Of a stretch of 64,000 bases of DNA, positions 1-64,000 are shown one piece after another. Made by a program: the position numbers and the translations under genes. Within the stretch, counting starts at the first letter, position 1, and each line of letters starts with the position of its first letter. The stretch is from the NCBI RefSeq assembly GCF_050320075.1, contig NZ_CP190018.1, one strand, 5' to 3'. The notes under the pieces were generated by a model. It worked only from the letters and a program-made list of their open reading frames with translations. It did no database searches and was not told the origin of the DNA. Source of the stretch: Escherichia coli. Its GTDB lineage: Bacteria > Pseudomonadota > Gammaproteobacteria > Enterobacterales > Enterobacteriaceae.

Positions 1-112
1 AAAGCGCATAAAAATAACAACATAAAACACTTTACCACCACCAAAAAATTCTCTATTGCATTGTTTTTTAATGAAAAAACATTATTCTCGTAATATTTCA
101 CGATAAATAACA

Positions 113-132
113 TTAGGATTTTGTTATTTAAA
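113..132 (+). promoter_or_regulatory. GAD box (GadE/RcsB-type site) upstream of gadB
   Basis: Sequence ttaggattttgttatttaaa matches the 20-bp GAD box consensus as I recall it, about 80 bp upstream of the gadB ATG. Confidence 0.7.
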
Positions 133-211
133 CCCGAGTCCTTTGCACTTGCTTACTTTATCGATAAATCCTACTTTTTTAATGCGATCCAATCATTTTA
201 AGGAGTTTAAA

Positions 212-1612
212 ATGGATAAGAAGCAAGTAACGGATTTAAGGTCGGAACTACTCGATTCACGTTTTGGTGCGAAGTCTATTTCCACTATCGCAGAATCAAA
301 ACGATTTCCGCTGCACGAAATGCGCGATGATGTCGCATTCCAGATTATCAATGACGAATTATATCTTGATGGCAACGCTCGTCAGAACCTGGCCACTTTC
401 TGCCAGACCTGGGACGACGAAAATGTCCATAAGTTGATGGATTTATCCATTAACAAAAACTGGATCGACAAAGAAGAATATCCGCAATCCGCTGCAATCG
501 ACCTGCGTTGCGTAAACATGGTTGCCGATCTGTGGCATGCGCCTGCGCCGAAAAATGGTCAGGCCGTTGGCACCAACACCATTGGTTCTTCCGAGGCCTG
601 TATGCTCGGCGGGATGGCGATGAAATGGCGTTGGCGCAAGCGTATGGAAGCTGCAGGCAAACCAACGGATAAACCAAACCTGGTGTGCGGTCCGGTGCAA
701 ATCTGCTGGCATAAATTCGCCCGCTACTGGGATGTGGAGCTGCGTGAGATCCCTATGCGCCCCGGTCAGTTGTTTATGGACCCGAAACGCATGATTGAAG
801 CCTGCGACGAAAACACCATCGGCGTGGTGCCGACTTTCGGCGTGACCTACACCGGTAACTATGAGTTCCCGCAGCCGCTGCACGATGCGCTGGATAAATT
901 CCAGGCCGACACCGGTATCGACATCGACATGCACATCGACGCCGCCAGCGGTGGCTTCCTGGCACCGTTCGTCGCCCCGGATATCGTCTGGGACTTCCGC
1001 CTGCCGCGTGTGAAATCGATCAGTGCTTCAGGCCATAAATTCGGTCTGGCTCCGCTGGGCTGCGGCTGGGTTATCTGGCGTGATGAAGAAGCGCTGCCGC
1101 AGGAACTGGTGTTCAACGTTGACTACCTCGGTGGTCAGATTGGGACTTTCGCCATCAACTTCTCCCGCCCGGCGGGTCAGGTAATTGCACAGTACTATGA
1201 ATTCCTGCGCCTCGGTCGTGAAGGCTATACCAAAGTACAGAACGCCTCTTACCAGGTTGCCGCTTATCTGGCGGATGAAATCGCCAAACTGGGGCCGTAT
1301 GAGTTCATCTGTACCGGTCGCCCGGACGAAGGCATCCCGGCGGTTTGCTTCAAACTGAAAGAGGGTGAAGATCCGGGATACACCCTCTACGACCTCTCTG
1401 AACGTCTGCGTCTGCGCGGCTGGCAGGTTCCGGCCTTCACTCTCGGCGGTGAAGCCACCGACATCGTGGTGATGCGCATTATGTGTCGTCGCGGCTTCGA
1501 AATGGACTTTGCTGAACTGTTGCTGGAAGACTACAAAGCCTCCCTGAAATATCTCAGCGACCACCCGAAACTGCAGGGTATTGCCCAGCAGAACAGCTTT
1601 AAACATACCTGA
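212..1612 (+). CDS. gadB: Glutamate decarboxylase beta (PLP-dependent)
   Basis: 466-aa product starting [21 protein letters not shown] and ending KHT; followed by gadC. The ORF-track start at 143 is an upstream extension. Confidence 0.95.
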
Positions 1613-1632
1613 TAACGTTTAACGGTAACGGT

Positions 1633-1658
1633 GTCCCGAAACACACCCGTTTCGGGAC
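1633..1658 (+). other. Perfect 10-bp stem-loop in the gadB-gadC intergenic region (possible intra-operon attenuator or processing site)
   Basis: gtcccgaaac / acaccc loop / gtttcgggac directly after the gadB stop; not followed by a clean U-tract. Confidence 0.35.
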
Positions 1659-1767
1659 AATTTCCAAAGTCTGTTCACTGGCATTAGCAACGGAAAATAT
1701 TGTTCTGAATACGTTTCAGAACAAAACAGGTGCGGTTCCGACAGGAATACCGTTTTAGGGGGATAAT

Positions 1768-3303
1768 ATGGCTACATCAGTACAGACAGGTAAAGCTAAG
1801 CAGCTCACATTACTCGGATTTTTTGCCATAACGGCATCGATGGTAATGGCTGTTTATGAATACCCTACCTTCGCAACATCGGGCTTTTCATTAGTCTTCT
1901 TCCTGCTATTAGGCGGGATTTTATGGTTTATTCCCGTGGGACTTTGTGCTGCGGAAATGGCTACCGTCGACGGCTGGGAAGAAGGTGGTGTCTTCGCCTG
2001 GGTATCAAATACTCTGGGGCCGAGATGGGGATTTGCAGCGATCTCATTTGGCTATCTGCAAATCGCCATTGGTTTTATTCCGATGCTCTATTTCGTGTTA
2101 GGGGCACTCTCCTACATCCTGAAATGGCCAGCGCTGAATGAAGACCCCATTACCAAAACTATTGCAGCACTCATCATTCTTTGGGCGCTGGCATTAACGC
2201 AGTTTGGTGGCACGAAATACACGGCGCGAATTGCTAAAGTTGGCTTCTTCGCCGGTATCCTGTTACCTGCATTTATTTTGATCGCATTAGCGGCTATTTA
2301 TCTGCACTCCGGTGCCCCCGTTGCTATCGAAATGGATTCGAAGACCTTCTTCCCTGACTTCTCTAAAGTGGGCACCCTGGTTGTATTTGTTGCCTTCATT
2401 TTGAGTTATATGGGGGTAGAAGCATCTGCAACCCACGTCAATGAAATGAGCAACCCAGGGCGCGACTATCCGTTGGCTATGTTATTGCTGATGGTGGCGG
2501 CAATCTGCTTAAGCTCTGTTGGCGGTTTGTCTATTGCGATGGTCATTCCGGGTAATGAAATCAACCTCTCCGCAGGGGTAATGCAAACCTTTACCGTTCT
2601 GATGTCCCATGTGGCACCGGAAATTGAGTGGACGGTTCGCGTGATCTCCGCACTGCTGTTGCTGGGTGTTCTGGCGGAAATCGCTTCCTGGATTGTTGGT
2701 CCTTCTCGCGGGATGTATGTCACAGCGCAGAAAAACCTGCTGCCAGCAGCATTCGCTAAAATGAACAAAAATGGCGTACCGGTAACGCTGGTCATTTCGC
2801 AGCTGGTGATTACTTCTATCGCGTTGATCATCCTCACCAATACCGGTGGCGGTAACAACATGTCCTTCCTGATCGCACTGGCGCTGACGGTGGTGATTTA
2901 TCTGTGTGCTTATTTCATGCTGTTTATTGGCTACATTGTGTTGGTTCTTAAACATCCTGACTTAAAACGCACATTTAATATCCCTGGTGGTAAAGGGGTG
3001 AAACTGGTCGTGGCTGTTGTCGGTCTGCTGACTTCAATTATGGCGTTTATTGTTTCCTTCCTGCCGCCGGATAACATCCAGGGTGACTCTACCGATATGT
3101 ATGTTGAATTACTGGTCGTGAGTTTCCTGGTGGTACTTGCCCTGCCCTTTATTCTCTATGCTGTTCATGATCGTAAAGGCAAAGGGAATACCGGCGTCAC
3201 TCTGGAGCCAATCAACAGTCAGAACGCACCAAAAGGTCACTTCTTCCTGCACCCGCGTGCACGTTCACCACACTATATTGTGATGAATGACAAGAAACAC
3301 TAA
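1768..3303 (+). CDS. gadC: Glutamate:GABA antiporter
   Basis: 511-aa polytopic membrane protein of the APC family, immediately downstream of gadB. Confidence 0.95.
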
Positions 3304-3328
3304 CCATGTCTGAATGGTTATAAGATAA

Positions 3329-3356
3329 GGGAGCGATAATTCATCGCTCCCTTTTT
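3329..3356 (+). terminator. Rho-independent terminator after gadC
   Basis: gggagcgat / aattc / atcgctccc followed by ttttt. Confidence 0.7.
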
Positions 3357-3433
3357 CGTGCTTGCTGTCGTATTGACTTAACCGGGATAAGTACGAGAAT
3401 GAGCGCACATCTGTTTACCGGAAACCAGCACAT

Positions 3434-4753
3434 ATGGATATCTGCTCCCGAAACGAGAAATTAGCGATTAGAAGACCAGCGATACTGGTTGCACTGGCAC
3501 TTTTACTGTGTAGTTGTAAAAGCACGCCTCCAGAGTCCATGGTGACACCACCAGCGGGTTCAAAGCCACCAGCCACGACGCAACAATCGTCACAACCGAT
3601 GCGTGGCATCTGGCTGGCTACGGTGTCTCGCCTCGACTGGCCACCGGTTTCCTCGGTTAACATTAGTAACCCCACCAGCCGGGCCCGTGTACAACAACAG
3701 GCGATGATCGACAAACTGGATCATCTGCAACGTCTCGGCATAAACACGGTCTTTTTCCAGGTCAAGCCGGACGGTACCGCCCTGTGGCCATCAAAAATTT
3801 TGCCGTGGTCCGATCTTATGACCGGAAAGATTGGTGAAAATCCAGGTTACGATCCGCTGCAATTTATGCTCGACGAAGCCCACAAGCGTGGGATGAAAGT
3901 ACACGCCTGGTTTAACCCCTATCGCGTATCGGTTAATACGAAGCCCGGTACTATCAGGGAACTGAATAGCACTCTGTCTCAACAACCAGCGAGCGTCTAT
4001 GTGCAACACCGCGACTGGATCAGAACGTCCGGCGATCGCTTTGTCCTCGACCCGGGCATCCCTGAAGTTCAGGACTGGATCACATCAATAGTCGCGGAAG
4101 TGGTTTCCCGCTATCCGGTAGATGGCGTGCAGTTTGACGACTATTTCTATACTGAGTCACCAGCTTCACGGCTAAATGATAACGAAACGTACCGCAAATA
4201 CGGAGGCGCATTTGCGTCAAAAGCAGACTGGCGGCGCAACAATACTCAGCAGTTAATTGCGAAGGTATCGCACACCATTAAAAGCATTAAGCCGGAAGTC
4301 GAATTTGGCGTTAGCCCGGCAGGCGTGTGGCGTAACCGATCACACGATCCGCTCGGTTCCGATACCCGAGGCGCGGCAGCCTATGACGAATCCTACGCTG
4401 ACACCCGTCGATGGGTGGAACAAGGATTGCTGGATTACATTGCTCCCCAAATTTACTGGCCGTTCTCACGGAGTGCCGCACGTTATGACGTTTTGGCAAA
4501 ATGGTGGGCAGATGTCGTTAAACCGACCAGGACCCGCCTGTATATCGGTATCGCCTTCTATAAAGTGGGTGAACCTTCAAAGATAGAGCCAGACTGGATG
4601 ATTAACGGCGGCGTACCGGAACTGAAAAAACAGCTCGATCTTAACGATGCCGTGCCAGAAATTAGCGGCACAATCTTGTTCCGTGAGGACTATCTGAATA
4701 AACCGCAGACTCAACAAGCGGTTAGCTATCTGCAAAGTCGTTGGGGCAGTTAA
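3434..4753 (+). CDS. yddW: Glycoside-hydrolase-like lipoprotein YddW
   Basis: 439-aa ORF with a lipoprotein-type N-terminus (LLLCSCK); position after gadC matches K-12 synteny. Confidence 0.85.
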   Translation: MDICSRNEKLAIRRPAILVALALLLCSCKSTPPESMVTPPAGSKPPATTQQSSQPMRGIWLATVSRLDWPPVSSVNISNPTSRARVQQQAMIDKLDHLQRLGINTVFFQVKPDGTALWPSKILPWSDLMTGKIGENPGYDPLQFMLDEAHKRGMKVHAWFNPYRVSVNTKPGTIRELNSTLSQQPASVYVQHRDWIRTSGDRFVLDPGIPEVQDWITSIVAEVVSRYPVDGVQFDDYFYTESPASRLNDNETYRKYGGAFASKADWRRNNTQQLIAKVSHTIKSIKPEVEFGVSPAGVWRNRSHDPLGSDTRGAAAYDESYADTRRWVEQGLLDYIAPQIYWPFSRSAARYDVLAKWWADVVKPTRTRLYIGIAFYKVGEPSKIEPDWMINGGVPELKKQLDLNDAVPEISGTILFREDYLNKPQTQQAVSYLQSRWGS

Positions 4754-5129
4754 ACTCCCATTCATACTTTGTGACAAGCCGGTGGTTTACCCACCGGCTT
4801 GCTACCCTCTTGAAATATCCCACTAGTAATCATGCTTACTTAAGTCAAATTAACTACGCAATTAACCACACTTAGTTAAACAGTCATAAATCCCCTAATA
4901 AAAATGTATGAACATGAAAAAACATACGATATTCGCTGTCACCGAAAAATAATTACGATGGGCTATACTCTTCTGAAGAACAGTAGCGTAGATTGAAACT
5001 GTCCTAAGTCGCTTATTTCTTTTCAGTATATCTTCATATTTCAGGAGAATATGGTGCAGTTAGTCGATCTCGCACGTTGCGTTTCGTTTTGATTCCGTCT
5101 GCTTTCCCAGCCTTATAAGGGTGTGAATT

Positions 5130-5467
5130 ATGGAGATGTATTTTAAAAGAATGAAAGATGAGTGGACCGGGCTTGTCGAACAAGCAGATCCGCTCATTCG
5201 TGCTAAAGCCGCGGAAATTGCCGTTGCGCATGCCCATTATCTGAGTATTGAGTTTTACCGAATTGTCCGTATCGACCCGCATGCCGAAGAATTCTTGAGT
5301 AATGAACAAGTTGAGCGGCAGTTGAAAAGTGCGATGGAACGCTGGATTATTAACGTGCTTTCTGCCCAGGTGGACGATGTCGAAAGGCTAATACAAATCC
5401 AGCATACCGTTGCGGAAGTGCATGCCCGCATAGGAATTCCGGTAGAAATTGTCGAGATGGGGTTTCG
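5130..5467 (+). pseudogene. dosC: dosC 5' fragment (globin-sensor domain only), truncated by IS1
   Basis: Product starts MEMYFKRMKDEWTGLVEQADPLIRAKAAEIA (DosC globin domain) and runs into the IS1 left end at 5468; the GGDEF domain is absent. Confidence 0.8.
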
Positions 5468-5522
5468 GGTGATGCTGCCAACTTACTGATTTAGTGTATG
5501 ATGGTGTTTTTGAGGTGCTCCA

Positions 5523-5798
5523 GTGGCTTCTGTTTCTATCAGCTGTCCCTCCTGTTCAGCTACTGACGGGGTGGTGCGTAACGGCAAAAGCACCGCCGGA
5601 CATCAGCGCTATCTCTGCTCTCACTGCCGTAAAACATGGCAACTGCAGTTCACTTACACCGCTTCTCAACCCGGTACGCACCAGAAAATCATTGATATGG
5701 CCATGAATGGCGTTGGATGCCGGGCAACCGCCCGCATTATGGGCGTTGGCCTCAACACGATTTTCCGCCATTTAAAAAACTCAGGCCGCAGTCGGTAA
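5523..5798 (+). CDS. insA: IS1 InsA
   Basis: 91-aa product [43 protein letters not shown]. Confidence 0.95.
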
Positions 5799-6220
5799 CC
5801 TCGCGCATACAGCCGGGCAGTGACGTCATCGTCTGCGCGGAAATGGACGAACAGTGGGGATACGTCGGGGCTAAATCGCGCCAGCGCTGGCTGTTTTACG
5901 CGTATGACAGGCTCCGGAAGACGGTTGTTGCGCACGTATTCGGTGAACGCACTCTGGCCACACTGGAGCGTCTTCTAAGCCTGCTGTCGGCCTTTGAGGT
6001 CGTGGTATGGATGACGGATGGCTGGCCGCTGTATGAATCCCGCCTGAAGGGAAAGCTGCACGTAATCAGCAAGCGTTACACTCAGCGAATTGAGCGGCAT
6101 AACCTGAATCTGAGACAACATCTGGCAAGGCTGGGACGGAAGTCACTGTCGTTCTCAAAATCGGTGGAGCTGCATGACAAGGTCATCGGGCATTATCTGA
6201 ACATAAAACACTATCAGTAA
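5717..6220 (+). CDS. insB: IS1 InsB (transposase made as InsAB' by -1 frameshift)
   Basis: 167-aa ORF overlapping insA in the -1 frame; typical IS1 organisation. Confidence 0.9.
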
Positions 6221-6235
6221 GTTGGAGTCATTACC

Positions 6236-6430
6236 GAAAATTCAACAGCAGAACCCGCTCTGGTTAATGCCATTGAGCAAGGCCTTCGGGCAGAGCACGG
6301 TGTTGTCACTGAAGATGACATTCTCATGGAGCTGACCAAATGGGTGGAAGCTTCTGATAACGACATCCTCAGTGATATCTACCAGCAAACGATCAATTAT
6401 GTGGTCAGTGGCCAGCACCCTACGCTTTAA
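6236..6430 (+). pseudogene. bdm: bdm (biofilm-dependent modulation protein), 5'-truncated by IS1
   Basis: Reading frame ENSTAEPALVNAIEQGLRAEHGVVTEDDILMELTKWVEASDNDILSDIYQQTINYVVSGQHPTL begins exactly at the IS1 right end; the first ~7 codons and the promoter are missing. Confidence 0.8.
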
Positions 6431-6531
6431 GGTGCTATGCTTGATCGGCAACCTAATTTAGGGGTTTAGCACGTGTTTCTTCGCTACGGCGATGTTGTCC
6501 TTAAAACTAGCAACAGGATTGAGGAGTTAAA

Positions 6532-6669
6532 ATGAAATCGAACCGTCAGGCACGTCATATTCTTGGACTGGACCATAAAATTTCTAACCAGCGCAAAATA
6601 GTTACCGAAGGTGACAAATCCAGCGTGGTAAATAACCCAACCGGCAGAAAACGCCCCGCTGAAAAGTAA
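6532..6669 (+). CDS. sra: Stationary-phase ribosome-associated protein Sra (30S subunit protein S22)
   Basis: 45-aa [48 protein letters not shown]; missed by the ORF track because it is short. Confidence 0.9.
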
Positions 6670-6700
6670 TTCATAACCATCAGTCCTCAATGACGATTAA

Positions 6701-6734
6701 ACACCATTGCCTGCGCAATGGTGTTTTTGTTTTT
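6701..6734 (+). terminator. Rho-independent terminator after sra
   Basis: acaccattgc / ctgc / gcaatggtgt followed by tttttgttttt. Confidence 0.75.
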
Positions 6735-6825
6735 ATCTGCTTTATACTTGGGGCCGACGCCCTGGCGGTAAAGCAAAGACGATAAAAGCGTGCCAGGGTT
6801 GGATATTCAAAAAAGAGTGAGTGAC

Positions 6826-8523
6826 ATGGAACCAAAAACAAAAAAACAGCGTTCGCTTTATATTCCTTACGCTGGCCCTGTACTGCTGGAATTTCCGTTG
6901 TTGAATAAAGGCAGTGCCTTCAGCATGGAAGAACGCCGTAACTTCAACCTGCTGGGGTTACTGCCGGAAGTGGTCGAAACCATCGAAGAGCAAGCGGAAC
7001 GAGCATGGATCCAGTATCAGGGATTCAAAACCGAAATCGACAAACACATCTACCTGCGTAACATCCAGGACACTAACGAAACCCTCTTCTACCGTCTGGT
7101 AAACAATCATCTTGATGAGATGATGCCTGTTATTTATACCCCAACCGTTGGCGCAGCCTGTGAGCGTTTTTCTGAGATCTACCGCCGTTCACGCGGCGTG
7201 TTTATCTCTTACCAGAACCGCCACAATATGGACGATATTCTGCAAAACGTGCCGAACCATAATATTAAAGTGATTGTGGTGACTGACGGCGAACGTATTC
7301 TGGGGCTTGGTGACCAGGGCATCGGCGGGATGGGCATTCCGATCGGTAAACTGTCGCTCTATACCGCTTGTGGCGGCATCAGCCCAGCGTATACCCTTCC
7401 GGTGGTGCTGGATGTCGGGACGAATAACCAACAGCTGCTTAACGATCCGCTGTATATGGGCTGGCGTAATCCGCGTATCACTGACGACGAATACTATGAA
7501 TTCGTTGATGAATTTATCCAGGCTGTGAAACAACGCTGGCCGGACGTACTGTTGCAGTTTGAAGACTTCGCACAAAAAAATGCGATGCCGTTACTTAACC
7601 GCTATCGCAATGAAATTTGTTCTTTTAACGATGACATTCAGGGCACCGCGGCGGTAACGGTCGGCACACTGATCGCAGCCAGCCGCGCGGCAGGTGGTCA
7701 GTTAAGCGAGAAAAAAATCGTCTTCCTTGGCGCAGGTTCAGCGGGATGCGGCATTGCCGAAATGATCATTGCCCAGACTCAGCGCGAAGGATTAAGCGAG
7801 GAAACGGCGCGGCAGAAAGTCTTTATGGTCGATCGCTTTGGCCTGCTGACCGACAAGATGCCGAACCTGCTGCCTTTCCAGACCAAACTGGTGCAGAAAC
7901 GCGAAAACCTCAGTGACTGGGATACCGACAGCGATGTGCTGTCACTGCTGGATGTGGTGCGTAATGTAAAACCAGATATTCTGATTGGCGTCTCAGGACA
8001 GACCGGGCTGTTTACGGAAGAGATCATCCGTGAGATGCATAAACACTGTCCGCGTCCGATCGTGATGCCGTTGTCTAACCCGACTTCACGCGTGGAAGCC
8101 ACACCGCAGGACATTATCGCCTGGACTGAAGGTAACGCGCTGGTCGCCACTGGCAGTCCGTTTAACCCAGTGGTATGGAAAGATAAAATCTACCCTATCG
8201 CCCAGTGTAACAACGCCTTTATTTTCCCGGGCATCGGGCTGGGCGTTATTGCTTCCGGCGCGTCACGTATCACCGATGAGATGCTGATGTCGGCAAGTGA
8301 AACGCTTGCTCAGTATTCGCCACTGGTGCTGAACGGCGAAGGTCTGGTACTGCCGGAACTGAAAGATATTCAGAAAGTCTCCCGCGCAATTGCCTTTGCG
8401 GTTGGCAAAATGGCGCAGCAGCAAGGCGTGGCGGTGAAAACCTCCGCCGAAGCTCTGCAACAGGCCATTGATGATAATTTCTGGCAAGCCGAATACCGCG
8501 ACTACCGCCGTACCTCCATCTAA
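6826..8523 (+). CDS. maeA: NAD-dependent malic enzyme
   Basis: 565-aa product from [22 protein letters not shown]; malic enzyme family; the ORF-track start at 6790 is a GTG extension. Confidence 0.95.
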
Positions 8524-8656
8524 GCCTGCGCCCGGTAGTCAAGGCTACCGGGCAATTTCCCTCTCCCTTTTTCAGATCTCATCCATACTGGGTAGTGGCG
8601 AATAAATCTCATTTGCCTCACCTGCTATGCAGAACATCATCCGAAAAGGAGGAACT

Positions 8657-9667
8657 ATGAAGGCTGCAGTTGTTACGAAGGATCATCATGTTGACGTTAC
8701 GGATAAAACACTGCGCTCACTGAAACATGGCGAAGCCCTGCTGAAAATGGAGTGTTGTGGTGTATGTCATACCGATCTTCATGTGAAGAATGGCGATTTT
8801 GGTGACAAAACCGGCGTAATTCTGGGCCATGAAGGCATCGGTGTGGTGGCAGAAGTTGGCCCAGGTGTCACCTCATTAAAACCAGGCGATCGTGCCAGCG
8901 TGGCGTGGTTTTACGAAGGATGCGGTCATTGCGAATACTGTAACAGTGGTAACGAAACGCTCTGCCGTTCAGTTAAAAATGCCGGATACAGCGTTGATGG
9001 AGGGATGGCGGAAGAGTGCATCGTGGTCGCCGATTACGCGGTAAAAGTGCCAGATGGTCTGGACTCGGCGGCGGCCAGCAGCATTACCTGTGCGGGGGTC
9101 ACCACCTACAAAGCCGTTAAGCTGTCAAAAATTCGTCCAGGGCAGTGGATTGCTATCTACGGTCTTGGCGGTCTGGGTAACCTCGCCCTGCAATACGCGA
9201 AGAATGTCTTTAACGCCAAAGTGATCGCCATTGATGTCAATGATGAGCAGTTAAAACTGGCAACCGAAATGGGCGCAGATTTAGCGATTAACTCACGCAG
9301 CGAAGACGCCGCCAAAATTGTGCAGGAGAAAACTAGTGGCGCTCACGCTGCGGTGGTAACAGCGGTAGCTAAAGCTGCGTTTAACTCGGCAGTTGATGCT
9401 GTCCGTGCAGGTGGGCGTGTTGTGGCAGTCGGTCTGCCGCCGGAGTCTATGAGCCTGGATATCCCACGCCTTGTGCTGGATGGCATTGAAGTGGTCGGTT
9501 CTCTGGTCGGCACGCGCCAGGATCTAACCGAAGCCTTCCAGTTTGCCGCCGAAGGCAAAGTGGTGCCGAAAGTCGCCCTGCGTCCGTTAGCGGACATCAA
9601 CACCATCTTTACCGAGATGGAAGAAGGCAAAATCCGTGGCCGTATGGTGATTGATTTCCGCCGCTAA
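8657..9667 (+). CDS. adhP: Zn-dependent alcohol dehydrogenase, propanol-preferring
   Basis: 336-aa product from [11 protein letters not shown] with the GHEGIG and CGHCEYC zinc-ADH motifs. Confidence 0.95.
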
Positions 9668-9783
9668 GAGGCCTTTGCTGCGACTGCCATGTTCGGGTCG
9701 CAGCATCGCACACTCTCCAACATGAAATGGCTAAATGGATTATTGTTGCGTAGGAAGGAACGCTACTGAGAGTAAAGACACTA

Positions 9784-10068
9784 ATGAAAATGGCCAATCA
9801 TCCCCGCCCGGGGGACATTATTCAGGAATCACTGGACGAACTTAATGTCAGCCTGCGCGAGTTTGCCAGAGCAATGGAAATTGCGCCCTCAACGGCAAGC
9901 CGATTGCTGACCGGAAAAGCAGCTTTGACACCAGAAATGGCGATTAAACTTTCCGTGGTGATCGGCAGTTCGCCGCAAATGTGGCTGAATCTGCAAAACG
10001 CCTGGAGTCTGGCAGAGGCAGAAAAAACGGTGGATGTGTCGCGATTACGCCGTCTGGTTACGCAATAA
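9784..10068 (+). CDS. yddM: HTH-XRE antitoxin-like DNA-binding protein (HigA family)
   Basis: 94-aa ORF with a helix-turn-helix ([23 protein letters not shown]); position after adhP matches K-12 yddM. Confidence 0.8.
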
Positions 10069-10778
10069 TAAATATCCTCCGGCATAGCCGGAGGTTTTTC
10101 AAATGCGCCTGTAAGGCTCTGTTACCAGCCGCGCCCTAACAGGCGCATACGATCTGACATTTGCATTCAACTTCGTTACTTACGGCCCGTAAACGGGCTG
10201 CCCGGATATGGAATCGATAACTGCTCCCCCATTTTATCCTCTTCAAGCTGGTGCTTTATGTAGTCCTGTATCTTCGCCGTGTTCTTACCCACCGTATCGA
10301 CATAGTACCCTCGGCACCAGAACTCCCTGTTTCTGTATTTGAATTTCAAATCCCCAAACTGCTCGTAAAGCATCAGACTGCTTTTCCCTTTCAGATATCC
10401 CATAAAGCCGGATACGCTCATTTTGGGTGGGATTTCCACAAGCATATGGATATGATCTGCGCAGCACTCTGCTTCCAGAATCCGTACGCTTTTCCACTCA
10501 CACAGCTTTCTCAAAATACTGCCTATCGCCCTACGCTTCTCTCCGTAAAACGCCAGTCTTCGGTATTTCGGCGCAAAAACTATGTGATATTTACAGTTCC
10601 AGCGGGTGTGCGCTAAGCTCTTTTCGTCCCCCATTGGGACCCCCTTTTGATTTCTTGTTTGACACTTGCAGTTGCCAGACCGCAAGGTGTTTTAACAAAT
10701 CAAAAGGGGTTTTAATAACTGGCTCAAAGCTGAAAGCTTTCCGGAACCCCCAGCCTAGCTGGGGGTTTTCTGTGCACA
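10067..10778 (-). mobile_element. IS200-like element (IS200/IS605 family), copy 1, about 712 bp
   Basis: Shares about 712 bp including terminal hairpins (cctccggcatagccggagg; ccccagctaggctggggg) with an inverted copy at 49967..50678; boundaries inferred from where the two copies diverge from their flanks. Confidence 0.7.
10176..10634 (-). CDS. tnpA: IS200-type Y1 (HUH) transposase TnpA
   Basis: 152-aa product MGDEKSLAHTRWNCKYHIVFAPKYRR with a HIHML HUH motif; the ORF-track start at 10685 is an extension. Confidence 0.9.
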   Translation of the reverse strand: MGDEKSLAHTRWNCKYHIVFAPKYRRLAFYGEKRRAIGSILRKLCEWKSVRILEAECCADHIHMLVEIPPKMSVSGFMGYLKGKSSLMLYEQFGDLKFKYRNREFWCRGYYVDTVGKNTAKIQDYIKHQLEEDKMGEQLSIPYPGSPFTGRK

Positions 10779-10809
10779 AAAAAAATGGCGCTTCTTAAAG
10801 CGCCATTTT
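10778..10809 (-). terminator. Rho-independent terminator after fdnI
   Basis: On the minus strand: aaatggcgc / tttaagaa / gcgccattt followed by an 8-T run. Confidence 0.7.
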
Positions 10810-10830
10810 CAGCTTAAAGTTCAAAAGAGA

Positions 10831-11484
10831 TTATATCCCTTCTTCACTCTCTTTTTTCGCTTCTGCCTTCTCGATTTCACGATACCAGCGCGGATGGTGT
10901 TTCTTCGCCCAGCGACGGCTCACCTTTCCTTCGATCATCCCTTTAATCGATCCTTTCACCCAGAATGCCATATACATATGGATCAGGATGGCGTGGATCA
11001 GGATGATACCCGCAGCCGCGTGGATCAGCAGGCTATAACGGACAACCTGTATCGGGAAGTACTGCGCAAAGTACGGACGCCAGATAATCACCCCGGTCAC
11101 CAGCAGCACGAAAATCATGCTCATGATCGACCAGAACATCATCTTTTGCCCGGCGTTGTACTTACCGACATCCGCCACTTTGTGCTCATTGCCTTTTAAT
11201 ACTTCGACAATGTTCAACAGCCACGGAATATCTTTCTTATCCGGGATGTTGTGATGCACAAAACGCACAAACATAAACATCAGCGCGACGAAAATCGCAA
11301 TGCCGAAGAACGGGTGCAAAATGCGTCCCATCTGCGGCGTACCGAAGGTTTGCGTCAGCCATTGCAGCGTCGGGAAGAAGAACGAAATCCCGGACAGCGC
11401 CACCAGGAAGAAGCAAATCACCACGGTCCAGTGACAGGCGCGATCAATAAATTTGGTGCGCACAATCATTTTCGACTTACTCAT
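10831..11484 (-). CDS. fdnI: Formate dehydrogenase-N gamma subunit (cytochrome b556)
   Basis: 217-aa membrane protein from [19 protein letters not shown]; start overlaps fdnH. Confidence 0.9.
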
Positions 11485-23180: not shown

Positions 23181-23211
23181 CCCAATTCATTCCTGGAACA
23201 GGAGTTATGTC

Positions 23212-26200
23212 ATGAGTAAACTTTTGGATCGCTTTCGCTACTTCAAACAAAAGGGCGAAACCTTTGCCGATGGTCACGGACAGGTGATGCATAGCAACCG
23301 CGACTGGGAGGACAGCTATCGCCAGCGTTGGCAGTTCGACAAAATCGTGCGTTCCACCCACGGTGTTAACTGTACAGGCTCCTGTAGCTGGAAAATCTAC
23401 GTTAAAAATGGTCTGGTGACCTGGGAAATCCAACAGACCGACTACCCGCGCACTCGCCCTGACCTGCCCAATCATGAACCTCGCGGCTGCCCGCGCGGCG
23501 CAAGTTACTCCTGGTATCTCTACAGCGCTAACCGCCTGAAATACCCTCTCATTCGTAAACGACTGATTGAACTGTGGCGCGAAGCCCTCAAGCAACACAG
23601 CGATCCGGTACTGGCGTGGGCATCGATTATGAACGATCCGCAAAAGTGCCTAAGCTACAAACAAGTACGTGGACGCGGCGGCTTTATCCGCTCCAACTGG
23701 CAGGAGCTAAACCAGCTGATTGCCGCTGCTAACGTCTGGACCATCAAAACTTACGGCCCGGATCGCGTTGCCGGTTTCTCGCCGATCCCGGCGATGTCGA
23801 TGGTTTCTTACGCCGCCGGAACACGTTATCTTTCACTATTAGGTGGCACCTGTTTAAGCTTCTACGACTGGTATTGCGACCTGCCGCCCGCCTCGCCGAT
23901 GACCTGGGGCGAACAAACCGACGTGCCGGAATCTGCCGACTGGTATAACTCCAGTTACATCATCGCCTGGGGGTCTAACGTACCGCAGACACGTACGCCG
24001 GACGCCCATTTCTTTACCGAAGTACGCTACAAAGGCACTAAAACCATCGCCATTACCCCTGACTACTCTGAAGTGGCCAAATTGTGCGACCAGTGGCTGG
24101 CACCGAAACAAGGCACTGATAGTGCCCTGGCAATGGCAATGGGCCATGTCATTTTAAAAGAGTTTCATCTCGATAATCCCAGCGATTATTTTATCAACTA
24201 CTGCCGCCGCTACAGCGACATGCCGATGCTGGTAATGCTGGAACCTCGCGACGACGGCAGCTACGTTCCCGGGCGCATGGTCCGCGCATCTGACCTGGTG
24301 GATGGACTGGGCGAAAGCAACAATCCGCAGTGGAAAACCGTGGCGGTTAATACCGCAGGTGAACTGGTGGTGCCGAACGGTTCGATTGGTTTTCGCTGGG
24401 GAGAAAAAGGCAAATGGAATCTGGAATCCATTGCCGCCGGTACGGAAACCGAATTGTCGTTAACTCTGCTCGGTCAACATGATGCCGTTGCAGGCGTGGC
24501 CTTCCCCTACTTTGGCGGCATTGAAAATCCGCATTTTCGCAGCGTAAAAAACAATCCTGTCCTGGTGCGTCAATTACCCGTTAAAAACCTGACATTAGCC
24601 GATGGCAGCACCTGTCCGGTGGTCAGCGTTTATGATTTGGTACTGGCGAATTACGGCCTCGATCGCGGGCTGGAAGATGAAAACAGCGCGAAAGATTACG
24701 CTGAAATCAAACCGTACACCCCAGCCTGGGGTGAGCAAATTACCGGTGTGCCGCGCCAGTATATTGAAACCATCGCTCGTGAATTTGCCGATACTGCCCA
24801 TAAAACGCATGGGCGCTCGATGATTATCCTCGGCGCAGGTGTTAACCACTGGTACCACATGGACATGCACTACCGTGGGATGATCAACATGCTGATCTTC
24901 TGCGGTTGTGTCGGGCAAAGCGGTGGCGGATGGGCACACTATGTCGGTCAGGAAAAACTGCGCCCACAAACCGGCTGGTTGCCGCTGGCCTTTGCGCTCG
25001 ACTGGAACCGCCCACCGCGCCAGATGAACAGCACCTCGTTTTTCTACAATCATTCCAGCCAATGGCGCTATGAAAAAATCTCTGCTCAGGAGTTACTTTC
25101 ACCGCTCGCCGATGCCAGTAAGTACAGCGGTCATCTGATTGATTTCAACGTTCGTGCCGAACGTATGGGCTGGCTACCTTCTGCGCCGCAGCTGGGGCGT
25201 AACCCGCTCGGGATTAAAGCTGAAGCCGACAAGGCCGGATTATCCCCCACAGAATTTACCGCCCAGGCGCTGAAATCGGGCGATTTACGCATGGCCTGCG
25301 AACAACCAGATAGCGGCAGCAATCATCCGCGTAATTTGTTTGTCTGGCGTTCTAACCTGCTTGGCTCCTCCGGCAAAGGCCACGAGTATATGCAGAAGTA
25401 TCTGCTGGGAACCGAAAGTGGGATTCAGGGTCAGGAACTCGGTGCCAGCGACGGGATCAAACCAGAAGAAGTCGAGTGGCAAACTGCGGCGATTGAAGGC
25501 AAGCTCGACCTGCTGGTGACGCTCGACTTCCGTATGTCCAGTACCTGCCTGTTCTCCGATATCGTTCTGCCCACCGCCACCTGGTACGAAAAAGACGATA
25601 TGAACACCTCGGATATGCATCCGTTTATTCATCCGCTTTCTGCGGCGGTCGATCCGGCGTGGGAATCACGCAGCGACTGGGAAATCTACAAAGGTATTGC
25701 CAAAGCCTTTTCGCAAGTGTGCGTGGGCCATCTTGGCAAAGAAACCGACGTGGTATTACAACCACTGCTGCATGACTCTCCGGCAGAACTCTCACAGCCG
25801 TGTGAAGTGCTCGACTGGCGCAAAGGCGAATGTGATCTGATTCCAGGTAAAACTGCGCCCAATATTGTGGCGGTGGAACGCGACTACCCTGCTACCTATG
25901 AACGCTTTACCTCGCTCGGGCCATTGATGGACAAACTTGGCAACGGCGGTAAAGGGATTTCGTGGAATACCCAGGATGAAATCGATTTCCTCGGCAAACT
26001 CAACTACACCAAGCGTGAAGGCCCGGCACAGGGGCGTCCGCTGATTGACACCGCCATTGACGCATCAGAAGTGATTCTGGCTCTGGCACCGGAAACCAAC
26101 GGTCATGTTGCAGTCAAAGCGTGGCAGGCGCTGGGCGAGATCACCGGACGCGAACATACCCATCTGGCGCTGCACAAAGAGGACGAGAAGATTCGCTTTC

Positions 26201-26952
26201 GCGATATTCAGGCGCAGCCACGTAAAATTATCTCCAGCCCCACATGGTCTGGTCTGGAAAGCGATCACGTCTCCTATAACGCGGGATACACCAACGTTCA
26301 TGAGTTAATTCCGTGGCGCACGCTGTCGGGACGCCAGCAACTCTATCAGGATCATCCGTGGATGCGTGCTTTTGGTGAAAGCCTGGTGGCTTATCGCCCG
26401 CCTATCGACACCCGTAGCGTCAGTGAGATGCGCCAGATCCCGCCAAACGGCTTCCCGGAAAAAGCACTTAACTTCCTGACGCCGCACCAGAAATGGGGCA
26501 TTCACTCAACCTACAGTGAAAACCTGCTAATGCTGACGCTCTCTCGCGGTGGACCGATTGTCTGGATCAGCGAAACCGATGCCCGAGAACTGACCATTGT
26601 CGATAACGACTGGGTGGAAGTATTTAACGCCAACGGCGCGCTGACGGCCCGCGCGGTGGTCAGCCAACGTGTACCGCCGGGCATGACCATGATGTATCAC
26701 GCCCAGGAACGCATTATGAATATTCCTGGTTCGGAAGTAACTGGCATGCGCGGCGGCATTCATAACTCGGTCACCCGCGTTTGCCCGAAACCAACGCATA
26801 TGATTGGCGGTTACGCGCAGCTGGCCTGGGGCTTTAACTACTACGGTACCGTCGGCTCGAACCGTGACGAGTTCATCATGATCCGCAAGATGAAGAACGT
26901 TAACTGGCTGGATGATGAAGGTCGCGATCAGGTACAGGAGGCGAAAAAATGA
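23212..26952 (+). CDS. narZ: Respiratory nitrate reductase 2 alpha subunit
   Basis: 1246-aa product from MSKLLDRFRYFKQKGETFADGHGQ; the ORF-track start at 23089 is an extension overlapping narU. Confidence 0.95.
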   Translation: MSKLLDRFRYFKQKGETFADGHGQVMHSNRDWEDSYRQRWQFDKIVRSTHGVNCTGSCSWKIYVKNGLVTWEIQQTDYPRTRPDLPNHEPRGCPRGASYSWYLYSANRLKYPLIRKRLIELWREALKQHSDPVLAWASIMNDPQKCLSYKQVRGRGGFIRSNWQELNQLIAAANVWTIKTYGPDRVAGFSPIPAMSMVSYAAGTRYLSLLGGTCLSFYDWYCDLPPASPMTWGEQTDVPESADWYNSSYIIAWGSNVPQTRTPDAHFFTEVRYKGTKTIAITPDYSEVAKLCDQWLAPKQGTDSALAMAMGHVILKEFHLDNPSDYFINYCRRYSDMPMLVMLEPRDDGSYVPGRMVRASDLVDGLGESNNPQWKTVAVNTAGELVVPNGSIGFRWGEKGKWNLESIAAGTETELSLTLLGQHDAVAGVAFPYFGGIENPHFRSVKNNPVLVRQLPVKNLTLADGSTCPVVSVYDLVLANYGLDRGLEDENSAKDYAEIKPYTPAWGEQITGVPRQYIETIAREFADTAHKTHGRSMIILGAGVNHWYHMDMHYRGMINMLIFCGCVGQSGGGWAHYVGQEKLRPQTGWLPLAFALDWNRPPRQMNSTSFFYNHSSQWRYEKISAQELLSPLADASKYSGHLIDFNVRAERMGWLPSAPQLGRNPLGIKAEADKAGLSPTEFTAQALKSGDLRMACEQPDSGSNHPRNLFVWRSNLLGSSGKGHEYMQKYLLGTESGIQGQELGASDGIKPEEVEWQTAAIEGKLDLLVTLDFRMSSTCLFSDIVLPTATWYEKDDMNTSDMHPFIHPLSAAVDPAWESRSDWEIYKGIAKAFSQVCVGHLGKETDVVLQPLLHDSPAELSQPCEVLDWRKGECDLIPGKTAPNIVAVERDYPATYERFTSLGPLMDKLGNGGKGISWNTQDEIDFLGKLNYTKREGPAQGRPLIDTAIDASEVILALAPETNGHVAVKAWQALGEITGREHTHLALHKEDEKIRFRDIQAQPRKIISSPTWSGLESDHVSYNAGYTNVHELIPWRTLSGRQQLYQDHPWMRAFGESLVAYRPPIDTRSVSEMRQIPPNGFPEKALNFLTPHQKWGIHSTYSENLLMLTLSRGGPIVWISETDARELTIVDNDWVEVFNANGALTARAVVSQRVPPGMTMMYHAQERIMNIPGSEVTGMRGGIHNSVTRVCPKPTHMIGGYAQLAWGFNYYGTVGSNRDEFIMIRKMKNVNWLDDEGRDQVQEAKK

Positions 26953-28493
26953 AAATACGTTCGCAAGTCGGCATGGTGCTTAATCTCGATAAATGTATCG
27001 GCTGCCATACCTGTTCGGTGACCTGTAAAAACGTCTGGACCGGTCGCGAAGGCATGGAGTACGCATGGTTTAACAACGTCGAAACCAAACCGGGCATTGG
27101 TTATCCGAAAAACTGGGAAGATCAGGAAGAGTGGCAAGGCGGCTGGGTGCGTGATGTGAATGGCAAGATCCGCCCGCGTCTGGGCAGCAAGATGGGCGTA
27201 ATAACCAAAATCTTCGCCAACCCGGTGGTGCCGCAGATTGATGATTACTACGAACCTTTCACCTTCGACTACGAACATTTGCATAGCGCACCGGAAGGCA
27301 AACATATCCCTACTGCTCGCCCGCGTTCACTGATTGACGGCAAACGGATGGACAAAGTGATCTGGGGGCCAAACTGGGAAGAATTGTTGGGCGGCGAATT
27401 CGAAAAACGCGCCCATGACCGCAACTTCGAGGCCATGCAAAAGGAGATGTACGGGCAGTTTGAAAACACCTTCATGATGTACCTGCCGCGCTTGTGCGAA
27501 CACTGCCTCAATCCCAGTTGCGTGGCGACCTGCCCAAGCGGCGCTATCTACAAACGCGAAGAAGACGGCATTGTGCTGATCGATCAGGATAAATGCCGTG
27601 GCTGGCGTTTGTGCATTAGCGGTTGTCCGTACAAAAAAATCTACTTCAACTGGAAAAGCGGCAAGTCAGAAAAATGTATCTTCTGTTACCCACGAATTGA
27701 GTCAGGCCAACCCACCGTGTGCTCAGAAACCTGCGTGGGTCGCATCCGGTATCTGGGCGTGCTGCTTTACGACGCCGACCGCATCGAGGAAGCGGCGAGC
27801 ACCGAGCGCGAAGTTGACCTCTATGAACGCCAGTGCGAAGTGTTCCTCGATCCGCACGATCCCTCAGTGATCGAAGAAGCCCTGAAACAAGGTATTCCAC
27901 AAAATGTGATTGACGCTGCCCAGCGTTCGCCAGTCTACAAAATGGCGATGGACTGGAAACTGGCGTTACCGCTGCACCCTGAATACCGCACCCTGCCGAT
28001 GGTCTGGTACGTTCCTCCGCTGTCACCGATTCAGTCCTACGCAGATGCGGGCGGTTTGCCGAAAAGCGAAGGCGTGCTGCCCGCCATCGAAAGCCTGCGT
28101 ATTCCGGTGCAATATCTCGCCAATATGTTGAGTGCCGGCGATACCGGTCCGGTACTGCGGGCGCTGAAACGGATGATGGCGATGCGCCACTATATGCGTT
28201 CACAAACCGTGGAAGGCGTTACTGATACTCGTGCCATCGACGAAGTAGGCCTGAGCGTCGCCCAGGTCGAAGAAATGTATCGCTATCTCGCCATTGCCAA
28301 CTATGAAGATCGTTTTGTTATCCCGACCAGCCATCGGGAAATGGCGGGCGATGCCTTCGCAGAACGCAATGGCTGCGGTTTTACCTTTGGCGACGGTTGC
28401 CACGGTTCGGACAGTAAATTCAACCTGTTCAACAGTAGCCGTATCGATGCCATCAACATCACCGAAGTGCGCGACAAAGCGGAGGGCGAATAA
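26949..28493 (+). CDS. narY: Respiratory nitrate reductase 2 beta subunit
   Basis: 514-aa Fe-S subunit, start overlaps the narZ stop. Confidence 0.95.
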   Translation: MKIRSQVGMVLNLDKCIGCHTCSVTCKNVWTGREGMEYAWFNNVETKPGIGYPKNWEDQEEWQGGWVRDVNGKIRPRLGSKMGVITKIFANPVVPQIDDYYEPFTFDYEHLHSAPEGKHIPTARPRSLIDGKRMDKVIWGPNWEELLGGEFEKRAHDRNFEAMQKEMYGQFENTFMMYLPRLCEHCLNPSCVATCPSGAIYKREEDGIVLIDQDKCRGWRLCISGCPYKKIYFNWKSGKSEKCIFCYPRIESGQPTVCSETCVGRIRYLGVLLYDADRIEEAASTEREVDLYERQCEVFLDPHDPSVIEEALKQGIPQNVIDAAQRSPVYKMAMDWKLALPLHPEYRTLPMVWYVPPLSPIQSYADAGGLPKSEGVLPAIESLRIPVQYLANMLSAGDTGPVLRALKRMMAMRHYMRSQTVEGVTDTRAIDEVGLSVAQVEEMYRYLAIANYEDRFVIPTSHREMAGDAFAERNGCGFTFGDGCHGSDSKFNLFNSSRIDAINITEVRDKAEGE

Positions 28494-29188
28494 TGCAGAT
28501 CCTCAAAGTGATCGGCCTGCTGATGGAGTATCCAGACGAGCTGTTGTGGGAATGTAAGGAGGACGCGCTGGCGTTGATCCGCCGCGACGCACCGATGCTT
28601 ACGGATTTTACCCGCAACCTGCTTAACGCGCCGCTGCTGGATAAACAGGCCGAATGGTGCGAAGTGTTTGACCGTGGACGTACCACATCGCTGCTGCTGT
28701 TCGAACATGTTCATGCCGAGTCCCGCGATCGCGGCCAGGCAATGGTGGACCTGCTGGCGGAGTATGAAAAGGTCGGCCTGCAGTTGGATTGTCGAGAACT
28801 GCCCGATTATCTACCGCTGTATCTGGAGTACTTAAGCGTACTGCCGGACGATCAGGCGAAAGAAGGCTTGCTCAACGTTGCGCCGATCCTCGCCCTGCTT
28901 GGCGGACGCTTAAAACAACGCGAGGCATCGTGGTACGCGTTATTTGACACCCTGTTGCAACTGGCAGGAAGTACACTTTCAAGTGACAGTGTCACAAAAC
29001 AGGTGAACAGTGAGGAGCGCGATGACACCCGCCAGGCACTGGATGCGGTGTGGGAAGAGGAACAGGTGAAGTTTATTGAAGATAACGCCACGGCGTGTGA
29101 CAGCTCGCCGCTTAATCAATATCAGCGACGCTTTAGCCAGGATGTCGCGCCGCAGTATGTCGACATCAGTGCGGGAGGTGGGAAATGA
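28493..29188 (+). CDS. narW: Nitrate reductase 2 assembly chaperone (NarJ-like)
   Basis: 231-aa product in the expected position between the beta and gamma subunits. Confidence 0.9.
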
Positions 29189-29865
29189 TTCAGTATCTGA
29201 ACGTCTTTTTTTACGATATCTACCCGTACATTTGTGCGACGGTGTTTTTCCTCGGCAGCTGGCTGCGCTACGACTACGGGCAGTATACCTGGCGCGCCTC
29301 CTCGAGTCAGATGCTCGATAAACGCGGGATGGTGATATGGTCGAATCTGTTCCATATCGGCATTTTGGGGATTTTCTTCGGGCACCTGTTCGGCATGTTA
29401 ACGCCGCACTGGATGTACGCGTGGTTTCTGCCGGTGGCGGTAAAACAGCAGATGGCGATGGTGCTCGGTGGTATTTGCGGTGTATTGACGCTGATTGGCG
29501 GCGCAGGACTGCTGTGGCGCAGGCTGACAAATCAGCGCGTGCGTGCCACTTCCACTACGCCGGATATTATCATCATGATCATTTTGCTGATTCAGTGTCT
29601 GCTGGGGCTAAGTACCATACCGTTTTCAGCACAGTATCCTGATGGTAGCGAAATGATGAAGCTGGTGGGTTGGGCGCAAAGCATTGTCACTTTCCGTGGT
29701 GGATCGTCAGAAATGCTTAACGGCGTAGCGTTCGTTTTCCGCCTGCATCTGGTGTTGGGAATGACCATCTTCCTGCTCTTCCCGTTCACCCGACTGGTGC
29801 ATGTGTGGAGCGCGCCGTTTGAGTACTTTACTCGTCGGTATCAGATTGTGCGCTCGCGGCGATAA
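29185..29865 (+). CDS. narV: Respiratory nitrate reductase 2 gamma subunit (cytochrome b)
   Basis: 226-aa polytopic membrane protein, overlapping narW. Confidence 0.9.
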
Positions 29866-29943
29866 TTTCACCCTGGCCGGATAGCCCTTCGCTCTCCGGC
29901 CACTTGCAGGCTATGATAGTTCTCCAGCCACAGGAGAACGTTA

Positions 29944-30837
29944 ATGAAACCGCAGGTGTACCACGTCGATGCTTTTACCTCACAACCGTTTCGCGGCAAT
30001 TCTGCCGGTGTTGTTTTCCCCGCCGATAATCTCAGTGAAGCGCAAATGCAGCTTATCGCCCGCGAATTAGGTCATTCGGAAACTGCTTTTCTGCTGCACA
30101 GCGACGACAGCGATGTACGCATCCGCTACTTTACGCCAACGGTTGAAGTGCCGATTTGCGGTCACGCGACAGTAGCTGCGCACTATGTACGTGCGAAGGT
30201 GTTAGGTTTAGGAAATTGCACGATCTGGCAAACGTCACTGGCAGGAAAACATCGCGTGACTATCGAAAAGCACAACGATGATTATCGTATTTCGCTGGAA
30301 CAAGGTCCGCCGGGCTTTGAACCGCCGCTGGAAGGTGAAACACGTGCGGCGATTATCAACGCGCTTCATCTCACTGAAGACGATATTCTGCCAGGCTTGC
30401 CAATTCAGGTGGCAACCACAGGACACTCAAAAGTGATGATCCCACTGAAACCGGAAGTGGATATCGACGCCCTTTCGCCTGACCTTAATGCGCTGACCGC
30501 TATCAGCAAACAGATTGGCTGCAATGGTTTCTTCCCGTTCCAGATCCGCCCAGGCAAAAACGAAACCGACGGTCGTATGTTCTCGCCTGCCATTGGTATT
30601 GTGGAAGATCCGGTGACCGGCAATGCCAATGGCCCGATGGGTGCATGGTTGGTACATCACAACGTATTGCCCCACGATGGCAACGTGTTGCATGTTAAAG
30701 GCCATCAGGGGCGCGCATTAGGGCGTGACGGCGTGATTGAAGTGACGGTGACAATTCGCGATAACCAACCGGAGAAAGTCACCATTTCTGGCACAGCGGT
30801 GATTTTGTTTCATGCCGAATGGGCAATTGAATTCTGA
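29944..30837 (+). CDS. yddE: PhzF-family isomerase-like protein
   Basis: 297-aa product MKPQVYHVDAFTSQPFRGNSAGVVF typical of the PhzF/DapF fold. Confidence 0.85.
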   Translation: MKPQVYHVDAFTSQPFRGNSAGVVFPADNLSEAQMQLIARELGHSETAFLLHSDDSDVRIRYFTPTVEVPICGHATVAAHYVRAKVLGLGNCTIWQTSLAGKHRVTIEKHNDDYRISLEQGPPGFEPPLEGETRAAIINALHLTEDDILPGLPIQVATTGHSKVMIPLKPEVDIDALSPDLNALTAISKQIGCNGFFPFQIRPGKNETDGRMFSPAIGIVEDPVTGNANGPMGAWLVHHNVLPHDGNVLHVKGHQGRALGRDGVIEVTVTIRDNQPEKVTISGTAVILFHAEWAIEF

Positions 30838-30841
30838 AACC

Positions 30842-30915
30842 GTTGCCTGATGCGCTTCGCTTATCAGGTCTATGTATGCCGGATAAGGCGTTTACGCCGC
30901 ATCCGGCAACCTGAC
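30842..30915. repeat. BIME (two inverted REP units) between yddE and nhoA
   Basis: gcctgatgcgcttcgcttatcaggtctat ... gccggataaggcgtttacgccgcatccggc. Confidence 0.7.
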
Positions 30916-30920
30916 ATAAA

Positions 30921-31766
30921 TTATTTTCCCGCCTCCGGGTGCGTATCAAACGCAGCCATCACCAGCGCTAACTCATCCACAGTAAAGCCATGTTTCACAT
31001 CATCCACGCCCAGACCAAACTGTTCCTGCATCACGGCATATAACGACGCCACATCTGGTAGATTTCGCTGCTCCACCGTGTGCCCATTTTCATAATGGGT
31101 AAAATGAAAATTGGTCAGTGTCAGCTTGCCGCCGTCCGGCAAATGGCGGCACATCAGCAAATGATGGCGAAAATGCGACTGCGGCCAGTGCGCAGACCAG
31201 AAATTGCCCATTACATAATCGCTTTGTTGCTGCTCGCAGAGATCAAAACGGTACATCGACTGCCAGTGCTGATGATGATTAAATTGCAACACCCAATCAT
31301 CACCCTCCTGCAACAACCGATACTCTCCGTGTGGCGTGGTCTGCACGAGCTCGGGAACTAATCGAATCGGCGCGGTTAGCGTCTGTCCACCGAAACCGAC
31401 ATCAGCAATCCATTTTTCCCCTTCCACTTCCACCAACAACAAACGATGGGTGCGCGGCGGTAATGCTGGCGGATTTGATAACACTACGCGCCCTAACAAG
31501 CTGCGAACGTTAAACCCCAGCTCGCGTAACACCCGCTCAAACACGCCATTCTGCTCAAAACAGTAACCACCACGACGGGCTGTCACCAGTTTCTCTTCCA
31601 GCGATTGATCATCAAGCTGTATTTCCCTCGGCAGCAAAACGTCGAGGTTTTCAAACGGAATGGTGCAATTGTGTTTCAGGTGCAATGCACGCAGCGTATC
31701 TATATTGACCGCAGCAGCTCCCAACCAGTTAATACGGGCAAAATAGTGATTCAGAATGGGCGTCAT
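30921..31766 (-). CDS. nhoA: Arylamine N-acetyltransferase (N-hydroxyarylamine O-acetyltransferase)
   Basis: 281-aa product with the NAT family GGYCFEQN catalytic cysteine motif. Confidence 0.9.
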   Translation of the reverse strand: MTPILNHYFARINWLGAAAVNIDTLRALHLKHNCTIPFENLDVLLPREIQLDDQSLEEKLVTARRGGYCFEQNGVFERVLRELGFNVRSLLGRVVLSNPPALPPRTHRLLLVEVEGEKWIADVGFGGQTLTAPIRLVPELVQTTPHGEYRLLQEGDDWVLQFNHHQHWQSMYRFDLCEQQQSDYVMGNFWSAHWPQSHFRHHLLMCRHLPDGGKLTLTNFHFTHYENGHTVEQRNLPDVASLYAVMQEQFGLGVDDVKHGFTVDELALVMAAFDTHPEAGK

Positions 31767-31940
31767 CAGGCGTTTCCCTTAGTGGTTTTCTCAACTTATA
31801 ACCTGGAATAGACGCTGCACCGGCTATTTTGTGCGATCGCGGACATGCATCACGTTCGCAAATCGCCAATCCCGTTAATTTCGTTACTTATTGCGTTACG
31901 AGCTACGCTTTTAAAACACCCTTCATAGCGAGGCGATACC

Positions 31941-32510
31941 GTGAGCCGATTCATCCCTGTCGAATTACACCATGCCAGCCGTCTGTTAAATCATGGCCCA
32001 ACTGTCTTGATCACCAGTTTCGATGAGCAATCCCAGCGGCGTAACATTATGGCAGCCGCCTGGTCAATGCCGGTGGAGTTTGAACCGCCACGCGTGGCGA
32101 TTGTGGTAGATAAATCGACATGGACCAGGGAGTTGATTGAACGTAATGGTAAGTTTGGCATCGTTATCCCGGGTGTTGCAGCAACTAACTGGACGTGGGC
32201 GGTGGGAAGTGTGTCGGGGCGTGATGAAGATAAGTTTAATTGCTATGGTATTCCGGTTGTGAAAGGTCCGGTGCTTGGTTTGCCGCTGGTCGAGGAAAAA
32301 TGTCTGGCGTGGATGGAGTGTCGCCTGCTACCTGCAACTTCCGCGCAAGAAAAATACGATACGCTATTTGGCGAAGTGGTATCTGCAGCGGCAGACGCAC
32401 GAGTATTTGTCGAAGGCCGCTGGCAGTTTGATGATGACAAACTCAATACGTTGCATCATTTAGGTGCTGGCACGTTTGTTACCAGCGGCAAGCGTGTTAC
32501 GGCAGGTTAA
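31941..32510 (+). CDS. yddH: Flavin reductase-like protein
   Basis: 189-aa ORF; synteny with nhoA and pptA. Confidence 0.8.
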   Translation: MSRFIPVELHHASRLLNHGPTVLITSFDEQSQRRNIMAAAWSMPVEFEPPRVAIVVDKSTWTRELIERNGKFGIVIPGVAATNWTWAVGSVSGRDEDKFNCYGIPVVKGPVLGLPLVEEKCLAWMECRLLPATSAQEKYDTLFGEVVSAAADARVFVEGRWQFDDDKLNTLHHLGAGTFVTSGKRVTAG

Positions 32511-32513
32511 GCA

Positions 32514-32741
32514 TTACATGCTGTAACCGGGTTTCTTTATCAAAGCCTCCATTTGGGGCGCGATTTCGGCATCCCAGATAGCTTGCCAAGATTCTGGTTG
32601 AATCTGCTGTAGAGAAATGCTTATCGAGCTATCTTTACTGTTCAGATGGCGAATAATAACGTCGGTAATATCTGCAGCAAGTGCTGCTTTTTGTTGTTCG
32701 TCCAGTTCACGCGGAAAACATTTAATGTCTATGTGCGGCAT
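32514..32741 (-). CDS. pptA: Tautomerase PptA (4-oxalocrotonate tautomerase family)
   Basis: Product begins [29 protein letters not shown] (catalytic Pro after the initiator Met); the ORF-track start at 32780 is an extension. Confidence 0.85.
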
Positions 32742-33046
32742 GATTGTGCTCCTTTTGAAAGATGTCAGTAAAATTAACACACGTTGTGAATGTCGTGTGT
32801 CCGGTAATGCGTTTTTACGGCAATAATGCCTACTTGAAATTGTACATATTTGTACTACACACTTTTAAATAAAGCGCCAATGAAAACGTTAACTTGCAGA
32901 ATATATTCTTCGCCAACATGCCATTAAGAAAACATCAATTTCCCGGCTTGCCAATTTGTTAACGCCCATTATAGTTATTCTTGCCCTCACTAAAAATTTT
33001 CATCCGTAATTACCCCCAATAAAAATCCATTCTGGAGACGCTTAAG

Positions 33047-35023
33047 ATGCAGCTTAATCATATCGTTAAAAGTCTGCTAATAACGGGATTATTCACCACC
33101 AGTTCTTTACCTCTCCTCGCGGCGGAAGCTCCTAAAGACGCCACCGCAGCCACGCAACAAGCAAACAATTTACTCTACAACCAGTTGCCGTTTGCCGATA
33201 ACACTGACTTTACTGATGCCCATAAAGGTTTTATTGCCCCTATCCCTCAAGACGTGATTAAGGGCGAACAAGGGAATGTTATCTGGGATCCACAACATTA
33301 CGCTTTTATCAAAGAAGGCGATAAAGCCCCTGATACGGTGAATCCGAGTTTATGGCGTCAGGCGCAACTGATAAATATCAGCGGGTTATTCGAAGTAACT
33401 GAAGGTGTCTATCAGATTCGCAATCTCGATCTATCAAATATGACCATCATTGAAGGCAAAGAGGGTATTACCGTCGTTGATCCCCTTGTTTCAGCAGAAA
33501 CAGCCAAAGTGGGTATGGATCTCTATTACAAAAATCGCGGCAAAAAACCGGTAGTGGCGGTTATCTATACACACAGTCATGTCGATCACTACGGTGGTGT
33601 TCGTGGCGTAATTGATGAAGCTGACGTTAAATCAGGCAAAGTTAAAATCTATGCGCCAGCCGGATTTTTGGAGGAAGCCGTTTCCGAAAACATCATGGCT
33701 GGCAATGTTATGAGCCGACGAGCCAGTTATATGTATGGCAACTTATTGAAACCTGATGTTAAAGGCCAGGTGGGGGCTGGACTGGGAACGACTACTTCAG
33801 CAGGAACAGTCACGTTGATTGCTCCTACTAACTACATCACCAAAACCGGACAAATAGAAACTATTGACGGGTTGACTTATGATTTCCTGATGGCGCCAGG
33901 TTCTGAAGCGCCTTCTGAAATGCTGTGGTTTATTGAAGAAAAGAAACTGATCGAAACCGCTGAAGATGTCACGCACACCCTTCATAACACCTATTCGCTG
34001 CGTGGGGCTAAAATTCGCCAACCGCTGCCGTGGTCAAAATATATTAATGAAGCTCTCAATTTGTGGGGTGATAAAGCCGAGATTATTCTCGCTCAACATC
34101 ACTGGCCAACCTGGGGCAACGATAACGTGGTCAAACTGCTTAAAAGCCAGCGTGATTTGTATCGTTACATCAATGATCAAACTCTGCGCATGGCTAATCA
34201 AGGGATGACCCGTGATGAAATTGCCGCAAACTTTAAACTGCCCTCTTCACTGGCTAACACCTGGGCGAATCGCGGCTATTACGGTTCGGTAAGTCATGAC
34301 GTGAAAGCAACTTACGTGCTTTATCTCGGCTGGTTTGATGGTAACCCCGCGACGCTTGATGAACTGCCGCCAGAAGAAGGCGCAAAAAAATTCGTCGAGT
34401 ATATGGGCGGTGCTGATGCCATTTTACAGAAAGCCACACAGGATTATGACCAGGGTAATTTCCGCTGGGTTGCCCAAGTTGTTAGTAAGGTGGTGTTTGC
34501 CGATCCAAACAACCAGGCAGCGAGAGATCTGGAAGCTGATGCGCTTGAGCAGTTAGGCTATCAGGCTGAATCTGGGCCGTGGCGTAATTTCTATCTCACT
34601 GGTGCACAGGAATTGCGTAATGGCGTACAAAAATTACCAACACCAAATACTGCCAGCCCAGACACCGTGCGTGCGATGACGCCGGAGATGTTCTTTGATT
34701 ATCTTGCCGTCCATATTAATGGTGAGAAAGCGGCAGATGCCAAAACCGTGTTGAATTTCGATTTTGGTGAAGATGGCGGCACCTATAAAGTGGAGCTTGA
34801 AAATGGTGTTCTCAATCATACCGCTGGTGTAGAGGCTTCGGATGCTGATGCCACTATCACTCTGTCTCGTGATGTATTGAACAAAATTGTACTGAAAGAA
34901 GAGACGCTGAAAGAAGCCACGGCCAAAGGAGATGTCAAAATTACTGGCAATGAGGAAAAACTCAACGAGCTGTTAGGTTATATGGATAATTTTGAATTTT
35001 GGTTCAATATAGTGACACCATAA
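33047..35023 (+). CDS. Periplasmic alkyl/aryl sulfatase-like metallo-beta-lactamase-fold protein (YjcS/SdsA1-like)
   Basis: 658-aa product with signal peptide, HSHVDHYGG metal-binding motif and a long C-terminal dimerisation/SCP2-like region; AT-rich relative to its neighbours; not at this locus in K-12 as far as I recall. Confidence 0.8.
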   Translation: MQLNHIVKSLLITGLFTTSSLPLLAAEAPKDATAATQQANNLLYNQLPFADNTDFTDAHKGFIAPIPQDVIKGEQGNVIWDPQHYAFIKEGDKAPDTVNPSLWRQAQLINISGLFEVTEGVYQIRNLDLSNMTIIEGKEGITVVDPLVSAETAKVGMDLYYKNRGKKPVVAVIYTHSHVDHYGGVRGVIDEADVKSGKVKIYAPAGFLEEAVSENIMAGNVMSRRASYMYGNLLKPDVKGQVGAGLGTTTSAGTVTLIAPTNYITKTGQIETIDGLTYDFLMAPGSEAPSEMLWFIEEKKLIETAEDVTHTLHNTYSLRGAKIRQPLPWSKYINEALNLWGDKAEIILAQHHWPTWGNDNVVKLLKSQRDLYRYINDQTLRMANQGMTRDEIAANFKLPSSLANTWANRGYYGSVSHDVKATYVLYLGWFDGNPATLDELPPEEGAKKFVEYMGGADAILQKATQDYDQGNFRWVAQVVSKVVFADPNNQAARDLEADALEQLGYQAESGPWRNFYLTGAQELRNGVQKLPTPNTASPDTVRAMTPEMFFDYLAVHINGEKAADAKTVLNFDFGEDGGTYKVELENGVLNHTAGVEASDADATITLSRDVLNKIVLKEETLKEATAKGDVKITGNEEKLNELLGYMDNFEFWFNIVTP

Positions 35024-35037
35024 ATTTACTGCATACC

Positions 35038-35060
35038 GGGCAGGTATCCTGCCCTTTTTT
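35038..35060 (+). terminator. Rho-independent terminator after the sulfatase gene
   Basis: gggcagg / tat / cctgccc followed by tttttt. Confidence 0.7.
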
Positions 35061-35069
35061 GGTTAAAAA

Positions 35070-36167
35070 ATGGCTGAACGAAGAAAAACTCATCACTCAT
35101 GGAAAACCCGCCGCGATATGGTTATTCGCGGCATGACGATTAGTTTGCCATGGTTTGCTTTTATCAATGTCAGTTTTGCATTGATAATTTTGCTGCGCCG
35201 TGTTCTGTTTAATGACCTTACTCCACCCTGGTTAAATGAAAAAAGCCTTATACATTCTATTGATATATCTGCAACGGGTATTCTGCTGATTTGCAGTGGT
35301 TTACTACTCATCCCTCGGCAAAAAACATTACCTATCCAGGTGCTATTAGTTGCCCTGAGCCTGCTATGGTCATGGTGTAGTTATCACTTTATTGCGTACT
35401 GGACGCTGCAGTTTGCTTATCCACTATGTGTATTATTAATGCTTAGTGGCGTTGTCGCACTTTATTTCCATACCCCATCATTGCTCGCATTTGTCATTCC
35501 CTTATGGTTCACCACTCCAATAGCGAGTCTTATGCTTAATCAACAGATCAATATTCATTTTGCTGTTGTATGGTGTATTTTTTCACTGGCGCTATATGGT
35601 GGGCGACTCATTTTGTTACGTTGGTTTGAAGAAGCATGGGTACAAAACAGTTATAACAACCAGTTAATTAATCGCCTTGATGCATTAGCACATCGTGATC
35701 CTTTAACTGGGATAGCAAACCGACGTGCAATGAACAGTATCTTACACGACGCGATGGATAACGGCGGGTCATTTGCTCTTATTATGCTGGATGTCGATTT
35801 TTTTAAACGTTACAACGACACTTACGGGCATCCTGCTGGGGATCGTTGTCTAATACAAGTTGCCGACGCTCTACAGCGTTCAACTCGCCAGTCGGAGGAT
35901 GTTGTTGTCCGTTATGGTGGCGAAGAGTTTGCCATCATACTTTTTAATGCAACATTGCCGGAAGCAGAGACGGTAGCAGCCAGAGTGAAGCAAGAACTTA
36001 AACTGGCAGCTATCCCACATCAGGCATCTGCTGTTAATGCATTTGTTACGGTTAGTCAGGGGATTACCTGTTCTGCTCCCGCAAAAACGGCTGAACAAAT
36101 TATTTCAGATGCCGACGCTGCGTTATACCGGGCGAAAGAAAGTGGGCGAAATCGATGGGCTTTATAA
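35070..36167 (+). CDS. Membrane-anchored diguanylate cyclase (GGDEF domain, intact GGEEF active site)
   Basis: About 5 predicted N-terminal TM helices, then DPLTGIANRR ... RYGGEEF ... YRAKESGRNRWA; start codon uncertain (alternatives at MVIRG and MTISL). Confidence 0.8.
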   Translation: MAERRKTHHSWKTRRDMVIRGMTISLPWFAFINVSFALIILLRRVLFNDLTPPWLNEKSLIHSIDISATGILLICSGLLLIPRQKTLPIQVLLVALSLLWSWCSYHFIAYWTLQFAYPLCVLLMLSGVVALYFHTPSLLAFVIPLWFTTPIASLMLNQQINIHFAVVWCIFSLALYGGRLILLRWFEEAWVQNSYNNQLINRLDALAHRDPLTGIANRRAMNSILHDAMDNGGSFALIMLDVDFFKRYNDTYGHPAGDRCLIQVADALQRSTRQSEDVVVRYGGEEFAIILFNATLPEAETVAARVKQELKLAAIPHQASAVNAFVTVSQGITCSAPAKTAEQIISDADAALYRAKESGRNRWAL

Positions 36168-36169
36168 GC

Positions 36170-37063
36170 ATTAGGGGACTGGACAGATTACGTCTCTCCT
36201 CGCTTAACAAGGGCTGACGGAGGGTAATAATTGTCTATAGCTATCTTCTTAGCGATGTCTTTCTGGTATCACATTGGATCGGTGCAATTATTTTTCCTTT
36301 AATACCCATTATGTTAAGAAATTCAGAAACAGCTGTAATCTCATTGTTTTTTTCATTCGTCTTGATCTTCCAAGGAATCTGACTGTGCATTATTGAGAAC
36401 ACACTAATAACGTGAATCGCTCCCTTGCGACGACTCTTGTCATAAGAGTACCGGAGCGTTTTTCCATCAATTGCAATGACGTCTTTATCATCTGAAGAAT
36501 GGCAGTCAAGCATCCAGTTAATAAAGCACTCATAAAATTTTTCAGGACTGATACAGGATACAACTCTGGCAATGGTATCGTGAACAGGAATACCATTATC
36601 AAAATCACCATATTGCTTCAAAAAATCGAGATGTGTTTCCCCAAAATCCTCTATATCTTCCCAGCCTTCTGCACCCGAAATAACGGCACAAATAGTCAAC
36701 AGTAGAATATCCGATAATTTATGTTCCACTTTCCAGGCTTGTCTGTAATCGGGGATAATAGAAATATGTCCCATCAATTTTTTAAGTTCCATTTTGTTCT
36801 CCTTAATTATGTAAGGAGTATTTGATCATGTATACGCAATAAAAAACAGCTTCAGGTAATGAGGAATATCTCAATTGTTAAACATAAAATGCGAATTGTC
36901 TAGTACAAAAAAGCAGCGTTACGTGATCTTTCCGTGGATCGTCAAATTGTTCGAGAGAAAATACCAACATGATGGATTTTACTGTAAAAGTAATGTCGTA
37001 GTTTAAAAACTCATCATCCGGTAAAGCCTTGTGGGGCGTGGGCTTTCATACTTTTACCCTGAT
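36170..37063 (-). mobile_element. Truncated H-repeat (ISAs1-family) element remnant
   Basis: 5' end region (aacatgatggattttactgtaaaagtaatgtcg...cttgtggggcgtgggctttcat) is shared with the second H-rpt copy at about 43700..43800; the coding region breaks off after about 180 codons, next to the cyclase gene stop. Confidence 0.6.
36241..36792 (-). pseudogene. H-repeat-associated (ISAs1-family) transposase, 3'-truncated
   Basis: 183-aa N-terminal fragment ([21 protein letters not shown]...) aligning with the N-terminus of the copy at 42493..43629. Confidence 0.75.
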
Positions 37064-37377
37064 GTCTGCTATACGCCGGACACCCTTTACGTAGCATTCG
37101 GAATTCACCCGTAAATTTATCACGGCGGTATCACGAAACCTCCGGTTCTGATGCCGCTTAGGACTAACGACACGTCAACACAGGTTCGGGTTTATTCATT
37201 TCACTGTATCTCATATAATCTGAGCACTCCCCCTGCGCTCGCTACTATGACTCTTTACCACAGCAACCGGGGTTGTTTGGGATCGGCTTTCAACAGCAGA
37301 TCCCGGTGGCTATTGCAAGTAAGTCTACTTTCCACATCAGTGTTACTGACACAGAAAATAATGAGTTATGATCCTTG

Positions 37378-37863
37378 TCATATTTTTAATATAGCCCCAT
37401 GAGCTATAGGATCAAAACCTTCTAACCATGAGGTGTTTTTATCGAATAATGCATCTGTTATATTTATATCGCCATATCTATCACATAATAAATTAGCGCC
37501 ACATAAGTCAGCACCAGAAAAATTTGAATCTTTAACGTCTGCATTGCAAAAGGTTGAATTAGTTAATATAGCACCCTCAAAGTTTGCACCTATTGACCTT
37601 GAATTACTAAAGTCACTTCCAGTGAAATCTGAGTTATTAAGAATAGCGTTCATCAGAGCCGCATTGCGAAAGACAGCATTTCTAGTTGATGTATGTTGAA
37701 TCATTACATTTCTTAAATGGGAATTTTCAAATTTCGCCCCATCAAGACAATAACCATTGAGGATGGCACGATGTAGATCCATCCCGCTAAAATCATATCC
37801 AGCAAGAGTGGTACTATCTATATCAAGAAATTTATTGGTTATTAAAAACGCGATTCTTATCAT
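37378..37863 (-). CDS. ydcD: Pentapeptide-repeat protein, probable immunity protein for the Rhs C-terminal toxin
   Basis: 161-aa product made of A(D/N)Lxx-type repeats ([27 protein letters not shown]); its ATG overlaps the rhs TGA (ATGA); AT-rich. Confidence 0.75.
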
Positions 37864-40800
37864 CTATTCCCCCAATCATCTAACTCCGGAAAAATTTGGC
37901 TAAACGGATATAGTGGTGCCGATAATGGACGCGTACCTGGCCGCTCAGGAGGAAGTTTATCACATAACAGACCCGCAACCATCCTGTGATTACCATTAAC
38001 AATCACATTCCCATCCATATCAACCGGTGGTGCTCCACTACCATCTTCCAGCATTTGTACGTAGTGAGCTACTACGGGTACTGAGACTTTTTGTTGTACT
38101 GTCAACAAGGGACTGTTGGCCACAACCATCCTGATGTTTTCAGGTGTCGTAGGTAAACATTTAGTCTTCTCTTGACTAAAGGTATCATCCCACAATTTTG
38201 TTAAACCCATCACTGCCTGTTGTCTGTATTTATCCATGGGGTCAGCAATCAACCAAGATGGACCTGACTGCTCTATGGAATCTTCTCCGGAGAGACCCAA
38301 CGGATCTATCTTAGTAGTTGGATTCAATGGATACTGATACAGGTTCCATGCACCTCTTAGCCCAATGGGATCCTGGGTGATATACCGCCCCTGCAACGGG
38401 TCATAGTACCGGTTGCGGTTATAGTACAGCCCCGACTCCTCATCATACTGCTGCCCCGGCAGACGGTACGGCTGTTGCAGTTGCTGCGCGCTGGTTTCGC
38501 CCAGCAGGTTTCCCCACTCGTCATACTCCCCCTGCCACGCCGTTTCCCCTTCCGGGCTGATGAGCGCCTGCGGCAGCCCCCGGTGGTCGCAGTGGTAAAG
38601 ATGAAGTGTCCTCTCCGGGATGTATTCCGCCTCCATCTGGTTTTTCATCTGTTCCGCCGTCAGCCCGCACTGCTGAAGCCATGCCTCACTCTCCGCACTC
38701 ACCGCACCCGCGCGCAGTTCCCGCTCCAGCCTCCCCAGCATCACCGACAGCTCCGCCGGTAGCGTCACCCCCGTGTCCTCCTGCAACACCTCCGCCAGAC
38801 TCCGGTGCCGCGCCTTCGCCTGTTCACCATTCTCTGTTTCGATTCTGATGAGCGGCGTGAAGCTCCCCGGCTGGTATACCGTCTGGATACGCGTGGTGCC
38901 GGTCTGTACCGTCGTCAGCCTGTCACCGTCCCACCCGTACCAGGTCTCCTCCGGTTTACGCGACAGCGACATCCACCCCGTCAGGTCACGCTCCCGCCGC
39001 CACACCCGTTTCCCCGTCCGGCGGCCCAGCGGGTCATAGAGGTAGCGGCTCTCCACCTGTGGCTCGCCGTGCTGTATCCGCGTGTAGAACACCAGGCGGT
39101 GCTGGCTGTCGTAATGGTAGTGGTGCGTCCGCTCGTCGTGCATCCGTATCACCCCTTCCGGGATACGGTCCGTCTTCTCCGCCAGCCTGCCGTATTCATC
39201 GTAGCGGTAGACATAGTGCGCATCTTCCGTGATGCGGTTATCCGGCCACGCCGTGAAGGTGCTGTCCGGGTGCAGTTCCGGGTCCGGCAGCCGGTTTCCT
39301 GCCGGGTCCGTCGCATACGGGATATCGATATCCAGGTTCGCCGCCGTGGTGTGAACGCCCGTCAGTCTTCCCGTGTCGCTGTAACGGTACTTCCGGCTCT
39401 CCTGCGGGCCGCTGATGCGCACCAGTTGCCCGTTATCGTTCCACGTATACTCACGGTCAAGCTGCGGAAGGTTCAGGTGCCTGCTCCGGAGCTGCCCTGT
39501 GAGGGTGTACGCCGTGGCCTGTTCGTACCCCGCTGTACTGCCCGCCCCGCCGAAGCTGCGGGCCGTCTCACGGTGCAGCCGGTCCCGCGTGTACTCGACC
39601 AGCGGCGTTCCGCCCAGCTTCATCCCCGCAAGATAACCGCTGCCATACGTCAGCCACTCCACCGGCGGCAGACCGTCCGGCTCCTGACGGGTCGCCAGCC
39701 CCTGTTCGCTGTAGACGTGCCTCGTCTCATGCTCCCACAGCATCTCCCCCGTCTCCTGGTTCTCCACCGTCTGCCGTTCGCCCGTCAGGCGGCCTTTATC
39801 GTCATAGCCGTAGTGGACCGCCACACGGTGGCCTTCGCTCAGGTGGCTGATTTCTGTCAGCCAGCCGTGGTCGTCATACTGCCACTGCTCCGCCGGGTCG
39901 CCGTTCACCGTCCGGTGCGTGATGCGCCCGGCGTCATCGTAGTACCACTGCGTGACCTGCCCCTCATCCTCGCTGCGGATGAGCTGCCCTGTGGCGCTGT
40001 ACCGGTAACGCTGTGTCCTGCCGTCAAAGCCGCGCTGCTCCGTCAGCCTGTCCACCGGGTCATACCGGAACGTGGACTGGCTGCCGTTCTCGTTGGTCAG
40101 CACGGTGATGCGCCCGGCGGCGTCATACTCCATGCTGCGCGTCAGTCCGCCCTGCGTGGTGCTGACGGCCTTTCCCCACGCATCATACTGTGTCTCACTC
40201 CGGCTGCCGTTCGGGGCAATGATAGCGGTGAGGTCGCCTGCGGCGCTGTACTCATAACGGGTTTCACGTCCCTGCGCATCCTTCTGACTGACCAGTTGAC
40301 CACGCGGGTTATAACTGCTGTAAGTGCTGATGCCTTCCTCCCGGTGAACCGCCGTCCTCTGACCGTACCGGTCGTATTCATACCGCGTCGTGTACCCTGA
40401 ACAGTCCGTAAATGCCTGAAGCTGACCGTACCGGTTTCGCGTTATTCTCCGCCTCACCCCGGTTCCGTCTTCCACCGCACAGGGCAGGCCACTGCGGGAA
40501 GAATCATAAAACCAGCGCGTAATGTTACCGTTGCGCGAGACCTCTTCCGCCAGCCTGCCCTGACGGTCATATTTCCGGCTGCGGCGCAGCCCGTCCGGGT
40601 ACGTCACTGACGTCAGTTGCAACTGGTTGTTGTAACCATACCGTACCGTCCTGCCGTCCGGCAGTATCACTGAAGTCAGCTTTCCCGACGCCATATGCAG
40701 CCGGTACTCCGTCCGCCGTCCCGCCGCATCCGTCTGCGCCTTCAGCCTCCCCGCCTCATCATACTCGCTGCGGGTGATGCTCCCGTCCCCATACTCCTTC

Positions 40801-42071
40801 TTCACCACCCGCTTCAGGCCGCCCTCGCCCTCCGTGTACAGCACCTCCCGCCGGTTCAGGCTGTCCGTGATGGTCACGCGGTCCTGCCCGTACTCAAAGC
40901 GGTAGTCCAGCCCCTCCGGGTTGACCTGCTCCGTCACCCGACCGGTATCATCATACCGGTAGCGGCTCTCCGGCCTCCCCGCATAATGGTGCGCCACCAT
41001 CCGCCCGGCGTGCTCCGCATCATAAGTAAACCCGCGCACCTGCGTCCCGCTGCGGTCATACACCGCCCGCAGTTCTCCGCTGGCCGTGTACGTGTAGCGC
41101 GCCAGCGGCGCAGTCGGCAGTTCATCCGGGTATGCCGGGTCGTGTGTCAGCCATACCGCCTCCAGCCGGATACCGTTATCGGCACCGTACTCTGTACCGG
41201 TGGGCAGCGTGTCGGGGAAAAACTGAGAAGAGGAAACAGAACGGGGACTGGCCGGAGAAGATAAAGAAGACTCGCGCTGTTTACGGAAGGCTTTCGCCCG
41301 CTGCGCCTGTGTGGTCAGCGCCAGATGAAAACGGCGGCCCGCGCCGTCCGTCACCCCCGTCACCGCGCCCGCCGCTTCCCCCTCTGCCGCCCGGTGGAAG
41401 GCCAGCGTCCGCCCGAAGCCGTCCACCACGCCCGTCAGCACCCGGTATGCGGGCGGCTCCGGCGGCAGCACCTCGTCCGCCTCCGGCACCCGCTCCGGCC
41501 AGCCGAGTATCCACCACGGCCCCTGAAGGCTGTTTGTCGCCAGGTACACATGCGGGCTTAAGCGGAGACTCTCCGGCAGCACCTGCCAGAGCGCGCTTAG
41601 CGGCTGCGAACTGTGCTGCTCCGCCACCCCGCCCCTTGCCAGCCAGAACGACTCGCTGCGGCTGTAGCTTATCTCGCCGGGAAACAGCGGCTCAAAGTGA
41701 ATGCTCCTGCCGCCACTGTCGTTGAGTATCAGTTCCCGCTCATGAACCTGTAAGCGGATATCGAAGGGCGCTTTCCAGCCGGGACCAAACACCCCCACCG
41801 GCGCGGGTGTCCTGGTCCGGTAGCTGCTGTAGGCGCGGGAAAGAATAAACGGCAACGGGCCGGGCAGCGCAAGATCCGTCTCGCCCGGCAGCACCTTCGC
41901 ACCCAGTAGCGGGTTCACCGGGTTACCCTTCTGCTCCTCCACCGGGCTGTTGGGACACACCGAGCAGGCCACTCCCGTCGGCGCACCTATCAGCACCCCC
42001 GCTGAACCCTGCACAATATCCAGTCCCTTGCGGGTCATATCGCCCTGTCGCGCCGCCGGTTTTCCGCTCAT
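37860..42071 (-). CDS. rhsE: Full-length Rhs family polymorphic toxin (PAAR-like N-terminus, YD-repeat shell, variable C-terminal tip)
   Basis: 1403-aa product; N-terminus [13 protein letters not shown] (PAAR-type); many YD repeats; DPIGL core-boundary motif about 175 residues from the C-terminus; GC-rich core with an AT-rich tip. The gene symbol follows K-12 synteny, where this gene is a truncated pseudogene as I recall. Confidence 0.85.
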
Positions 42072-42090
42072 GGTTTATTCCTTAAATTAT

Positions 42091-42282
42091 TTATGGTTTT
42101 ATTCTGAGTGCAATCCATACTGATTCATAACCAGTGAATAAGATTTCCCCGAATAATCTATATAAATTAGCGAAGTCCTCTTCACTAATTAACCGTAAAA
42201 TCCCGTACCAATGAAATATAAAAATAACCACCCACACAAATTTATTGCAAATATTATTTATTATTGTATATACATCATTCAC
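42091..42282 (-). CDS. Hypothetical small hydrophobic protein upstream of rhs (GTG start; may be spurious)
   Basis: 63-codon ORF in a very AT-rich region ending 19 bp before the rhs ATG; no recognisable motif. Confidence 0.3.
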   Translation of the reverse strand: MNDVYTIINNICNKFVWVVIFIFHWYGILRLISEEDFANLYRLFGEILFTGYESVWIALRIKP

Positions 42283-42479
42283 TGAACGTTCTCAAACTGC
42301 ATACCTTAGAACCATCAATTAAAGCCACAACAAAAAAAATCGATTACTTTATGTCGCATGACAAATATGAATTACATATTAATCAACCTTAAAAACAATC
42401 ATCTCTTATAATTAACAGCATACCATGAGAAACACAAAATCAATTTACCATGCATACCAGGAGCATAATTAACCTCTCA

Positions 42480-43802
42480 CCGCAGGGCGAAATCATGAAG
42501 GCCCGCAGCCAGCAAGGATTAGAGAAAGGTATTCATTCTTACGTCCTGCCCGCTTTTGCTTGCGTTTAATACCCGCTTTAAAGCTATTCTCTGCGGTCAG
42601 TAAATTCATCGCGATATGTCGACAAACTGCCAGATTTTCTCCCGCTTCTCCACGAACAATCTGGCATTCATCTTCCCGCATCCCCATATCAAGTCGCCAG
42701 TGCAGTTGATTTTCTACCGACCAGTGTGCTCGTGTTGCTTCCAGGAGTTCTTTCGCCGTAAGCGTCACCGAACTTATGTAGTAGCGAAGAATACACTTCT
42801 CTGATTTCACCGCTGTTTCTCCTTCCTGTCTGCTCGCCAGCACTATTCCTATCGTGCTCAGCTCTGACCATTCATAAGCTAAATCACCCAGAGCGGTTAA
42901 ATCATGGCTCACAATGCAGCATCGTGTATCTTCCCGTCCATGCCCTTTTTCCTGCGTGCTGTAACTGTCATACCTCTCACCCAGCCACATTGTCGGCGAG
43001 TACCCGTTATCAAACGCCTCCGCTAATTTTCCCTGATTTCCTTTCAGCGCCAGCAGGTAACCGGCTTTCTTTTTCAGAATTTCACGGGCGATTATATGCT
43101 GGCAACCCATTGCATCCAGCGTGACCAGACACCCTTTTAATTCCAGCAACTGGAGCCGTTCCGGGATCGCCGTTATCTCATTCGATTTTGCCCCTGTTTT
43201 CACCTGCCCCAAAACCAGACGATTTTCTGCGCTAAAAGCACTGACCCTATGGATCACGGCATTACGTTTCGATTTATCGTAAGTACCCCGTAATGACTTA
43301 CCATCAATCGCCACAACAGAGCCTTCAGACAACGTGTGACAGTCCTTCATCTACTGGATAAAAAGGGGCTGTAATTGTTTTGCTGAAATCATTCCCATCA
43401 CTCGGGCAATCGTGTGATGGGAGGGGGTGCCATTTTCAAAATCACCATACAGGCGTAACCATTCCAGATGCTCCTCACCAAAATCAGCAATTTCTTCCCA
43501 TCCTTCAGCGCCACCGATAATGGCGGTGATCGTCAGAAAAAGGATATCCGCCAGGCTGTAACTGGTTTTCCAGGACTGGCGATAATCGTGAATAATTGAA
43601 ATTTGATCCAAAAGGCTTAGTCCGTTCATGGTGTGCTATCCATCAAAAAGAAAGGATAAGATCACACTGAAATAAGATGGTCAAATTGATCGAAAAAAAA
43701 GATCAACATGATGGGTTTTACGATAAAAGTAATGTCGCGATTTAAAAATTCATCATTCACCAAAGTCTTGTGGGGCGCGGGCTTTCATGCTTTTTCCCTG
43801 AT
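42480..43802 (-). mobile_element. H-repeat (ISAs1-family) element upstream of rhs
   Basis: About 1.3 kb unit holding an ISAs1-type transposase reading frame; 5' end sequence shared with the remnant at about 36900..37063; boundaries approximate. Confidence 0.6.
42493..43629 (-). pseudogene. H-repeat-associated (ISAs1-family) transposase interrupted by an in-frame amber codon
   Basis: ORF-track pieces 43351..43629 and 42493..43350 are contiguous in one frame, separated only by TAG (plus-strand cta at 43351..43353): ...LQPLFIQ*MKDCHTLSEG. Confidence 0.8.
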
Positions 43803-44040
43803 ACGCTACCGCTCTGCCCTGATAACATGATCTGCACGGCGCTATCATATCGACATATTTCTCTACATGCGAAAGGATGTTTTATTTTCGGATTATATTA
43901 AATTGATATTTCATATAAAAAACGAGATTACATAAATCATATAAATAATTGTACCAACTTTAATTACCATTCATAGCAAACAAATGGATGTCCAGTTAAC
44001 TACGCCAGTGATTTATTAACATTAATCTCCGGCATTATTG

Positions 44041-64000: not shown

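Follow-up and report, generated by a model that had tools for sequence, protein, structure and literature searches.

A stable hairpin poor in downstream uridines between gadB and gadC of Escherichia coli coincides with an mRNA 3′ end and may act as an exonuclease barrier

Between gadB and gadC, the mRNA of the Escherichia coli gadBC operon folds into a stable hairpin (hairpin 1) whose structure, as judged from comparisons among relatives, is itself under selection, and just past which an RNA 3′ end is found together with read-through into gadC. With a probability of about 0.5, hairpin 1 works at the RNA level as an exonuclease barrier within the gadBC message and sets the 3′ end of a gadB-only mRNA. 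The gadBC genes are the core of the main extreme-acid resistance system in E. coli and in many gut bacteria. The window analyzed here, a stretch of 64,000 nucleotides, is E. coli chromosomal DNA and carries gadB and gadC separated by a spacer of 155 nt. The features of the locus, in window coordinates, are as follows:

212–1612, plus strand: gadB, glutamate decarboxylase coding sequence (open reading frame and translation; RefSeq annotation of the homologous K-12, O157, and ATCC 25922 loci)
1610–1612, plus strand: gadB stop codon, TGA
1632–1659, plus strand: hairpin 1, with the 5′ arm at 1632–1642, the loop at 1643–1648, and the 3′ arm at 1649–1659 (folding)
1663, plus strand: equivalent of the RNA 3′ end mapped at 1570594 (−) in strain MG1655, transferred by sequence identity from MG1655
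1768–3303, plus strand: gadC, glutamate/GABA antiporter coding sequence (open reading frame; RefSeq annotations)
3327–3357, plus strand: gadBC operon terminator, of which 3327–3353 is a perfect 11-bp hairpin (Term-seq row 1568900 (−))
Next gene after gadC: digH

The initial annotation, made from the sequence alone, had described a perfect 10-bp hairpin without a clean U-tract at 1633–1658, and both parts of that description agree with the sequence. The segment reads GTCCCGAAAC-ACACCC-GTTTCGGGAC, in which 10 bp pair without mismatch around a loop of 6 nt, and T1632-A1659 adds an 11th pair; the structure starts 20–21 nt 3′ of the gadB stop and, with 11–12 bp, a loop of 4–6 nt, and a folding energy of −18 to −20 kcal/mol in its different versions, qualifies as a stem-loop of the kind found in terminators. 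It is followed by AATTTCCAAAG, which holds 3 T among its first 8 nt and gives an RNA tail of AAUUUCC. An intrinsic terminator would be expected to carry about 5–6 or more U in 8 nt, whereas the tail here (AAUUUCCA) has 3 U in 8 nt with two A residues nearest the stem, and the T-tract score of hairpin 1 is 3 compared with 6 for the gadC terminator, in which a GC core is followed by five T at 3352–3356, the first two being counted within the stem. A consensus terminator scan did not call hairpin 1, and the same scan also missed the genuine gadC terminator because the T-run of the latter lies partly inside the stem. Folded alone (1628–1668), hairpin 1 reaches −18.9 kcal/mol compared with −8.6 ± 2.5 kcal/mol for dinucleotide shuffles (z −4.15), with none of 200 shuffles folding equally well, and the whole gadB-gadC spacer has a z of −3.29.

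RNA 3′ ends of MG1655 have been mapped by Term-seq (Adams et al., 2021, eLife, PMC7815308), and sheet M63 0.4 of Supplementary file 1 of that study, which covers minimal glucose medium at OD 0.4, lists a curated dominant 3′ end at 1570594 (−) with 33,817 reads. The layout of the table was checked on the thrL row, which places the 3′ end at position 51 of the 61-nt strings. The flanking sequence of the end at 1570594 is that of hairpin 1, and the end lies 4 nt past the closing U-A pair, at the last U of ...GGGACAAUUU (AAUUU), 51 nt 3′ of the gadB stop. A further end on the same sheet, at 1568900 (−) with 70,553 reads, belongs to the gadC terminator (Adams et al., 2021, PMC7815308) and corresponds to the C at window position 3357, 54 nt from the gadC stop. 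The presence of ends at both hairpin 1 and the gadC terminator implies that 3′ ends form at the hairpin and that read-through also occurs; the initial annotation had proposed 3′-end mapping as a way to separate gadB-only from gadBC transcripts, and the published data show an end of each kind rather than uniform read-through with no ends at the hairpin. In M63 glucose medium, transcripts that extend to the operon end are no fewer than those with a 3′ end at hairpin 1. The read counts, which are not quantitative in Term-seq, would at face value give a gadB:gadC ratio of ∼1.5:1, and since the count at the gadC terminator exceeds that at the hairpin, hairpin 1 may change the gadB:gadC ratio only slightly, if at all, under the M63, OD 0.4 conditions. 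The LB sheets list no gadBC 3′ ends (Adams et al., 2021, PMC7815308). In Supplementary file 1, the ends at hairpin 1 and at the gadC terminator are both classed as ‘orphan’ without a gene name, because at 51 and 54 nt from the respective stops they fall past the 50-nt cut-off for ‘primary’ ends; gene-name searches of the resource therefore miss both, and the text of the paper does not discuss the 3′ end at hairpin 1 (Adams et al., 2021, PMC7815308).

Sequence variation within Escherichia leaves the pairing of hairpin 1 intact. Among the window, K-12, O157:H7, and ATCC 25922, all substitutions fall in the loop (ACACCC, GAACCC, and GAAGCC), and the K-12 change creates a 12th pair, which closes an AACC tetraloop. 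A metagenome scan whose only anchors were the invariant sequences flanking hairpin 1 recovered 13 loci with three alleles (six when the previously collected loci are included), all of which are paired. In an alignment of eight Escherichia taxa, the helix is 93.8% paired and contains three compensatory pairs, found exclusively in E. albertii (U-A to C-G once and A-U to G-C twice), as well as one G.U pair in the E69-type allele (strain E69). When the partners are slid by 1–3 columns, the two-helix pairing drops from 94% to 30–52%, and 44 of 500 shuffles attain the observed number of double changes; these within-genus statistics are modest because all three compensatory changes stem from one lineage. 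Between E. coli and E. albertii, hairpin 1 differs at 15 of 30 positions, a divergence that exceeds the synonymous-site divergence of the flanking genes (26% of third codon positions in gadB and 32% in gadC), whereas the spacer on both sides of hairpin 1 differs at only 13 of 127 positions (10%) and is thus about three times more conserved than synonymous sites. Loop-only variation, compensatory pairs, and fast divergence together indicate that hairpin 1 is fixed in shape and free in sequence, and, on this comparison, that it sits in a spacer otherwise constrained in sequence.

Hairpins at this position are also common outside Escherichia. A sample of 80 gadC loci, with one genome per species, has gadB directly upstream of gadC on the same strand in about 70 cases, and 62 gadB-gadC spacers of at least 60 nt, from about 36 genera, entered the structure statistics. 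In these 62 spacers, the first ≤80 nt after the gadB stop have a mean z of −3.20, with 76% below −2, compared with a mean of −3.85 and 83% for the region after gadC, which holds the operon terminator, and a mean of −0.41 and 13% for a same-length control upstream of gadB; neither these z values nor the T-tract tests given below take phylogeny into account. A compact hairpin of −10 kcal/mol or lower is present in 57 of the 62 spacers, at a median distance of 20 nt from the stop to its start (IQR 17–29), and a hairpin of −13 kcal/mol or better is found in 32 of 36 genus-level groups. The hairpins after gadB and after gadC have nearly the same offset from the stop (median 20 vs. 21 nt) and similar stability. 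From genus to genus, the hairpins after gadB share no sequence relationship (Providencia, Acinetobacter, Tatumella, Yersinia, Brucella/Ochrobactrum, Halomonas, and others), and an independent alignable hairpin family centered on the Morganellaceae shows compensatory changes at 9 of 13 pairs. At least six T in an 8-nt window accompany 8 of 57 hairpins after gadB compared with 19 of 51 after gadC (Fisher p 0.007; Mann–Whitney p 0.001) when the windows are allowed to start inside the 3′ arm, a setting used because many real terminators pair the T-run with an upstream A-run, and the two groups do not differ when the windows start only after the stem. A canonical T-run terminator follows gadB in 5 sampled loci, from four genera and one MAG. 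At these loci, namely Yersinia rohdei (L011), Serratia sp. H1w (L016), Citrobacter sp. FP75 (L040), Comamonas kerstersii (L060), and a Proteobacteria MAG related to C. kerstersii (L058), a run of 6–8 T comes after the hairpin, which raises the question of whether expression of gadC at these loci relies on read-through or on a separate gadC promoter. In the same sample (tblastn, L010–L075), GadC of highly varied Proteobacteria (Yersinia, Proteus, Brucella, Halomonas, and Acinetobacter) is 70–80% identical to E. coli GadC and the adjacent GadB only 56–63% identical, a discordance outside Escherichia that suggests that the two genes of the operon differ in evolutionary history or in rate.

As an exonuclease barrier, hairpin 1 would act in several steps. 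RNA polymerase would mostly pass the hairpin because there is no U-tract, and transcripts cut or ending further downstream would then be trimmed in the 3′-to-5′ direction by PNPase and RNase II, which would stall at the stable 11–12 bp stem and leave a gadB mRNA with the mapped AAUUU end. The gadB message would consequently be more abundant or longer-lived than the gadC message, with a possible effect on the GadB:GadC ratio, and an excess of gadB would suit a soluble hexameric enzyme that is paired with a membrane antiporter. In most species, 17 nt or more separate the stop from the start of the hairpin, a distance at which the terminating ribosome should not melt it, and the cross-species depletion of T-tracts would also fit an exonuclease barrier. 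In the genera that carry T-run terminators after gadB, termination can do the same job.

Structures of this type have been described as protective 3′ RNA structures, a term for stable hairpins that lack a uridine tract, have a Term-seq end directly after them, occur at operon boundaries where the upstream gene is stabilized, and are conserved in relatives (Dar and Sorek, 2018, PMC5927463). Hairpin 1 is likewise stable, has no uridine tract, is immediately followed by a Term-seq end, and is conserved in relatives, where the E. albertii compensatory pairs, the genus-level groups, and the Morganellaceae covariation all point to conservation of structure. It is intergenic, unlike most of the described examples (17 of 26), which are situated within the coding region of the downstream gene, and the published tables do not include gadBC (Dar and Sorek, 2018, PMC5927463). 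In every sequence-level and 3′-end respect, hairpin 1 matches this class, whose defining kinetic trait, a differential half-life, would be predicted for gadBC as well. As with this class and malE-malF, the gene ahead of hairpin 1 encodes a soluble, abundant protein and the gene after it a membrane component. The malE-malF element belongs to the REP repeats, whereas hairpin 1 is unique in the genome. In the puf operon of Rhodobacter capsulatus (pufBA vs. pufLMX), intercistronic hairpins give a stable short mRNA and set subunit stoichiometry; this is a different organism and operon with a multi-hairpin element, and its likeness to gadBC is by analogy only. The supplements of SMRT-Cappable-seq mention neither gadB nor gadC.

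A 3′ end 4–5 nt past a strong stem is equally expected from weak intrinsic termination, and hairpin 1 may instead be a leaky intrinsic (Rho-independent) terminator, in which the stem and AAUUU release some polymerases and the end at 1663 is the primary termination product; this is the main alternative and a possible explanation, to be held tentatively. The stem of 11–12 bp contains GC pairs, carries a short loop, and is followed by three U within 5 nt, and the mapped end falls inside this short U stretch at its last U, as an intrinsic terminator would have it in vivo, a position that trimming would explain equally well. Leaky operon-internal terminators share with hairpin 1 a stem-loop ∼20 nt after the stop, a 3′ end a few nt past the stem, and substantial read-through. 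Termination is also evolutionarily accessible at this position, as canonical T-run terminators occur there in the 5 loci listed above, and the hairpins after gadB resemble those after gadC in offset and stability. Hairpin 1 nevertheless lacks the U-tract that defines leaky terminators, since its tail begins with A-A right after the stem and is poor in U, and the significant depletion of T-tracts after gadB relative to operon-end terminators argues that efficient termination has been selected against; the silence of the consensus scan points the same way and is weak evidence, given that the gadC terminator was missed too. Rho-dependent termination in the spacer or in early gadC, followed by trimming back to hairpin 1, would retain the barrier and leave the reduction of gadC to Rho. 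The 155-nt spacer is untranslated, and 3′ ends produced by Rho are as a rule unstable, being processed back as far as a stable structure (Adams et al., 2021, PMC7815308), both of which would suit such a route; the spacer downstream of the hairpin is, however, G-rich, with a C/G of 0.65–0.9 in 78-nt windows compared with a median of 1.06 over the whole window, and is not rut-like, so that a part for Rho is unlikely. Supplementary file 2 of the same study has no Rho region near hairpin 1, in bicyclomycin data from LB, where no gadBC ends are listed (Adams et al., 2021, PMC7815308), which makes this absence uninformative.

It is similarly improbable that hairpin 1 was selected for another role, such as a structure of the gadC leader, a docking site for a protein or sRNA, or a point of RNase entry or block, with the Term-seq end as a by-product. 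The unusual conservation of the rest of the spacer (10% vs. 26–32%) implies further leader functions, a lower stem formed by 1623–1631 and 1671–1680 is always pairable, and the gadC ribosome-binding site is preceded by GGA motifs and a second hairpin. On the other hand, position and stability are kept while the sequences are unrelated between genera, which fits a generic barrier better than a binding site, and the loop of hairpin 1 varies freely within E. coli. The remaining explanations, that hairpin 1 is a DNA-level palindrome (an operator or recombination site), a REP-like dispersed repeat, or a chance inverted repeat without function, are largely refuted and very improbable. A perfect inverted repeat is also a palindrome in DNA, and compensatory changes preserve palindromy too, but the G.U pair of the E69-type allele suits RNA pairing and not DNA symmetry, and an RNA 3′ end maps at the base of the hairpin. 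An 87-nt segment with hairpin 1 has a single location in 5,406 of the 5,426 complete E. coli genomes, and the hairpin pattern with up to 3 mismatches has one match in the window and none in 100 shuffles, so that hairpin 1 belongs to no multi-copy REP/BIME-like family. Perfect hairpins of at least 10 bp with loops of 3–10 nt are expected 0.63 times per shuffled 64-kb window and have 16 matches at about 9 distinct loci in the real one, from which the chance of finding one in a given 155-nt spacer is ∼0.0015; an Rfam scan of positions 1–4000 had no match within 1600–1770, even at an E-value of ≤10.

The remainder of the spacer, which leads into gadC, has features of its own:

1660–1767, plus strand: gadC leader (remainder of the spacer), with strong sequence conservation and the gadC Shine-Dalgarno sequence GGGGGA around 1756–1761
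1700–1724, plus strand: hairpin 2, a perfect 10-bp AU-rich stem (TTGTTCTGAA/TTCAGAACAA) with the 5-nt loop TACGT
1623–1680, plus strand: possible lower stem enclosing hairpin 1, with 1623–1631 pairing with 1671–1680 (RNAfold)

The low divergence of this region relative to synonymous sites implies an unrecognized sequence-specific function in the gadC leader. Hairpin 2, which the initial annotation did not report, has its sole E. coli substitution in the loop; in other Escherichia it shows no compensatory changes and four mismatched cells, and it is supported within E. coli only. Read on the minus strand, hairpin 2 is terminator-like and is followed by TATTTTCC. The possible lower stem is 100% paired in eight Escherichia, with two one-sided pair-preserving changes and otherwise invariant sequence, which makes it weakly informative, and it could form in read-through RNA only. 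Its 5′ side is provided by a short direct repeat, TAACG-TT-TAACGG-TAACGG, at 1613–1631, right after the gadB stop, which is invariant in E. coli. Three GGA motifs are present in the spacer (1694–1696, 1743–1745, and 1759–1761), and by their likeness to the gadA and gadB leaders they might, speculatively, be candidate CsrA sites. Hairpin 1 and the conserved remainder of the spacer could together constitute a regulated gadC leader, in which read-through, cleavage, or gadC translation is tuned by conditions, with an sRNA, CsrA at the GGA motifs, or the alternative lower stem of read-through RNA as candidate tuners. This is a doubtful proposition; if true, the supply of GadC would be uncoupled from that of GadB, as the proposed GadC-independent use of the decarboxylases in ‘AR1’ would require. 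A promoter-like match at 1738–1767 was dismissed because transcription from it would start inside gadC. In E. coli DX6 (L085, NZ_CP126345.1, 2389592–2390131), an IS1 adjoins the spacer ∼117 nt upstream of gadC, at the place of gadB, so that the hairpin half of the spacer is absent and gadC stands without its normal upstream context.

The gadA-gadX spacer, which follows the E. coli gadB paralog gadA in the same regulon, offers a further comparison:

1669–1711 of the E. coli CAVP773 locus (L084): gadA-gadX hairpin, AACCGAATGCCCAGC...GCTGGGCATTCGGTT, z −4.72

With a perfect 15-bp stem that begins 17 nt past the gadA stop, this hairpin has no clean T-run and is followed by gadX on the same strand. 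Its sequence is unrelated to that of hairpin 1, the homology between gadA and gadB ending ∼4 nt past the stop. The gadX gene is partly co-transcribed with gadA. At guessed coordinates in the table of Adams et al. (2021), no Term-seq row was found after gadA.

The transcriptional control of gadBC has been closely studied, and the searchable papers are silent on how the ratio of enzyme to transporter is set after transcription has started. No discussion of the gadB-gadC hairpin was found in the searchable literature, which does not reach the early gad papers, where a passing mention is possible. Hairpin 1 appears to be an ordinary kind of operon fine-tuning element, and as its mechanism class is textbook knowledge the gain is incremental, while the cross-species regularity amounts to a modest new generalization. 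A U-poor hairpin conserved in position and free in sequence in most gadBC operons, together with the 3′ end in MG1655, offers an easily mutated handle on the ratio, and the gadB hairpin is also relevant to the engineering of GABA production.

Other strong perfect hairpins are present in the window at 4775–4801, 6699–6726, 10782–10809, and 54529–54563 (13 bp). A further pair of perfect hairpins, AACCCCCAGCCTAGCTGGGGGTT at 10745–10767 and AACCCCCAGCTAGGCTGGGGGTT at 49978–50000, are almost identical to each other although separated by 39 kb and look like copies of a repeated element.

Follow-up and report, generated by a model that had tools for sequence, protein, structure and literature searches.

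Evidence for a very recent IS1-anchored deletion of dosP, ddpXABCDF, osmC and most of dosC next to bdm in Escherichia coli

The classic example of an IS-mediated adjacent deletion is provided by IS1 in the gal region. Adjacent deletions have also been analysed for IS150 in the Lenski long-term lines, and for such evolved E. coli lines the absence of a target duplication, combined with an IS previously present at that site, is read as an adjacent deletion (PMC11708052). The dosC-bdm locus described here lies in a 64-kb window, the whole stretch of E. coli DNA that was analysed. It resembles the IS150 adjacent deletions in that the IS is kept, one junction is unchanged, the deletion runs from an IS end, there is no duplication, and the IS site is documented in an earlier state. 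It differs from the Lenski IS150 cases in that it comes from a pair of natural isolates and not from a laboratory time series, and in that the element is IS1 and not IS150. That an IS1-anchored deletion took place at this locus is almost certain. The event is a strain-specific, very recent case of a well-known textbook process, and it poses no new mechanistic question.

The nearest relative of the strain is E. coli YZLc1-3 (NZ_CP123240.1; chicken faeces, Yangzhou), in its assembly GCF_025583585.2, a second version; a literature search on strain YZLc1-3 found nothing. The features of the window that are needed for the comparison are the following.

3434..4753, plus strand: digH (yddW), the intact upstream neighbour (ORF; window 1-5471 is 100% identical to YZLc1-3)
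5130..5467, plus strand: 5' remnant of dosC (dgcO), with ATG at 5130 and codons 1-112 plus 2 nt
5468-6235, plus strand: intact IS1 of 768 bp (both ends read directly; terminal repeats, ORFs and motif)
5468-5490, plus strand: left inverted repeat of this IS1 (end sequence); the deletion adjoins this left end
5523-5798, plus strand: insA (ORF listing)
5774-5780, plus strand: A6C frameshift motif (TTAAAAAACTC at 5772)
ending at 6220, plus strand: insB frame (ORF listing)
6213-6235, plus strand: right inverted repeat of this IS1 (end sequence)
6236..6430, plus strand: bdm remnant, codons 8-71 plus stop (translation; codon 8 is GAA at 6236, stop at 6428-6430)
6236..6243, plus strand: surviving right-hand copy of the 8-bp duplication GAAAATTC, which flanks the same IS1 on both sides in YZLc1-3
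6532..6669, plus strand: sra, the intact downstream neighbour (ORF; right flank matches YZLc1-3)
16157-16924, minus strand: second IS1 in the window, splitting yddG, with the 8-bp duplication CGTTTATC; also present in YZLc1-3

The element at 5468-6235 has the imperfect terminal inverted repeats of IS1, about 23 bp in length (GGTGATGCTGCCAACTTACTGAT and GGTAATGACTCCAACTTACTGAT), and its insA and insB frames are linked by a -1 frameshift at the A6C motif. For the identical copy in YZLc1-3, the annotation gives an IS1 family transposase with programmed frameshifting. No 8-9-bp target duplication surrounds the element, the 9-bp flanks GGGGTTTCG and GAAAATTCA being unrelated, and this agrees with the initial annotation, which had reported no 8/9-bp direct repeat at the flanks and had argued that this is not a simple insertion. 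The missing duplication is attributed to a later rearrangement, and the identity of the element as IS1 is not in doubt. The IS1 in yddG, which differs from the dosC-bdm copy at 36 of 768 positions, serves as an internal control, since its CGTTTATC duplication indicates that simple IS1 insertions in this background do duplicate their target. A promoter and terminator scan of 4740-6800 gave nothing beyond shuffled expectation except the sra terminator.

The dosC remnant is 100% identical to the corresponding part of YZLc1-3 dosC, and the wider left flank is 97.6% identical to K-12. The digH gene is intact, and the left flank is therefore unchanged. The bases GGTG (5468-5471) are common to dosC and the IS1 end, which makes the breakpoint ambiguous by 4 bp, and because of this overlap 114 native DosC residues are kept. 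The ORF at 5130-5489 encodes DosC residues 1-114 followed by MLPTY, with a stop at 5487-5489 and a predicted product of 119 aa. In the full-length protein the globin domain extends over residues of about 1-156 or 8-170, the middle domain over 173-298 and the GGDEF domain over 297-460 (PDB 4ZVB, 4ZVA), and the Pfam Protoglobin domain spans 26-155. In place of complete globin, middle and GGDEF domains, residues 1-114 alone remain in this strain. The stub is thus about 70% of the globin domain, with the final part of the fold gone. It had been described at first as a globin-only stub with an IS1-encoded tail; the tail, MLPTY, is indeed there, but the globin is not whole. Tyr43 and His98, the distal and proximal haem residues, respectively, still lie within the stub sequence. 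The stub is best regarded as a pseudogene.

The bdm remnant begins at 6236, where the alignment to K-12 resumes (NC_000913.3 1,556,259), and it is without the native start codon, ribosome-binding site and promoter. Beyond it sra is intact, and the right flank is therefore also unchanged. The damage to bdm arose with the IS1 insertion and is older than the deletion, which means that bdm was already disrupted; the left-hand GAAAATTC copy was removed along with the deleted DNA. The remnant lies in the insB reading frame, with the insB TAA and five codons between them (window 6218-6250). In YZLc1-3, PGAP rescues the bdm remnant as a Bdm of 66 aa by taking an ATT within the right end of IS1 as the start. 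An exact look-up of the 34-aa bdm remnant protein returned only unrelated frameshifted loci.

Alignment to K-12 MG1655, which had been proposed with the initial annotation as a check on the deleted interval, places window 1-5471 at NC_000913.3 1,572,256-1,566,799 and window 6236-10072 at 1,556,259-1,552,394. The missing interval is accordingly 10,543 bp in K-12 coordinates (NC_000913.3 1,556,260-1,566,802), and it is 10,551 bp relative to YZLc1-3 (record 2,644,518-2,655,068), the left duplication copy included. An earlier estimate of 13-14 kb was too large. The two junctions, with the IS1 left end after about dosC codon 113 and the right end at bdm codon 8, are where they had been placed, and the K-12 gene order given in the initial annotation matches the K-12 annotation. 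In K-12 the interval contains dosC from codons 113/115 to 460, dosP, ddpX, ddpA, ddpB, ddpC, ddpD, ddpF and osmC, and it also takes in bdm codons 1-7 and the 344 bp between osmC and bdm. The genes originally named as missing (the rest of dosC, dosP, ddpXABCDF and osmC) are the same ones that are obtained by comparison with both K-12 and YZLc1-3. The strain has thus lost the 3' three-quarters of dosC, dosP, ddpXABCDF, osmC, the promoter regions of osmC and bdm, and bdm codons 1-7.

YZLc1-3 preserves the locus as it was before this loss. Window 1-5471 has no differences from YZLc1-3, window 6236-31000 matches it at 100% in one piece with the yddG IS1 included, and YZLc1-3 carries, at this very position in bdm, an IS1 identical to that of the window over 768/768 positions. 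The right flank has 2 substitutions in 49,931 bp, at window 39474 and 52785. This near-identity points to a very recent divergence. One of the two substitutions is in an RHS core protein gene and the other in mnaT, and they are the only two in the roughly 55 kb compared. The bdm IS1 of YZLc1-3 is a simple insertion with the 8-bp duplication GAAAATTC on both sides, and an intact dosC-dosP-ddpXABCDF-osmC segment, single-copy in that genome, lies between the dosC breakpoint and IS1. In a genome with an identical left flank the segment thus lies complete between these end points, which upholds the reading of the junction as a deletion. The state of YZLc1-3 also gives the order of events, with IS1 entering bdm first and the leftward deletion following later and very recently. 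On these comparisons the window carries a very recent deletion leftward from the left end of a pre-existing IS1.

Other arrangements of the same segments fit less well. Ancestral adjacency of dosC and bdm is ruled out, as K-12 and YZLc1-3 both carry the full segment between them. Inversion is ruled out as well: a single IS1 joins dosC 5' to bdm 3', whereas an inversion would be expected to give two inverted IS1 copies, with dosC 5' joined to the 5' side of bdm. It is very unlikely that the segment has moved elsewhere in the genome, for example by re-integration of an IS1-bearing circle, or that the junction comes from only a subpopulation of a YZLc1-3-like culture or from a choice made in assembling it. 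The view is of 64 kb of the genome, and with such near-identity to YZLc1-3 (itself in a second assembly version) an alternative assembly or a subclone could explain the window. However, an assembler could not have created the dosC-IS1 junction, since the dosC breakpoint of YZLc1-3 is free of repeats, and nothing of the segment was found in the rest of the window. A search for a displaced copy of the missing DNA within the 64 kb found none, the only related sequences being distant paralogues that encode a GGDEF protein (at about 35.7 kb) and an ABC ATPase (at about 58 kb).

The deletion has the features of an adjacent deletion. The states before and after it, its exact end points and the retention of an identical IS1 are all observed. 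The IS was earlier present at the same site with its duplication, as seen in YZLc1-3, the right junction is unchanged, and the deletion starts from the left terminus of IS1 to within 4 bp. An adjacent deletion is recognised by this combination, in which the IS stays, one of its junctions is untouched, the deletion starts from its terminus and the duplication is lost. Intramolecular action of the IS1 transposase probably made the left junction, as far as the sequence allows this to be read. IS1 would first have inserted at bdm codon 8 and generated the 8-bp duplication GAAAATTC, the state that survives in YZLc1-3. In a very close descendant, the transposase would then have joined the left end of this same IS1 to a dosC target on the same chromosome, after ...GGGGTTTCG at codon 113. 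Intramolecular replicative transposition of this kind would free the 10,551 bp as a non-replicating circle, which would then be lost, and the chromosome would be left with one IS1, whose right junction is intact and whose left junction is new and lacks a duplication.

The same dosC-IS1 junction is also present outside this strain. An exact look-up of the 119-aa stub, which retrieves only identical stubs, found it in 14 public contigs, all of them short, among which are ERZ918621 (run ERR525781), ERR525782 and JGI 3300039313. These contigs carry the same dosC-IS1 left-end junction (locus position ~3338) in the same orientation, and they end inside IS1. Over about 3,400 positions of flank they show 72-74 differences from the window (97.9% identity), and these come as close as 57 bp to the junction. 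The flanks match another group of complete genomes at 99.9% identity, UK_Dog_Liverpool and WCHEC020031 among them, in which dosC is intact. An independent lineage has thus taken an IS1 left end at the same nucleotide, a hint of a preferred target that is only suggestive, since the look-up retrieves identical stubs alone. Codon 113 of dosC could be such a target, with the GGTGCTG that follows the breakpoint perhaps imitating the IS1 terminus GGTGATGCTG, but this is doubtful. If true, unrelated E. coli lineages would repeatedly gain the same dosC-IS1 junction, and IS1 would be a recurrent, site-directed route to the loss of the DosC/DosP module in gut populations.

These contigs bear on two other ways in which the left junction could have formed. 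One is an illegitimate join made without the transposase, by microhomology-mediated recombination or by replication slippage, between the GGTG of the IS1 end and that of dosC. The join does show a 4-bp GGTG identity, within a dosC GGTGCTG that resembles the IS1 end, but 4 bp is a short match, with a chance expectation of about 1 in 256, and the end point is exactly at the IS1 terminus, as transposase action predicts. A second lineage with the same junction is also a better fit to targeted transposition than to random slippage, and a transposase-free origin is very unlikely.

The other takes two steps, in which a second IS1 would have inserted at dosC codon 113 in the same orientation and then undergone RecA-dependent recombination with the bdm copy, so that one IS1 was left. 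The product would be identical, and it would have no duplication, each flank coming from a different insertion, so the sequence cannot separate this route from transposase action on a single IS1. That the unrelated lineage has an IS1 left end at the exact dosC nucleotide indicates that the site can receive IS1; the genome is IS1-rich, with 22-35 IS1-containing matches seen in YZLc1-3, and five complete genomes carry IS1 at other positions in dosC. Two events would, however, have to fall within 2 SNPs per 55 kb, and in a set of 5,426 complete E. coli genomes none has an IS1 at this dosC site or shows the double-IS1 intermediate. A further but weak argument against this route is that the IS1 is identical to the bdm copy, while the yddG IS1, the sole other copy compared, differs from it at 36 positions. 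The two-step route is the main rival but is unlikely, and a single intramolecular event remains the preferred reading.

A simple insertion at the dosC site would also have a reciprocal junction, with the partner ...CATTACC-GGGGTTTCGGGTGCTG. Scans of JGI metagenomes gave neither this reciprocal junction nor the dosC-IS1 junction (0 for each); they also missed the JGI contig known to carry the latter, whose sample is outside the collection. An exact look-up of the junction-specific 355-aa 3' DosC product returned nothing, and the matches to a 347-aa 3' DosC form were all at loci lacking an IS. In several public E. coli assemblies the gene call for dosC is this 347-aa product, starting from Val114, with no IS nearby and with the globin-coding part split off or uncalled. 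These calls may reflect point disruptions in the globin region or differences in gene calling.

CUWW10 (NZ_CP182145.1) carries bdm::IS1A. Like the window, it has the identical IS1-bdm codon-8 junction and a leftward deletion from the IS1 left end. Its element is as follows.

2293-3060 of the extracted NZ_CP182145.1 locus: CUWW10 IS1A, an independent use of the same bdm target

Unlike the window, CUWW10 has an IS1 variant that is 96.7% identical, in a K-12-like background, and it keeps osmC, ddp and dosCP. Its deletion is just 301 bp and extends from the 5' end of bdm into the osmC-bdm spacer; as a smaller instance of the same process, it supports the adjacent-deletion reading.

GD33 (NZ_CP076646.1) is like the window in having an IS1-bounded deletion that removes dosC, dosP, ddp and osmC and ends beside bdm. 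It differs in that an IS1B (~6290-7060 of the extracted locus) lies ~290 bp upstream of an intact bdm, and in that the deletion is much larger. The IS1B joins directly to a truncated fimbrial gene adjoining ydeR, and gadBC, digH, pqqL and other genes are also taken. About ten other complete genomes have the same match pattern as GD33, on the basis of matches only; for YY76-1, T16R, 19-5, DY612 and ET915, which show this pattern, membership of the group is assumed. STEC1587 (NZ_CP129259.1) has likewise lost dosC, dosP and ddp, and its osmC is truncated. In contrast to the window, there is no IS at its join (~5000-5270 of the extracted locus) and bdm is intact, and the end points are different, reaching from the digH-dosC intergenic region to inside osmC.

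A literature search on IS1 deletion of dosC/dosP found only a paper on Shigella, in which the dgcO (dosC) of Shigella flexneri 2457T is listed as a pseudogene with a 'truncating deletion, no GGDEF' (PMC11327459). Unlike in the window, dosP (pdeO) is still listed as present in that strain (PMC11327459).

In none of the 5,426 complete genomes are a dosC stub and bdm separated by only about 1 kb or less, and none contains the dosC-IS1 junction as an uninterrupted match. YZLc1-3 is the only one with the exact IS1-bdm junction at 100% identity, and NCTC9967 has a simple IS1 insertion 14 bp deeper into bdm. Of the 5,426, 4,209 have 80% or more of the 10.5-kb segment. A large class of genomes covers just 34% of it, and in these the ddp genes and a portion of dosC go unmatched. 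In about 1,150 of the 5,426 genomes there are no ddp matches, and dosC, annotated as 'diguanylate cyclase domain-containing protein', is shortened. The locus is therefore commonly eroded in part, though complete loss of dosP is rare, the dosC-3'/dosP DNA being wholly absent from 20/5,426. The dosC-bdm region is a repeated site of IS1 activity and loss.

The strain would be without DosC/DosP oxygen-controlled c-di-GMP signalling, the Ddp D-Ala-D-Ala dipeptidase and transporter, the OsmC peroxiredoxin and a functional Bdm. Together with YZLc1-3 it provides a clean natural before-and-after pair for a single IS1 insertion that seeded a larger loss. Since complete loss of the dosC 3' part and dosP is so rare, the strain could serve as a natural knockout beside its near-isogenic, intact relative. 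The chief value of the two lies in their being a near-isogenic natural pair that differ by the loss of dosCP, ddp and osmC.

Follow-up and report, generated by a model that had tools for sequence, protein, structure and literature searches.

Introduction

The closest described relative of the locus analysed here is a chromosomal pair of a HigB-type toxin and a HigA antitoxin found in Escherichia coli CFT073 and NRG857c. In NRG857c the pair constitutes TA20, 'ParE-2/HigA-2' (parE-2/higA-2), with genes of 279 and 285 nt that overlap by 1 nt (Bustamante and Vidal, PMC7232551). Strains HS and K-12 encode only the antitoxin partner at the TA20 locus, and the reciprocal case has been described at the K-12 higBA (fadH–rlmG) site (PMC7232551). 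According to an earlier table, HigB has homologues in 536, CFT073 and UTI89 and none in K-12 or O157:H7 (PMC2654758). The HigB of Proteus vulgaris is a ribosome-dependent mRNA endonuclease in which His54, Asp90, Tyr91 and His92 are critical (PMC5027501), and characterized HigA systems bind palindromes in their own promoters (PMC6987408).

The window considered here is a 64,000-nucleotide stretch of E. coli DNA that carries the antitoxin gene yddM downstream of adhP. The locus is orthologous to the CFT073/NRG857c pair, the HigA of which is 100% identical to YddM and the flanking genes of which are adhP and fdnI; in contrast to that pair, the window lacks the 279-bp toxin gene and the inner operator palindrome. 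That the antitoxin is an orphan in K-12 and HS has been published before, and the present locus is an ordinary case of toxin loss with antitoxin retention. To this we add the frequencies of the different states, evidence that the toxin-positive state is ancestral, a single shared scar, a subpopulation with a frameshifted toxin, a 29-bp deletion and estimates of selection. The adhP–yddM interval is very probably the scar of a deleted toxin gene, with the antitoxin surviving as an orphan.

Organization of the locus in the window

The gene order in the window is maeA, adhP, a 116-bp interval, yddM, a copy of IS200 and fdnI, the last on the minus strand. The features around the interval are as follows.

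8657–9667, plus strand: adhP (alcohol dehydrogenase), the left flank, from the open-reading-frame list and the RefSeq annotation of near-identical strains
9689–9769, plus strand: 26-codon open reading frame, an incidental frame with no family match, no toxin similarity and no annotation in RefSeq
9784–10068, plus strand: yddM, orphan HigA-family antitoxin/Xre-type HTH protein of 94 amino acids
10176–10634/10685, minus strand: tnpA of IS200 (Pfam Y1_Tnp)

The initial annotation described yddM as having no intact partner toxin and only a 26-codon open reading frame upstream, and both descriptions are correct, including the coordinates of yddM and the position, strand and translation of the short frame. 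The open-reading-frame list contains no toxin gene in the 116-bp interval, and no HigB-like sequence was found across the whole 64-kb window (best tblastn E = 0.095). The intact toxin reading frame of a complete type II HigBA module is thus absent from both the interval and the remainder of the window, and neither holds a significant remnant of one. A co-oriented HigB-family toxin immediately upstream, which is characteristic of the HigA family, is likewise missing from the window, but 1,331 E. coli genomes and outgroup species have it at the orthologous locus.

The IS200 copy (Pfam Y1_Tnp, 126 bits; 10069–10782) is inserted directly after the yddM stop codon. In strains without the element, yddM ends in ACGCAATAA and is followed immediately by a terminator hairpin shared with fdnI, the place of which directly 3' of yddM is taken in the window by the end hairpin and T-run of the element (10076–10094). 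The same insertion site is occupied in EBJ003, and FDAARGOS_1276 carries two tandem copies. The insertion is independent of the 29-bp deletion described below, since the element is absent from three further genomes that have the window-type interval.

The toxin gene in other E. coli strains

Window positions 9300–10100 were compared with 5,426 complete E. coli genomes by megablast, and the adhP–yddM locus was found in 5,403 of them. Some of these genomes carry an annotated 'type II toxin–antitoxin system RelE/ParE family toxin' between the two genes. In clone D i14 this toxin is a 279-nt reading frame encoding 92 amino acids; the A that ends its stop codon also begins the yddM ATG. The protein matches the Pfam HigB-like toxin family (PF05015) with 63 bits (cut-off 27) and aligns over its full length with P. 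vulgaris HigB (PDB 4MCT, 4MCT_B) with 56.5% identity (52 of 92 residues, E = 1e-31). All four critical residues of the P. vulgaris enzyme (His54, Asp90, Tyr91 and His92) are retained, so the toxin belongs to the family by both profile and residues.

Toxin DNA is present in 1,331 genomes (24.5% of the 5,426), including those of Nissle 1917, LF82 and UPEC 536. Among these, 545 carry a 1-bp frameshift and are annotated as 'frameshifted': a single-base deletion after toxin codon 32 changes GCCACCGACTC to GCCACCACTC in THO-003 (positions 1201–1478 of the fetched locus) and in 544 others. The frameshifted-toxin genomes still have an intact yddM, and in them the antitoxin has been orphaned independently, by a second route. 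Where the toxin is present it is constrained, with dN/dS values of 0.038 in Escherichia and 0.07 in Citrobacter. The common toxinless junction upstream of yddM was found in 3,932 genomes (72.5%), of which 182 (3.4%) have exactly the junction of the window. The comparison of the interval across E. coli that the initial annotation had proposed therefore does reveal a full-length HigB-type toxin gene in other strains, and its suggestion that a partner toxin had been lost gains support from these genomes and from the outgroups described below.

Anatomy of the adhP–yddM interval

The elements recognized in the interval are listed below; the promoter and operator assignments are putative.

9676–9705, plus strand: stem-loop 3' of adhP, with a 10-bp stem (9676–9685/9696–9705), a 10-nt loop and no U-tract
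9745–9761, plus strand: surviving outer part of a putative promoter/operator, GTTGC-N7-GGAAC (N6 between GTTGCG and GGAACA in alleles that keep the palindrome)
9746–9751, plus strand: candidate −35 element TTGCGT
9754–9761, plus strand: single GAAGGAAC, the junction of the 29-bp deletion
9762–9783, plus strand: probable toxin-deletion scar and yddM leader (GCTACTGAGAGTAAAGACACTA)
9768–9773, plus strand: possible replacement −10 element GAGAGT, 16 nt after TTGCGT

The hairpin stem appears in both the minimum-free-energy and the centroid structures of the RNA fold and is kept in all alleles, with a variable loop. Toxin-positive loci of several genera share the arrangement GTTGCG-N6-GGAACA-N10-TGTTCC-N4-GA(A/G)GGAAC ahead of the toxin start. 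Within it, GTT.C and GGAAC are invariant over 24 aligned sequences, and GTTGCG and GGAAC are invariant or nearly so over 21 toxin-positive loci from several genera. A −10-like hexamer (GATAGT, GATAAT, GGTAAT, TATACT or similar) ends just before TGTTCC, and TTGCG(T/C) lies 16 nt upstream of it. We read this region as a putative operon promoter bracketed by HigA operator half-sites, an assignment that rests on conservation across genera because a simple consensus scan calls no sigma-70 promoter in any of the three allele types.

The K-12-type toxinless allele retains all of these motifs, followed by ∼27 nt and then the yddM ATG. It contains two copies of GAAGGAAC around GGAACAATAATGATAGTGTTCC, whereas the window has a single GAAGGAAC: an additional 29-bp deletion between the GAAGGAAC direct repeats has removed GGAACAATAATGATAGTGTTCC and with it the conserved GGAACA-N10-TGTTCC palindrome. 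The hexamers of the window (TTGCGT-16-GAGAGT) are spaced like those of the K-12-type allele (TTGCGT-16-GATAGT) by a coincidence of sequence. Four sampled window-type genomes have identical intervals and an intact yddM, one of them with R25H, and these genomes have at least two versions of adhP, with 18–19 differences in 600 nt.

The sequence between the hairpin and the yddM ATG differs strongly between the allele classes. When 9706–9783 of the window is compared with 1907–2052 of the toxin-positive locus L001, agreement is almost confined to the conserved motifs, against a divergence of ∼4% in the flanking adhP and yddM genes; the 38-nt leader and the 27-nt tail of the toxinless allele align to the toxin-positive allele no better than shuffled sequence does. 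A complex deletion, evolution of the promoter after the loss or an old allele that the indel has protected from recombination could each account for this divergence, and the toxin may have been lost in a less simple way than by one clean deletion. Three models of the deletion end points were considered: ATGAA repeats may have recombined, ∼28 nt of the toxin 3' end may have been retained, or toxin codons 1–7 may have been kept through CAC/CAC microhomology. These fit about equally well and none does better than shuffled sequences. A duplication of the yddM start (ATGAAAATGGCCAAT) as the source of the K-12-type leader ATGAAATGGCTAAAT was rejected as not significant, since 146 of 500 shuffles score as well.

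Two single genomes depart from these allele types. The interval of O157:H7 TR01 (NZ_CP033605.1; 1101–1247 of the fetched locus) was considered as an independent deletion that keeps 46 nt of the toxin 3' end, and was set aside. Its junction is unique among the 5,426 genomes, and the interval has exactly the K-12-type length, with toxin-positive sequence in the first 34 nt after the hairpin and in the last 45 nt and K-12-type sequence in the middle; the allele looks like an artefact of reference-guided assembly and not a real independent deletion. In E2865 (∼1040–1070 of the fetched locus, the promoter region that the window lacks or has in shortened form at 9740–9761), an 11-nt segment flanked by the 9-nt inverted repeats ATTATTGTT and AACAATAAT has been flipped (GCGTAGGAAGG to CCTTCCTACGC), which suggests a hairpin-mediated rearrangement in the former operator region.

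Conservation and possible roles of YddM

YddM matches TIGR02607 ('HigA family addiction module antitoxin') over 80 of the 81 model positions with 93.7 bits (cut-off 47.7) and Pfam HTH_3 with 39.1 bits (cut-off 23), making it both a HigA-family and an Xre/Cro-type HTH protein; RefSeq already names it 'HigA family addiction module antitoxin'. Its sequence is that of the solved 'antitoxin HigA' of E. coli CFT073 (PDB 2ICP/2ICT; 100% identity), it shares ∼41% identity with P. vulgaris HigA, and YbaQ (PDB 2EBY, E = 5.6e-9) is a relative in both structure and sequence. Of 14 sampled Escherichia sequences, 12 encode the same protein and the other two depart from it by one or two residues, at dS values of 0.06–0.25. 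Changes are exclusively synonymous at 34 of the 37 yddM codons that are polymorphic among these 14 sequences, and dN/dS averages 0.022 over all sequences and 0.043 within the toxinless alleles (dS 0.063). Rare variants are E80A with T93A in O157:H7 F3113 and the R25H noted above, which occurs in the window-type strain VCSW7.

A K-12 ChIP-exo study treats YddM as an Xre-family candidate with listed target genes, consistent with its being one of the 10 of 16 candidates confirmed to bind DNA (PMC6237786). Genomic SELEX assigns yddM a constitutive 'internal promoter' at the adhP/yddM position (PMC3946193). Owing to the strong purifying selection and the reported DNA binding in K-12, the orphan yddM looks like a maintained DNA-binding gene rather than a relic.

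What YddM is maintained for can be approached from several sides. Tentatively, YddM might have been domesticated after the loss as a host transcription factor and/or an immunity factor against HigB, with the diverged scar and the 29-bp deletion representing an adaptive rewiring of its expression; if so, both changes would adjust yddM expression to the loss of a co-repressing toxin. That the orphan is kept mainly as an anti-addiction or immunity factor against HigB toxins of plasmids or other mobile elements, a role of orphan antitoxins that is a standing hypothesis (PMC7354431), appears unlikely. There are indeed 538 plasmid records with relatives of the toxin, including 99 from Escherichia, and the lost toxin has the similarity to the plasmid Rts1-type P. 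vulgaris HigB given above. However, 535 of the 538 plasmid homologues are less than 60% identical to the lost toxin and only three records reach at least 90%, of which the one listed, a 385-kb E. coli record with 100% identity, may be a mislabelled chromosome. The low identity of YddM to P. vulgaris HigA and the usually narrow recognition between antitoxin and toxin also weigh against such a role.

It is quite improbable that the orphan is a decaying relic without function. The partner is gone, the window lineage has in addition lost the conserved palindrome and the likely −10 element, and no phenotype is firmly assigned, the epetraborole hypersusceptibility of the Keio yddM mutant not having been complemented (PMC12457515). 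These points are outweighed by the near-universal presence of the locus in complete E. coli genomes, by the identity of the protein in most sampled sequences in spite of synonymous divergence, by the low dN/dS that persists in toxinless alleles, by the intact yddM of the four sampled window-type genomes and by the DNA binding reported in K-12.

Loss or gain of the toxin gene

Toxin-positive genomes are a minority in E. coli, and the two allele classes have strongly diverged promoter regions, as might be expected had yddM never had a toxin in E. coli and had the gene in B2-type strains been a recent insertion. One genome per species was searched for relatives of YddM. The toxin directly precedes the YddM homologue, with fdnI as a neighbour, in E. 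albertii, in Escherichia sp. MOD1-EC7003 and in two divergent 'E. coli' species representatives, and the same arrangement is found in most of the Citrobacter genomes recovered and in single genomes of Enterobacter, Pluralibacter and unclassified Enterobacteriaceae. Cedecea, Buttiauxella, Chimaeribacter and Erwinia likewise have the toxin immediately before the YddM homologue, with no fdnI detected within the fetched flank; adhP adjoins as well in Escherichia and in two Citrobacter. The overlap of the outgroup toxin with the antitoxin start, given as 4 nt, matches that in the toxin-positive loci of E. coli.

A gain in E. coli is very improbable in view of these outgroups, which carry the toxin at the same position, with the same overlap and, where detectable, with the same fdnI neighbour. 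Toxin and antitoxin moreover have similar dS and low dN/dS, and one junction is common to all toxinless genomes. The toxin-positive arrangement is ancestral and vertically inherited and the toxinless state derived, because E. albertii, other Escherichia, many Citrobacter and other enterobacteria carry the toxin upstream of yddM. The toxin is reduced to fragments in Citrobacter sp. FP75, frameshifted in C. portucalensis A60, and frameshifted, present as a remnant or wholly absent in Xenorhabdus species. To judge from the sequences, the decay in these three groups is independent of the loss in E. coli.

The 26-codon open reading frame

The initial annotation left open whether the 26-codon frame upstream of yddM is a toxin remnant or coincidental. 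Profile searches with the 26-residue peptide, which it had proposed, return no Pfam or NCBIfam family at E ≤ 1; the same holds for an overlapping 36-residue reading frame. The peptide has no blastp-short match to the toxin of other strains at E ≤ 1000 and thus shows none of the detectable toxin similarity that would place it in the HigB/RelE superfamily. Short frames are common here, with 57 reading frames of at least 20 codons overlapping the surrounding 4 kb.

The start codon of the frame sits in the loop of the hairpin 3' of adhP, and the frame spans what is spacer and promoter in toxin-positive alleles, that is, sequence upstream of the former toxin gene. In the K-12-type allele the frame has 25 codons and a different end (…KEQ); in toxin-positive alleles its ATG begins an unrelated frame of 55 codons, and the loop ATG is missing in E2865 and E. 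albertii. The frame is coincidental, neither a gene nor a toxin remnant, because it is located upstream of the old toxin site, is not conserved between alleles and has no likeness to the toxin. That it is what degradation has left of the lost toxin gene, or a miniature version that still works, can hardly be credited: it does sit where a toxin is expected, immediately upstream of the antitoxin, but its counterpart in toxin-positive strains is the hairpin, spacer and promoter, its peptide has neither a family match nor similarity to the toxin, the frame changes or disappears from allele to allele, and the nucleotide similarity of the interval to the toxin gene is not above chance. Of the two options of the initial annotation, coincidence stands and the remnant falls. 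For annotation, the 26-codon frame should not be called a gene, and yddM is here the orphan of a known HigBA-type pair.

Proposed history of the locus

The ancestral order is adhP, its 3' hairpin, the putative promoter/operator, a 92-residue HigB-type toxin, an overlapping yddM (higA) and fdnI. E. albertii, other Escherichia, many Citrobacter and about a quarter of E. coli retain it. Long ago, one deletion probably removed the whole toxin reading frame and so placed yddM ∼27 nt behind the last operator half-site. In the lineage of the window (182 genomes), the second deletion, of 29 bp between the GAAGGAAC repeats, then took the inner palindrome together with the probable −10 element, leaving the outer GTTGC…GGAAC inverted repeat and a similar hexamer spacing. 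The 26-codon frame is accidental: it starts in the loop of the adhP hairpin and crosses the former promoter region.

YddM itself has persisted as an orphan, a dimeric HTH protein under purifying selection. It most probably represses its own promoter by DNA binding, and perhaps other promoters in the same way, and it may also neutralize related incoming HigB toxins. The conserved inverted repeats upstream and the listing of YddM among DNA-binding proteins confirmed in K-12 give indirect support to autoregulation.

Comparison with known systems

Beyond bookkeeping of the locus state and annotation, the importance of the locus is small. It does provide a clean and well populated example of the decay of a chromosomal toxin–antitoxin pair, in which the toxin goes first, by deletion or by frameshift and repeatedly, and the antitoxin remains under purifying selection. 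Such toxin-first decay with a constrained antitoxin supports the view that orphan antitoxins are kept for a function, whether regulation or anti-addiction.

Two other E. coli orphans have a similar history. In ybaQ of K-12 and in the orphan higA at the fadH–rlmG/ygjNM site of B2 strains the toxin has also been lost and the antitoxin kept, in a phylogroup-variable manner (PMC7232551); these are, however, different loci and belong to different subfamilies from yddM. The HigB–HigA pair of the P. vulgaris plasmid Rts1 (PDB 4MCT/4MCX) has the same toxin-first gene order as the toxin-positive alleles and the same four critical residues in its toxin. It differs in being plasmid-borne, whereas the E. 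coli locus is chromosomal and syntenic across genera, and the window retains only the antitoxin half.

Follow-up and report, generated by a model that had tools for sequence, protein, structure and literature searches.

A sulfatase gene and a MASE5-GGDEF cyclase gene beside pptA as probable ancestral Escherichia genes missing from most E. coli

Structures of type III alkyl sulfatases from Pseudomonas include SdsA1 (P. aeruginosa, 2CFU) and PSdsA (Pseudomonas sp. S9, 4NUR), and E. coli K-12 encodes a member of the same family, YjcS (4PDX). Among the membrane-bound GGDEF cyclases that are absent from K-12, a described system in E. coli is DgcX of enteroaggregative E. coli and O104:H4, a horizontally acquired protein with an intact GGEEF motif. 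DgcX is a MASE4-GGDEF protein with its GGDEF domain at residues 269-441 and an intact I-site (PMC4287979), and its gene is prophage-associated, at ybhC/ybhB, ydaW/uspF or argW/dsdC (PMC10459773). The MASE5-GGDEF architecture has been listed for Enterobacter ludwigii EL-703 and for DGC3134 of Pantoea sp. YR343 (PMC7232144 Table 3; PMC8294551 Table 1).

We examined a window of 64,000 nucleotides, the whole stretch of E. coli DNA that was analysed (NZ_CP190018.1), in which a gene of each family lies next to pptA. Two plus-strand open reading frames, at 33047-35023 and 35070-36167, encode a predicted periplasmic type III (metallo-beta-lactamase-fold) alkyl sulfatase of 658 aa and a predicted MASE5-GGDEF diguanylate cyclase of 365 aa. 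Their left backbone neighbour is the tautomerase gene pptA (32514-32741, minus strand; NCBIfam PRK01271, 1.8e-46), as also annotated by RefSeq in strain CFSAN061763 (100% identical), from which the RefSeq annotation was taken. On the right, an Rhs/H-repeat island (36160-44040, delimited by annotation and by comparison with the island-free E. coli KFu014) lies immediately against the cyclase gene at its 3' end. The locus is an ordinary one that is already annotated, and both families are well known to specialists. We estimate a probability of about 80% that the two genes are independent, vertically inherited members of the Escherichia/Citrobacter backbone that survive here and were lost, with an insertion sequence at the scar, from most E. 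coli. The pair is accessory in its distribution and ancestral in its origin.

Analysis of the sulfatase with Pfam revealed a metallo-beta-lactamase-fold domain bearing HxHxDH (Lactamase_B, residues 128-226, 1.1e-16), a dimerisation domain (PF14863 Alkyl_sulf_dimr, residues 388-526, 3.3e-62) and an SCP2-like C-terminal domain (PF14864 Alkyl_sulf_C, residues 534-658, 3.1e-44). A motif search placed HSHVDH at residues 176-181. Residues 1-25 look like a Sec signal peptide by prediction, and the PSdsA chain in 4NUR begins at residue 26 of the aligned sulfatase. Full-length matches in the PDB were 7TL5 (the closest), PSdsA, YjcS, Pisa1 and SdsA1. By eye, the 7TL5 protein was ~84% identical over the same three domains and PSdsA ~72%; 7TL5, PSdsA and SdsA1 share with the window protein the HxHxDH motif, further acidic and histidine residues as putative ligands and a signal peptide. 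The putative zinc ligands are H176, H178, D180, H181, E287, E306 and H351. E287, E306 and H351 fall within blocks conserved in 7TL5, PSdsA, YjcS and Pisa1, with an Asp of Pisa1 in the E306 column, and their putative ligand role follows the SdsA1 numbering (H169/H171/D173/H174/E280/E299/H344), at a constant offset of +7. YjcS has the same family, architecture and periplasmic location; however, about half of its residues were identical by eye, it scored 697 bits compared with 1188 for 7TL5, and yjcS occupies a different chromosomal locus. Judged by sequence, the window sulfatase is a second family member, paralogous to YjcS, and neither a copy of yjcS nor a displaced yjcS. The exported, zinc-dependent enzyme would split alkyl sulfate esters in the periplasm into alcohol and sulfate.

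In the cyclase, MASE5 (PF17178) was matched over the whole domain (residues 25-206, profile positions 2-192 of 192, 7.5e-44) and was followed by a GGDEF domain (Pfam, 1.9e-48; TIGR00254, 2.3e-46). Residues 281-287 form RYGGEEF, which was invariant in 10 aligned orthologues and homologues, as were D241, D243, K246, N249, D250 and D258 of a DxD...FKxxND...GD block and K356 and R360 of a C-terminal YRAKxxGRN block, which are metal- and GTP-binding residues by analogy with PleD and WspR. Hydropathy and an AlphaFold2 model (mean pLDDT 72.5), in which the GGDEF fold was also present, each gave six membrane helices. The canonical RxxD I-site, which stands five residues before GGDEF in the feedback-inhibited subclass, was replaced by R273-Q-S-E-D277 (RxxxD); both charged residues were invariant, with a spacing one residue longer than RxxD in all 10 sequences, and classical product inhibition is therefore unlikely. 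Translation from the ATG at 35070 yields 365 aa and from the RefSeq ATG at 35118 yields 349 aa; the N-terminal extension keeps its reading frame and a similar sequence in Citrobacter, Enterobacter and E. marmotae. All cyclase catalytic residues are present. Both proteins look enzymatically competent, and at the inner membrane the six-helix MASE5 sensor would control the condensation of two GTP to c-di-GMP by the GGDEF domain in the cytoplasm. The original prediction had described these same two reading frames as an SdsA1/YjcS-type periplasmic sulfatase and a GGDEF cyclase with an intact RYGGEEF motif and about five transmembrane helices; the three Pfam domains, HSHVDH and the signal peptide agree with the former, and for the latter the motif held and the helix count did not.

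Gene context in outgroups was obtained via cluster membership and exact-protein look-ups. The order narZ…yddE-nhoA-yddH-pptA-sulfatase-cyclase was common to E. marmotae, E. ruysiae and E. whittamii, with the pair occupying one site in all three, flanked by pptA and yncG/ansP, and without any island in E. ruysiae. In other species this neighbourhood held a single gene of the two: C. koseri had yddH-cyclase-pptA-yncG and no sulfatase, C. amalonaticus had sulfatase-pptA and no cyclase, and E. albertii had pptA-sulfatase with the cyclase gone from window-equivalent 35071. Both genes have diverged roughly in step with the flanking backbone genes. The sulfatase gene was 95.5% (E. whittamii), 86.8% (E. 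ruysiae) and 86.8% (E. marmotae) identical in nucleotides to that of the window, compared with 89.0%, 89.4% and 87.4% for nhoA. The cyclase protein had diverged more than its flanks: amino acid identity to its E. marmotae and E. ruysiae counterparts was 78-81%, compared with 92-96% for nhoA and yddE.

Among 5,426 complete E. coli genomes, 438 (8%) contained the intact pair. The window-type junction between the cyclase and a deleted H-repeat was present in 343 of these, and in 87, including KFu014, the cyclase was followed by yncG with no island. K-12 had neither gene, and its complete H-repeat, ydcC, abuts the site 89 bp upstream of pptA. In the window, homology to KFu014 ended at 36159 and restarted at 44041 in yncG; the intervening island comprised a deleted H-repeat, a group II intron scrap, a pentapeptide-repeat protein, an Rhs core protein and a second ISAs1 pseudogene, and PADLOC returned no matches for the neighbouring Rhs, pentapeptide-repeat and transposase proteins. 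BLAST-level H-repeat homology started at 36242, 74 bp past the cyclase stop. The 5' two-fifths of the element lie at 36242-36911 (minus strand; BLAST and NCBIfam), with an N-terminal transposase part (ORF 36241-36792) that covers positions 1-142 of 314 of the NCBIfam transpos_ISAs1 profile and carries the RefSeq note 'missing C-terminus'. The remnant was 91-92% identical to the ydcC-type elements of K-12, ECONIH1 and ST131.

When the 74-bp spacer was compared without gaps to the K-12 H-repeat terminus, 24/34 positions matched over the best segment and the diagonal score was 14 compared with 6.9 ± 1.1 for shuffled sequence, a score reached in 0/1000 shuffles; a gapped local alignment against that end of the element fell short of significance (17 versus 13.3 ± 2.1). 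These comparisons provide moderate evidence that the spacer is a diverged terminus of the ISAs1-family H-repeat, placed at 36160-36241 from this similarity and the end of backbone homology, and the terminus so placed provides the cyclase gene with its final two codons and its stop codon. Given that likeness, the element would lack ~530 bp of its interior and would not be truncated at its end, and this lineage would have no intact transposase from it. The E. marmotae alignment ran contiguously through the cyclase/deleted-H-repeat junction, which indicates that the junction is old; E. whittamii shares it in part. The complete H-repeat of K-12, only 91% identical to the remnant, is thus not its simple direct precursor.

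Analysis of genomes that lack the pair revealed the H-repeat terminus (CAGGGCAAGATTACG..., or AGGGAAAGATTACG... in ECONIH1) abutting different backbone positions. The join was at window-equivalent 32830 in K-12, at 33116 in ECONIH1, where 70 bp of the sulfatase gene are left, and at 32570 in ST131, where pptA is lost too; in TUM1887 the break was at ~32791, beside an end-truncated element. An ISAs1/H-repeat element was present at the scar in 6/6 module-negative genomes inspected. The K-12-like junction was counted in ~2,371 genomes (an approximate figure that includes joined BLAST pieces), the 70-bp sulfatase remnant in 84 and the ST131-type yddH/H-repeat junction in ~520 (a rough figure, by subtraction); subtraction also leaves ~1,270 pptA-bearing genomes outside all of these classes and several hundred more without pptA, a handful of which were inspected. 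An intact element terminus at differing positions in three genomes points to recurrent IS-associated deletion, and the 70-bp stub indicates deletion rather than the absence of an insertion. Association of the H-repeat with loss of the pair is the better reading than association with its arrival. Most E. coli have an ISAs1/H-repeat element where the pair and varying neighbouring DNA are missing, and the element may have caused these deletions; in this lineage the pair is kept beside an H-repeat that lacks an intact transposase, and the dead transposase may have contributed to that retention.

The proposal that the two genes were imported as an accessory module, entering or being relocated with the Rhs/H-repeat island, has some support: the pair physically adjoins the H-repeat, is patchily distributed and has a GC content of 46% (sulfatase) and 43% (cyclase) compared with 53.5% on the nar operon side. 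We nevertheless give it very little credence. The low GC is no evidence of recent import, because pptA, undisputed backbone, is equally low at 44%, and the island-free carriers (87 E. coli genomes and E. ruysiae), the shared position in three other Escherichia species, the single-gene versions in the same neighbourhood of Citrobacter and E. albertii, the flank-like divergence and the sulfatase stub all argue against it. Arrival or rearrangement with the island was the view of the original prediction, which had suggested comparing the pptA–rhs interval across genomes; that comparison contradicted it by placing the pair at one site across Escherichia species with no island needed. Its description of the pair as accessory and absent from K-12 stands, with the ydcC H-repeat at the K-12 site and the pair confined to a minority of E. 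coli. It had also put the end of the pair about 75 bp from a break point in the H-repeat transposase gene; the distance was right, whereas what is missing is the ~530 bp of interior. A second alternative accepts an ancestral presence of the pair in the genus and holds that this copy was reintroduced or overwritten by recombination from an E. whittamii-like cryptic clade, the deleted-H-repeat junction included. Identity to E. whittamii was 95.6% for pptA, 95.5% for the sulfatase and 94.3% for the cyclase compared with 88.4-90.7% for yddE, nhoA and yddH, a step that makes recombination between lineages possible; the sequence after the cyclase is common to both through 36276, and the window narV is unusually divergent from that of other E. 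coli (85-87%), so the region is visibly mosaic. However, the segments compared are short, the other E. coli carriers (98% identical for the KFu014 type and 99.6% for the MSHS 133 type) differ by amounts typical within a species, and the presence of the junction in the more distant E. marmotae fits simple old ancestry. We regard such introgression as unlikely, and vertical inheritance followed by loss as the preferred reading.

Whether the neighbours act together is a separate matter. The genes are on the same strand, 46 bp apart, and have remained neighbours in four Escherichia species; the T-run of a hairpin precedes the start codon of the cyclase by 10 nt, and a scan found no promoter-like site just upstream of the cyclase gene. 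They could accordingly be imagined as a functional unit in which terminator read-through couples the cyclase to the sulfatase and MASE5 senses the sulfatase product or substrate. The hairpin, at 35038-35060 on the plus strand, resembles an intrinsic terminator (GGGCAGG-TAT-CCTGCCC and a T-run, with a 7-bp GC stem and a 3-nt loop) and matches the separate sulfatase terminator originally proposed; its stem was invariant and its loop variable across six Escherichia lineages. An Rfam search in and between the two genes revealed no riboswitch and no other RNA element. A terminator conserved this strongly, together with the occurrence of each gene alone in related species (the cyclase in C. koseri, the sulfatase in C. 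amalonaticus and E. albertii), indicates that coupling is probably not obligatory, and with a ~50%-identical Enterobacter MASE5-GGDEF protein encoded elsewhere beside no sulfatase, we consider the functional unit highly improbable. A bolder extension of the preferred reading, which we hold to be improbable, is that the ancestor of E. coli, compared with K-12, carried an extra membrane cyclase as well as a second alkyl sulfatase in the periplasm, and that their survival may hinge on the state of the H-repeat: with a transposase-dead, deleted copy or no island the pair would be kept, and with an intact copy repeated terminus-anchored deletions would remove it. Were it also true that the sulfatase terminator gates cyclase expression and that the ligand sensed by MASE5 is an alcohol or an alkyl sulfate, biofilm control would be linked to host compounds that are sulfated or detergent-like.

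The same window has also lost a cyclase gene. ORF translation, BLAST and comparison with CFSAN061763 revealed that dosC is cut after ~112 codons (remnant 5130-5465) by IS1 (5466-6240), in agreement with the original prediction. The sequence past IS1 resumes inside bdm, and dosP, ddpXABCDF and osmC are consequently absent. The dosC-IS1 junction was found as a contiguous match in 0/5,426 complete E. coli genomes and appears to be strain-specific. With a predicted cyclase kept and DosC and DosP wholly lost, the cyclase balance would differ from the textbook network, and pair-bearing strains would have a predicted c-di-GMP input that is left out of K-12-based models of biofilm formation and motility. 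Carriers include MS14384, which is 100% identical at this locus and belongs to ST963, and for which RNA-seq in RPMI and serum has been published (PMC10024524). The locus clearly illustrates an insertion element standing where backbone genes are missing, with several independent end-points, and is a caution that absence from K-12, low GC and an IS neighbour do not equal import. We take ST963 to belong to the clinically important ST38 complex, which would place that complex among the carriers.

A second non-K-12 cyclase was reportedly named DgcY (Hengge et al. 2016 / Povolotsky & Hengge 2016), and the Pfam MASE5 entry is said to cite the E. coli GGDEF/EAL nomenclature paper. As K-12 presumably has no MASE5 protein, the window cyclase, WP_000236740.1, would be an obvious DgcY candidate, as a lead only; the literature searched contained neither the name DgcY for E. 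coli nor an account of the pptA-side cyclase gene. Identity with DgcX was rejected: the window cyclase has MASE5 and not MASE4, is shorter (349-365 aa), lies at the pptA locus with no prophage link and, unlike DgcX, has the RxxxD form of the I-site. The MASE5-GGDEF proteins of Enterobacter and Pantoea have its architecture, at ~50% identity, and the gene for the Enterobacter cloacae homologue occupies another locus, flanked by an amine oxidase gene and an aldehyde dehydrogenase gene (presumably tynA and feaB) and without a sulfatase. The Pantoea DGC3134 entry lists GGEEF without an RxxD tag (PMC8294551), in line with the RxxxD of the window cyclase.

Both open reading frames named by the original prediction, a sulfatase gene (33047-35023, plus strand) and a cyclase gene on the same strand from 35070 to 36167, were present in the window, which is E. 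coli chromosome and was 99.99% identical to strain CFSAN061763 over 21047-48167. The coordinates of the pair were 100% identical in many RefSeq genomes, where the products are labelled "alkyl/aryl-sulfatase" and "GGDEF domain-containing protein". We take ST963 to be an ST38-complex lineage of phylogroup D. MS14384, which is 100% identical to the window here, is an ST963 strain (PMC10024524). Analysis of 5,426 complete E. coli genomes revealed that the pair is, in statistical terms, accessory: it was intact (80% or more of the 3.1 kb) in 438 genomes, and in 90 the sulfatase gene was represented by just its first 62-70 bp. The junction of the cyclase gene with the H-repeat, an ISAs1-family element, was of the window type in 343 genomes, and in 87 the cyclase gene lay tail-to-tail with yncG, with no Rhs/H-repeat island. 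A 70-bp sulfatase stub next to an H-repeat was identified in 84 genomes and a K-12-like junction in approximately 2,371, a count that takes in joined BLAST pieces; these junction classes leave out approximately 1,270 pptA-positive genomes (by subtraction) and several hundred more that lack pptA. K-12 has neither gene, in line with the original prediction, and its complete H-repeat ydcC starts 89 bp upstream of pptA.

The pair had been proposed to have arrived or moved with the Rhs/H-repeat island. Relatives of the cyclase showed graded identity, from 93% in E. whittamii, 82% in an unclassified Escherichia, 79% in E. ruysiae and 77% in E. marmotae to 65% in Citrobacter koseri and approximately 50% in Enterobacter, Lelliottia, Hafnia and others. 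Look-ups of exact proteins in E. marmotae, E. ruysiae and E. whittamii recovered the order narZYWV-yddE-nhoA-yddH-pptA-sulfatase-cyclase, and no island follows the cyclase in E. ruysiae. In C. koseri the order was yddH-cyclase-pptA-yncG-ansP without the sulfatase; the approximately 50% identical Enterobacter homologue sits at another locus, beside amine oxidase and aldehyde dehydrogenase genes. Nucleotide identity of the sulfatase gene to the three other Escherichia species (95.5%, 86.8% and 86.8%) fell within the range of nhoA and yddH, with the cyclase diverging faster, and the GC content of the pair (sulfatase 46%, cyclase 43%) was matched by an equally low value for pptA (44%). Taken together, these comparisons make both genes part of the ancestral Escherichia backbone, and put the cyclase at the pptA site before the Escherichia-Citrobacter split. 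The pptA-cyclase segment was approximately 95% identical to E. whittamii compared with 88-91% for its flanks, so inter-lineage recombination over this segment is possible. Nearby, narV/narI (29185-29865) was 85-87% identical at the nucleotide level to two other E. coli carriers of the pair, KFu014 and MSHS 133, compared with 93-97.5% for yddE, nhoA and yddH, which suggests a recombinant, divergent narV allele.

Each gene also occurs alone: C. amalonaticus has sulfatase-pptA without the cyclase, and in E. albertii, which has pptA-sulfatase, homology stops exactly at the expected cyclase start. The terminator that had been assigned to the sulfatase was seen as a hairpin at 35038-35060, after the stop codon, with a 7-bp GC-rich stem and a T-run; its stem was invariant and its loop variable across E. 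coli, E. whittamii, E. ruysiae, E. marmotae and E. albertii. The separate occurrences and the conserved terminator argue for the two genes being neighbours and against an obligate module. The cyclase start codon lies 10 nt past the T-run, and no promoter-like site scored just upstream of the gene.

Relative to island-free E. coli, the Rhs/H-repeat island spans 36160-44040. Backbone homology ends 8 bp before the cyclase stop codon, and the island thus supplies the last two codons; the reading frame ends WAL-stop in the window, E. marmotae and E. whittamii, and WEK-stop or WAK-stop in island-free genomes. In the island-free KFu014 (11072-12739 of its locus) the cyclase stop codon abuts that of yncG, and in E. 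ruysiae (7001-8409 of its locus) yncG is wholly missing. The pair was said to end about 75 bp from the break of a truncated H-repeat. Instead, the 74 bp between the cyclase stop codon and BLAST-level H-repeat homology resembled the H-repeat terminus in the same register (24/34 in the best segment, a score reached by 0/1000 shuffles), and the element has therefore lost approximately 530 bp of its interior. This deleted junction aligned contiguously in E. marmotae and partially in E. whittamii; it is an old fossil and does not mark a recent arrival.

An ISAs1 element stood at the scar in 6/6 module-negative genomes inspected, and in genomes without the pair the same intact H-repeat terminus (CAGGGCAAGATTACGAAAGCCCGC...; AGGGAAAG... 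in ECONIH1) was joined to three different backbone positions: 33116 in ECONIH1, where the sulfatase gene is kept for 70 bp; 32830 in K-12; and 32570 in an ST131 strain of serotype O25:H4, which also lacks pptA and yncG. In TUM1887 the break (approximately 32791) adjoins an end-truncated element. The K-12 H-repeat was only 91% identical to the window remnant. IS-anchored adjacent deletion would yield these scars; insertion followed by recombination between copies is an alternative route, and the pattern is as expected from either. The dead transposase may have protected the pair in the window lineage. Given the synteny in other Escherichia, the island-free carriers and the ISAs1 elements at the scars, the island is better read as tied to loss than to arrival, and the history first proposed was wrong in direction. 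Within the island, the interval from the deleted H-repeat to a pentapeptide-repeat gene holds a group II intron D1-D4 fragment (37202-37310, minus strand; Rfam RF01999 at 48 bits, gathering score 36); no reverse-transcriptase ORF was found near it, so it looks like a relic. A 1403-aa Rhs core protein (in 37378-42071, minus strand), whose core is 62% GC and whose C-terminal tip is low in GC, precedes the 161-aa pentapeptide-repeat protein, presumably its cognate immunity protein; PADLOC gave no match for either.

Disruption of dosC by IS1 went further than originally described. The IS1 element (5466-6240) breaks dosC after approximately 112 codons (remnant plus IS1, 5130-6240) and the sequence resumes at codon 8 of bdm; compared with CFSAN061763, the rest of dosC, dosP, ddpXABCDF, osmC and the start of bdm are therefore missing. 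This junction was found in 0 of the 5,426 complete genomes. Compared with CFSAN061763, yddG, which encodes the exporter of aromatic amino acids, is broken by a second, 768-bp IS1 copy (16157-16924), with a 9-bp offset consistent with target duplication. Two STnc490 Rfam hits of 146 bits each were detected (10644-10767, minus; 49978-50101, plus); 720 bp around the latter was 96% identical to a CFSAN061763 stretch with an annotated IS200/IS605 tnpA, so the window contains two IS200-type copies. In the E. coli carrier MSB1_4I (NZ_LR898874.1) an IS1A insertion splits the sulfatase gene, and erosion of the pair thus continues in lineages that retained it.

The cyclase carries MASE5 (7.5e-44) and GGDEF (1.9e-48) domains. 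It is a membrane protein as predicted, but the count of about five helices was slightly low: hydropathy and AlphaFold2 (mean pLDDT 72.5) both gave six, the last continuing as a stalk towards the GGDEF fold. RefSeq starts the protein at 35118 (plus strand, 349 aa); the 16-18 codons 5' of this site are in frame and similar in basic/Trp content in Citrobacter, Enterobacter and E. marmotae, which makes the originally proposed 35070 at least as likely a start. The RYGGEEF motif was indeed intact and, like the DVDFFKRYND...GD and YRAKxxGRN blocks, invariant in ten homologues. At the expected RxxD feedback position the protein has R273-Q-S-E-D277, both charged residues being invariant; the spacing is one residue longer and the canonical I-site is therefore absent. 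The cyclase is likely a dimeric GGDEF enzyme converting GTP to c-di-GMP, with MASE5 reading a membrane or periplasmic cue, and probably lacks classical product inhibition. Extra c-di-GMP in E. coli would favour production of cellulose, PGA or curli and slow flagellar rotation.

The 658-aa sulfatase shows the three-domain architecture of the type III alkyl sulfatase family (Lactamase_B, then Alkyl_sulf_dimr, then Alkyl_sulf_C), with the HSHVDH motif at residues 176-181 and an N-terminus that reads as a Sec signal peptide; the solved PSdsA chain starts at its residue 26. By analogy with SdsA1 and PSdsA, it is likely exported to the periplasm and would cleave alkyl sulfate esters at a binuclear zinc centre. 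It aligned end to end with solved structures, the closest being 7TL5 (approximately 84% identity by eye), followed by the SDS hydrolase PSdsA (4NUR; approximately 72% by eye), with full-length matches to Pisa1 and SdsA1. About half of its residues were the same in E. coli YjcS (4PDX); with 7TL5 and PSdsA closer, these alignments identify a second paralogue and rule out a displaced yjcS. For the cyclase, comparison with DgcX, the prophage-linked MASE4-GGDEF cyclase of E. coli, ruled out that identity; the protein is probably what the Hengge nomenclature names "DgcY". Both proteins are ordinary members of well-described families.

Follow-up and report, generated by a model that had tools for sequence, protein, structure and literature searches.

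At the rhsE locus of Escherichia coli, an intact Rhs gene and the pentapeptide-repeat protein (PRP) gene that follows it constitute a complete Rhs polymorphic-toxin module, in which the C-terminal tip of the Rhs protein is predicted to be a divergent ParB/sulfiredoxin-fold domain and the PRP is its cognate immunity protein, as had been proposed. A PRP homologue is the next gene after a homologous toxin domain in 51 of 61 loci from at least 10 phyla (Pseudomonadota, Bacteroidota, Bacillota, Planctomycetota, Myxococcota, Verrucomicrobiota, Gemmatimonadota, Actinomycetota, Fusobacteriota and Acidobacteriota), which establishes this toxin-immunity pairing as genuine and conserved. It appears reasonably probable that the toxin is a nucleotide-dependent enzyme of the ParB/sulfiredoxin type, blocked by direct binding of its dedicated PRP. 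Positions refer to the window, the whole stretch of 64,000 nucleotides that was analysed, and the features discussed are as follows.

36241..36792 (-): ISAs1 (H-repeat) transposase fragment at the downstream edge of the Rhs element (ORF; RefSeq)
37378..37863 (-): 161-aa PRP, immunity gene (Pfam Pentapeptide matches)
37860..42071 (-): intact Rhs gene, 1403 codons plus TGA (ORF; NCBIfam RHS_core)
37863..38159 (-): predicted ParB/sulfiredoxin-fold toxin core, tip residues 45-143 (protein 1305-1403)
37983..37994 (-): GNHR motif, protein residues 1360-1363 (family alignment; hhalign against human sulfiredoxin and B. subtilis ParB)
38160..38291 (-): variable linker, tip residues 1-44 (protein 1261-1304), predicted disordered (pLDDT 55-63) and unconserved in the family
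38292-38306 (-): DPLGL, residues 1256-1260, following DPIGL after a 17-residue spacer
38292..38525 (-): Rhs-associated core end, residues 1183-1260 (TIGR03696, E 1.4e-22)
38358-38372 (-): DPIGL, residues 1234-1238, within the core end
38484..41090 (-): GC-rich YD/RHS-repeat shell, residues ~328-1196 (Pfam RHS_repeat x13 and RHS PF03527)
41694..41927 (-): DUF6531 domain, residues 49-126 (Pfam PF20148, E 6e-18)
41928..42071 (-): N-terminal 48 residues with a literal PAAR string (sequence)
42493..43629 (-): ISAs1 transposase pseudogene in two ORFs, upstream of the Rhs gene (ORFs; RefSeq)

Rhs gene architecture and the core/tip boundary

The Rhs protein is encoded by a single unbroken reading frame of 1403 amino acids, begins [13 protein letters not shown], and matches the NCBIfam RHS_core profile over residues 1-1260 with 2513 bits against a cut-off of 2000, which bears out the expectation that the gene is intact. 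Pfam returns 13 significant RHS_repeat matches together with DUF6531 and RHS, while NCBIfam places YD_repeat_2x in 8 stretches of the protein. A 100%-identical copy occurs in strain YZLc1-3, where RefSeq labels it 'RHS element core protein'. The described change from a GC-rich YD shell to an AT-rich tip is likewise evident, with a GC content of 0.58-0.72 in the shell and of 0.35-0.45 in the tip and the downstream gene. The PAAR-like N-terminus that had also been proposed amounts to the literal string at residues 5-8, as PAAR_motif (PF05488) gives no Pfam match at E<=10 across residues 1-1200.

The core/tip boundary is the second DPxGL motif (DPLGL), rather than DPIGL as originally predicted. 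Both the RHS_core and TIGR03696 profiles stop at residue 1260, the leucine of DPLGL, and an unrelated E. coli Rhs protein is conserved across DPIGL and DPLGL and diverges straight after the latter; DNA homology with other E. coli Rhs cores extends to window position ~38319. Furthermore, the 8h8a_A chain (1152 residues as deposited) can be aligned up to its position 1151, which lies opposite residue 1259 of the query. The two motifs together make up the conserved DPxG-x(17-18)-DPxGL core end, the aspartyl autoprotease, here as DPIGL-17-DPLGL at residues 1234-1260. Since the profiles end at residue 1260 and conservation is lost thereafter, the tip comprises 143 codons (37863-38291), not the approximately 175 given previously. 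DPLGL had further been read as a possible mark of an earlier tip replacement; it is the canonical second half of the core end, and since DPIGL and DPLGL are both part of the conserved Rhs core, no relic of an earlier swap is present. By analogy with other Rhs proteins, autoproteolytic release of the tip is predicted after Leu1260.

The YD shell and the C-terminal DPxGL autoprotease region are homologous to those of Rhs effectors with solved structures, namely Tse5 (8cp6), RhsA (7q97), Tse15 (8uy4), RhsP (8h8a) and Tre23 (7pq5), whereas the toxin tips and immunity proteins of these systems are unlike those of the E. coli gene. Unlike the solved effectors, the E. coli gene also has no adjacent vgrG or chaperone gene and no Pfam-detectable PAAR domain.

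The toxin tip and its immunity partners

The tip had been considered unassignable by eye, and it indeed has no sequence match in Pfam, NCBIfam or the PDB; it is nevertheless no orphan, as its core of ~100 amino acids falls within a family for which at least 329 cluster representatives were found. Domains of this family are always C-terminal, and are carried by Rhs/YD, CdiA-like (VENN/FilH) and HINT proteins. Residues Q66, G100, H102 and R103 (tip numbering; Q1326, G1360, H1362 and R1363 in the protein) are invariant and T49, S70, G84 and A106 nearly so. The family motif is (D/E)G(N/H)HR, in which G, H and R are invariant and N is swapped for H in some members; the E. coli tip reads NGNHR, with N where most members have D or E. 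Neither the tip nor any of 42 family members matches a Pfam model, ParBc (PF02195) included.

The best structural matches of the tip core are sulfiredoxin, the free serine kinases SerK and SbnI, and the N-domains of ParB, KorB and PadC. These are small alpha+beta nucleotide-binding domains, as the tip core is predicted to be, and the G-x-H/R-R motif aligns with them; in hhalign comparisons, GNHR falls opposite sulfiredoxin GCHR and ParB GERR. In the tip family, Asn or His takes the place of the catalytic Cys of sulfiredoxin and of the Glu in GERR. In addition, the tip differs from these proteins in having no HTH or DNA-binding domain and in serving as a putative secreted toxin that is paired with an immunity protein. 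The four invariant residues correspond to the nucleotide-phosphate-binding pocket of the ParB CTPases and of sulfiredoxin, an ATP-dependent phosphotransferase. Given this fold and a motif of the nucleotide-phosphate-binding type, the tip looks like an enzyme. The toxin core is acidic (pI 5.1), and this acidity, together with the N preceding GNHR, is not what would be expected of a protein that binds nucleic acid strongly.

The Rhs stop codon overlaps the PRP start codon, as had been noted, in the sequence ...AAT AGA TGA / ATG ATA..., with ATGA at 37860-37863. The downstream gene is built of pentapeptide repeats, again as described: it has several Pfam Pentapeptide matches and ~24 consecutive pentapeptides, the five-residue register running unbroken from about residue 16 to 140 with no loop insertions. 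In an AF2 model of a tip-linker-PRP fusion (pTM 0.63), the PRP displays one-residue strands every five residues at a pLDDT of 94-99 (80-86 for the first ~15 residues). The protein is acidic (pI 4.97), and its outward-facing residues are hypervariable except for H31, R32, R51 and the caps. It shares with Qnr, MfpA, McbG and AlbG the right-handed quadrilateral beta-helix, A(D/N)LXX repeats, acidity and a role in resistance or immunity, while it is shorter, has no Qnr loops and falls far under the thresholds of these families. Moreover, its genetic coupling is to a protein toxin domain rather than to a gyrase-poisoning small molecule.

Across the paired loci the toxin stop and PRP start usually overlap, and the pairing is independent of the secretion system, being found with toxins on CdiA-like, HINT and Gram-positive carriers too. 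Decayed PRP copies also lie among other immunity genes in the orphan array of E. coli rhsA. A sister subclade of tips uses a mini-HAD phosphatase-like gene in place of the PRP: a HAD-like protein of ~116 amino acids that keeps all four HAD catalytic motifs is encoded immediately after these closely related tips in 6 of 8 cases, and standalone relatives pair with PF18143 HAD_SAK_2 (E 1.5e-22). These partners favour an enzyme-type activity of the tip, although they might be catalytically irrelevant binders.

Proposed mechanism and competing explanations

In the proposed mechanism, the YD-repeat shell would enclose the C-terminal tip and the DPxG-x17-DPxGL autoprotease site would free it, so that the released tip could work as an enzyme, putatively nucleotide-dependent, in the target cytoplasm. 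The likeliest activity would be that of a phosphotransferase or phosphohydrolase, possibly acting on nucleic acid, and a classical gyrase poison is unlikely. The dedicated acidic PRP, a beta-helix of six coils, would neutralise the tip by direct binding, and its helix may mimic a nucleic-acid substrate or merely occlude the active site. The discovery that ParB proteins are CTPases and the alternative, HAD-phosphatase-like immunity both point towards an activity that depends on nucleotides, in place of the nuclease assumed so far. A more specific and tentative proposal, which is possible but doubtful, holds that tips of the Tox-ParB type may be kinase-like, nucleotide-dependent phosphotransferases that disable an essential nucleic acid, protein or metabolite by phosphorylating it, with immunity achieved in two ways, by stoichiometric PRP blockade (possibly as a substrate or nucleic-acid mimic) and by enzymatic reversal through the mini-HAD phosphatase.

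The original prediction took the PRP as a sign that the target could be a type II topoisomerase or another DNA-binding enzyme; in this model the tip would poison DNA gyrase or another type II topoisomerase and the PRP would shield that target as a DNA mimic, like Qnr, MfpA, McbG and AlbG, rather than bind the toxin. The PRP is a genuine one with detectable similarity to QnrB1 (E 1.7e-11), MfpA and AlbG/McbG-like structures, and it is acidic as DNA mimics are, but this explanation is now very improbable. The NCBIfam scores are far under the cut-offs (33.2 against 240 bits for Qnr, 34.3 against 360 for MfpA and 33.4 against 460 for QnrB); the protein has only 161 residues and ~24 pentapeptides without loop insertions, of which the missing loops rule out only a Qnr-type protein because MfpA has none either; and the hypervariable outward-facing residues fit co-evolution with a variable toxin, not with a conserved gyrase. 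The enzyme-like ParB/sulfiredoxin domain of the tip, the persistence of the linkage whatever the secretion system, and the mini-HAD partner of the sister tips, which cannot be a gyrase protector, all argue in the same direction. More broadly, an immunity protein that mimics DNA may still hint at some activity related to nucleic acids. PRPs are classic B-DNA mimics, and this also lends something to the alternative in which the tip would act as a DNase or RNase that requires metal, the PRP would block its nucleic-acid cleft and nucleotide binding would be irrelevant. HAD_SAK_2, one of the partner families, takes its name from RNA-repair proteins, and a nuclease activity was predicted for Tox-ParB on the grounds that nucleases predominate among polymorphic toxins and that restriction-modification-like nucleases contain ParB domains (PMC3482391). 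By the same authors' account, however, the 'ParB nuclease' label traces to an erroneous study (PMC3482391). In the tip family, Q, H and R are the sole invariant polar residues, there is no invariant acidic metal ligand, and the D/E preceding GNHR is N in the E. coli tip. The HAD partner also fits poorly, because a stand-alone phosphatase cannot mend a cut strand, and a nuclease is thus regarded as unlikely.

Two further explanations concern the status of the module. That the PRP is a secretion or assembly accessory, with the true immunity gene elsewhere or absent, takes its cue from PRPs known as accessory components of T6SS spike complexes (TvpB; PMC13373197), yet is scarcely credible here: the gene comes after a toxin domain and not after vgrG, DUF2169 or DUF3540 genes, its start overlaps the toxin stop, the pairing is kept on CdiA-like, HINT and Gram-positive carriers without T6SS use, and its decayed copies lie among immunity genes in the orphan array. 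The other explanation is that the module is an inert relic in the host strain, never delivered and with only immunity against neighbours' tips under selection. ISAs1 pseudogenes lie on both flanks, annotated at the identical RefSeq locus as 'ISAs1 family transposase, frameshifted; incomplete' (36241..36792) and in RefSeq as 'ISAs1 family transposase, internal stop' (42493..43629); the other neighbours within +/-9 kb are a GGDEF gene, a sulfatase gene, yncG and ansP. No vgrG, chaperone, T6SS, TvpA (DUF2169) or TvpC (DUF3540) gene was found within +/-9 kb of the Rhs gene, a promoter search for the module gave no convincing candidate, and the Pfam-detectable PAAR domain is missing. Against a relic, neither reading frame is interrupted along the 4.7 kb, and of 5426 complete E. 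coli genomes 143 (~2.6%) carry the tip and immunity segment, queried as 1.1 kb (window 37300-38420), with an identity of at least 99%, which leaves this explanation rather improbable. T6SS delivery in the host strain is inferred, as no vgrG, PAAR domain or T6SS genes adjoin.

Relation to described toxin systems

To our knowledge, Tox-ParB toxin domains, defined computationally in 2012, have never been characterised experimentally. The tip appears to fit this class when compared by published motif, fold and carriers. ParB toxin domains with a DGHHR motif were described on RHS and FilH proteins (Zhang et al. 2012, Biol Direct 7:18; PMC3482391), and like the family of the E. coli tip, by prediction, they are C-terminal ParB-fold domains on RHS or filamentous-haemagglutinin carriers with a motif of the DG(H)HR type. 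Both groups share the same broad phyletic spread, including Neisseria MafB-type loci; the present family differs in that GNHR is commoner than GHHR and in matching no Pfam ParBc model. The immunity families given for Tox-ParB are Imm20, Imm27 and Imm-SuFu (PMC3482391), none of which is the partner here, where a PRP or a mini-HAD protein is found instead, and the word 'pentapeptide' was not found in the searched text of that article. Pairing of a ParB/sulfiredoxin-like toxin with a PRP was not found in the literature searched.

The pairing connects two protein classes with poorly understood functions. PRPs are very common and, as far as we know, few have a known partner besides the gyrase protectors. 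In many phyla, a PRP family of ~160 amino acids can now be assigned a defined protein partner to which it is genetically coupled, and the question of PRP binding is made directly testable by a two-gene E. coli construct. If true, the phosphotransferase reading would mean that an interbacterial toxin acts in a way not described before, and a PRP family would for the first time be assigned a protein toxin as its natural ligand.

The Tse6-Tsi6a pair of Stenotrophomonas rhizophila, compared by description only, resembles the E. coli pair in that a PAAR-Rhs tip without known function is matched with an immunity protein resembling a pentapeptide-repeat-annotated protein (bioRxiv 10.64898/2026.07.13.738213). 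Relatives are found in Actinomycetes, Planctomycetes, Myxococcota and Proteobacteria, where Rhs, HINT and TPS proteins carry them (10.64898/2026.07.13.738213). Its authors provisionally describe a nuclease and leave the ParB/sulfiredoxin fold unmentioned (10.64898/2026.07.13.738213), whereas the E. coli tip is ParB/sulfiredoxin-like by prediction.

The Rhs gene and the end of its core

The toxin module is encoded on the minus strand of the window and comprises three nested or overlapping features:

37860-42071, minus strand: Rhs gene, one open reading frame of 1403 codons, protein start [13 protein letters not shown]
37863-38291, minus strand: tip, the C-terminal 143 residues of the Rhs protein (residues 1261-1403)
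37378-37863, minus strand: gene of a 161-aa pentapeptide-repeat protein (PRP)

The Rhs gene is intact, as originally predicted, its product scoring 2513 bits against the NCBIfam RHS_core model (cut-off 2000) over residues 1-1260, the model itself having 1261 positions. Pfam matches consist of DUF6531 (residues 49-126), 13 significant RHS_repeat matches and the RHS domain (1157-1191). The described GC-rich YD-repeat shell and AT-rich tip are evident in the base composition, GC falling from 0.58-0.72 in the shell to 0.35-0.45 in the tip and the next gene, and the reported overlap of the two genes is present: the Rhs gene ends ...GGG AAT AGA TGA, while the PRP start, ATG ATA AGA, begins inside this end to give ATGA. 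The “PAAR-like” N-terminus amounts to the four letters PAAR alone, with no Pfam match to a PAAR domain in Rhs residues 1-1200, even at E<=10.

The boundary between core and tip is the second of two similar motifs, DPLGL, and not DPIGL as first proposed. RHS_core and TIGR03696 (Rhs-associated core domain) both stop at residue 1260, the final L of DPLGL, and an unrelated Rhs protein, that of the E. coli AST20 rhsA locus, is near-identical through DPIGL-(17 residues)-ID(S/P)(M/L)GL and unrelated beyond. Alignment to the deposited chain 8h8a_A (1152 residues) extends to its position 1151, opposite Rhs residue 1259, and DNA similarity with other E. coli Rhs cores reaches approximately window position 38319, between DPIGL and DPLGL. 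A boundary at the second motif leaves a tip of 143 residues, shorter than the estimate of about 175 codons. The suggestion that the second motif is a recombination scar, marking an earlier tip replacement, was rejected, as the profile ends and the AST20 comparison identify DPLGL as the normal second half of an ordinary Rhs core end.

The tip family and its pentapeptide-repeat partner

The tip had no sequence match in Pfam, NCBIfam or the PDB. A word-indexed homologue search returned two fragments only, a probable reason being that the clustering of Rhs proteins follows their cores. With phmmer, run exhaustively against 1.84 billion cluster representatives, 329 proteins were recovered at E<=1e-3, 117 of them at <=1e-10. 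In all of these the match lies at the extreme C-terminus, in proteins of ca. 100 to 2388 aa where YD repeats and DPxGL or VENN motifs are frequent. The conserved unit comprises tip residues ca. 45-143, the first 44 residues being variable and disordered in the AlphaFold2 model. Alignment of 42 sequences demonstrated four invariant residues (Q66, G100, H102 and R103, tip numbering) and four nearly invariant ones (T49, S70, G84 and A106), with the consensus ...TxQxxVSxPxVQRYVxxIExGxxxPPIKVDGNxIVDGNHRYxAG.... Two compared loci, L032 (4001-4294) and L059 (4001-4292), harbor a toxin domain split by a frameshift, such that the ORF called as downstream is in fact the toxin core; the copies may be decaying, or the assemblies may be in error.

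The downstream gene is built of pentapeptide repeats, as had been noted, its product matching the Pfam Pentapeptide families and keeping an unbroken five-residue register from ca. residue 16 to 140, roughly 24 pentapeptides. For a survey of synteny, one genome per bacterial species was scanned for the motif, yielding 64 confirmed loci, with a callable downstream ORF in 61. A homologue of the window PRP is encoded there in 51 of the 61 (50 of them with E<1e-5, the lowest being 1e-32), usually of ca. 160 aa and usually overlapping or abutting the toxin stop. At least ten phyla are represented among the hosts (Pseudomonadota, Bacteroidota, Bacillota, Planctomycetota, Myxococcota, Verrucomicrobiota, Gemmatimonadota, Actinomycetota, Fusobacteriota and Acidobacteriota) and the toxin carriers differ in their secretion routes. 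Decayed copies are found in the rhsA orphan array of E. coli AST20 (L002, 6920-7285), where a 95%-identical pentapeptide immunity gene survives as two pseudogene fragments, in the company of NTF2-fold, Imm57 and DUF6258 genes and a fragment with a tlde1 domain; the array documents earlier turnover of tips and immunity genes. The recurrent synteny, its phyletic breadth, the variety of carriers and the orphan copies together constitute strong comparative evidence that tip and PRP form a dedicated toxin-immunity pair, in agreement with the predicted role of the PRP as the cognate immunity protein.

PRPs of this family are acidic, with a median pI of 4.8 (pI 4.97 and net charge -6 for the window copy). 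Its N- and C-terminal caps are conserved (...T.WP.GFDP...G), while the outward-facing positions are hypervariable except for the caps and, on one face, a ladder of H31-R32 and R51. This variable surface, together with the way in which immunity proteins of polymorphic toxins generally act, suggests that the PRP would bind the tip directly, possibly as a nucleic-acid mimic. A fused-chain model (tip-linker-PRP, from a paired alignment) renders both domains confidently, at an overall pTM of 0.63.

Toxin and immunity similarity are out of step. Toxins from Neisseria lactamica and N. perflava (L003, L005), Aggregatibacter (L004) and a gammaproteobacterial MAG (L006) are the nearest to the E. coli tip (54-61% identity), and their immunity proteins diverge the most, being Cys-rich PRPs that match at E of only ca. 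1e-5 to 1e-8, while Pseudomonas toxins 34-40% identical to the tip have PRPs matching at E of ca. 1e-31. PRPs are also known as accessories of type VI secretion system (T6SS) spikes (TvpB; PMC13373197); such a TvpB-like role was ruled out for the window PRP by gene context.

HAD-like partners, fold and likely activity

In a sister subclade of Rhs tips, ca. 40-47% identical to the E. coli tip and with the signature ...TLQPxVSA...QPWTAPL...IQP, an overlapping downstream gene encoding a HAD-like protein of ca. 116 aa (mini-HAD) replaces the PRP in 6 of 8 cases examined. More distant relatives of the tip are standalone ParB/sulfiredoxin (Srx)-like proteins of Bacteroidota (109-150 aa, with DGHHR and without a carrier domain), each followed in three loci by a gene for a 154-158-aa protein. 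The HAD association was sampled in the 8 subclade loci and these 3 standalone loci.

HAD-like partner genes and standalone modules, in the coordinates of each locus
L007, 1173-1529: mini-HAD gene
L031, 348-704: mini-HAD gene
L067, 2716-3063: mini-HAD gene
L069, 4849-5199: mini-HAD gene
L071, 2772-3125: mini-HAD gene
L072, 3065-3454: mini-HAD gene
L053, 3875-4809: standalone two-gene module
L061, 3947-4808: standalone two-gene module
L062, 3989-4815: standalone two-gene module

The mini-HADs occur in Burkholderiales genomes and metagenomes. The four motifs of HAD phosphatases, here DVDDT, CWS(S/T), KPNV and (I/L)DDQ, are all invariant in four aligned copies and likewise present in those of L071 and L072. 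The mini-HAD matches TIGR01684 (“viral phosphatase”) at E 1.6e-6, and a PDB profile search with the alignment returned weak HAD-type matches only, such as 38K/AC98 at E 0.11. Among the standalone modules, the L053 partner was scanned, and its entire length is covered by a match to PF18143 (“HAD domain in Swiss Army Knife RNA repair proteins”) at E 1.5e-22; the L061 and L062 partners are similar to it by eye. PADLOC gave no meaningful match for the standalone relatives, nor did Pfam match the one Bacteroidota relative queried, and the two-gene module may be related to the toxin-immunity pair. The mini-HAD may be an enzymatic immunity protein, and the retention of catalytic residues by a partner suggests that the toxin product could be a phospho-ester removable by an enzyme.

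These partners also bear on the target of the tip. The original prediction reasoned from a pentapeptide-repeat immunity protein, by comparison with PRPs that protect gyrase, to a type II topoisomerase or another DNA-binding enzyme as the possible target. The PRP scores far under the Qnr and MfpA family thresholds, however, is shorter and lacks the Qnr loops, and it tracks a variable protein toxin, not a conserved host enzyme. Phosphatase-like partners, as found beside the sister tips, could not protect gyrase. A topoisomerase target is thus unsupported and we consider gyrase very improbable.

The fold of the tip is one of the features that suggest a nucleotide-dependent enzyme. The AlphaFold2 model of the tip core has pLDDT values mostly of 93-98; Foldseek found no significant match to it in the PDB, while in AFDB50 it retrieved relatives up to 52-57% identical, bearing the UniProt name “ParB/Sulfiredoxin domain-containing protein”, and the same domain terminating RHS, filamentous-haemagglutinin/DUF637 and HINT proteins. 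Profile-sequence alignment places GNHR opposite the GCHR active-site motif of human sulfiredoxin (E 0.002; sequence checked against 1yzs) and opposite the GERR box of Bacillus subtilis ParB (E 0.01; checked against 6sdk). These lines, individually weak and concordant, point to a ParB/Srx-type fold with a nucleotide-pocket-like motif. This arrangement was described computationally by Zhang et al. (2012; PMC3482391), who found ParB toxin domains, with DGHHR as a “strongly conserved” motif, both on RHS proteins and on filamentous haemagglutinins. They tentatively predicted nucleases, and gave ATP-dependent phosphotransfer as the sole firmly established chemistry of the superfamily. Fold, motif and HAD partners together suggest that the tip would act as a nucleotide-dependent enzyme, a phosphotransferase or hydrolase being more likely than a plain nuclease. 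By analogy with other Rhs effectors, the shell would encapsulate the tip, which would be freed by autoproteolysis after L1260 and delivered by the T6SS.

The Rhs delivery scaffold is ordinary, and the toxin class is one predicted in 2012 but uncharacterised; the term Tox-ParB was not found in the literature searched outside that study. The immunity class is not described in that literature, where no link between PRPs and ParB-type toxins was found. The immunity families given for ParB toxins by Zhang et al. are Imm20, Imm27 and SuFu, whereas the partner here is a PRP, and the word “pentapeptide” was not found in the searched text of that paper. A July 2026 preprint on Stenotrophomonas Tse6-Tsi6a (bioRxiv 10.64898/2026.07.13.738213) reports an Rhs tip of unassigned function with a pentapeptide-like immunity protein and a similar phyletic spread; compared by description only, it may belong to the same family. 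The lead to enzymatic immunity offered by the HAD partners adds interest to the pairing of tip and PRP.

The rhsE locus in Escherichia coli

The module occupies the rhsE locus of the E. coli chromosome. Gene order was taken from RefSeq for strain YZLc1-3, where the stretch is 100% identical to the window.

Gene order at the locus (RefSeq, YZLc1-3)
First half: yddE, nhoA, yddH, pptA, alkyl/aryl-sulfatase, GGDEF protein, ISAs1 fragment
Second half: pentapeptide repeat-containing protein, RHS element core protein, ISAs1 pseudogene, yncG pseudogene, ansP, yncE

The segment of tip plus immunity gene is present at >=99% identity in 143 of 5426 complete E. coli genomes. On either side of the module, at 36241-36792 and 42493-43629, is an ISAs1 (H-repeat) transposase pseudogene. 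The upstream one sits where one might look for vgrG or for a promoter region, and is separated from the Rhs start by 420 bp with a GC content of only ca. 29-34%. In scans for promoters and terminators, covering the surroundings of the immunity gene and the sequence preceding the Rhs gene, counts did not exceed shuffle expectation. Between pptA and the Rhs element (33047-36167) lie genes for an alkyl/aryl-sulfatase (658 aa) and a membrane GGDEF diguanylate-cyclase (365 aa). On the other side, yncG (44041-44647), a glutathione-S-transferase homologue, is split into two ORFs, and for the identical YZLc1-3 locus RefSeq records both a frameshift and an internal stop in it. Opposite the Rhs shell (38805-40400, plus strand) lies an antisense ORF of 531 codons, one of several long antisense ORFs that appear to stem from the repeat region with its 65% GC and not to be genes. 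An 80-aa protein from a 5.36-Mb NCBI contig (P0001) is 98-100% identical to tip residues 58-118 and is followed by a tail of unrelated sequence (...[22 protein letters not shown]), probably reflecting a frameshifted copy of the tip in another E. coli genome.

Follow-up and report, generated by a model that had tools for sequence, protein, structure and literature searches.

What lies between an insertion sequence and a toxin gene when the DNA separating them has no recognizable gene, and what does that DNA do for the gene behind it? The question is raised by an rhs gene in a 64,000-nucleotide stretch of Escherichia coli DNA (RefSeq assembly GCF_050320075.1, contig NZ_CP190018.1), which we refer to as the window. 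An initial annotation of positions 42072-42492 had described a leader directly upstream of rhs that might be a silenced promoter of the H-NS type. It had also pointed to a small ORF in this leader that might encode a membrane protein. The reading that we favor, with rather more confidence than doubt, is that the interval forms a non-coding region 5' of an RhsH-type rhs toxin gene, which a single E. coli lineage carries at its RhsE locus, and that it is a probable H-NS-silenced promoter. The coordinates of the relevant features are given in Table 1.

Table 1. Features of the rhs locus in the window, listed by position
Feature	Position	Strand	Remarks
Pentapeptide-repeat protein gene	37378..37863	-	Overlaps the rhs stop; presumed immunity gene; RefSeq WP_000618048.1
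rhs	37860..42071	-	1403 aa, intact; RhsH-like core; no vgrG link here
Unique AT-rich leader	42072..42482	-	411 bp, from IS end to rhs ATG; treated as non-coding; presumed rhs promoter/5'-UTR region
rhs ribosome-binding site AAGGAAT	42077..42083	-	Upstream limit of similarity to other rhs genes
GTG ORF	42091..42282	-	Runs from 42282 down to 42091; 63 codons, 63 aa, TAA stop; judged a chance ORF
Inverted repeat	42165..42190		11-nt arms, 91% complementary, 4-nt loop; also a hairpin in folds
Best sigma-70-like site (predicted)	42267..42295	-	TTGAGA (42295-42290), 17-nt spacer, TATATA (42272-42267)
A8/T8 run	42332..42339		Sole long homopolymer of the leader; one base fewer in strain XJ6.1
ISAs1-family (H-repeat) element	42483..43800	-	1318 bp; transposase gene with an internal stop

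Boundaries and composition of the interval

The interval spans 421 bp on the minus strand, starting after the stop codon that ends the ISAs1/H-repeat transposase pseudogene and reaching to the ATG of rhs. The distance of about 420 bp between the H-repeat and rhs, as originally described, therefore stands together with its coordinates, with all features on the minus strand, except that ten of the bases belong to the insertion sequence (IS). The interval is thus made up of 411 bp of unique DNA with a GC content of roughly 30%, which we call the leader, and the last 10 bp of the ISAs1/H-repeat element. We set the IS end at 42483 by the terminal inverted repeat and by comparison with K-12 ydcC and with the IS of strain XJ6.1. 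The terminal inverted repeats, which begin with CAGGG at 42483 and 43800, are imperfect, and no direct repeat that would indicate a target duplication is visible at the flanks of the IS. The transposase contains a DDE_Tnp_1 domain, and its pseudo-CDS, for which RefSeq notes an 'internal stop', has its stop codon at 42493-42495.

The description of the leader as very AT-rich is well founded. The GC content of 42072-42492 is 30.9%, compared with 49.8% for the whole window (69% versus 50% A+T), and just 0.07% of 421-bp segments have a GC content as low; that of the unique leader is 29-31%. However, the interval is not rich in homopolymers beyond what this composition produces. Three runs of at least 5 nucleotides were observed, where mononucleotide shuffles lead one to expect 3.1, and the longest run, of 8 nucleotides, is reached in 15% of shuffles. 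In these terms there is nothing extraordinary about the leader, a non-coding and very AT-rich spacer that separates an insertion sequence from an rhs toxin gene of E. coli.

The rhs gene and its locus

The product of the rhs gene contains the Pfam domains RHS_repeat, DUF6531 and RHS, and that of the overlapping downstream gene matches the Pfam family Pentapeptide (E=1.4e-19). The window holds DNA of the RhsE locus of E. coli, on the ansP-yncG side. From the ATG on, the core DNA of rhs is 88% identical to that of the second rhs of strain 602354 (the one followed by 'dsORF-h1') and shares 77% identity with the RhsE core, so we classify the rhs of the window as an RhsH-type unit. In likening it to RhsH we follow the nomenclature of the Hill laboratory and the product name that RefSeq gives in strain 602354, 'RHS element protein dsORF-h1'. 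In 1998, Wang et al. of the Hill laboratory reportedly described an RhsH element in tandem with RhsE.

In strain 602354 the order of genes is vgrG-rhsE-...-ISAs1-hypothetical-DUF3969-rhs-'dsORF-h1'-ISAs1-pptA. This RhsH-type locus therefore resembles that of the window in its site (ansP-yncG ... pptA), its core and its ISAs1/H-repeat flanks. It differs in the C-terminal tip and in the immunity gene, which in the window encodes the pentapeptide-repeat protein, and also in the DNA directly upstream of rhs. In 602354 the gap between ISAs1 and rhs is occupied by a gene for a hypothetical protein of 150 aa and one for a DUF3969 protein of 64 aa, with a GC content of 25-32%, whereas in the window this place is taken by unique non-coding DNA. 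Moreover, the lineage of the window is missing the vgrG-RhsE unit and yncH. Its rhs gene does not have an adjacent vgrG upstream; an ISAs1 pseudogene and a yncG pseudogene are found there instead. In a third arrangement, that of strain XJ6.1, the order is yncG-yncH-vgrG-rhsE-immunity-ISAs1-leader-rhs-pentapeptide gene, where the DNA that joins the leader is the last 345 bp of the IS of the window.

Distribution of the leader

Of 5426 complete E. coli genomes searched at the sensitivity of blastn, 144 (less than 3%) contain the leader, in every case with at least 99.5% identity. No version with intermediate or lower identity was found in these 5426 genomes. A probe of 801 bp across the region matched 142 complete genomes in addition to that of strain CFSAN061763, and the best of these matches are 100% identical. 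A metagenome scan with exact 24-mers yielded nine contigs in which the leader is 100% identical and the order is always yncG-IS-leader-rhs, so none of these nine presents the leader in an IS-free context. In each of the 144 genomes, as in nine of nine metagenome contigs, the leader abuts this same IS end. Searches of plasmid and phage collections gave no match.

We also looked for the leader among more distant rhs genes. Relatives were collected using the first 130 residues of the Rhs protein and one genome per species, which gave 29 loci, and the leader is absent from these related rhs loci of other species. It likewise bears no significant resemblance to the K-12 rhsA, rhsB, rhsC and rhsD leaders, for which local alignments scored z<=1.5 against shuffles. 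The same test gave a z of about 80 for the ~115 bp that the K-12 rhsA and rhsC leaders share, which indicates that the test is able to recognize related leaders. A MAFFT alignment with the rhsA-D leaders had looked suggestive of homology near the ATG, a candidate relationship that the z<=1.5 against shuffles rules out. As judged by these comparisons, the leader is without a homologue except for near-identical copies in the same lineage. Because all of the copies are nearly identical, the absence of conservation is not separable from youth.

The limit of similarity among rhs genes

A probe across the start of rhs matched 5668 places in 2916 genomes. Among the matches listed, and setting aside the carriers of the leader, similarity starts at positions from -12 to +5, counted from the A of the start codon (query positions 48-64). 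The similarity that rhs genes have in common thus begins at the ribosome-binding site AAGGAAT, and the boundaries of similarity in BLAST fall at 42083.

In other species, the upstream DNA is of a different kind. The 400 bp upstream of rhs have a GC content of 46-58% and are mutually similar in Escherichia albertii, Citrobacter, Pseudocitrobacter, Phytobacter, Trabulsiella, Lelliottia and Buttiauxella. The Rhs protein of E. albertii is 93% identical to that of the window. In both loci that we examined for the position of vgrG (E. albertii and Citrobacter amalonaticus), this gene ends 50-76 bp before rhs. The neighboring RhsE unit of the E. coli strains XJ6.1 and 602354 also has vgrG upstream of its rhs gene, without such a leader. 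These vgrG-rhs junctions (those of E. albertii, Citrobacter, Pseudocitrobacter, Trabulsiella and Lelliottia, and of RhsE in XJ6.1 and 602354) have the same ribosome-binding site, AAGGAAT(T), as the window, and their rhs genes encode an N-terminus that is 76-93% identical in protein sequence. They differ in that rhs follows the vgrG stop at the short distance given above, behind coding DNA of 46-58% GC, whereas in the window vgrG is absent and its place is taken by the 411 bp of unique, AT-rich DNA and an IS. One rhs core family is thus preceded, in these alignments, by three or more upstream contexts that are unrelated to one another, and every break is placed at the ribosome-binding site.

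Origin of the leader

We also considered where the leader might have come from. One explanation is that it is a decayed AT-rich accessory cassette of the Rhs type, with immunity or orphan genes, formerly located between two tandem Rhs units, and that its small ORF is a fragment of a gene. The equivalent position in 602354 is consistent with such an origin, since it holds the hypothetical and DUF3969 genes of similarly low GC content, as is the position of the leader in XJ6.1, where it comes after rhsE, the immunity gene and ISAs1. In addition, GC-poor regions downstream of rhs genes were described by Jackson et al. as rich in fragments (PMC2935791). However, neither the leader nor its ORF resembles the 602354 cassette, any Pfam family or any of 1.84 billion representative proteins. 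We therefore regard a decayed cassette as a tentative proposal, more doubtful than not. This proposal concerns the origin of the leader rather than its present function, and so it is compatible with a silenced promoter.

Promoter-like and H-NS-like sites in the leader

To consider the leader as a promoter, we searched it for sites that RNA polymerase or H-NS might recognize. A scan for strict consensus promoters found none on the minus strand, on which rhs lies, and fewer sites overall than in shuffled sequences. With a looser position weight matrix (PWM) of our own construction, the best candidate, TTGAGA-17-TATATA, scores 10.1 bits and matches the consensus at 9 of 12 positions. In the leader of K-12 rhsD, the top site according to this PWM is TTAATA-17-TGTAAT, the one that Shimada et al. 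list, and its score is equal to that of the best site in our leader. Promoter-like sites of at least 6 bits number 18 in 521 bp. Random pieces of the window contain 5.9 such sites on average, with a 95th percentile of 17, and the same PWM finds 26 for K-12 rhsD; in reading these counts, it should be considered that the PWM is not PlatProm and that the enrichment follows from composition. As to H-NS, there are 5 matches to its 10-mer motif with 2 mismatches in the 421 bp, where the window-wide density would predict about 0.7, and none with fewer than 2 mismatches. Both the promoter-like and the H-NS-like matches arise largely because the DNA is 70% A+T.

H-NS prefers DNA of about 70% A+T. With an A+T content some 20 percentage points above the genome average, the leader resembles, at the level of sequence, the H-NS targets and 'promoter islands' of horizontally acquired DNA; it may share with them a dense set of weak promoter-like sites, and it is associated with a mobile, strain-variable toxin locus.

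Several observations on other rhs genes can be set beside the leader. In K-12, the spacers between ybbP and rhsD and between yncH and rhsE contain sites for the RpoD holoenzyme, determined by SELEX, that overlap H-NS sites (PMC3946193). The rhsD spacer is also on a list of 'promoter islands', with H-NS (PMC3661553), and the protein-occupancy domain in which rhsC lies is a silenced one (PMC8282354). No transcription of full-length rhs is seen in 22 conditions in Salmonella, and SPI-6, the island that contains this gene, is silenced by H-NS (PMC7043789). Like our leader, the K-12 rhsD and rhsE spacers are located directly upstream of an rhs core gene, with no vgrG between. The rhsD spacer is particularly close to the leader in length and composition (~430 bp, 27-28% GC), as well as in its density of promoter-like sites and its top score. 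The leader differs from both spacers in being bounded by an IS, in occurring in less than 3% of complete genomes and in having no sequence similarity to them. What ties the leader to these spacers is analogy and not homology, as far as alignment can tell.

A different kind of regulation has been proposed for two other K-12 genes, as a BglJ-RcsB box is predicted for rhsA and rhsB (PMC3950696). Checking the leader by eye, we saw no TTCCTAA-like half-site.

Based on the analogy with the K-12 spacers, it is plausible that the leader is an H-NS-silenced rhs promoter. Transcription of rhs would start inside the leader, which is the most likely arrangement given that rhs is intact, has no upstream operon partner and lies behind an IS pseudogene. 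If the candidate TTGAGA-17-TATATA drives rhs, the resulting 5' UTR would be ~190 nt long. H-NS would coat the leader, as its A+T content makes most likely, and rhs would be silent under ordinary growth, as has been reported for the equally AT-rich rhsD and rhsE leaders of K-12.

The leader as a possible inert spacer

The main rival to a silenced promoter is that the leader is an inert spacer whose native promoter was lost to the IS or to a rearrangement, such that rhs is either untranscribed or read through from the co-oriented transposase gene or from yncG. The fact that an IS end abuts the leader in every genome and metagenome contig found is in keeping with this explanation, and because an IS stands at the distal end of every copy, the native upstream part may have been removed, perhaps together with the original promoter. 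The missing target duplication points in the same direction, as it suggests a rearrangement rather than a simple insertion. Furthermore, the IS, yncG and rhs are all co-oriented, and the hairpin that we found at the IS end is only a weak match to a terminator. The strict scan also found no strong consensus promoter. As for a promoter created at the junction of IS and leader, the PWM scan revealed none there.

Other observations speak against an inert leader. The rhs reading frame is intact across its 1403 codons, and the leader contains a promoter-like site equal in score to the one listed for K-12 rhsD, along with weaker sites that appear to be dense. In addition, we infer that the internal stop in the transposase gene would expose read-through transcripts to Rho. 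We consider it unlikely that the leader is inert, and a silenced promoter remains our preferred explanation.

The small ORF

As first described, a GTG ORF of 63 codons ends 19 bp short of rhs. This is confirmed: a TAA codon terminates the ORF, and exactly 19 bases (42090-42072) separate it from the rhs ATG. It had been left open whether the ORF is a genuine small membrane protein or noise, and our results favor noise. An ORF of at least 63 codons arises in 12.7% of 2000 dinucleotide-preserving shuffles (p=0.13). The product is hydrophobic, as had been stated, with a GRAVY of 0.62; however, this is no more than the composition yields, since the expectation from shuffles for stop-free stretches of the T-rich strand is 0.57 (sd 0.50). 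Upstream of the GTG there is a weak ribosome-binding site of the GAG type and nothing better. The GTG is also upstream of the -10 element of the best promoter candidate, so that a transcript from that promoter would not carry the start of the ORF.

Comparative evidence also argues against a protein. When 5.8 billion protein clusters were searched by word index, the sole hit was the ORF itself, from E. coli. With phmmer, run in full against 1.84 billion representative proteins, the hits were again the ORF and, besides it, two of the compositional type with no aligned stretch. There are no matches in Pfam even at E<=10, and there is no similarity to the DUF3969 ORF at the equivalent position of strain 602354. 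RefSeq annotates nothing beneath the leader in any of the listed genomes. Two non-RefSeq annotations label the ORF as a hypothetical protein. Conservation of the frame in other rhs loci had been proposed as a check, and it gives the clearest possible negative, because a homologous leader is absent altogether from the related loci. Within the lineage, the aligned sequences contain two SNPs in the ORF, namely 42259 (I8M, in XJ6.1) and 42206 (Y26C, in PRO_A), and both are nonsynonymous, although the argument against coding that can be drawn from them leans on two changes only.

The small ORF is best explained by chance. The competing view, that it encodes a genuine lineage-specific small membrane protein, such as a young gene or a uORF that modulates translation of rhs, can appeal to the existence of the ORF, to its one hydrophobic stretch of 19 residues (FVWVVIFIFHWYGILRLIS, KD 1.82), to its end just ahead of the rhs ATG and to the two hypothetical-protein labels. 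Set against its chance-level length and hydrophobicity, its GTG start with a poor ribosome-binding site, its lack of relatives and of RefSeq annotation, its two nonsynonymous SNPs and the position of the promoter candidate 3' of its start codon, these points leave the membrane protein very improbable. Equally improbable is a very young, lineage-restricted hydrophobic protein or regulatory uORF that arose inside AT-rich silenced DNA. If such a young ORF were real, translation just before the start of rhs would influence the expression of the Rhs toxin or the protection from it.

The idea that the leader encodes a structured regulatory RNA (a riboswitch, a thermosensor or a small RNA) has an almost negligible probability, since, despite a local 11-bp hairpin and a fold of the proximal 209 nt with a z of -1.88 (10 of 200 shuffles were as good), the whole leader folds no better than its shuffles (z -0.37), and Rfam gave no match at E<=1 in 41800-44200.

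Implications for rhs genes

By itself, the leader matters little. It adds to the cases in E. coli where an rhs toxin gene has no vgrG partner and lies behind AT-rich DNA of the kind that H-NS silences. Across 2916 E. coli genomes, similarity among rhs genes halts sharply at the ribosome-binding site, and the DNA upstream of rhs is swapped wholesale, whether it consists of vgrG, of gene cassettes or of unique AT-rich leaders. Jackson et al. noted that the conditions under which rhs-associated proteins are expressed are hard to define (PMC2935791). Should the leader prove to be a promoter under H-NS control, this would help to explain when 'orphan' Rhs toxins get made.

The junction between ISAs1 and the rhs leader

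The element of the H-repeat family (ISAs1) that adjoins the leader ends in terminal inverted repeats that match imperfectly, and no direct repeat flanks it. In E. coli strain XJ6.1, which carries a fuller version of the same locus, only the last ~345 bp of the window-type ISAs1 are present, and a different, complete ISAs1 copy adjoins them (both within L010:11733-13212). The IS-leader junction thus predates both arrangements. A second, co-oriented fragment lies downstream of rhs and its pentapeptide gene, so that directly oriented H-repeat copies bracket the rhs unit.

Features of the rhs loci and of the other AT-rich stretch
Feature	Location	Description
ISAs1 element upstream of leader	window 42483-43800	imperfect terminal inverted repeats beginning CAGGG
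Second ISAs1 fragment (5' end of element)	window 36593-37061	83% identical, same orientation; downstream of rhs-pentapeptide pair
7-codon mini-ORF	window 42279-42306	minus strand; ATG CAG TTT GAG AAC GTT CAG TGA, preceded by AAGG
Alternative leader, DUF3969 region	L035:725-1084 = L040:7725-8084	directly upstream of rhs
OmpC-family porin and two leucine-rich-repeat proteins	encoded in window 17291-21600	upstream of narU

Variation within and behind the leader

Within the leader, the TGA stop of a mini-ORF overlaps the GTG start of the 63-codon ORF (GTGA), which is probably a coincidence. An A8/T8 run (window 42332-42339) is one base shorter in XJ6.1; because rhs is frameshifted in the same assembly, this difference may be a sequencing error and not true length variation. 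In two metagenome contigs (L042 and L044) the leader is 100% identical, and the rhs core is only 92-93% identical to window 38300-42000. This points either to recombination of the core while the leader stays invariant, or to chimeric assemblies of the metagenomes.

Other rhs leaders

About 600 E. coli genomes have an alternative type of rhs leader at a query coverage of at least 80%. Its 64-aa ORF is what follows the N-terminal half of a DUF3969 protein, namely the C-terminal half; the N-terminal half is broken by an in-frame stop after an A-run. Probably an accessory or immunity gene has decayed here. In K-12 (rhsA, rhsB and rhsC leaders, L004-L006), the rhsA and rhsC leaders have in common ~115 bp immediately before the ATG. 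One block of this stretch, TAAATAT(T)TTCCTAA, recurs in the rhsB leader. This agrees with the prediction of BglJ-RcsB sites for rhsA and rhsB (PMC3950696). Unlike these K-12 leaders, the window leader lacks the block. The window is strongly AT-rich in one other place (17291-21600, 30-33% GC), which is the counterpart of the K-12 yddL-yddK-yddJ region.

Apparent deletions at rhs loci

In strain 602354 the window-type rhs start is repeated on its own as a 58-bp piece (L040:12956-13013; -12 to +46, 95% identical), located downstream of dsORF-h1 and followed by an ISAs1 fragment. This piece looks like what a third rhs unit left behind when it was deleted. Comparable rhs-start pieces of 53-60 bp, unannotated, occur in other genomes (probe matches H110-H113).

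On the yncG side of the window, the only stretch between yncG and the IS (43801-44040) that also occurs in K-12 and XJ6.1 is a 37-bp island (43801-43837, GTGCAGATCATGTTATCAGGG..GCGGTAGCGTAT); in the window lineage, yncG is a pseudogene and yncH is missing. In K-12, the truncated rhsE is directly preceded by the sequence that forms the vgrG leader in XJ6.1, so a single deletion removed both vgrG and the 5' half of rhsE from K-12.

Follow-up and report, generated by a model that had tools for sequence, protein, structure and literature searches.

The 64,000-nucleotide stretch of Escherichia coli DNA analysed here (contig NZ_CP190018.1, referred to below as the window) carries an ISAs1-family insertion sequence (IS) between an RHS core protein gene and the yncG pseudogene. 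The features of the locus, with the evidence used to place them, are as follows.

42483..43800, minus strand: complete ISAs1-family IS of 1318 bp, delimited by the ends of homology to the intact relatives L004, L005 and L006
43776..43800, no strand assigned: terminal inverted repeat on the 5′ side of the transposase, reading inward CAGGGAAAAAGCATGAAAGCCCGCG, matching the other end at 20 of 25 positions
42483..42507, no strand assigned: terminal inverted repeat on the 3′ side of the transposase, CAGGGCGAAATCATGAAGGCCCGCA, with the same 20/25 match to the other end
43354..43629, minus strand: N-terminal transposase piece, codons 1-92, with the whole PF13808 domain (ORF list, domain match)
43351..43353, minus strand: amber TAG replacing the Trp93 codon TGG (sequence, translation, W in 24/24 homologues)
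42493..43350, minus strand: C-terminal transposase piece, codons 94-378 plus TGA, with the PF01609 domain (ORF list, domain match, alignment)
37860..42071, minus strand: intact RHS core protein gene, 1403 aa, WP_001563834.1 (annotation, PF03527, DUF6531)
37378..37863, minus strand: gene for a pentapeptide-repeat protein, overlapping the Rhs stop codon (annotation)
36241..36792, minus strand: second ISAs1 remnant, of the ISEc1/H-rpt type, truncated and frameshifted (annotation)
44041..44647, minus strand: yncG pseudogene, glutathione S-transferase homologue (alignment with the intact yncG of L002 and L003; PGAP 'frameshifted; internal stop')

Positions 43351-43353 of the window read cta on the plus strand, that is, TAG on the minus strand. 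Translation of the minus strand from 43632 to 42490 gave one frame in which this TAG is the sole internal stop (...AKQLQPLFIQ*MKDCHTLSEG...); the joined frame begins MNGLSLLDQ and finishes AGCGPS*, with the terminal TGA at 42493-42495. In the ORF list the same frame is represented by two directly adjacent entries, 43351..43629 (minus, 92 aa) and 42493..43350 (minus, 285 aa). Sequence, translation and ORF list are all in agreement with the first-pass annotation, which had described an in-frame amber codon dividing an H-repeat (ISAs1) transposase into two contiguous ORFs of the same frame.

The N-terminal piece matched PF13808 (DDE_Tnp_1_assoc) over residues 8-92 (E=2.8e-28, profile positions 2-86 of 88), and the C-terminal piece matched the catalytic domain PF01609 (DDE_Tnp_1) over residues 102-343 of the joined sequence (E=1.7e-22). 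The scores of the joined sequence against the two profiles (94.4 and 79.4 bits, respectively) exceed the Pfam cut-offs in both cases. Among 5.8 billion protein clusters, thousands of two-domain proteins of 376-378 aa were retrieved, which their sources call 'ISAs1 family transposase' or 'predicted transposase YbfD/YdcC', and the PF13808 + PF01609 architecture was common to all full-length matches. Alignment of the joined sequence with 24 homologues (51-83% identity) extended over all 378 residues with zero indels. Since the two pieces are complementary halves of one architecture and align end to end, free of indels, with intact 378-aa homologues, these data indicate that the two ORFs are one interrupted transposase gene and no chance juxtaposition.

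The position of the stop is occupied by Trp in each of the 24 aligned homologues (51-83% identity), and the residue that follows it, Met94, is invariant in this alignment. Residues D109, D172 and E306 also correspond to invariant columns, all of them kept in the stop-bearing copy; their motif context (AIDGK, DAMGCQ, HWxxEN) suggests that they form the catalytic triad. As Trp is encoded by a single codon, TGG, and is found at this position in all homologues, the comparison indicates a TGG>TAG lesion, that is, a G>A transition on the coding strand that appears as C>T at 43352 on the plus strand, with C as the ancestral base. Comparison with intact ISAs1-family transposases, which the first-pass annotation had proposed as a means of identifying the sense codon replaced, gave in this way an unambiguous answer (Trp, 24/24 homologues). 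It also indicates that the ATG opening the second ORF is the ancestral Met94 codon and no newly arisen start. A hotspot of Dcm (CCWGG) deamination was considered as an origin for the lesions at this locus and was rejected by inspection, the ancestral contexts ATCCAGTGGATG and TCGCAGCTC containing no CCWGG.

ISAs1-family elements, as described in ISfinder, are of about 1.2-1.5 kb and have short terminal inverted repeats. In the DNA of the intact relatives L004, L005 and L006, homology to the element starts at CAGGG... and stops at ...CCCTG just past the transposase stop codon, and these limits coincide with the ends of the 1318-bp element. The terminal inverted repeats are imperfect, 25 nt long and with CAGGG... 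termini, and are equal at 20 of 25 positions; the repeat on the 3′ side (42483..42507) extends over the final codons of the transposase gene and its stop. Another pair, 42406-42428 and 43626-43648, was ranked first by the inverted-repeat finder, and was rejected as the IS ends because it overlaps the start codon and does not match the homology ends. Both the 378-codon length and the colinearity are those of the family, in which an uninterrupted ORF of about 370-380 codons is expected, whereas here the ORF is broken by TAG at codon 93; on this basis we regard the element as a defective member of the ISAs1 family. A scan for promoter and terminator consensus sequences gave counts no higher than those of shuffled sequence and was discarded. 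As to the intact relatives, the homologue in L005 (an ENA contig, run ERR2179511) is bordered on both sides by loxP ATAACTTCGTATAGCATACATTATACGAAGTTAT, at about 40-75 and 1480-1515, and the homologue in L004 (a Logan assembly of the same run, ERR2179511) has ordinary genomic flanks; the loxP flanks in L005 are probably an artefact of a Cre-lox mate-pair library or of assembly.

To establish the distribution of the TAG allele, complete E. coli genomes were searched by megablast. The 61 nt centred on the TAG were 100% identical in 140 of 5426 genomes, with one copy per genome that was invariably chromosomal, and 1351 nt across the gene were at least 99% identical in 145 of the 5426. A pattern accepting either TAG or TGG (TRG) matched nine contigs in JGI/ENA metagenomes, all of them with TAG; in these contigs the IS is 99.8-100% identical and lies in the same yncG/Rhs context. 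The same pattern gave 0 matches in 100,044 species-representative genomes, and a TGG allele was found neither there nor among the 5426 complete genomes or the JGI/ENA metagenomes. At the protein level, no intact protein of more than 83% identity was found among 5.8 billion protein clusters, in which the only near-identical entries are C-terminal fragments of 273-279 aa; these are gene calls on the same broken copy. The interruption itself is already known, since NCBI's PGAP annotates the gene in NZ_CP042899.1, which represents the lineage and is 100% identical over the transposase locus, as 'ISAs1 family transposase; internal stop'.

ST38 is the documented type of two matching genomes, 28Eco12 and 266917_2 (PMC6963479). 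Identical TAG codons in 140 genomes and nine metagenome contigs, with no TGG, indicate that the allele has been fixed in a clonal E. coli lineage to which ST38 belongs. They also dispose of sequencing error, proposed in the first-pass annotation as a source of the stop, and of assembly error, in either of which the true codon would be TGG. A one-base difference would indeed restore the ORF, which is a general possibility for any such lesion, but the same TAG was obtained in 140 independently sequenced and assembled genomes, from many laboratories and platforms, and again in the nine metagenome contigs, and TGG appeared in no collection scanned. We consider the probability of an error to be negligible. 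In E. coli, only this dead form of the element appears to be known.

The second amber codon reported in the first-pass annotation, in yncG, is present as well. It lies at 44219-44221 (minus strand), 868 nt from the transposase TAG, and replaces a Gln codon, for which a K-12-like genome has CAG and strain 2021CK-01784 has CAA. In addition, an 11-bp deletion between 44184 and 44183, 35 nt beyond the amber, shifts the yncG frame. These observations indicate that yncG acquired its amber independently, by a CAG>TAG change separate from the event in the transposase gene. The proximity of two TAG codons within 1 kb, which had been hinted at as meaningful, is real as an observation but fails as an argument. 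A single step converts CAG into no stop codon other than TAG, and TGG into either TAG or TGA. With G:C>A:T transitions accounting for both changes, the shared type of stop needs no special cause.

These two TAG codons, 868 nt apart, are what could speak for a suppressor background, in which a supE-type tRNA of the strain reads TAG as sense and both transposase and yncG are still produced at full length. The exact supE (CUA) allele of glnV does exist in E. coli, where it was found in 155 complete genome records, all of them K-12 laboratory derivatives among the 60 matches listed of those 155. Because this count is near the size of the lineage, it was not relied on, and the tRNA-Gln cluster of the lineage was read directly. 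The anticodons of glnU/W/V/X in NZ_CP042899.1 are ttg, ttg, ctg and ctg, that is, wild type; this check covers supE-type suppression at the tRNA-Gln cluster of one lineage genome. No tRNA genes were found within the 64-kb window. Suppression would, moreover, be of little use at this locus. The transposase gene has no other stop or frameshift, but supE would place Gln at a position where Trp is invariant, and the frameshifting 11-bp deletion leaves yncG beyond rescue by suppression, which indicates that this gene is dead regardless of any suppressor. Also, as explained above, the shared stop type is expected from the codons concerned. The amber-suppressor option of the first-pass annotation is left unsupported by these results, including the search for a supE-type allele that it had recommended, which returned wild-type glnV and glnX in the lineage genome, and we find it highly improbable.

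Some of the records with the supE (CUA) glnV allele (NZ_CP010438.1-NZ_CP010440.1, NZ_CP043183-NZ_CP043213 and NZ_CP040663/4) bear labels such as 'K-12 MG1655', 'mouse gut' O16:H48 and 'chicken' isolates, which suggests that they are laboratory K-12 derivatives or have been oddly labelled.

We then considered how the IS is placed with respect to its flanks. Its outer end (43800/43801) is exactly where the yncG flank ceases to be homologous to other E. coli, and the break falls at the same base (window 43801) in about 735 genomes. On the other side, the Rhs-side flank (42100-42482) is confined to genomes of the lineage among the 5426 searched. No direct repeat of 4-12 bp that could represent a target-site duplication was detected within ±4 nt of either IS end, and an artificial empty-site query against the 5426 genomes revealed none that joins both flanks, so that the insertion event is not reconstructable. 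Together, the homology break at 43801, the absence of an unoccupied site from these genomes and the lineage-only Rhs-side flank indicate that the IS is the boundary, on the yncG side, of a variable island; the arrangement resembles a junction between conserved DNA and island DNA rather than a simple insertion. The IS is present as a single copy at one locus in every carrier genome, rather than in the multiple copies of an active element, and neither a second copy nor a moved one was seen in any of the 145 matching complete genomes.

With regard to the age of the lesion, pairwise dN/dS values against intact relatives were about 0.03-0.05, with saturated dS. Branch-specific dN/dS is unusable here, dS being saturated against the nearest relatives, and only dN and the pairwise ratios were used; the branch dN of the stop-bearing copy was slightly raised (0.056, vs 0.044 for the nearest relative). 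Besides W93*, three substitutions downstream of the stop, L158R, D190G and V195L, affect otherwise invariant positions. Counting the stop, the copy deviates at 4 invariant columns and at 6 columns with at least 90% conservation; for intact family members these numbers are 0-4 and 0-9, respectively. Decay beyond the stop would thus be at most slight, with a deviation count at the upper end of the range of intact members but within it. The low dN/dS and the only slightly raised branch dN argue that the transposase was under purifying selection for nearly all its history and that its inactivation is recent compared with its split from known relatives.

Altogether, the data point with high confidence to an ordinary nonsense pseudogene that arose by one point mutation and became fixed in a clonal lineage. 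Pseudogene decay is the sole survivor of the three explanations offered in the first-pass annotation, given that TGG>TAG is fixed, that error is excluded and that supE suppression lacks support. According to this explanation, a G>A change on the coding strand (C>T at 43352, plus strand) turned the Trp93 codon TGG into the amber TAG, and translation from the native start stops at residue 92, where the PF13808 and PF01609 domains meet. With no full-length transposase, the 1318-bp IS is expected to be immobile. The mutation would have arisen once, either in the ancestor of the E. coli lineage including ST38 or before the arrival of the element there, and the dead IS, a neutral relic, would since have descended vertically along with the adjacent Rhs toxin island, the allele persisting by neutrality in a young clone. 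Both the loss of transposition activity and the neutrality of the allele are what we infer from the sequence data.

The ATG of Met94 abuts the TAG (UAGAUG), so the catalytic domain could in principle be made on its own by termination-reinitiation; low-level natural read-through of the TAG may also occur. This arrangement bears on a different reading, that of a functional split gene in which a 92-aa N-terminal, putatively DNA-binding product, with or without a reinitiated catalytic domain, acts as a regulator or inhibitor or takes part in reassembly. N-terminal transposase derivatives are inhibitors in other systems (IS1 InsA, IS911 OrfA, Tn5 Inh), and such truncated inhibitors of other IS families provide an analogy. 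The stop is also well placed for a split, after profile position 86 of 88 in PF13808 and 9 residues before PF01609, and the allele is kept, without further disruption, in 140 genomes. However, Met94 is invariant in the family, so that the adjacent ATG is ancestral and represents no adaptation, and no Shine-Dalgarno-like sequence precedes it (upstream CCCCTTTTTATCCAGTAG). The IS has neither moved nor multiplied in any genome, and there is no second copy of it on which a regulator could act. Retention is fully explained by clonality, the copies being 99.8-100% identical, too little variation for any signal of selection, and the substitutions at invariant positions of the catalytic domain suggest relaxed constraint. 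For these reasons a functional split gene is improbable in our judgement. Slightly less probable still is its specific form in which the 92-aa domain is kept as a DNA-binding regulator, e.g., at the IS end 411 bp upstream of rhs; if true, such a retained regulator would be a first step to the domestication of an H-repeat transposase.

The nonsense pseudogene favoured here has counterparts among known elements. Like the ISAs1/H-repeat elements long recognised at E. coli Rhs loci (ISEc1; YdcC, YhhI and YbfD of K-12), it encodes a single 378-aa PF13808 + PF01609 transposase, measures about 1.3 kb, has short imperfect terminal inverted repeats and lies beside an rhs gene. Its protein differs from the ISAs1 transposases of Salmonella, Citrobacter and Serratia, with which it is only about 51-53% identical and which we take to resemble the classical E. 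coli H-rpt type. The nearest intact relatives (no more than 83% identity) come from metagenome and Logan assemblies, followed by those of Oceanisphaera and Vibrio (61-67%). The element also differs in position from the H-repeats found among the C-terminal tips downstream of rhs, as it lies upstream of the rhs gene. Transposition of H-rpt has not been observed, according to the E. coli W genome paper (PMC3032704). In the one portion of the published IS table of 28Eco12 (ST38) that was consulted, ISEc1 copies are listed, including a truncated ISEc1 about 6 kb away, and the 1318-bp element does not appear (PMC6963479). This absence from that portion of the table, together with the 83% identity of the nearest intact proteins, suggests that the element may be unnamed in ISfinder.

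A similar case is yncI of K-12, the rhsE-linked H-repeat pseudogene, which is likewise an ISAs1 transposase pseudogene and occupies, in an island beside yncG/ansP, the equivalent place on the chromosome; in the K-12-like genome (L003 2133-3277) it is annotated as 'frameshifted; internal stop'. Unlike the element studied here, yncI is of the classical H-rpt type, lies on the other side of the rhs gene and carries different lesions, and the rhsE of K-12 is truncated whereas the Rhs gene of the window is intact. A TAG inside a coding sequence is also a feature of the laboratory amber mutations read by supE44 (glnV CUA) in K-12 derivatives. The present TAG differs from them in being a natural, fixed pseudogene lesion in a lineage whose tRNA-Gln cluster (NZ_CP042899.1) carries no suppressor allele.

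In practical terms, annotation should merge the two ORFs into a single pseudogene instead of counting a pair of small genes, and neither suppressor tRNAs nor recoding has to be invoked. As a minor clonal marker of the ST38-containing lineage, the TAG allele and the IS/yncG junction could be of use. Beyond correct annotation, the importance of the lesion is small.

Regarding the surroundings of the IS, the RHS core gene lies 411 bp downstream of it in the same orientation, and the pentapeptide-repeat gene overlapping the Rhs stop codon probably encodes, judging by its position, the cognate immunity protein. The ISAs1 remnant on the opposite side of the Rhs island (36241-36792) is frameshifted after about 150 residues and keeps Trp at the position equivalent to that of the amber (FINWMLDCH). 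Dead transposase genes, one from each of two subfamilies, thus stand at either end of the island.

Among E. coli strains, different toxin islands are exchanged at the site next to yncG. In the window it holds the IS, the Rhs gene and the pentapeptide-repeat gene. It is occupied by a PAAR-VgrG-M35 metallopeptidase module in strain 2021CK-01784 (L002 1-7000), and by yncH, a truncated rhsE, ydcD and two H-repeats in K-12-like strains (L003 900-6950). In four metagenome contigs (L009, L010, L011 and L013), the IS and the yncG flank are 99-100% identical to those of the window, and the Rhs core (window 38300-42000) is only 92-98% identical, which suggests that rhs undergoes recombination or gene conversion while the adjoining dead IS stays unchanged. 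Finally, mcbR is a pseudogene with an internal stop in strain 2021CK-01784 (L002 13178-13843), an unrelated nonsense lesion in this neighbourhood, but in another lineage.
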